Positions 1 to 44,500 of a stretch of 44,500 bases of DNA are shown here, one piece after another (position 1 is the stretch's first letter; each line of letters begins with the position of its first letter). The notes beneath the pieces are model-generated. The model searched no databases, had not been told where the DNA came from, and was given only the letters and a program-made list of their open reading frames with translations. Origin of the DNA: Bigelowiella natans CCMP2755 (Eukaryota > Protista > Cercozoa); the NCBI GenBank assembly GCA_000320545.1, contig ADNK01001589.1, positions 1 to 44,500 on the forward strand, read 5' to 3'. The translations under genes were made by a program, and so were the position numbers.

Positions 1-200
1 CCCTAACCCTAACCCTAACCCTAACCCTAACCCTAACCTAACCCTAACCCTAACCCTAACCCTAACCCTAACCCTAACCCTAACCCTAACCCTAACCCTA
101 AGCCTAACCCTAACCCTAACCCTAACCCTAACCCTAACCCTAACCCTAACCCTAACCCTAACCCTAACCCTAACCTACCCTAACCCTAACCCTAACCCTA
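1..200. repeat. Telomeric repeat array (CCCTAA)n = TTAGGG-type chromosome end
   Basis: Nearly perfect tandem CCCTAA from base 1 to ~200, with a few single-base variants. Confidence 0.98.
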
Positions 201-462
201 ATCTTGACCCTGACCCTAACCCTCGATCTTGACCCTGACCCTGACCCTGACCCAACCCTGAACCTGACCCCAGCCCTGACCCCAATCTTGACCCTGACCC
301 TGCTGGCCTGAACTCATCTCTGAACCTGACCCCAACCCCAACCCTAATTCCAACCCTGACCTCATCTCTGACCCTGACCCTTGCCCCAACTCAGACCCTG
401 CTGGCCTGACTCCATTTCAAACCCTGACCTCGCTGGCCTGACCCCAACACTGATTCTGACCC
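201..462. repeat. Degenerate telomere-variant repeats (CCCTGA, CCCCAA, interspersed GCTGGCCTGA units)
   Basis: Hexamer periodicity continues, but CCCTAA is mostly replaced by CCCTGA/CCCCAA; GCTGGCCTGA recurs at ~302, ~400 and ~432. Confidence 0.9.
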
Positions 463-1085
463 ATGTGTACCAGTGAACTGGCAAGTCAAAGGCAGGAATC
501 GAGGAGCACATTGTCGTGCACGTTGATGTGCACCACTGTGCGTTGTGTCCAACAGTTCAAACACTGCGAAGAGCGCACTGAACTTTTGATGTGTCTTTTG
601 TCAGCATCGTCATTGCCTGTGGAAGGTGATGCGAAGGATGGCACAACAAGCCAAGCTAGCAGCAAGGGCGCGCATGACGAGTGGCATGCTTGCATGAATT
701 TCTGCAAATGAGGTTTCACGGATGCAGTTCTTGTGGATGCATGCTGCATCAGGTGAGAGAGAGCTGTTGCGCTGTTCCTGCTCATTGCATCTAACGATCA
801 TTTCATTCGCACTGCAACATGCAATTTCGTCCACGTCCACGGGCGCAAATTGAGGTCATCATCGACAGCAAGTTGAGTGAAAGGGAAATGAATTGCGATT
901 CTTGCATTGAAATTGAATCGTTTCGTTTGCACAACTCTGGGACCCCCCTGTCAAATCACAAGGTGTTCAAATTGGCCTTGCATGGACGACAGTGCACACT
1001 GGTACCAGCAACACCCGTTGGTCTCAGCAATGAGTGCCACCGACACCCCTTTGACATGTGAAACTCATCCATCAACTTGATGGAC
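463..1085. other. Short TpA-depleted subtelomeric segment
   Basis: Only 4 TA dinucleotides by manual count (GTAC 467, CTAG 656, CTAA 791, GTAC 1002); rich in TG/CA; no microsatellites; the ORFs here contain no Tyr. Confidence 0.8.
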
Positions 1086-1648
1086 TCACAATCGCATCAA
1101 AGCCTTGCATGCAATCTGCAAGATGTCTAGATCGGGGTCCAAACTACGTCCAATTCCCTGAAAAAGTGAAAATGGAAAACTGCTGACAACTGTGCGATTT
1201 GATGCATGGAAGGGTGATGACGTCGATGAATGAATGAACACTTGACACTTAGCAATGTCTTGCAGTTTGTGTTTGATCGTAATCTATTGTGCATGCGTCC
1301 AATGTGCTTGTAGTTGCTGCTAAACATGATTTTTCATCAACACTCGACAACTTTCAACACCACCATGTTAGTTAGTAACAGCATGTTCTTCCAAGTAGCA
1401 GTACTACCTCAATAATGACAACAGCAAGAATGGTCGATGTAAATGCACTATCCAACTTGACATGGTGTCTTCTCGACAAGTCTAAAACCTGATAATTCAA
1501 CATTTCGTGTTAAAACCAAAAATGATCTATGTACGTATCAATTCAAGTTGCTTAGCTTCGGGCTCTAGAATTCACACATAATTAATATGTTACATAAAAT
1601 GCACTCAAGTTGTACACACACAACGCAATATACAAATTATACAAATAT

Positions 1649-1684
<36 letters not shown>

Positions 1685-1852
1685 GGTAGAAGGAAAGAGA
1701 AAATGAGAGAGAAAATGATGTTTTGCTGTCAGTTGCTCACTCTCTCTCTCTCTCGCAAGCAATTACTTCGGTTAAGAGAATGCCTACTTGAAGCTTCGAT
1801 AATTGAATATTTGTCCTAAATGCAGTATATATGCACACACAGACAAAAATTG

Positions 1853-1894
<42 letters not shown>

Positions 1895-2497
1895 CATATG
1901 TACAATAACGATTCAGTAATGTTATTTGGCTATTGTATTGATTATTATTATTCATTACTGGTACGCTCGTTGAACAAGCTTATCCATTTCTCGTGCATAT
2001 AAGTCAGGGTCTTTGCATTCCTACAAGTAGGTAAATAGTCATTCAACGAATGACATCAAACAACAGTTAACTGTGCTACTACTACTACCACTGCAAACTC
2101 ACTCTTCGACTCCTTTTTACGGTAGGCCCGACCTCTTTCTATTACATTTATACTACTACTACTACTACTAATACTCCTACTACTAGAACCTGATGGGGAG
2201 ATCTTTCCAAAATGAGCTGCCCAACTTTATAACCCTTTTACAGTAAGGGGGAAGGGGGAAGGGGGAGGAGGAGGAGGAGAATAAAAACAAACAAGGAAGC
2301 GGATGATAAATCATTTAGAAATTAACAAGAAGAAGGAATATCGAGGAAGAAACTGCCAAATTTGATGATGTTGTGACATGATTTTATTTCAAGCATTATT
2401 AAATGTGGAAACTGCTAGCAGGTAATAAGATGGGAGTTTTGAGTGCAGCAGTGTAATGCATATTATCAACAAAGATATAATGTAATATACTCACATC

Positions 2498-2539
<42 letters not shown>

Positions 2540-2548
2540 CGTGTTGAC

Positions 2549-2589
<41 letters not shown>

Positions 2590-2820
2590 AGTATAGTTTG
2601 TAAAGTGATAAAGTATGCATGTTGCATATTTTTGTTACTTGTCGCTGAACAACGGCTCTGAAGACATCTATGAAATTTGTCCAATCATCCCTACCTTTGT
2701 GTGTGTACAACAGCATTGAATAATGATAATGAGCAAAGGTATGTGTTGTTGTGGTAGTAGTAGTAGTTGTTGTTGTTTCTGCTACCCATCACGTACTAAT
2801 ATAATAATGTCCATCACGTA

Positions 2821-2854
<34 letters not shown>

Positions 2855-3098
2855 CATAATAACAAATAATGATAATAATTATTATAATAATATCTGGCGT
2901 GCTTTCTTTTAGCCAATACAATTATGAGAATAATCAATTTATCATCACTAATAATTATGCTTATCATATCGTTGATAGTGGTATTTGTAGTGGTGATGTT
3001 ACTGATCCTGGTAATAATAAATGCGATCATGATCAAGAAGCATTTTATGTTGTTCTTCTTTTTTCGTGTACTCAAATTCTTCTTATTGCTGTTGTTGC

Positions 3099-3132
<34 letters not shown>

Positions 3133-3940
3133 GTGGTGGGTGGTGGTGGTAGTACTAAGTTCAGTGACGATTCCTGCATCCAGAAATGTGAGACGAGGAT
3201 GATGATGATGATGATGATGAGGAGGAGGAGGAGTAGCTTGCGGATGATCATGCAACCTTGGGTGGTAAATGAATTGGCGCCTTAGTGATAAACACATCGT
3301 GATACTACTTCTACAAGATTTCGAGGCGGTATTAACGTATGACGATGCATCTATGTCACGATAACGATGGAAATGATGATGATGATGATGATGCATTCAT
3401 CTAAACTGCTGATGATCATCGTTAATGACTTCTTTTGTCATTGTCTCCATCATCATTCTCATCATTGTCATCGTCAGTATCATTATCATCATTATCATCA
3501 TGACCTCTTACTTATCACCTTTTGATGGATTCGTCGTCATCGTCGTCGGTATTTTGATTGTTGTTAAACCATAATGCTGCCTTTGTGGAAAGCACGATAA
3601 GTCATTCTTCTTCTTCTTCTTCTTCTTCTTCTTCTTCTTCTTCTTTTGTTAAGAGAACGACATTATGCAATGACTTTTCTCTCTATCTACCTCACTACTA
3701 CTATCAGAAACACACGCCATTACTTACTTTACACATGGACTACTACACAACCACATGTTTAACCCCCCCCCCCCTCCTTCCTCCTTCTTCCTGCTGCATG
3801 TTTGTTGTCGATATTCTTCTTTATTATTGTAAACGAGGAAAAAGTGATAAGTGCTGTTGCTGCTCTATTATTCACTGCTACCACCACTTCCACTACTACT
3901 ATTACTACTACTGACCCGAGCTACTGCTGCTCGTAATGGC

Positions 3941-3971
<31 letters not shown>

Positions 3972-5312
3972 CTGATGAGAGAGTGCCACTGGCAAATGAT
4001 GTGATTTTGTCGAGGAGGAGGAGTAGCCAAGTTGGGCGATGATGATTTGACGATAAAGTAGTAGGAGTAGTAGTAGTAGTAGTAGGAGGAGGAAATGAGA
4101 TCAGAATGTTGCCAGGATGTAGATCTCCGTGTGTAAAGTTATCTTCAAACAACATCTATGTAGTAGTAGTAAATATAACAAATAGAACGACGGGATTAGA
4201 AGAAAAGTGATGGTGGTGCTGCTGTTGATAGTGATGGAATGAAGGATATACACCTCGACGACATGGCGCCGCCACCATCATCATCACCAAATTAATAATA
4301 ATAATGATAATAATTGTACTACAACCTTGATGAACGTTGAGCATCCAACTTGGGCTATGTACTTGCGGTTATCTTGTGACAAGAACGAAGAGATTATCAA
4401 ATTTCTTTCTTCTTCTCCCATACAACTGCTTGCCATCAACGGTGATAACGACGACGATGATGATGATGATGACGTTGTTGGGGATGACGACGAAGAAGAC
4501 ATATATAAATCATGAAAAACTCTTCCGTCCTTATTATTTTTGCAGACTTCGTCTCCCTCATTGATGGCACTTCTTCCATCATTATGAAGATTAGGCTTTA
4601 TTCGTCGTCGTCGTATGTGAGAAAGGCACTCAGCGAGGGTTAAACCTTACATGGAAGAAGAAGAAGAAGACACGGCGACGACGATGAGCAAAAAACAGCA
4701 TTTATGAAGAGAAACATCCTTCAACTACTCAAGGCTGATATAGTATTAATGATATTACTACTACTATTACAACCACTACTATCATCAATCATTGGTTAAA
4801 CAAGAAGATACTTGGCTGAATGAGGCATGCATGCATCCAGAAGTATATTAATAAAAGAAGAGGAAAATCTATAATTGTATATCAGAATGTGTGTAGTAGT
4901 TGGTAGTTTTATAATCCCTGTAAGTAAGTAGCTGTTGATTTATTCATTGCAACTATCTATTCGTCAGAAAAATACCCTTTACTATTACCACCGCAAAGAT
5001 GATGATGATAACAACTGCTAATGTATGTACTACTGGATTGCTGCTTTATTACCATGCTCATAAGTCTCAACAAGAACATCGGTACTGCAAAACTTTGAAA
5101 TAGGTTTTGGGAAATAAACACTTGTTGCATCGTCTCTATCATTTATCTTAAAGTTTTTCCTGAATGCACGAAGGTTACGAGCCTCAACGCGTAAATCCAA
5201 CTGAGAAATGAGAATTAAAATGACACATCAATCATCATCGACATAGCAGCGGTTTACTACCAAAAATTAGGAAAATTCAGCAACTTCTCCAACATTCACA
5301 GCACCTCAGACG

Positions 5313-5354
<42 letters not shown>

Positions 5355-6043
5355 ATAGCAGATATATGCATTTTGAAGTTCTATATCTCTAGCAACTATT
5401 AATTTCCTATATAAAAATACTTTGTCCTTATAATATTTTGGATTATATTTACTGCTTCTTCAAAATCAAACCGTTTATTAGTTTCTAATCTATAATCCAT
5501 AGTTAGGTTTTAACTATCATATTACTTTACTACTACTACTACTACAGCTACTTACTACTACTACTTCTACTACTACTACTTCTACTACTACTACTACTAC
5601 GACTACTACTACCTGTTTTTCCATCAGACGTTCAAACTCTCGTACATGTTCCCTCAGTGATAGCCAATGTGCTCCTGGAATTATAGTATCCTGAAACAGG
5701 AGGCAGACAGAGAAAGAAAGAACAGATGGTGTGTGACATTAATAATTAATAAATATGTGTTTGTAAATGATGGTCATTGATCATGTATCAGTAAACAATT
5801 AGTAAGATCTCATTTCATTGCTTCTTTCAAAATAAATGTTGATCATCATCATTGAAATAGTAGTCTCGACTTTATTAACTTTTCTCATGATCATTCCAGA
5901 ACGACAAATTAAACAATATGAATATTACATATATAAATTGCCAGTTAACTATTCTTGTCTGGCATGTACATGGTTGATCATTCGATAGAATCTAGAGGAG
6001 AAGTGTAGCTGGCACATAAATACTTCTTTCATCTTCTCAATAT

Positions 6044-6078
<35 letters not shown>

Positions 6079-7015
6079 GTAGTACCGCAATAAAAGCTAC
6101 GCACTGAATCCACTTAAGATCGTTCTTAATCTTCTGGTGGATACCTGGATGCAAAACCTATGTGTATGTGTAGTGTTATGTAAGTAAGTGAGTAAGTAAG
6201 CAAATAATAGCACCGGTCTACTTGCTACAGCATGAAAGTAGTAGTTCTTTAGAAATGCTGGTGGTAGACATAAACACGGCAGAATAACTGAAACTTTCGT
6301 CATCATCTTGTGCAAATCCTACGACGATCTGGATTCTCTCCCGTCCAAGGTTATAAATCGATATTGTTGCAATATTTGGATCATCATCATCCTCATTATC
6401 GTCATCCTCATCATCGTTATCATCATCCTCATCATCATGAAAATAAATCTCATTCTAGTGGTAGGAGATCCATCTTGATCGATCTCCACCAAAAGCATAT
6501 TCACCTTAACAGCGACTGGGGTGCCATCAATTCTAAGTTTGGCTTTGTAAACTTGCCCAATGCATCTGGTAGTGGTTGTTTTCCCGCAAGTAGCAGCAGC
6601 AGCAGCAGCGGTACATTAATCAATGGAGATGATAGTAGCAGTAGTAGTCGTAGCAGTGGTAGTGAGAAAATTAGGGAAGAGAAAGATTATTCTGCCATAT
6701 GGATGTTACTGTATTACTACTAAGGGGGGAAATAGTTTTCATCGTTATCATGATCATCAACATCATGTGATAATAACAAGTACTAGTATCAACCCGTGAT
6801 CCTATGGGAAGGTATGAAAAAATTAGTACTAGTATCAACCCTGATCCTATGGGAGAGCAATAACTGTTTTTCTCATCGTCATCATCATCATCATCGTCCA
6901 AGTCAACGATCAAGTGAGACTTCCACTCAGGCATTACTCTATTCAAAATATTTCTGTACCACCAGAACAACAACATCATTCAAAACAACATCATCGATGA
7001 TTATTCACACGCATT

Positions 7016-7057
<42 letters not shown>

Positions 7058-7917
7058 ACGGTTATCTTTTTCTAATATCACGTACTTATACGTGTATCTA
7101 TGTAATATGTGTCTGTGTATTATTGCGTGCAGAAGCATATCTTCAGTCGATACTACTAAAATATATGATTGCATGGTTTGTCGTAAACATCATCGTATTC
7201 CTTCATTCACCATCCTGATCTAATCATTGGGTTTCTTCCTTCCCTCCCAGATAATAGTAACCTCACCATTATCATCATTATTTCATTGCTATGACCGACT
7301 GACTGAATGACTGACTGACTGACTACCTTGTTTCCTCCCAAGAGTGCGGTGTTGCACGAGTGTGTAAGTGTGAGAAAATCTCACAAAACTGTTGACTAAA
7401 TATATCACGTCTGCAGCAACAAGAAAAGATAGATGCTTTTAGAACGAATGTGTGTTAGTGCAGTACGTACTAGGAGTAAGAACAGAAAAATACAACTCTT
7501 CCTGCCACTTTAATACTATATGTAAACAATTTGATATTATTTCTGCTCCTCCTCCCACTCCTATTTCTACTACTACTACTACTACTACTACCACATATGC
7601 TTATGCTATACTTATAGAGTAGTTACCGTGTAGCAGCCCATTGGTATAGTTTTACTACAGTAGGACCGGACACTGATACCGATTGAAAGTACCATTTCCT
7701 AAATAATTTAAAATCATAATGCCCAACCCCCACCACCACCATTGATGGAATGGATCAGTTGGTGATAGCTAGTATTCTCTTTCTGTGGATCGATTTTCTT
7801 ATCTGATTTACTACCACCACATGCCCTCATACGACTCTAAGAAATATATCATTAATGGGTAGCTCAACATGACTGGGCCAAAACATCCAAAGAGCCAAAT
7901 CCCTATGAAAATATAAT

Positions 7918-7952
<35 letters not shown>

Positions 7953-8738
7953 TCATATTTTCTCATTTGTTTTCATCTGTGTCGGAAAGTAGACACATGA
8001 AAGGATGTTGCCAGTAGACAATCAAGCTTGATAATATACTTACTTAGAAAGCAGAATAAGGAAAGAATAAATACATCGCCATTGTGAATGTATCTGCATG
8101 TATAATGATGACGGGTGGAAGACGGCACGCACTGTTAGATACCCACCCCGACTGACGAAATTGAAAAAATCGTAAAATCCGAAAAGAACAACACTAACGA
8201 TCCCCTGCCGCCGGTCCAGCTGCATTATGCGCGCATCTGGAGGAGCTGATTCCTCGTCAGCAGCAGCAACCTTACATTGATAATAATGATTATTAAGTGA
8301 TGTGTCTGCGGCGGGATTGTAATAGCAAGAATGATAATGATGATGATAATGATTGTGAAATGAAAACGATAACGATGATGATACCGATGCTACCACTTGT
8401 GCTCCCACTAGGAAAGTGGTGGTAAGGTGGTGATTATTGGTGCAAGTAGTAATTAAGTGCATTGCATCATGTGTGCAGCTTCTCATACATGTCTCAACTT
8501 TTGGTACCTTTTCATAGATCTTTAGCGTGGGAGGCTGCACAATTACTGCCATTCTTGAAGAAGACAAGAAAGTCGTGACACCATAGCAGCAAAATGCGCC
8601 AGCTGTAACTGCAACAAGTCTCAACCTCGATAGCGACGACGACGATGATAGTGATGAGAACCTTCGTAGCTTCGCACGAGGTCCTCGTAAACGCAAAAAT
8701 GCAGCAACGCTCCGAGTACTATAAGCCAGCTTCGTCAT
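1086..8738 (-). CDS. ABC1/UbiB-family atypical kinase, ADCK2-like (multi-exon)
   Basis: GT-AG exons read in order on the - strand: SGPTVVKLYQWAATR (~7630-7700), RDIFSQQFCEIFSHLH (~7330-7410), PIGSG/CIGQVYKAKL..VAVK (~6850/6510-6565), VLHPGI (~6150), LDLRVEARNLRAFRKNF...VLVETYE (~5055-5200), FEDNFTHGDLHPGNILI (~4100-4155), FLDAGIVTELS (~3155-3190), NFIDVFRAV (~2660), HHVKLDSAFTSTILAVVIIE (~1410-1488), GIGRSLDPDLDILQIA (1086-1157). The Arg/Ser-rich N-terminus resembles a mitochondrial leader. The 3' end could alternatively splice at GTGAGT next to the stop. Confidence 0.9.
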
Positions 8739-9729
8739 AGGTTTGGGACACTACTACTATGTGGTAAGCAGAGTAGTTTCTAGTCTGTGGTGTCGTGTTG
8801 ATCGATTGACGATCTGGAGCTTTGGTGACTGACTAGAGTACTTCAAGTGTGTGCTGCTCGTAATGGGCTAAGAGAACCCGTAGAGCGTTGATTCGATTTG
8901 CAGATTGTTGATGATTTGCCTGGTGGGCCCTACAGGCTCATCATTGCAATGTGTACTTGTAAAGTTAGAGTACACGGAGGAGGAGTCAAAGAGAGAGGAG
9001 AGATTTCTTCTTTCTCTGTTCGATTCGTACCAACACCGCTTTTTTATTTATTTATTTTATTTCATTACATGTGCTCATGACGTGCGAGTACATGTACTTT
9101 CTTTGGGTAGTAGTATGCGTACCTAGATCCGACGATAATTGAACCAGTTTTTTGTTTGGAAAACTTCTTGGAAGTATTTACTATTCCATCAGATCTTTTT
9201 GTTCTAGATGTTTTGTGGGAAAAGAATTCAAAATGTGGAAGGAGATTTGAGGCACGAACACTTACATCTCACTTTCTTCTGAGCGACGTGAACGAGCAAG
9301 AATTGGCGGGAAAACCTACCCCGAGGAATTCTAATATGTGATTATTATTTTATCGGTAGCTATGGACATGCAACTCTGATTGACTCGTCAGATGACGATT
9401 TAGATAATTTCTTCAACATAGAATCTTGGACAAGGAAGATGAGATAGTCACAATTATGAAAACGAAATTTTAATTTGTTTCCAAAATTGTTCGGCTTCCG
9501 CAAAAGAAAGAATATCCGTGGTTTTGGACTGGAGAGAGGGAAGGCGTATGTTTTTTTAATGAGTGATTTTGGTACAAAATGCTTGATATTCGGTACGACA
9601 CTCGAGAGAAATTAAGACACAAACGTGCGCATTTAGGAAAGCGAACCAACACGAATCGCACACTCCCACCCCCTCTTTTCATCATCTCTCCACTGCTCTG
9701 GCTGTTTCATCCATTAACGCCATTTCTCG

Positions 9730-10824
9730 ATGTCCTCCTCGTCACATCACCACCCTGCCATCAACCACGGAGGCGCAGCGGTAGGTGGTTTGGGGGGAGG
9801 AAGAAACACTGGTGCCCACCGCAATTTCGACAGTAAAAAACAACAGCAAGACCCATATGGATCGAAGGCGTCATCAAAGGCAACAGCTAGTCATTCTCAG
9901 CCTCAACCTTTTCAAAATGTTCCTCCTCAAATTGCATATGGATGGTTTTGTCCTCATCCGCCCCCATATGGCCCTTACTTTTGGCCTTGCATACCTGCGG
10001 GGTTAGCAACACACCACCCTTATTTATATACTTTTTTAAAATTTTCAAAATAGTAAAGTACTCGAAGGATCTGCTGGAAGATTTATTTCTAATGTGTTGT
10101 GAACTATACGCTTCTCGATTGTTTTACTCAGAATACGTTGTTTATTTAGATATACTTTGGTTCCAACAACACAAAAGAGCATCGTAAAAAATGCGATGAG
10201 CTCGTCCAACATATCCTCGACACAAAGTAACACGGCAGAGTTCACCAAGCCAGTTTCAACACTTCAACCTAGAACAGCTCCGAATACTGTAAGCATAGAA
10301 TCAGTGAGTCAAAACCAGGAGGCGATAGGGACGCCAATAGCAGTTCCAGCGACTAACATCGCCTATTTTCCATCAATGGTACGCGAAATAATTCCTACTT
10401 AAGAGATATACTGAAACTGTTCTATTGAATCAGGCATCAAGAACAGCTATGTCTGTTAAGAGAAATAAGCCTGCCACAGAAGGTGCAAGATTTTCATACA
10501 CCCACAAGTCAACACACGTGCACACACACGCACACATACACACACATTCATTAATGTATACTTTATTATATATTTACGTTTTCTAATCAACCCGTCGCAC
10601 CGCTTTCTATTTTTTTTTCTCTTGAATAGAACCGTGCAAAAAACTGAAATAATTAGAATGCCCCCCAAAAAAAAATTGGGTTTATTTAGAAGCCTCCTAA
10701 TTAGAAGGAAAAACATATATTTCAGAATTAGTGGTCGCACCGTTCGACCCGTTCGATTAAAAATAAATTATTTTTTAGAAAGCGGTGCGACGGGTCAATT
10801 AAAATGTATATGGATACATGTATG

Positions 10825-10877
<53 letters not shown>

Positions 10878-10952
10878 TATGTATTTACACATATATATAC
10901 ATATATAATTTTCATATATTACATTTTGTACACTTTTGTGCATTTACTTGTC

Positions 10953-10985
<33 letters not shown>

Positions 10986-11128
10986 TGTTTCATGCGTGTT
11001 TCATGCGTATCACTGGTGTGAATGTTCTATTACAATTTTCAGTATCACGGAGGAATGTAAAGAGAAAAGTCGACAAAAATCCCCCCATCGCAGCAGCTCG
11101 TACCCTTGGCAGTGTGCCACAAAGCTGA
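9730..11128 (+). CDS. Hypothetical low-complexity protein, 4 exons; possibly the 5' part of the downstream nucleotidyltransferase gene
   Basis: Exons 9730-10001, 10150-10378, 10434-10482 and 11043-11128 join in frame through GT-AG introns (phases 2,0,1). No recognisable domain. Confidence 0.55.
10577..10806. mobile_element. MITE-like element (~230 bp) with terminal inverted repeats and TA flanks (Tc1/mariner/pogo-like), intronic
   Basis: Perfect 20-bp inverted repeat ACCCGTCGCACCGCTTTCTA (10590-10609) / TAGAAAGCGGTGCGACGGGT (10776-10795), extending imperfectly to TA dinucleotides at 10575-76 and 10807-08; internal GTCGCACCG copy at ~10734. Confidence 0.7.
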
Positions 11129-11379
11129 AAAGAAGAATCCATTGATTTGTAACTAATGTCTTCAAGATTCTATGTTTGAGCTGAAATGTCAAAATCAGTC
11201 AGCACTCCAACCGCACACAGCAGTATTTCACCCTGTGCTACCTCAAGCACCTACTAAGCACCTGCTGACCCCTTGTCCACACGTAATCATTTGTGCAAAA
11301 AGTTGTGGAGGCGCTCGCCTAGGCAAATTTTCATTTTTCCTTCTGTCAGAGAGCCTGAACCGCTACTTGCGTGTAGCTA

Positions 11380-13359
11380 TGCTTCGTCGAATCAAATCAT
11401 GAGTCGGTTTTGCACGTTGTCATGCGCAACGCTAGAACGCAGCAGCTGCGACATGCAATGCACTGCGCTGCCTGGTCACGCCAGCACGCTTCGCGGATTG
11501 CACTTGGACCACAAAAAGTGTTCTGATTGATGACATTCACGACAATGCCAGAACGTTGCTGGCATTTTGCTGTCAACCGACAACAGTCCCACGCTAGCAC
11601 GTGTGAGCATGATGATGTGCTCGATCCCGGCACGATCTAGCGATGTGTGCGGTGATTGACGCAGCTTGGACCAAACAAACAAACCACACTTGCTTCATGC
11701 TCTCGATCACAACGAGCCAGCGAGGTCATGAGGCTCGAGATCGATGAAGCGATTGGCGCACAATCTAGCAATTGTTGCTCGTGTTCTCGATCGAGCCACA
11801 ACAAACAACATTTTCCAGCTTTGCGTGCGAGCGACCGCCGCTAGCGCCGTGCAAGCACGATCGCCTCGATCGAGCCACACTTTGCGTGCGAGCTCTGCAC
11901 TGCTAGACTGCTGTCCACAACCAGTCTAGCAGTGTGTTGACGTGTTCCAGTGTTGGGACAGCTTGGACGCGTGCGAACAACGTCATCATTGAAGCACACT
12001 TTTGAACACCAACAGTCCAAACAGTGCGAATCTTTCTTTCGCATTTGAGTCAATTCAGCCTTTTGGCGCTCCACTAGTTCAGCTAGCCAGCCTTGCCCAG
12101 ATCCAAACGTGCAACTTCAAACTTGCTAGCTTGCTGTGGCCCTGAAAAGTTCGGACACAGTTGAGAACCAGCACGTGGCTTGGGCTTGGCTGGACTTGCA
12201 ACAGCTTGCTCGTGCGAAAGCTGGAAAGTCCACGTTCATTGTCATTGGTGATGTCACGATCGCGATGTGGGACCAAAATTGACGTGCCAGCGTGTTCCAG
12301 TCCAGCAGTGTTCACGAACGACAGCGCATGGCCGTGAAAACTGCAGCAATGTGGGATCCAGGGATTGACACTGCGCAACACTGCAGCATTGCTCATGGAT
12401 GCTGGGATGCTGGGATGTGCGAAATGGTTCGATGCCTGAGTTGAAAGGCACCATGCACGTCTCTTTCAACGTGCGAAGTGAAGTGCCTCGAACTGGCTTC
12501 AGTGAGGACTGACTAGCAAACTAGCGGGGTTCATGCAAATTGGCACAAACTGAACATTGAATGCATCACAAATGGCAGCCAAATGACGACGACGCAAAGC
12601 ATCCATCCTGAGCAGGAACTTTCTGACAGTCACGTCCACACGGAGATCAACGTTGGGGACAACCGAGGGGGCGCCGAGGAAGACACCAGTCTTGACAGAG
12701 TCAGGGGCATCAAAAAGTGAAGAGCAAGCAGGAGACACAGGGCTGAGAGTTGCTCTGATGCCGGAGAACAATTGAATTCTCACTGTCAGCACTCAAGTGA
12801 GCACAATGGTGGACGAGGTGGTCAACACTTTGCACAAACTGTGGCGCTCAGTGCAACTGGACAACACCGGCATCGCAAAGAGGGCAGATCGAGGATGAGG
12901 GGGTCAAATTGCAAATTTTGGCCCTGAGTTCTTTGGTTTCGCAAGTCCCAGCACGAAACTGAAGTTTCAGCAACACACCTGGGCAAACGTGCCACTCACC
13001 TGGATGGCGTTCAAACAGTCCCAGAGTCTGGAAGCTGGCCCACCAACATGCCAGCATGCTGGCATGGCTCTTGGCCCAAGCTCTTGATTTGGAGATGGGG
13101 GCATCGGGTTTGATGGACAGGCAAGAGCTGCGACGCAAGTTGCCATTGGTGGACAGTGGAGCCCTGACTCCACGGTTTGCAGGTTGAGGTCCAGAGTGTG
13201 ACAAGACATTTGCAGTGTGCGAAACGCCACGCTGGCACGTGATGGATCATGAAGCCAATGTGGCTAGCCGACACAAGAGGAGAGACAAAGGAAAATTCTG
13301 ATTTTTCCTCAGAAATCAAATCATTTGATGCATTTTTTTCCAATTGTCGCAAGAAGCGG
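11380..13359. other. TpA-erased repeat/TE block (all surviving TA within CTAG)
   Basis: Manual count: 13 TA dinucleotides in ~1980 bp, every one in CTAG; none at all between ~12525 and 13262. Confidence 0.92.
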
Positions 13360-13370
13360 TAGTGCACGGG
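12500..13370 (-). mobile_element. Decayed, 5'-truncated non-LTR retrotransposon (LINE) ORF2 C-terminal fragment
   Basis: Broken frames give HYRFLRQLEK..., FERHPGEWHVCPGVLLKLQFRAGT...CPLCDAG...LEC and RIQLFSGIR...VFLG...VRKFLLRMDALR. These resemble the post-RT region, CCHC zinc knuckle and C-terminal tail of LINE ORF2; frameshifts and stops are present. Family assignment is by eye. Confidence 0.65.
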
Positions 13371-13581
13371 ACTAGCGGGTAGTACCAGTTGCTCCTTTTG
13401 TTACTACAGAAGAAGACGAGTTGAGACCGACAGGAGTGCCAAGGACCCCGATGCGGCTAAGGGAGCTGAGAAAGCTTCCAGAAGAAGCTGCGCGGACCTG
13501 AGGGCGGCCTGTGCACTTTAGCTTCTTCGGTAGATCTCGAAAAGTTTCGTTGGTTGCCAAGCTGAAGAGCAGCGAAACACC

Positions 13582-16500
13582 ATGCGCCAGGTTTTTTTTT
13601 AATTTTGAACATACTTCTTTAGCCTTCATTTAATTTGTTTACATTCACAGGCGTTGACGGCGTCCACATCATCCAAACACCAGTTTCGTGATATCCAGAA
13701 ATGGTTCCTTTCGCTGTCACTCACAGAGAGGATCAGTGTCTTAGCAATAGAAGATAAGGACGAAGTTCGCCTCATTCACAACATGTACACGAAGAAAAGA
13801 GAAAAAGGCCCCGAGAACGGCAAAGGCTCATTCACTGGGATATTCTTAGCAGTGGGCGAAAGTGGTACTTAAATCATGCGTAAATATTCCAGCATCTACA
13901 ACATCAGAAAAAATGGTATTTCCTTAGAGCCCGAGCTCCCGCATATTCATCACAGCAAATTGAAGCGAGGTACGGTTCCAACACCCACGTGTACTATCCA
14001 TTCATTCTGAACGACTTAATTATTTAGATCTTTACATGAAAAAAATGAGCAAAATAAAGGTATCAGATTTCCTCTTCAGAAAGAACCAGAAATCAGGTAA
14101 CTAAAATGATACCTTTTCTGTATGAACACCGCTAATTTGTTTTGTACAGATATCAAGGTTCAATACCCGGAAGAAGATTTGCGCCTTGAAAGTTCTATAC
14201 GATTTAGTGATAGTAAAGAATACTGTGACACAATCACAATATCCAGCGATTTGTTGAAGGATGGAATTAGATTCATCGATACACTCGACAAGATTACAGG
14301 CGGCAAGTTTATGGGGGATCCTTGCTATGTGGGATGGAATGAAAAATTAAAGCAGTGGCAATGGGGTAAGCCATCATGGTTTGGGAGGCTTGTGCGATAC
14401 ACTCTTTCAACATACGTTGCTTCGCGTCTCGCAATGACAGTTTGGAAAAATTACTGGAACTATACGGGTATGGATCCTAGGCTCCCAGGGGTAGAAAGAA
14501 AGAGATCTCTTCCATTGAAATTGAGGAGGAAAAAGCTTGTAGAATTAGAAGTTTTAAGATCAAAGAATCATATAACTAATATTTGGGAATCGGTGGATTT
14601 CGAGAAACGAGATGACATATTAAACAGCATTATGATCGGTATGGTTAAGAATGGACGTTCGACTTCAGAGAAAGCATCAAAGGAGCATTCATTACCAGTT
14701 CTGACAGAAAAATATTGCAGGGCTTTGACACAGCTTTTGCAACGTATATGCGAGGAGCAGGATTCAGAGCACTTTTCGCGGACATCTTTGAAGCGACAAG
14801 CAACACTTTCAAATCAATCTGGAGAACCGTCATCGTCATCAGTTTCAAAGATTGCATCATCTAATATACCCGCTAGATTCTTGTGTCCCCAAACGAATAT
14901 GATTTTTTTGGATCCCAAAAGATTGGTCGATGGCAAACTTTACGAAGGTGAAGCAATCACTGGTAGAGTTATCGAAGGCGAATTACATCCTAAGTTCATG
15001 GAAAGTTCCAAGATATTAGCAAAGCTAAAGTTAGACATCAAGAGTTACCTTGAACAACATCCAGACAAAAAGCGATTTCAATACAAACCAAAAGGAAAAA
15101 CAAAAGTGAGGGAAGGAATTTTACTTGCGGAAAAATTAGGAGCATTATCTGTTTCAAGCTCAAGTGATTGTCGCATCATAAGCCAAGAAGAAAGAAAAGA
15201 AATTGAAATTAGAACTATGCTACGAGAGTGCAATAGAGTTAAAAAGGAGAACTTCATTGAATATTTATTCTTCACTTCGCTACCCAGATTCAATACTCCG
15301 TTTGACAAGGCATTGCGTTGGATGAGAATCAAAATCCAGCAAGCTTGTGCAAACAAAATGAAAATGGACCTGATCATGGATGAGGAGATTGAACGCAACC
15401 AAAAAGATGATAAAGATAGAAGGAAAAGAGCGAAGAATCGTGAGAAAAGGATGAGGCGAATGAAAGCAAAGTCGATCGATTGTAAGAGGAGTGGCCAGAT
15501 CTCAGAAGTTGAAATCAGAGAATCTGTGAAAGCTAATAAAAATCCTGTAAGTAAAAATCTCAACAATGTTAATGTTCATGCGGTTCCTCAAAGGAAAGTG
15601 AAAGCAGCAGTCCAGCAGAAAATGTCGATGCATCAAACCACTATGAATGCTAACGAGTTTAGGAGCGGGGCTGCTTCGACAGCTATAATAAATCATCCTC
15701 GAAATATTGGCAATGGAGACAACTTTCTAGCAGGAGATCATGCAGATATGAAGATTGTTACTAGTAAAAAGAAGAAGCGAAAGAAAAAGAAGAAAACGGT
15801 GGCCAAGCACGCAATAAATAACAATATGAATGTCTCAGGACATGATTCCATACTCAGTCGAAACGATAAAGGAGGCAAACAGAAGCCACACGCAACAAAA
15901 GATGACTCCCAAATTGACTCAAGCTCTAAGATTCATTTTACTGTTCTGAGCGAAAGATCTAAATGTGCGCACGAAGCCAAAAAGGACGCCTCTACAGCAA
16001 AGTCTACTCGTTCTAGCTTGCTACAACAGCAATCTCCTCCAAAGGTTGGTCCGGATAGTAAACTCGCAGATCTGCAGCTCAAAAACAGCAATGATTCACC
16101 CGCGGCAGGAGCAAGAAACTCTACATGCGCTGCTGCTGCTGCTGCTGCTACTACTACTACTACCACTGCCATCGTCTCTAATTTCAATGATGATGATCAA
16201 CCTCATCATAACAATTGTTCTTCTACACAGAGGAGCAGCAATCATAGCACTACTTCTGCTACTACCACTGCTCACCAGCGGCATCCATCAAAACAACAAC
16301 CCAAGAAAAAGAAGTTAGCATCATCGAAGCCACCTCCGAGTCCTGACCCACCTCAGGCACTTGACCACTCCAGTAGGAAAAGAAGTCAAAAATTCCTAAA
16401 AGCCGCAATTGAATCATCATCGTTGTCGTCGTCGTCGTCGTCAGCATCAACGTCCTCGAAAAGGACATTAGGGTCATCTGTCAAATCTCTTGGAAGTAGT

Positions 16501-17674
16501 AGCAAGCACATCCGGAAACTATCGTATGAAGATTTTGATGTGAAAGGGAGGGAGGTAAAACACAGGAACACGATGATGCCTTTGAGCAAGACAGCTAAGA
16601 ATAACAGCACTGGCAAGAAAAAAAAGCAGCAGCAATTATATCATCCTCATCTTCATCATCATCAACTATTGTCATCATCTAAGCGGTCTGGCATTGGTGG
16701 GGGTGGCGGATCATCAGACTCCACAGCATCATCATCCACAACAAACGATGCCAACAACTTCCTCATAGCTTCATCAGGCCTCTTATTTGCTGATGAGCAA
16801 CGATTTAAAAAGTCTAATAAGCCACAATTGATTCAACGGCGACGATACCGTGTTCCTACTTTGAGTCATTACAATCCACGAACGGGGTGGACAATCCCAG
16901 ATTCAGCTCCGAAAACCTTTGATACAATTAATGAGGAGTTTATGGGAAAGATAGGAGGAAGAGTTCCTTTCGCTTCTGGCCAAACATTCAACAATTATTA
17001 TGCACATAATGAATATCATCGTCATCATCACCACCACTCTCCCTTTGGAATTGCACCAGGAACACCTCAAAATCAGCAACCGAGTTTATACTTGGATGTG
17101 CAGCTCCAAGTCAAGAAACCTCCCAAGGTTCTGGGAACCTTTCCTGGCCCTACGACTACTGCTGCTCGCACTTCTACTCCTCCTCCTGCTACTACTACTT
17201 TTACCAAAACTACTAAGCAAGTTGAGACTACCAGTGCTACCACCACTACTACCACCACTAAAACAACAACTCCTAATCCTGATGTAGCGCTTAAGGCTAC
17301 TACTAATACTGCTTTGACAGCTTCTACACCACCACCACCACAAACAGCAGCAGCAGCAGCAGCTGGTGGTGGTGGTGGTGGTAGTATCGTAGAGACAAAA
17401 AATGCAGCACCGGTACTTCTTCAGGGGTGCTCATCATTCTCCTCGGATTCCCCAGCCACCACAACCACCACTACCACCACCACCACCACTCCCACTAAAG
17501 CCACACCAATAGGAGGAACAAAGCTACTTGCGGGTAGAAGTCGTAGCGGAAGTGGAGATTCAGGACTAACATCTGTTGATTGCTTTTCCTTACCGCAACA
17601 GCAGCAACAGAAGAAGCAGCATCATCACCATACAATATTACGAAATAATATTGCGACTGCTGCTGCTACTGTTC

Positions 17675-17710
<36 letters not shown>

Positions 17711-19831
17711 CACCCCTCAGTGGCATACCGCATCACCACAATGGTTATCACCAACAGCGTCACAAGCAACAGCAGCATCATAAGCAACATCGGGAGCAAG
17801 TATTATTATCATCTTTGGAGAACAATAAGCAAGATAGAGGCGATTATGGCGATGATAGATCTTCTACTACTACCAGCAATACCAACACAACGTTTGATCA
17901 TGCAAACAAAATGATACTTATGGACAAGCAACATTGCGCAAGAGTTACTGGACATCGTACTGCAAACACTCGTACCCGTTGTCGCAGCCTTGAAATCAGG
18001 AATCATCGGCGAGGGGGTCCTGGGAATAGTAGTAGCAACGGTGGAAGAACAACGGAAGATCATTGGTTTCAACACCAGCATGAAGTCGTTAATTTTGCAG
18101 CAGCACCAAATATTATCGATCGAAGCGGAAATCTAATCATGGCGCCTACACATGCAGTTCATCTGAATTCACGTCGTAGTAGTGATGAGGTGGTTGTTCC
18201 GACATCTTCTTCTTCCTCTTATTCTTCTGCTTCTTTACCTGGTGTGATATCAGCATCAGTACCTACTATCCCTCCTGATCCTGTGATGGTTCCTCTGCCC
18301 CCTCCCCAGGAGGTTCATGTCCCGTGTTGGATTGCATTTTTGTGCAATTTAAGTAGTACTACCACTACTATTGGTAGCAACACTGACGTGAAGAAGAGGA
18401 CGACAACGACGACGATGGCAACTGCTGATGATGAGCAGAATGATAGATTGTTAAAATATATTCAAAAAATTCGTAAAGCAATGCCAAACAACGGAAGTAG
18501 GGAAAAAACAACAACTCCATTACTTTATCATTTCGTATCTCGAATGATAGATACGACAGATTCTAACCAGATCATCGCACTAAAGGAAGAGATACAACAT
18601 TTCGAGTTTCTTGTGACATGTCTCGTCAAACAAGCTAGCACGGTGTACGATGAAATTATAGGTAGAGTTGCAGATACTGTGACGACAATTTGGTCGGATT
18701 CTCAGGTGGAAAAGTTTGGTTCATATGCTACTGGTTTAGCCTTACCGTCGTCAGATATTGACCTTGTGGTATCGAAGATAGGTACTACTACTAGTAGTAG
18801 TAGTACTGGTGGTGGTGATGATGGCAGCAGGGACGACAACAGCAAGAAGAATGATAAGAAGAATTGCACGAACAGCTGTATGGAAGTAGACAGAGGAAGT
18901 TTTATCAAAACCATTAAGAACCAATCATCTTCAAATCCATTGGAGTTGTCATCGTCGTCGTCGTCATCATCATCATTTCGTTTCTTTTCAAGATTTCAAT
19001 GCCTAGCAGAAGCATTGACAAGGCACCCTTGGATACAGAATGTTAAAGCGATTGGTACTGCAAGAGTTCCAGTCATAAAGCTAAACGCTATTATACGCAA
19101 TAGAACGGTACCTGTGGATATTACGTTTAATCTAGACAACAATAACAGCAAGAAGAAGCAGAAGAAGAAGAATACAGCAACGACGATGGCAATGGGACAA
19201 GCAGCATCGACTAATGGTGCCGAAAGGAGCACTGTTCACAATGGGGTAAGATCGGTCAAGTTAATCACAGGTTACTTGACGCGGTATAAGCCACTCAAAC
19301 CGCTCATGCTAGTTTTGAAACAATATTTGTATGAGAAGAAACTAAACAACATTTATACTGGTGGGCTAAGTTCATTTTGCTTGGTTCTGATGATAGTTGC
19401 ATATCTAAGACATCAGCGGTCAAAAGGTAATAACGACAACGACGACCACGATGACGACGACACAGGAAAGTTGTTGTTAGGGTTCCTTTCTTGGTATGGA
19501 AACTTTAACTACGATAAAACGGGTATCAATCCAGAGGCAAAGGAGCCTGAGGAGAAGATATTCTTTACAAAACAAGCGGAATCATTTAAGCTTACCATAT
19601 TGGACCCTTTCGATGACGATGAGAACAAATCCATACATTCTCGCCGAAACATCGGTGAAGGAGTGTGGAATATGGTCAAGGTTAAGAGTTCTTTCGAGAT
19701 GGCAAGACAGCTCCTTTGCAACTGGCGGCCAAGTGCATCAAGTATTTTTGGTGTAACTCAGCTTAGAAGATTTATTCAAGGACCCGGTAAAACATTTAAA
19801 ATCGGTCTAAGGATTCAAGATACTACTACTG

Positions 19832-19864
<33 letters not shown>

Positions 19865-20561
19865 ATGCGAAGAAAGATGCACCACAAACAATAGCAGCAG
19901 AAACAGCAACAGCTACTAATGAGACTAAAGTTGTGTCGTCTCCCGCTGCTAATAAGAAGAGTGTGACAAAGAAGGAGAAGGAGGGGCCAAAATTATCGAA
20001 TCAACCAAGCTGTATTGGAACAAAGAAAGAAATTAGTCATCATCAGCAGCAGCAGCAACACCATCGACAAGATGATGATGATGATGATGATGTGGTACTA
20101 CAAGCTGCTGCTGCTGTAAGAACAGGCTCTCCTCACTTCTCTGCTCAAGGTGTTGGTGAAAGTGACCTCATCGACGAGGTGCTAGCTGCTAGTCAATCTG
20201 CACCTTCATCGCCACGCAGGGGGGGGGGAGATTTGGCGGTGGGAACAATGAACCATGTATCAAGACTAGTACCGTCATCATCATTATCATCATCATCCTC
20301 ATCGTTGTCGTCATCTTCGCTATCCATTCCTCGTCGCCAAAGGTTGCAGCAACATCATCATCACCACCACCACCACCAGCAGCAGCAGCAGCATCAAGTG
20401 CAATCTACGCTGAAATCAATGCATCATCCGCATAATAACCCTATAGTTGGTAACCACTACATTAGTTCTTCAGCTCATCACTATCATCATCATCATCATC
20501 ACAATGCTCCTCCTCCTCCTCCTCACCATCGTCGTCGTCGTCGTCAGCGTCATCAACACAT

Positions 20562-20592
<31 letters not shown>

Positions 20593-20937
20593 CAACATAG
20601 TACCAGGAGCAGTCTTCCACCACCACCACATACACATACACATAGCAGCAGTGGTAGTAGTGCCAATAATCACCGCGGTCACCAATACCATAGACGTTTC
20701 TATGGTCATCCTCCACGTGGTGAAGGAGAAGAAGGAGGAGGGGGAGGAGGAGTCTTAGGCGGTGCTAGTGCTAGTGGTGGAAATGCAATGGTGGTGCTTC
20801 AGCATGGAGAGATCAGATCGAAAGGAGGAGGAGGAGGAGGAGGAGGAGGAGGAGGAGGATTGACGTTAAGAAGAAGTAATAGTAGTCGTAGTAGTAGTAG
20901 TAGTAACAACAGCAAACAATTCCCTCACCCTTTTTCT

Positions 20938-20977
<40 letters not shown>

Positions 20978-21765
20978 TGTATGGGATGGTTAGCCCCTCC
21001 TCCTCCTCCTCTTCTTATAGTCATGAGTATCCTCTTATGATGAGGTCTGCAAAGTCGCGGGGAGGTGCCAGTCGTGGTTGTGGGGGTGGTGGGAGACAAC
21101 AAGTTAACGTACGTGTGACTACTACACAAAGAGATTATTATTCAAAATCACCATCTTCAAACAAAGATCCTGCAGCAGCAGCAGCCATTTCCACTGTTGT
21201 TCTTATTGACAAAAAGAGAAAGGAACATCATAGAATAGCAGCTTTTGGTGGAAGAAGAAAAAATTATTATGATGAGGAAGAAGAACATAAAGCTCCAAAT
21301 CAATCGTCGATAATGTTGATGACTACTCAAGGGGGGGGGGATGATGATAGCCGACTGAAAGCAGGAAAGAGGCCTTATTCAAGAGGACGGAGACGGCCAA
21401 TCGAAAGATCGGCTTCAGTTGAAGATTTGGATCATCAGCGAGTGATAACACACAGAAAGGGGGGCAGTAGTAACGGCACCAAGAAACTTGTCCAGGGTTC
21501 TTGTGTTAAAAAAGATACTGCTACTACTACTACTACTACTACTACTAACATATCAAGAGGAGCACACAAAGGCAAACCGACGAGTGGAAAATTAAAATGG
21601 AGTCAAATGGTCGGTAGTAAAAAGACCAATAGCGAACGATCTGTGGTAGCAAGAAAAACTAACTCTGAGACTACTACTACTCCTGATAAGCCGAATGGTG
21701 GCTTAAGGCTTAAGGATAGTAAAGCAATATGGAGGACGTTCGACAAAAAGACACTCAACTCATAG
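13582..21765 (+). CDS. Non-canonical poly(A) polymerase / nucleotidyltransferase, TRF4/PAPD5 family, MEE44-like architecture (~2650 aa)
   Basis: Pol-beta NTase motif FGSYATGLALPSSDIDLV, third Asp in VPVDITF, KPLMLVLKQYL..LNNIYTGGLSSF, PAP-associated LTILDPF..RNIG. N-terminal KWFLSLSLTERISVLAIED and DTITIS..RFIDTLDKITGGKF..YTLSTYVASRL resemble plant MEE44-type proteins. Proposed exons: 13582-13590, 13651-13864, 13928-13969, 14028-14096, 14150-21765; the start is uncertain. Confidence 0.9.
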
Positions 21766-22807
21766 TGGTGATAGATAGTAGTGCGAGATTGTTGCACAAC
21801 TTTAAGATGTTGGATGACTGTTGAATACTCTTACGTTGTTTGTCTAATGACATTAATCGTGAAACAAATATCGCTTGAAAATTGTATGTGTTCGTTGTGT
21901 CTGAATGCGGTATTGGACGCTTTCAATCATCTACTGAAGGTAACAGCTCAGTGTCGCGCAGCAAGTTTCTCCCTCGCATGTTCTAGATCTGCTAGAGATG
22001 TGCTAAGACGATGCCAGATTACGATACTAAAGATGACTGCATGATTTATTTGATTCGCAGTACGTTGCCAATAGTGCATGAATAATGCGCGTCATCGTGA
22101 TGAAGAAGCGGGCAGGCACGCCTTACTAGCTTATTAGCTAGTTAGACGTTGTGCATAGCAGGGCAACTAATGTACTAGCAAGGTGTGTGAGAGACTACAG
22201 ACACAGCTAGCCAGCACATACATGTATGTATATATCAATGTATGCATACATACATTTACACATATACATATAAAATACGGATGTAATGAAATGGTAAATA
22301 TTTTTCAATCCTCATCTCAATGTAGCTATACAAAGCAGCGGTTACAGCGCTTAAGTTGTATCTATTTGTTTCTATGCATTGTCCCATGTTGCATGCATGA
22401 GAAAGGATTGCAATTTGGACGGTCATGTCGCACTTTGCGCGCAGCAGTCAAGCAGTGCGAGCATATATATATATATATATATATATATATCATATATACG
22501 ATTGTCTATTGTTGAGTCTAGGGATTGTCGGACTGACAAATGTACTACTGGACCTGCTTGCCTAGCTTTGCTACGCTATAGATATCGCTGCTAGTATTTT
22601 ACTGCGCGCATCGTATTGCATCCCTAGATCCGAATATGCAAAGTGCGCCACGACAGTTGTGCAAGTGGCATGGCCGATTAGCGATGGAGGGTGTATTTCT
22701 CAAATGATCATGTACGAAACCAGATGCGTTTAATGAAATCTTTTGCATTTATCCTGAGAAACGTATTGCACATTTATATGCAAGTATGCATCTTAATCGC
22801 TGCCTGA

Positions 22808-23841
22808 TCACAATATGCTGCCGGCAATATAATCAGGAATGCCTTTTACAGAGCATATTGCATTTATGATCGCTCCAAACCAACGTACAATTGTAGTACG
22901 AATAATTCCTGCTTGCGGAGGAGGATACTGAACCAAATCATACCTGAATACCAAAACAGGGCGTGGCACGTTTGAACGATTTCCCAGGCCCCTATGAAGT
23001 GTACGAGCGTCGTAGACTTGCAAATAAAGCAACAAAACACCCAATTACGTCATGTTTGATTCACATCATCCAGAACCAACAACAAACACCGCAATCATGA
23101 TATATTTAGTATTACTAATTGCAGTTCCAGCATCAACATCGAGCCTCATTGGTTCTGATTTCCAGCAAATTTCTAAGACATCTATGATATTTTGGAACGG
23201 TTGGAGTAATGGAAGAAGTTGTGTTTTCAACTGCAACCAAGTGCTTCCCGGTGTAGCAGCAGCCCGCTGATGATTAGTCCTTGTCGGTGTTGTTGTTGTT
23301 GTTGTTGCGCTACTTATCCTATGTGAGCCTGGAAGCAGCTGTGTTGGACCCATTTCTAAAGTTACGTCTGTGATGAAGAAAGGGGAGAGGAGGAATTTAG
23401 TACTATAAGAAAGAGTGAAGAAATGGCATACACGTATAAATAATAAAGAAGTGTTTACAATTAGTAGCGCATTAGAAGTAGTAAACAGGAGTAGTAGCCA
23501 GAAGTTGGAGAAACACGAAGAGTTGGAAAAGAGAGTAGTATACTCGATAGCAATCACAACACACCCCTGGAAGTATCAGCGGCTCTTTATCATTATTTAT
23601 GGTTTTTGATTCGACATCGTGTCTCGCATGTTTGGAATTGCTGTGAAAGAAATATGGAAAGTACTGTAAATCACATCACTACTACTTCTTCTACTACTAC
23701 TACTACCGGTAAGTGGAATGATAAATGTCAATCCTTTCCTAGCATTATCTTGGTGGAAGAATTGGTTTACTGACCCTGGCATCGACGTCTGACATCATAT
23801 TTACACAAATACACACAAACACACACAGGTAGAGAAAGAAA

Positions 23842-23887
<46 letters not shown>

Positions 23888-24940
23888 CATAATAAAATTA
23901 TGGTGATTGGCATCAAGATAGGGGTATTATACATTATCATTCAATAACAATGACAAGTATTTGCAACCAGAAGTTGCAACTGGGATCTATAAATTTGAGA
24001 GGAGTCGTCATCATCTTTCTTCAAGTAGGATATCACCTAATAGTGAAATTGATATTTGTTGTTAATGATAATGAAAGGATAATAAATAATAAAAATAAAT
24101 AAAAGGAAGGAGAGCAAAGCAAGAACGACAACTTCAAAGAGCTTTTCACTGAGGTTTGAAGGCTGATAATTTTATGCCAGGCAATATAATATCATTCGAT
24201 TCTCGCTACTAGCTACTACTACAACAAGTTCTAAGTGGTGGCTAGTCCTTGTGTTGTTCTCATTAATAATTCTACTACTTCTCCCACATATTGCATCCAT
24301 TTTTGCTCGAATGACCCTAGAATCTCGAGAGTATCTTGATCAAATGCAATCTTGTGATATCTGATTCATAAATAGATGATGATGGTGGTGGTGGTGGTGA
24401 TTTAATAGTATATAATTTCCATTCAAAATTCGATGCACACGAATACAATGTGCTGCTACCTGCCTGATGTTCCCTCGATATTTTCTTTTCGCAGTTTGGG
24501 TGAGGATATATCTAATGTACTACTTCTTAATGCCGAGATATATTCATCATCCCCCTCCTCCTCAACTCCCCCTCCCTCCCCATCAGTGAAACCAAGGAAG
24601 TAGGCTGTGGATTGATAGCAAGTAGAACTCTTAAACCGCCTCAAATCGTCAGCAGATACTGCCCCTGATTATCATCATCATCGAATAGTAAATTGAGATA
24701 TTGATACTTGGTATACTGAATTGATGACGCGTATTGACATATTATTTCGCATGTATAGTAAAATGAACTCTTGGCAAATACTTGTTCCTATATGACGGCA
24801 CTGGTTGTTGTTGATGATGATGATGATGATGATGAAACCAACCCCTACACACAACACTACTAAGACACCCACCACGCAAGAGCGCCATGCCCTTTATTTC
24901 CAGCTCTCTAATTTATACACCACAATAATACGTAACATAA

Positions 24941-24976
<36 letters not shown>

Positions 24977-25249
24977 GCGCAGATGGTGCTGGTGTGAGAA
25001 AATTACTTTGGTGGGAGAAGTGCTTATCGAATCAATGTTTTTTTGTTAACGCGATTGTAAATGACGATGACATACTCTACGTAGAGTAGCATCATGTTCC
25101 TACTCGTTCAAATCCTGCTCCTCTTGATCAAATCTCTGACGTTGCCTGATATCGTTTTCTGCCTTTGTGTGCTTCCTCGCAGATGAAATATGATTCAGAA
25201 CGCTGTAGCTTCCCGTTAAGACCGCTATTCCTGCCAGTCGCCATCGCAT
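22808..25249 (-). CDS. PhyH-family (phytanoyl-CoA dioxygenase-like) 2OG-Fe(II) dioxygenase (multi-exon)
   Basis: Exons give PGSVNQFFHQDN..LTFIIPLT (HxD), DVTLEMGPTQLLPGSH, VDAGTAI and YDARTLHRGLGNRSNVPRPVLVFRYD (distal His, 2OG-binding Arg). Start MRWRLAGIAVLTG at 25249. Confidence 0.85.
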
Positions 25250-25532
25250 AGCGGGGAGCTAAATGGTGTGCACTAATCAATAGCAGACCGAATCTTGAGC
25301 GGGTGAGCGAAATGTATGGAAATTGTGTAAGTAAAAGATCGCTTTGTTAGTAATGACGACGATGATGTGACGGTAAAGAGCAACATGGGTGTAAGTAAGG
25401 CATGCCATACTTATTTTTGGTAAACCTTGTGAGAAAGAAACAATGCTGTTATTTCTCTGCTGCTGCATTTGTGTTGGGTGTTGTTTAAGCGGCAAAGGAG
25501 GAGAGAACGTGCTGCCCGTAATTATTTGTCTA

Positions 25533-25559
25533 CCCTAAACCCTAACCCTAACCCTACCC
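25533..25559. promoter_or_regulatory. Interstitial telomeric repeat / telobox-like motif in a divergent promoter region
   Basis: CCCTAAACCCTAACCCTAACCCTACCC lies between the starts of the PhyH-like (-) and AAE15-like (+) genes. A regulatory role is inferred. Confidence 0.5.
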
Positions 25560-26089
25560 ACCCCCCCTCCTGTTAATATTTTCTTGTTTCTCGGGACCAA
25601 AATAGGGTATGCATGCGCTTAGTGGGTTAACATACCTACCTCCTCCTTCTCCTCCCCTCAAATGTTCCTAGAGTAGTGGCGTTTGTTCCTCCACACGAGG
25701 GCAGGAAGCTGATTCAAGCTGTTGTTTTTGTTGCCTCTCTATCTTGATTCTAGATAATAATGAGTAGGTAATATAGGTCCTAGTACGATCTCATAGATTT
25801 GGACTGTTGTTTTTATTGCCTGTACTCTGATTTTGAAGCAATAATTAATAGGTAATTTGTGGTAGTATGGCACCCATCTCCTCTTGAGTGCACTAAATAC
25901 CGTTATTCTCTCACGAATCCCGGTATTCGTGACTTGGAATCGCACTAGATTTACTACTACTGTTGATACCCCTCTTGTGTGTTCTTGACATTGGTCCCCC
26001 CCCCACTTCAGAGCAGATTCATCTCTGCAGATCAAACCCAACTCCCCCAAAACGATACTAACATCAAGGAGATTATTGTACTTAAGACA

Positions 26090-26893
26090 ATGCGGTCGCC
26101 GATATTCTTGATTACATTTCTAACAACTGCCACCCTTGCTGCACCGAGTGCCGCTGCTGCCTTTGTCCAGAGAATGGGAACTATCACCTCTTCATCATTA
26201 TCATCTCCTTCTTCGCTCAAAGTAGTACTGTCATTCATTCCTGTACATTCGCATTTACTGATGATTGTACTTGCAAACAGGGGGAATTATCCTTTAGTAG
26301 GTCGGAAAGATTGCAAGGGCGTCGTCACCAACAATCCACAAGTGCTACTTTCGCAAAAAGATTAGGAGCTGTAGGCTTAGCAGGAAGTCATTGCCATCGT
26401 TACCATCGCTATGGTGATGCTCCACGGCAGAGCTTGATAGAGTTGATTAGACCCAGAACCGCGACAATCAACCATGATCCGGTAGTAGTAGATATAAATA
26501 CTCCAATGATGTATGAATAATGATTATGGTTATCTTTCATTATTTTCCTTTGCAGTTTTTTTGCGTCGCACTATATATTCTTATCCCTTTTTGCGAGTTT
26601 TCATTAAATGTTTCTTCCTGTTCTGTTTACTATCAGGAATCAGTAAAGGAGGTGAAAACTGCAGCAGGGATCAAACTGAGTAACCCCAATGATTGGACGG
26701 AGAATTGCATGGTCCCCATTGACATCAAGGCTATTGGGTTACGACAACAAACCACCAATTCCATCTTTACTACTTTCTGCAATTCCTCCTCCTCCTCCTC
26801 CTCACTTCTTTATTTATTCTCCACATGGTCAAAAAGTGTTTGATGTTCTTCATCTACGCATTTGAAAGTCTACCACACAAACGATATACATAT

Positions 26894-26928
<35 letters not shown>

Positions 26929-28083
26929 GGTTTCTATATGAAATGTTTGTTCGAATTTTATATACTACAAATAATGCGCTATATCAGTAAGAACTTATTC
27001 ATGAATATTCTTTACTAATTATCGTTGTTCTCGTGAGTGATAATTGATGAGTGGATGTTAATAATAATAATAATAATAATAGCGACATATGGGACCACCT
27101 AAAAGACAAGGTTCCAGACAAAATATGCTTCACAGATGATTACCATGGACCCAGGGCTCAAATGACGTACAAGCAATGCTGGGAGTAAGTATCACGTCCT
27201 TACCTACTACTACTACTAGTAGTAGTAGTATGAAACTGAAAAACGAACGAAATCCCAGATCTTATAAGGATTCTATCGAAATCTTTGTCAATAATAAAGA
27301 TAATACTGTTGTACTTCTGCTAAACACATCAACTCTCTTTAAATCGTGCTCGTTGTCACAGAAACTAATAATAAACAAGTAATGATGCATACGTTAATAA
27401 ATGATGTAATATTAGAACCATGAACAACATTGGAGCTGCTTTTCAAAGCTTTGGATTAGAAAAGGGGGACAAAGTTGCTTTGTTTAGTGATAACTCCCAC
27501 AGATGGCTTTTGGCTGATAACGTATGATGATGATAATGATGATGATGATATTGATGATGAAGATGATGCTGTGTGTCGTAGAAGTAAGGGAAGAACAACA
27601 AGAAGATATCTAGATTCATAGTATTCTTGTGATTGATATTATTCATGAGTGCTGGTGATAGTAGCAGTTTATGATGATGGTCAAAGTATGGTTTTCACTT
27701 GAATCAAAACAAAGTAGTAGTAGTAGTAGTAGTAGTTGTTGTTGTTATGTGTCAAATTTTATAATACGCTAAAAGTAGAAAGTGTAGAACTAGCTAGCAT
27801 CATGATAGGTAATACGGATGATGCTGATGATGATAATGGTGTTATGTAGTGATATAGATGATGATATCAACATAGGCAATATTGAGGTGTGGGGCTGCAT
27901 CTGCTGTCCGTGGATCTACTGCTCCAGTAGATGAATTAGCTTATATCTTGGAACACTCTGATTCTAAAGCTTTAGTTTGTGAGAATTATGAGGTAGTTTT
28001 CCCTTAAAACCGATTTGAAAGATGTCCTTTTTTGTATTTTTTAAAAAAAAACGGGGGGGGGAAAAACTTTTTTCCCCCCCCCC

Positions 28084-28163
<80 letters not shown>

Positions 28164-29026
28164 ATATATTAAAAATATGTGTACATAAATAGCTCCTCTA
28201 GAGTACTCACGATAAAATTGAATGCCTACACAACTTATCATCATTATCATCATCCTCCTAACACCCCCTCCCTTACATCCGCAGTAAAACGATGACAACG
28301 AAGATACACAATGCATTGATAGCAATGATAGAGTTGTCATCTTCCTCCTCCTCCTCCTCCTCATCATCATCATCATCTCTCCTTAGGTATATCGTAAATT
28401 GGTGGAGAAAACGCCAAACTACATGGCCTCCCTTAAGTTTGTGGTGGTGTTATTTCCTTCTTCTTCTTCCAAGGGAAATAATGATGAGGATGATGATGAT
28501 GCAATGATGATGAGGCCACTACAACAGGAAGGCCCCACACTGCTTTCATATGACGAAGTTGTGCAACGGTATGATTAATGTTATCATTCGTCAGTACTCT
28601 TCTTGTTGTACTAGTGTAGTAAAGTTGTAGTAATATCTTGAGAATGATTGATGTACAATCACTACTTACTCACTTACTTAGGGGCTCTTCATTAACGTTT
28701 ACCAAAAGCATTGTTGGTAAAGATGATTTAGCAAGTTTAATCTACACATCTGGAACGACTGGAAAACCAAAGGGTGTGATGCTGACTCATAAGCAGTTTG
28801 TACATCAAATGATTTTTAACACCATCCAATCGAAGGTACGTGTGTTGATGATCATGATCATAATAATGATGATGATTGACGATCATATTTATGTCAAATA
28901 TGTAGTAGTAGTAGTAGTAGTAGTGCATCATAATCAATTATTATCACTGTTATAAATAGCGTCTTGATTGCATTGCTTGCTGCTGCTGCTGCTGCTGCTG
29001 CTCGAATTTCATCATCACCGCTCACA

Positions 29027-29057
<31 letters not shown>

Positions 29058-29447
29058 GGCTGCTGCTTCTCCTTGCGTTTCCTTTGACTGACCATATAGC
29101 ATACTATTGCTGCTAGTGCTCGCTATTCCACGCCTGAATATTCCCTATTTTTTTGTTCACAACCATCATTATGGTCTCGTCGGATCAATCGATATTATTA
29201 CAAGATGATTTAAAGATAATCATCGTCATCATCGTCATCATCATCACTACCATTATTAATAGGCGTCAGGTCCTTTGGGGTTGGTAAAAAGGCTTTTGCA
29301 TAATAACAACCCTCAAATAAACGACGTGTTTGTTTCAATTCTTCCAAGGTAGAGAACACGTGTGGGTGAGTGAGTGTGTATGCGTGTGTGTGTGTGTGTG
29401 TTAAAGAATTCTTATTGATCGTCATTATCATCATCATCATCATAATC

Positions 29448-29486
<39 letters not shown>

Positions 29487-31303
29487 AGCTGGCATATATT
29501 TGAGCGTGTCGCTGAGTATTGGATCTTAAGTCGCGGAGCAAGAATCGTTTATAGTACAATCAAGGAGTTCCGGTATTATTTATACAACACATGCATGCTG
29601 TTTGTTGCAAATAATATGATGAAGAAGTATCGAATAATGATGTATGTACTAGCTGAATAATTCTTCTTCTTCTTCTTGTTATTGTTGTAGATTCTAGGTG
29701 GTCACATATAATAAGTAGAAGCCTTATATCTATCATTACACAATCTATATTAAGACGATGATGATACTGTTATTGTTATTAATATTATTATGCAGAAATG
29801 ACATCCAAAGGCACAAACCGCAGTATCTTGTTGCAGTCCCTCGCCTCTATGAAATGATATACCAAGGAGCTGAGAAAAAATTCAATGCTAAAGCATCGAC
29901 TGCAAAACTTGTGAATTTTTTCAAAAAGGTTGGAAATCGATGGCTAACAGCCAAAAGAACAGTACAAGGTTATCAGGAAGGCTCTACTTCCATTATTTCC
30001 AAAGTAAAATCATTAATCACATTGCTACTTCTTGCTCCATTGTACTACCTCTCTGATGCTCTCGTCTGGAGCAAGATACGTAAAGGCATGGGAGGTCGTT
30101 TAAAAATTGCTATTAGTGGAGGGAGCTCTTTACCCATGCATGTAGAGGACTTCTTTGAGCTAGCAAAAGTGCCTATTATTGTTGGATATGGCCTTACAGA
30201 AACAACAGCACCCATTGCAAATCGATTATATGAGCTGAACCAAAGAGGGACAACTGGAACGCCAACAGCAGAGGTGCGAATCGTGCACCCGGAGACAGGG
30301 GCTATTCTATCTAATGGTGAACAAGGAGTTATTCAAGTACGAGGGGATATGGTCATGGCCGGTTACTACAAGAATGATGAAGCAACAAGTAAAGTCATGT
30401 CTAGTGATGGGTATTTTAACACGGGGGATCTTGGTGTGATGAATGATAAAGGAGTACTGAAGATAACAGGAAGGCAGAAGGACACCATTGTGCTACTAAA
30501 TGGAGAAAATATAGAACCACAACCTATTGAAGAAGCACTTCTTGCTTCTTCAGTCATAGATCAAGTAATGCTTGTTGGACAAGATATGAATTATCTCTCG
30601 GCCCTGATTGTTCCTTCTCTCGACGGTTTGCTTGAAAATGGAGTCATCGATCAATCAGATGTAAAGGAAATTCATGATCTAAAGGAGAGTGGTGATGAAG
30701 AGGTAGTAGTGTTCTTGGTAAATACTACATATCTGTAACATCTGTGTCTATTATGCTGCATATGTGTAGTAGATATGTATAAATAAGATTCAAATAAGAA
30801 TCTAACTTACTTGTGTCGTAATGTGCGTCGTGTGTGGATGCTGTGAATTCCTTTCTTTATCCACTACTTCAGTTTGCATTTCATTACAATGTGTCGTTGT
30901 TGTTGTTGTTGTTGTTATATATGTTCTTTTTCTCCTCTTCAGGGTCTGGAGGCTCTAGCACTTGAACTTGGCCAGCGCAAAGCTGTGGAGTCTCTCGTAA
31001 CCGAGAGTATCAACCGCAACAATCGTATGAGAGAAAAGTAAGTCAATCTTCCGACAATATTTTTTGAAGCAATATTATTAACTTAATATATTGTTCGTAA
31101 TCAAAATAAAAAATGTCGTGTTTATGATGTGATTTTCCTCTTTATTCAGTTACCGACCGGACGAAAATGTTCGCAAGTTTAAGCTCATATTGGCACCATT
31201 CTCGATGGAAAATGGACTACTGACACAAACTTTAAAAGTAAAACGGAATGAAGTCTCGAAGAAGTATCAAAGTCTCTTATCCAGCATGTATGCGAAGGTA
31301 TAG
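26090..31303 (+). CDS. Long-chain acyl-ACP/acyl-CoA synthetase, AAE15/cyanobacterial Aas-like, bipartite (signal + transit) plastid leader
   Basis: Exons: [28 protein letters not shown]; [22 protein letters not shown]; [21 protein letters not shown]; [23 protein letters not shown] (AMP-binding P-loop); [16 protein letters not shown]; GYGLTET; YFNTGDLG; [21 protein letters not shown]; [16 protein letters not shown]; stop TAG at 31301-31303. Confidence 0.93.
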
Positions 31304-32186
31304 CTGAATTTGAAAATTATTACCTTCCAATGAAATCGTCTTGTACATCCACAACATCCAATGGTTAAGCGTGTGATAAATGTGCAAATAAAGTATGTAA
31401 AAAAGCTGGAACCTCTTTGAAGAATTAAGTATATCTACTATAATCGCATCGTAGTGTCTGGTCTGCATACTTGCTGCCTAAAACATTCCATTTTGACAAT
31501 GCTGTAAAATGCTAGCAATTAGCACGGAGGATTGCGTTATTTGTGCCAAATGTACATGTACACACACAATAGCTAGATAGTGCATTCACAAACATCAGAA
31601 TGTAGTCTATGGATTGTTGGCGCACGAACGGCGGGCAGAGCCAGCAAAAGCAACAACAGCAAATCATTTGAAAAACGCCACCACACTATAGTAGTATGCC
31701 ATGAGCGACTGCTAGCTAGCTAGCCTGGTTGCACGATGCTATGCAATTAGTCGCGAAGGAGATTCTAACTAACCGATTAAAGCATTGACCGATGTCATCT
31801 AGATGTGCACATGTGACGTCAATGATCAATGCTACCGAAGATGGCTCTACATTTGTTACGATCATGGTAGACAGACTCTTCATCTTAGATGTTGTTGTTG
31901 GCTAGCTGGGGCTACTTCAACTCACATACGTACATACACATGATGCAACTGCTGTGTATTTGGGCATCGAGTATCATATCAACTCAAGAGAATAACTCTG
32001 CTACTGTCGCTAAAATTTGTGAGGATAACAAGAGAGCAAAGAATCACACGTGCTCGATCGTCTCTTTCACCACATGGTTAAGCGTAGCAGATAATCCATT
32101 TGCGAATATTATTTAGCTGGAAAGACTGTGTTGAAATCAATAGAAATTTGTTATGAAGATACAACTATTATCAACATCATTATTTT

Positions 32187-32546
32187 CTATTCTGACCTTT
32201 TCTGGTATGCACTCCAGCCTGCTTCACGGTACTTCTTTGCCTTGAAATTATATATTATTACTATTATTACTTATTTCAGGATTCATGATAGTATACATAG
32301 TAGCGATCAAAATTTTCTCTGAAATAGACATCATGGCGACGACCAGTGCTATTCATAGGTTGTGATGACCTCGTTTGCAGGATCCTCTGCTTTGTAGATA
32401 CCACGCCCAACAATTATCACATCCGAGAGCTGATGACGATGATGACGATGATGACGATGATGATGGTGATGACGATGATTATCACACAATGATATACAGA
32501 TAGTGTTCTAAAGATAACACAAACATAGATGAAAGTGGACCTAATC

Positions 32547-32577
<31 letters not shown>

Positions 32578-33748
32578 CATGCATCAGACCTGCGTGTACA
32601 TGCATCTACCAATGACTCCTGCTACTATTTCACATGACGTAATAATATCCATCATTATCATCATCATCATCATCATCGTAACTGATTACTAAAGCAGTAG
32701 TAGTGGTAGTAGTAGTACCTTATCCACAAGAACAGAGTGAGGAGTTTTATATTGCTGACCAAGTCCATCTGTACCGCTTACTGTTTAGTACCAGTACCAG
32801 TACCAGTAGGAGGAGGGGTAGGAGAACAACAAAAAGAACAATTGTTAATTCTGCAGCAATAGAAGAAGAAGATAATATCAGACTACTACTACTACTACTA
32901 CTATTACTGATGGTACTATTACTGTTACTTGTACCAAGTTTCACGCCAGGAGTCATGTGAATGATGCCGGGATTATCTGTTAGCTTTCGCATGCTGGTAG
33001 TAGTGGTAGCATACAGAGTAGTAGCAGTAGTAGTAGTAGTTGTTGTTGTTATTGTCTGCTTTAAAGCATAAGGAGCGGCAGCGGGGTCATGATGAAGACT
33101 AGAAACATATTAATAATAAGTAGTTGGAAAGATGATCGACATCACCATTTGCATCATCATCATCATTATGATCATCATCTGCTACAACTACTACTACTAC
33201 TACCTGATAAAACCCATTACAAACTCTGGATATTCACTTGCCATCTTCACACCTGACGACGATGATGATGATGATGATGGTGATGATTGAGATCATTTAT
33301 TGTTTGATCGACAACACATTTGAAGAACGTTGACAAGTTAGCGAGTGTGTGTGGGGTGAGTGTGTGAGGAGGGAGGGCGCCAAGGAGAATAAGAGAAAGA
33401 GGACAAAAACGAATTTGATCAATGATTGATGACCGAAATATCTAGTTCTTTTCTTCTTGTTCTTGTTGTTGCTGTTGTTGTGGTTCTACAGTAGTTGATA
33501 AGTAGTAATAATACAATGAAATAGCTAATACTAACTTGCTTCCGTATAAGCTCCGGTGGCTAGATTGCCCTTTGACGACATCTCTGCGATCAGCACAAGA
33601 CCCCTTCCAGCAGGACCTATGATGATGATGATGATGATGATGATGATGGTGATGATGATGGTGATGATGGTGATGATGATGATGATGATGGTGATGATGA
33701 TGGTGATGATGATGGTGATGATGATGATGGTGATGATGATGGTGATGG

Positions 33749-33803
<55 letters not shown>

Positions 33804-33974
33804 GATGATGCTGATGGTGATGATGATGGTGATGATGGTGATGGTGATGGTGATGATGATGATGATGATGATAATAACGATGATGATGATGATAATAACG
33901 ATGATGATGATGATCACGCAAATGGCTTTGAGCTGAAACTGTGTTACTACAAACTTACACGCTACTACCACAAA

Positions 33975-34011
<37 letters not shown>

Positions 34012-34571
34012 TTAGCAGTACGTACCTCCGTTTTTCATTAATCCATCCACAATACCCGGCCCTAACCAGCAATGTAATCAATAGTAGTAGTAGGAGGAGG
34101 ACAACAACAACAACAAACAACAACAAACAATTTCATAATCAAGGCACCAATAGCTGACAGAGTGACAATAATGGCTACGATGATAATAGTGATGATGATG
34201 ATGGTGACCAACAACCAGCTTTTAATGTGTAGCAGTAAATATTCTTCTTCTTCTTTTTCTTGTTCCCAAAGAAGAAGAAGAAGAAGAAGAAGAAAAAGAA
34301 GTAGTAGTAGTAGTAGTAGACTAACATAATGAAGATTTATCTGATGTTGCTATTATGATTCAACTTTTGCAGACAGTAGAGAATACTTCCACAACACACA
34401 CACACATATGTATATAGCAAGAATATGACTATGTACATTCATTATCATCAGCGTCATGATGAACATCAAGTATATGTAGTTAGTTACTGGGAGAGGATGA
34501 CAGTTGACAATATCTGCCCATTCTACTGGACGGTATATGCCTGGTAGTGATAGTGATAGAGTAGATAACAC

Positions 34572-34602
<31 letters not shown>

Positions 34603-34941
34603 AAAGTAGTAGTAGTAGCAGTAGTAGTAGAAGTAGTACACACGGAAAATCAATCAATCAATCAATCAATCAACGAGGAAAAAAGGAGGAGAGAAAGAGG
34701 AGTAGGATGTTTGTATTCTTCCCTATATATTGTATATTCACTCTTTTCTTAGCACCAGCAAACATCTATTTATTTATTCATTTACCTGCTGCTGTTACTG
34801 CTAGAACACCCTGCATCACCATCATCATCATCATCATCATCATTATCACTATTTACATTCATACTAACACACAAATGAGTAGTAGCACCATAACCTTATT
34901 CACTACTACCACAAGTATTTCATCAAGTACTACCACGTGTG

Positions 34942-34974
<33 letters not shown>

Positions 34975-35447
34975 ATATAGCGTCGTCGTGTATGTAATAA
35001 ATCTACTGGTTATTAGCACCTTTACTGTACTGTAAAACGACTGTGTTGCCAATGTCCGCATATTTTCTTGTGTTTATTTTAACAATCAATATCGTCATAC
35101 CAATCAATCACATATTATTAGAAGAGAAGCAGCAGAGAAACAGAAGAAGAAAAAGAAGTAGTATACGCACTGATATGCGCACAAACACAAGTACATTGGT
35201 CTTCTATGCATGTGTATCTTCTCACCATCATCATCATTATCATCATTATCATCATCATCATAGGAATCATCATCGTTTGATAATTGTATATCCATGTTGT
35301 GTCGTATCATAATAACACATCTGCTCTTACACATCTATAATAAGCGATTGTTCGCAATGGAAATAATGGAGAAAGAAATTAGCACTACTAGTAATTTTCT
35401 CTTAAGTCAAGCTGCTTGTCGTGATTGCCACTTTGGTGATTATATTC

Positions 35448-35500
<53 letters not shown>

Positions 35501-35676
35501 TGTGTGCGTGTGTGTGTGCTGTGTTTTCATGCTTCTCTCTTCTACCTGTCTTCAAATATGAGGAAATTATGTTTCTTAGCCAAGTCCCTTTTTTTGGTTG
35601 CACATACAGACAGCACCACAAGGAGTAGAGGAGGAAGATGATAACACCACAAGGACAACACACGAGTACGATTTAT

Positions 35677-35711
<35 letters not shown>

Positions 35712-36352
35712 ATACATTATCTTGACGTAGTTGTGTAGGAATATGACGACGACATGATGACATATAATTATTACTGTACGTGCATATACTACTACCACTA
35801 CTACTACTACTACTACTACTAGTAGTAGTACCTCAGCTTCTTGGCAACCTGGGGAAGAAAGGAAGGAAGATAGATAAAGAAAAACAATCAAACAAACAAC
35901 GGGATTAGCAACACACAACAACCACACACATACTCCTAAACAATAATATCACAATTGAATCATCGTCGTCACCATCCTCATTGTAGACGTGATTATAACA
36001 AGCTGGTACTACTACTACTACTACTGCTACTACTACTACTACTACTACTACTACTTAATGGGTACTTACTTCCATATCAAATCCTTCCAAAGTATCAATA
36101 TGTGTCTTGAGCATACAAATGTGCGGTCCTACGGCATCAACAACCTCGATCAACCTGATAATAGGAGAAGTAGCAAAGAGGAGTAAGTGTGGATATAAAA
36201 GGAGGTTTGAGAGATGGAGGGAGGGAGAGCGACAGGAGATCCTAAGAAGAAGAAGATCAAAGTAGTAGTCTCTTCTACCATTGGATTCATAAATATGATC
36301 ATATGCTGTGTGTCTTATATTGCAATGCTGACTGCTTACTACTACTTCTACG

Positions 36353-36384
<32 letters not shown>

Positions 36385-36585
36385 TACTTCTACTACCACT
36401 ACTAACTTCACACTACTACTACTACTACCGTTTCTTATCTGTGATATCTGCAGAAAAACACAGATTTGTTTTCTTTTCTGCCATTATCTTCAACAATTTT
36501 TTAGCAGCCTGAATGATGCAAAAAATGATGAAATCATGATATAAATGAATATAAAAGGAAGCAACAACTTTGTAGTAACATTTTT

Positions 36586-36658
<73 letters not shown>

Positions 36659-37484
36659 TATACTACTCAAGATGGTAATTGCTACTACAATTCCTATTGC
36701 AGGACGGATAATATCACTTAATTCAAAGTGGAGAAAACGACGAATAATGGTGCATCAATGTTGAAGAATAATGAAACAACCAGATGTAAAAGTAGCACTG
36801 CATATAAAACGAATTTGTTATTACATTCAACGCTGAAAATTGGTCCTCCCTTCTCCCTCTATCTACTGCTACTACTCAATTGAGTACTACTACTACTACT
36901 ATTACTACTAGTAGTAGTATCACCGGGTTCTTGCACACGAGAGAGCGAGCATCGTAAGTCTTCGATCTGCCAGTAGTAGTAGTATAATATCATGTTTCAG
37001 CATAATCCATCGTGAAAACATGCGTTGTCACGTCCATCTCCTCCTCCTCCTCACCACCACCACCATCAATCATAGTTTCTATACCACCTTGTTGCGTTTT
37101 GCTGTTGTTTAGTGACAGCAGCAGCACTATCTATTCCCTTCTTCTGGTCCTCTTCAGCTTTCACTATAACCTGATAATCATTATGACGATGATGATGATG
37201 ATGCCAAAGACTCTTATAAGAAGAGAAATTGAGTAGGAGAATGAGGGAGGTGGAGAAAGAGGAATGAGTAGCCAACGAATCTTCACCAAGTTTCTTATAA
37301 CATCCTGTTTCTACTGCATCTTAATAAGGAGGAGGAGGAAGGGAAATAGAAATAACAACTGCGGTCTCATTTACGACGTATAGTTTATATAAATACAACG
37401 AGAATTGAGATAATAACCTGGTTTGATTGAAGGAAAGAGACAACCTAGTATTATTGTGCACAAATCATGCATTGGTTAATTATA

Positions 37485-37535
<51 letters not shown>

Positions 37536-38290
37536 TACTAGTGGTTGTAGTAGTACCTTTGCAACGAGTGGCATATCTATCCTTTCGGCCTTTAAAAGGC
37601 ACTAATAGATTATTGGGAGATGACGATTACGATGATTCATGAATAACTGTATTTTATTATTTATTAGTGGGTAGGTAGTTTGGTAAATCAACATCACCAT
37701 ACGCTGCTAGATTGTGTTGTTTATGTCGTCACATACAACTACCATTACAGCAGCTGACTACTCTCTTGCTTGCATCATCAGAAATACTCATGATAACACA
37801 TACCTTCAACATTGAGGAAATCTTGAGAACTGCATGAGGTGTTATGCCTCGATTCTGCATTTATTTTGTGAAAATCAGCTCAATCAGCTCAATATGGTGA
37901 ATTGAATTAACAAATTTACAGTGGTTGAAACCTCAAATTTAATATATTGATGATAATGAATAATGAGGAAACATATCTTTGTTCTACTGTTATGTCTTCT
38001 TGACTCTACTACTACTACTACTACTACTACCTTGAGATTGGTGGCTCCTCCTTGCTCCCTGTCAACCAGGACAACTACATCAGTAGTCTTTAGTCCCACA
38101 TCGTTGAGAGGACTTGCTAATATGGTGCAAATAAGAAGTAGCAACATAAGTGCGATTATCTTCCAACATACTCTGCTGCTGATGATGATGATGGTTAGTA
38201 TTATCAATTTATCATATTCTTGTTCTAAATTATTACTTGTTTCCATAACCGACATACCACTTGTGATTAAATCCTAAACGAGGACCACAT

Positions 38291-38325
<35 letters not shown>

Positions 38326-39356
38326 CCCCTCCTCCTCCTCCCCAATCACCATCCCAGCAGCTGCTGCTGAGGGCCCCATCATGTTGCTGACTACCTCAAC
38401 CACTAAGCATGTTTGGCCATCTTTGAAAACTCCTTCGATAATCCTTTTTGTTCCTGACACAAATGATGCGTAGATGTATCCAAGAAGGTTCACCGCTTAA
38501 TACAATTTTCGTATTCTTCTTATTAAATCACTAATCTTCTTCTTATTTCTTACCGTATTTTTTAACCTCCTTGCGACGCATCAGCATAGGAATCCGATGC
38601 AATAAAGAGATAACCTATCATATGTGGAATTCATTCACAGATGGATGGGATGTGCGTCATCGATTCGTCATCGTCGTTGTATCAGACAAGCTACTTACGG
38701 TTGCCACAGGAAGAGCCGTGTATGGAACTGTGAATAGATGTTGCAGAAGTATTATGCATTGCAAATTATAAGTTATAGCACTGTTGTTGCAGATATGTTT
38801 ACGCAGTACCTCCACATATAACATCGAACTTGACTCCATTCTTCGTAACAAGAGCATACCTGTAAAGCGACATGTCTAATTAAGAACAAGTACATCAAAA
38901 CTAGTAGTTATAATTGGTGACTACATTTTTTCAGCGATCGCTTTGAGAAGCTCCGGAAACGACACTATCAATCTGTTGAAGCGAAGTGGTGAATACTACA
39001 TATTGGTGCATGATTGAAACTTTTAGTCTATTCAAATACCGAAGATCAATGTAAATGGGGCTTTGGACTCCAGACTTCAACGTAAAATTCCTTCGCATAC
39101 AGATCCAGTGTTAAGTTCATCTGTTTTTTTTGCTGGTGATATGATCAATGACGAGCAATATGCATGCCAGTACCCAAACTTGACAGCTCCAATGTCGAAA
39201 AGCTTTAGCAATATTTGCTCAGTTCCATCATCCAAAGTCTCTGCGTTCCTATGGTTACCGACAAGCAATAATCATTGTTCTTATTGCGCATAGATAAAAT
39301 GGAGGTGGATACCGAATGCATTCCTCCGCAGCTTGTTTGTTCTTAGCTTCGTCCAT
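32187..39356 (-). CDS. UMPS: Bifunctional UMP synthase (orotate phosphoribosyltransferase + orotidine-5'-phosphate decarboxylase), >20 small exons
   Basis: OPRT part: LFDIGAVKFG/NFTLKSGVQSPIYIDLR, VPYTALPVAT, RRKEVKKYG/TKRIIEG, CLVVE/DLITSG, VDREQGG. OMPDC part: KKTNLCFSAD, GPHICMLKTHID, FLIFEDR/KYADIGNTV, WADIVNCH, IAEMSSKGNL, MTPGVKL, DGLGQQYKTP, DVIIVGRGIY, YREAGWSAY. Confidence 0.96.
33618..33915. repeat. Long compound (GAT/GGT)n trinucleotide tract in a UMPS intron
   Basis: ~300 bp of GAT with interspersed GGT; on the - strand it runs directly into the acceptor of the GPAGRGLVLIAE exon. Confidence 0.95.
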
Positions 39357-39693
39357 GGTGGGGGGGTGCGCTGTTATGAGTTGTTGTAGTTGTAGTAGTA
39401 GTTGTTGTAGTTATTGTAGTTGTTGTAGTTGTTGTAGTTGTTGTTAAATACACAGCATGTAGACCTAGCATTAAATAAGTATACATGTTTTGACTAAATA
39501 GTATTAATAATGAGGTTCTTCGAAGTACTTAAATCGTTATAAATATTTCGACTAATTTAAAACCATAAACAACAAAAACAACAATATTAAAGCATTCTAA
39601 GAGAACGATGTCTCCCCTCTGGTTGGAGGGTGCTCCATGAGCATTAATCAGAACAGACAACGGCTGGAACAAAAGTACAAGTAGTGATGACAC

Positions 39694-42600
39694 ATGAAGT
39701 TCCTTGCCCTTCTTGTACTAGTCACAATCGCGACGATGACACCGAGACGCCTCACAAGTGGTGGTGGCACCTCGAATGTAATATCATCAATGTCACGAGG
39801 AATTCTGAACCAACATTCTAAGTACAGGTACATAAAATCAGCATAGCACGACCACTGCAAAGTTACTATCCTCATCATTGTCGTGATAGATGTTGTCGAC
39901 ATTGTAGTAGTATATGGCTGATCGTATGATCCTTATTATTCTCCACAATCTCCGCATTGTTAGTTATCACCATCATTATCATTATCGATAGTAGTTGTTG
40001 TCGACATTCTAGTTTGTAGCATATGATGGCGTCGTAATAATTATTCTTACTCAGGCCGTGGTCAAAGAGAAGACTAAGCATCGCTGGAGCAGCTCCTCCT
40101 CCTCTTTCTCCTCCTCGAAAACACACATTATCATGTGCTCATCATCATCATATTGCCCAGACTGCCGTTTCCGCCACCCATGTGTCACATACGACGACGA
40201 CTTCAGAATGCTGCAGTAACAGAGAGATTGTAGAAAATTTCTTTGACGCTACGAAAGAAGAAGAAAAAGAAGGCAGTGGTGGCCATTTCAAGAACTCGGG
40301 GTGTTCGATGAAGATGCGATTTGTTAATCCATCATCCTCAGCATCATCTTTGTCATCATCATCATCATCATACTCATCCTCATCATCGTCGGTAACACTA
40401 TGGGAAAGAGCGATCCGAATTGTGGGTGGCGTTATTGTAGCTGGAATTGGTTATCTTAGTAAAGGTCCAGCAACAGCCTCCGCCCACATACTAGAATGGA
40501 TAAGCGATTTGGACATGTCGGTAAGTAACTAAGTAAGAAGTAAGTAATGCGTGCTTCTGCGAAATCAATAGAAAAAAGGTATTCACATCATCGTGTAACA
40601 ACAGTCCCATGTAGTATTTGTTCCACCATTATTCACATCATCGTGTAACAACGATTTGGTTGCTAAAACAGGAAGAGTTATCATGCGATGGTCCTCCATC
40701 AGCGCGCACTGATGATTCTGATTGGTAGGAAACTTACTTCCTTTTCGTCCCTTCAGCGTGTGTGTGTGTGCGCGCGCGTACGCTTAATCTTGTTACTGAA
40801 TGAGTTAATTCCACTGTTGTTTTCAGGACGAATATGTATGATGACATGGCTTCTGAGGTTAAATAGTAGCAGCGGCAGCTCGAGCATTATACACAACAAA
40901 TTGATATTTCTCCTGCTAGCCTTCCTAGAGCATTATACACAATTAATAGATATTTTCCCTGCTCGCCTTCGTAGAGGAGGAGGATGAGTAGGAGTAGTAG
41001 TAGTAGTATTACCCTATAATGATCCTGGTGAAATTATTACAAATTACCCTGGTGAGGGTTTCATTGCTTGATTGTCCATATGCTGGTTTTCTCCCCCCTC
41101 CCGCCCCCCAAAGGGTCCCTTGCCTAAGGAGGATGGTCAAGGGGAATGGTTTGACAATTCTTTCTGTAAGCAATCGGTAATAATAGTAAGTAAGATTTCT
41201 CTCAACGAGACAAAGCTCTTCTATTTACTACACTCATTCTATTCAATAACGGTTGATTGGGAGGAAAGTAATAATAATGATAATAATAAGAAGAATACCC
41301 CTTCCTCCCTCTCCTTTTGAATAGTTTATTATTCATAGTACCGTCGTCATTAGAAATCAATACTATTGTTGAAGGATTCAATTCTGACGAAATTTAACTT
41401 ATGATGTTAAATTTATGCTGCTGAGAATATCTACCATGAGAATAATAATGAATTTATATGATCATTTACACATCATTCTTCTCTGTACAACAACAACAAC
41501 AACTACTACTACTACAACTAAAAACGAAAGACGCTACAATTTTATGGAGATGGGCCTGATCCTCTCGATGGCTATGGACTTTCTAATTCCGATGATGATT
41601 TCCTTGGAGGAGGAGGAGGATCAACAACCACTAGTGATACTGGAAACGAGGAGAAGGATGGTATGTATAGCGATCAATCCTTGATGAGAAGGAGGAGGAG
41701 GAGGGCAAAAGGAAGCAACGAATGAATACATTACGTTATTATATTATATCTAACCCACGATCATAAAGTTAACGTATCGTTTCTATTAAGATGACAGTTG
41801 TTGTTATTGATGATGATGATGATGATGATAGGTATAAGGGGAAGTAGTACTAGTAGCTCAGAATCTTCGGATATTTCCCCAAAAATCTCTGACGATGGCA
41901 TTTACAGGTTGATAATACAACAACAACAACAACAACAACAAAACCTCCTCCTTAAGATATATCCTCCTTCCTTTGGGTATTACTATTATTATTATTATTA
42001 TTATTATTATTGTTATTATTGTTATTACTATCATTATTATCTGCGACTAGAAATAATATCATTGAACCATGTGTTGTTGATTCATTCAAGGTGGATTGAT
42101 TTTATATTTCATTGCTGTTATTATTATATTTTTACTAGACATTGGTGCAAAACTCTCATATTTGGAGGGTAGTAAGATGTATCTACGTGTGGATATAATA
42201 ATTGATATGACTTGATCATCATACTGAAAATATAATAATGATATGATTCCAAGAATCAACATCTATTTCATTGCAGCAACAAACTTACAAATGGAAAATA
42301 AAGAGATAAGCATGCTACACACACACACACATAAGTCCATATAAATAAATTAGGGGAGTAGCAGCTGGCTATGCGGTGAATCAATTTGTGCTAATGGGTA
42401 GTTACTGCAATAATAGCATGTTGTTGTTGTTGTTGTTGTTGTTGTTGCTATTGTTGTTGGTGCTGCACTGCTTACGTTTGCCAGCAGCGGTGCTGCTGCT
42501 GCTGGTGGTGGTGGTGGTGGTGGTGGTAAATGCACAATGAGTCCCCCTTCCTTCTCATCCTCCTCATATAAATTATATACACCATGACACCGATATCACT

Positions 42601-43350
42601 AAAATAAGTAGTAGCATCATCATCAGTAGTTTGTTCATTATTGGTTAATCACTTTTAGAACACAGAAAGAGATTGATTGAAGGATACAACCGCAACAACA
42701 ATAACAATAATAAGCAATTGATAGCAATAGTAAAGTAAAGAATAGGTTACGACTGCTACGAATATATCTCCTGCTGCTATCATGATTTGTATCATCGAAG
42801 AACCAATGATATGATAGCATCGTGACTGTTTTCTTTCTCCTACTTAGGCGCTTCTTGGAACGAAGTTTGTGTGATTTCTAGGGAGCAATACTATCCTTAT
42901 GAAAGACCGGTAGTAGTAGTAGTAGTAGAAGTTGTAATAGCAGTTATAATGATGATGATGACGATGATGGTGATAGTAATGATAACGACACATGTGATAA
43001 TGCATATGCATGACAACAAGCTTACATTTATTTTGTGTGGTGCTGCAGAATATGATTCCATTGATGATGAGGATGGATAGACCAATTTATGCACCGGTAG
43101 GTAGGTAGGTAGGTAGGTAGGTAGGTAGGAAGGTAGTCAGTACTTACCTACTTATATATCCATCATCATGATTATCATGCTCATTTGTTAATCATCTTTA
43201 TTGAATAACAATATTAACTCATAATAATGATAATACTTATAACAATAATAATAACAGGGACTATATTGCTGTGGGGCTGAGAAAAAAATAATCATGCATC
43301 CAGTGATACTAACTTAAACAAAGACTTTTAATAATAAGAAAAACAAATGC

Positions 43351-43381
<31 letters not shown>

Positions 43382-43779
43382 ATAGTAGTGATAGTAGGAG
43401 TAGAGTATCGATAATAGTGGTAGTAGTAGTAGCACCACTACCCAAAAATGAATAAGAAGAAGAAGAAGAAGAAATTACTAGCATTGAATCATCATTAACT
43501 ACAACAGTTAGAGCTCAACTATGAGCGTTCTTTGTGTGCTTTATTATATATATGTTCTTTCTTACTGTCCGCTCTTTACCGACAGGAGGCATTAATATTT
43601 ATCACATTTTTAGACAATATATATAACAACAAAATCACTATCTTTTTATCTTTTCACTCAATCCTAATTTCCTGTCCTCCTCCTCCTAACCAATTAAAAT
43701 CGTAGTACTACCACGTCGCAAACGGGATAGCATTTTTCCATAGAATGAATGTCACCGAAGCGAGGGTTGTAAGCACACA

Positions 43780-43832
<53 letters not shown>

Positions 43833-44287
43833 CAACGAGCAAAAATCGTCGCATTAAAAGAAGTTCCCAACTCAGAGTAGTAGCTAGTGCAGTAGTAGGC
43901 TAAATAACGATACTACTACGTCTTGCATCAGTATTGCCGATCGTTGTTATCATCATCATCATCATCATCACCATCACCATCTTCATCATCATCACTTGAT
44001 TCGAAAAAGTAGTAGAGTATATCAATTTGTATATCGATTGTGATAGACCATATTTCTCCTCGTTGTAACCATCATCATGATCGTTTTCCTACTACCACTA
44101 CTATTACGACTGTCGTGTTGTGTTGCTAGCTCAACGACTCAATGCTTATTGCAATCGGTAATAATTTTATTATCTAAGTGATAAATATGAGAAACATCAT
44201 CATCATCATTGAATCATCGTAGTTATCTGATATATACTACTGATGTTGTTTTCAGGTCTAGACGATGGAAAGATCAGGATGATTAAG
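39694..44287 (+). CDS. Monodehydroascorbate reductase-like FAD-dependent oxidoreductase, bipartite leader, 3'-partial
   Basis: MKFLALLVLVTIAT signal peptide plus an Arg/Ser-rich extension; exons KTLIFG/GGVAAGYAVNQFV (~42140-42398) and EVCVISREQYYPYERP (~42849-42909) match the MDAR GGGVAAGYA and PYERP motifs. Later exons are tentative and the gene runs off the window. Confidence 0.72.
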
Positions 44288-44500
44288 TAACATTCCTTAT
44301 TATCATGTGACTCGACGCTACTACTTTTTACTTAATGTTGTGACCGATATTTTTTGTTGATCTTTCTGTTTTCTTTTTGCCTCTTCCTCCCCCCCCCCCA
44401 AAACCCCACCCTTTTCCGGTCCCTAATTTAATTTGTTATAAGAATAAAAACGGTACCAAGGAGAAAAGGGCCAAGACCAAAACCCTGGGGAGGGGCTGGG

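Follow-up and report, generated by a model that had tools for sequence, protein, structure and literature searches.

Fungal repeat-induced point mutation (RIP) alters both strands of repeats by transitions at a specific dinucleotide, proceeds to saturation and spreads into neighbouring single-copy DNA; the change is C>T (CpA>TpA), which raises A+T and creates stop codons, and the process, which is premeiotic and relies on the sensing of duplicated sequence, depends on a RID methyltransferase-like protein. AID/APOBEC enzymes deaminate cytosine, typically on one strand of a replication intermediate. At the RNA level, fungal A-to-I editing often hits UAG/UAA, according to one report (PMC11156358). 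The closest described system is that of Bigelowiella natans itself, where Mettrop et al. (bioRxiv 10.64898/2026.01.13.699255) found two viral inserts to have gained 231 de novo mutations, nearly all of them TpA>TpG/CpA and arising at ~1000 times the background rate, together with 124 TpA-poor, CpA+TpG-rich clusters genome-wide and an enrichment of RT/endonuclease domains among TpA-poor genes. The mutations arose in clonal lines, and one viral insert is single-copy; the authors drew the comparison with RIP, proposed ADAT2 as a candidate and named transposons as a potential target. Transposons of B. natans carry H3K9me3/H3K27me3 (10.1101/2025.03.17.643675).

The block at 11380-13359 of our window (the whole 44,500-nt stretch analysed, from contig ADNK01001589.1) is an instance of this already known TpA hypermutation system, with the same change (TpA>TpG/CpA) and the same TpA-poor, CpA/TpG-rich signature: its observed/expected ratios of 0.12 for TA and 1.61 for TG+CA lie beyond the cut-offs of the preprint (0.43 and 1.52). 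An earlier note, made from the letters alone, had proposed a candidate genome-defence system targeted to repeats. The headline system is not new, having been described in the 2026 preprint (bioRxiv 10.64898/2026.01.13.699255), and its target is not limited to repeats, the single-copy DNA beside the LINE of the block being equally affected. Very probably, the block is the saturated footprint of this hypermutation, in which the A of TpA on either strand becomes G at a pace slowed by certain flanking bases, through a putative adenine deaminase at silent chromatin.

Only 13 TA were counted over the ~1980 nt of the block versus 111 expected from base composition (minimum over 2000 shuffles, 86). 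All 13 were in CTAG and none lay between 12522 and 13265, while TG+CA reached 396 versus 246 expected. The counts of the earlier note (13 TA, all in CTAG and far below expectation; ~740 bp free of TA; abundant TG and CA) were thus reproduced. In the window's ordinary DNA, TA was mostly near normal and CTAG made up 2.9% of TA sites, a share at which 13 of 13 would occur with a chance of ~1e-20. The number of CTAG was itself barely enriched (13 versus 7.7 expected, P=0.05); therefore the CTAG of the block were retained, not gained. Contigs from three other sequencing runs showed zero differences over 11000-12510 and 13198-14100. Since three independent runs agreed exactly in the unique parts, the letters of the block are real and an assembly artefact, for which the earlier note had wanted raw reads inspected, is ruled out. 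The block was present in 14 DNA runs from 13 samples dated 2021/2025, which is what mutation-accumulation lines would lead one to expect. No new changes were seen in its unique parts in the three runs compared, where almost no targets are left.

The block consists of a dead LINE 3' fragment and 1.1 kb of single-copy DNA. The fragment of this LINE (a non-LTR retrotransposon), 5'-truncated and broken, lies on the minus strand at 12463-13187 and is 66-69% identical in DNA to the region downstream of the RT at four other loci (L049, L055, L058 and L060). Within it, a remnant of the ORF2 C-terminus (12562-13177, minus strand), bearing one frameshift and a stop, was 57-62% identical to the L060 ORF downstream of the RT (E=4e-54) and carried a CxxC...HxxxxC-type zinc-knuckle motif that was recognised by reading the sequence. 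Judged from sequence, the family of the block displays the class features of a LINE: i) RT in the relatives, where RVT_1 precedes the shared part; ii) a putative C-terminal zinc knuckle; iii) 5' truncation. The fragment thus places mobile DNA, a target class of the described process, inside the block. The 3' end of the element (12463-12570, minus strand) is high-copy, with a summed read depth exceeding that of unique DNA several hundred-fold, and a sequence match located a short second piece of the same 3' tip at 13190-13227 (minus strand). TA-poor islands, up to 1.8 kb long, were found in all 29 other loci carrying this 3' end that were retrieved from the genome. At two CTAG of the fragment (12513 and 12521), about half of the other family copies have CCAG or CTGG instead.

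The remainder of the block (11380-12462; no strand applies to coordinates given without one) is single-copy, apparently non-coding DNA with 10 CTAG, and was as TA-free as the adjoining LINE. Across 11330-12450, the only match in the genome was the stretch itself, no coding origin was found (its one ORF was without a Pfam match) and terminal repeats of note were absent. The LINE remnant of the earlier note is real, but it is confined to 12463-13187. RNA reads were absent over 11416-12040 and almost absent from there to 12455, and the RNA-covered stretch on the left of the block ended near 11400. RNA reads no longer than 60 letters (run X21) covered the left graded edge (11000-11400) and the LINE 3' end (12456-12767), apparently on opposite strands; those over the LINE 3' end come from other copies.

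The direction of change was read from a second LINE family, yielded by an RT search and consisting of intact TA-rich copies and decayed sisters. The intact copy L038 held 145 TA in 3.4 kb. Between it and its decayed sister L053 there were 56 differences, 53 of which were TA->TG/CA; only one other A>G/T>C change was found among 1648 other A/T bases (Fisher p=1e-44 for TpA transitions versus other A/T sites), along with one transversion. Both strands had been converted within this single copy (30 TG and 23 CA), and the coding outcome was 42 missense and 13 silent changes with no stop codon. In five older copies, 89-96% of TA had been converted. At 35-57% of shared sites the copies disagreed on TG or CA, which places most of the change after their divergence, separately in each. 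Thus the A in TpA became G, whichever strand it lay on, and did so for the most part independently from one genomic copy to the next; the outcome was missense changes, not stops. These polarised alignments, the comparison that the earlier note had called for, agree with its reading of TpA->TpG on either strand in repeats and with its prediction that TA->TG/CA would dominate. C>T creating TpA, the direction of RIP, was not the change found, which ran the opposite way.

For the family of the block, none of the 33 relatives examined was TA-rich, and its ancestral TA sites were inferred from polymorphism, since the sampled copies were all TA-poor. CA/TG was the pair at 9 of 20 double-difference columns of this family, whereas any other pair accounted for at most two. 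These observations bear on the possibility that the element is TA-poor by intrinsic composition or by selection against TA, or that the assembly is at fault. In its favour are the TA-poverty of every sampled copy in the block's family and an already TA-poor final 700 nt in the intact second family. Against it, intact copies of the second family carry abundant TA, which was lost at the aligned positions of their decayed sisters, the block's family is dimorphic for CA/TG, and independent runs confirm the letters. Intrinsic composition is ruled out by the TA-rich intact sisters together with the dimorphism, and the explanation as a whole is extremely improbable.

Long open frames were kept in three fully TA-erased LINE copies (L032, L058 and L060), because TAA and most TAG stops had been removed; such copies may be counted as genes by gene callers.

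A mild excess of A>G on the sense strand was seen in both LINE families (L051-L061 versus L038, and 12463-12840 of the window), at 202 versus 156 for the non-slowed sites of one of them. It could mean that transcription exposes the target strand, a weak indication as the copies are related. It is also what speaks for retroelement RNA having been edited, in ADAR-like fashion, before reverse transcription. That reading is excluded by the two-strand pattern (both TG and CA within the one copy L053) and by targets other than retroelements: integrated DNA viruses are affected, and so are telomere-derived repeats and single-copy DNA. Moreover, ADAR prefers UAG (PMC11334849), a context with the 3' G that slows the present change. 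We accordingly give RNA editing a negligible probability.

The survival of CTAG followed a hierarchy of flanking bases. In 32 kb of non-redundant TA-poor DNA, selected without favouring CTAG, this tetramer stood at host density while the nine other NTAN classes were down to 1-5%, which supplies, for those 32 kb, the NTAN comparison suggested in the earlier note. In the block's family, whose copies are related so that counts overstate independence, TA was kept at 42 of 88 CTAG site-copies (48%, a figure resting on only three ancestral CTAG sites), at 10 of 143 half-sites (5' C or 3' G only) and at 2 of 130 of the rest; non-CTAG TA were kept at 4% overall. The intact second family, the polarising reference, is without CTAG; in L053, 15 of 24 half-sites were kept versus 9 of 52 other TA (p=1.5e-4). 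The two strands of half-sites in the block's family were hit equally (67 versus 65), so 5' C and 3' G each slow the change. In these small samples, one such flank was shown to slow TA change ~3-4 fold. The loss-rate factor was ~0.27 per slow flank, which for multiplicative effects predicts ~0.07 at CTAG, where the directly obtained value was <=0.18, limited by saturation. CTAG, carrying the two slow flanks on each strand, would thus be lost ~6-14 times more slowly and be the last survivor. It is slowed, not immune: the suspicion of the earlier note that CTAG is disfavoured or protected stands as regards the slowing, but protection is not absolute. At 12572-12575, where most of the family has CTAG, this copy reads ATGG, the flanking C having been lost and the TA converted. 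Among the de novo mutations of the preprint, as far as its data were available, a G lay 3' of the edited A in 20 of 206 versus 53 of 242 in a background drawn from 3.5 kb of a 186-kb region (p=5e-4).

The same mutator could also have been kept off CTAG by a motif-specific mark, such as that of a CTAG methyltransferase, by a binding protein or by an unusual DNA shape of CTAG. Consistent with this are the full host density of CTAG where nine other classes collapse, the leaning of the survivors to GCTAGC (27 of 79 versus 13 of 95 in host DNA) and the occurrence of (CTAG)n runs in TA-poor loci. On the other hand, half-sites are slowed as well, on both strands, and a palindrome-specific methylase would not mark them; about half of the family copies have lost CTAG to conversion; and the product of two flank effects fits the CTAG rates. 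The flank effects therefore fit a flanking-base preference of the editor better than a CTAG-specific mark, which we regard as unlikely.

A further candidate, CTAG as a sink filled by C>T in CCAG/CTGG, was rejected: the LINE bodies of five decayed copies contained no newly arisen CTAG, though their intact sister offers 24 CCAG/CTGG. The surviving CTAG therefore look ancestral. CTAG was absent from the intact second family (L038 1-3423 and its sisters), where ~7 would be expected from composition. Tandem CTAG runs were located in TA-poor DNA at L027 (750-1650), L052 (1150-1520) and L055 (1150-1520).

The process acts on DNA domains and fades over a few hundred bases to ~1 kb. Along L053, none of 64 TA was changed in the first 1.2 kb and all 14 were changed at 2400-2700, and because conversion ran from 0 to 100% along one copy, the process fades along the DNA. 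On the left of the block (10980-11380) TA observed/expected was ~0.5-0.7 and on the right (13460-13860) mostly 0.4-0.5; this windowed ratio established on both sides the graded edges that the earlier note had described. Slow-flanked TA predominated among the survivors: TA with a 5' C or a 3' G were 9 of the 12 remaining in the graded left edge (11130-11379, where RNA reads were present), 7 of 9 in the graded right edge (13360-13600), and 9 of 11 at 1100-1400, within the graded edge of a TA-poor subtelomeric stretch (469-1400). Slow-flank TA made up 25 of 32 in the edges of block and subtelomere taken together, compared with a host share of 40% (p=1e-5); host DNA that is partly edited would be expected to show this. 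At 181-460, telomere-derived units of known ancestor had undergone the same TA->TG/CA process, CCCTAA having become CCCTGA in 15 units and CCCCAA in 6, with 5 intact. Thus single-copy DNA and telomere-derived repeats were both reached. The edited units adjoin an intact CCCTAA array and are followed by the TA-poor subtelomeric DNA and then its graded edge (181-1400). The gradients point to domain-level targeting, not recognition of foreign sequence.

As to mechanism, a DNA adenine deaminase would make inosine, to be read as G at replication; it would be recruited to silent chromatin at transposons, viral inserts and chromosome ends, and deamination of these domains would inactivate transposons and viral inserts. 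The PF00383 deaminase domain had 7 matches in the genome; their presence is to be anticipated anyway from tRNA editing and nucleotide metabolism and says nothing on activity. The strongest match (G000:C980:65331-65633) lies in one uninterrupted frame of 158 aa. We put forward, as a tentative extension, that a dedicated, heterochromatin-guided putative DNA adenine deaminase acts on all silent domains, whether transposons, viral inserts or subtelomeres, and spreads into host DNA; with a TA rule unlike that of ADAR or fungal ADAT, it may not be the canonical ADAT2 put forward by the preprint.

Pol eta makes A>G changes at TA and AA motifs. The A>G could accordingly stem from error-prone synthesis or repair, carried out in silent chromatin by an enzyme resembling Pol eta or Pol iota, instead of from deamination; this reading draws on the TA in the preference of Pol eta and on the deaminase of this alga being a candidate whose activity is inferred. 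The L053 spectrum is nearly pure (53 TpA transitions against one other A>G/T>C and one transversion), however, and the available part of the preprint's data places only 1 of 210 de novo changes of the NCLDV region in an ApA context, while synthesis by a polymerase should produce ApA changes and transversions in greater number. Given this purity, a polymerase is less likely than a deaminase, and we think it quite doubtful as the source.

Comparison of the deamination reading with other mutators sets the B. natans process apart. It shares with RIP the saturating, dinucleotide-specific transitions of mobile DNA on both strands, with spread; yet its A>G raises G+C, with 42 missense changes and no stops in L053, a viral insert present in one copy is among its targets, and it was active in clonal lines (bioRxiv 10.64898/2026.01.13.699255). 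It therefore resembles RIP in outcome but is not RIP. Many near-identical LINE copies were almost untouched, which argues against a duplication trigger, though timing could explain it, and the single-copy viral insert argues against homology sensing. With ADAR and fungal Tad2/Tad3 it has in common that A is read as G and that a 5' U/T is preferred, but those enzymes act on RNA, whereas here a heritable DNA change is slowed by a 3' G. Like AID/APOBEC it is a context-specific hypermutation that damages mobile DNA, but adenine is affected, on both strands and in integrated DNA.

Relative to the preprint, in which two viral inserts were measured, the present analysis contributes polarised LINE copies, a rate hierarchy of flanks, gradients and telomere-derived repeats. 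CTAG, flank, context and telomere analyses are absent from its main text. A general literature search on TpA depletion or A-to-G defence gave nothing relevant, and one on CTAG returned only the preprint of Mettrop et al. Thus, within the part of the preprint available, there appears to be no report of the flank hierarchy, of polarised evidence from transposons or of the changes in telomere-derived units. The decayed LINE copies give direct before-and-after evidence that transposons, left as a possibility by the preprint, are targets. The flank fingerprint (unflanked TA, half-sites and CTAG) must be reproduced in vitro by any candidate enzyme and puts the search for a natural editor of adenine in DNA on a testable footing. 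A natural enzyme editing adenine in chromosomal DNA would, if true, be of interest to the genome-defence and base-editing fields.

Several minor observations were also made. The NCLDV capsid gene occurs once in the genome, and the three mutation contexts compared from the preprint's list all fit its locus at a single offset (chance 0.035). In Table S2 of the preprint, 4 of 210 A/T>G/C changes of the NCLDV region lay outside TpA (three CAT and one AAT on the edited strand), while the text states that all were TpA; a minor CpA activity is possible. Within the window, a TA-free His-rich trinucleotide repeat at 33619-33871 is probably not a product of editing, and the block is adjoined by a 7.6-kb open frame (14122-21765) that encodes domains of a Cid1/TRF4-type poly(A) polymerase as well as long tracts of low complexity.
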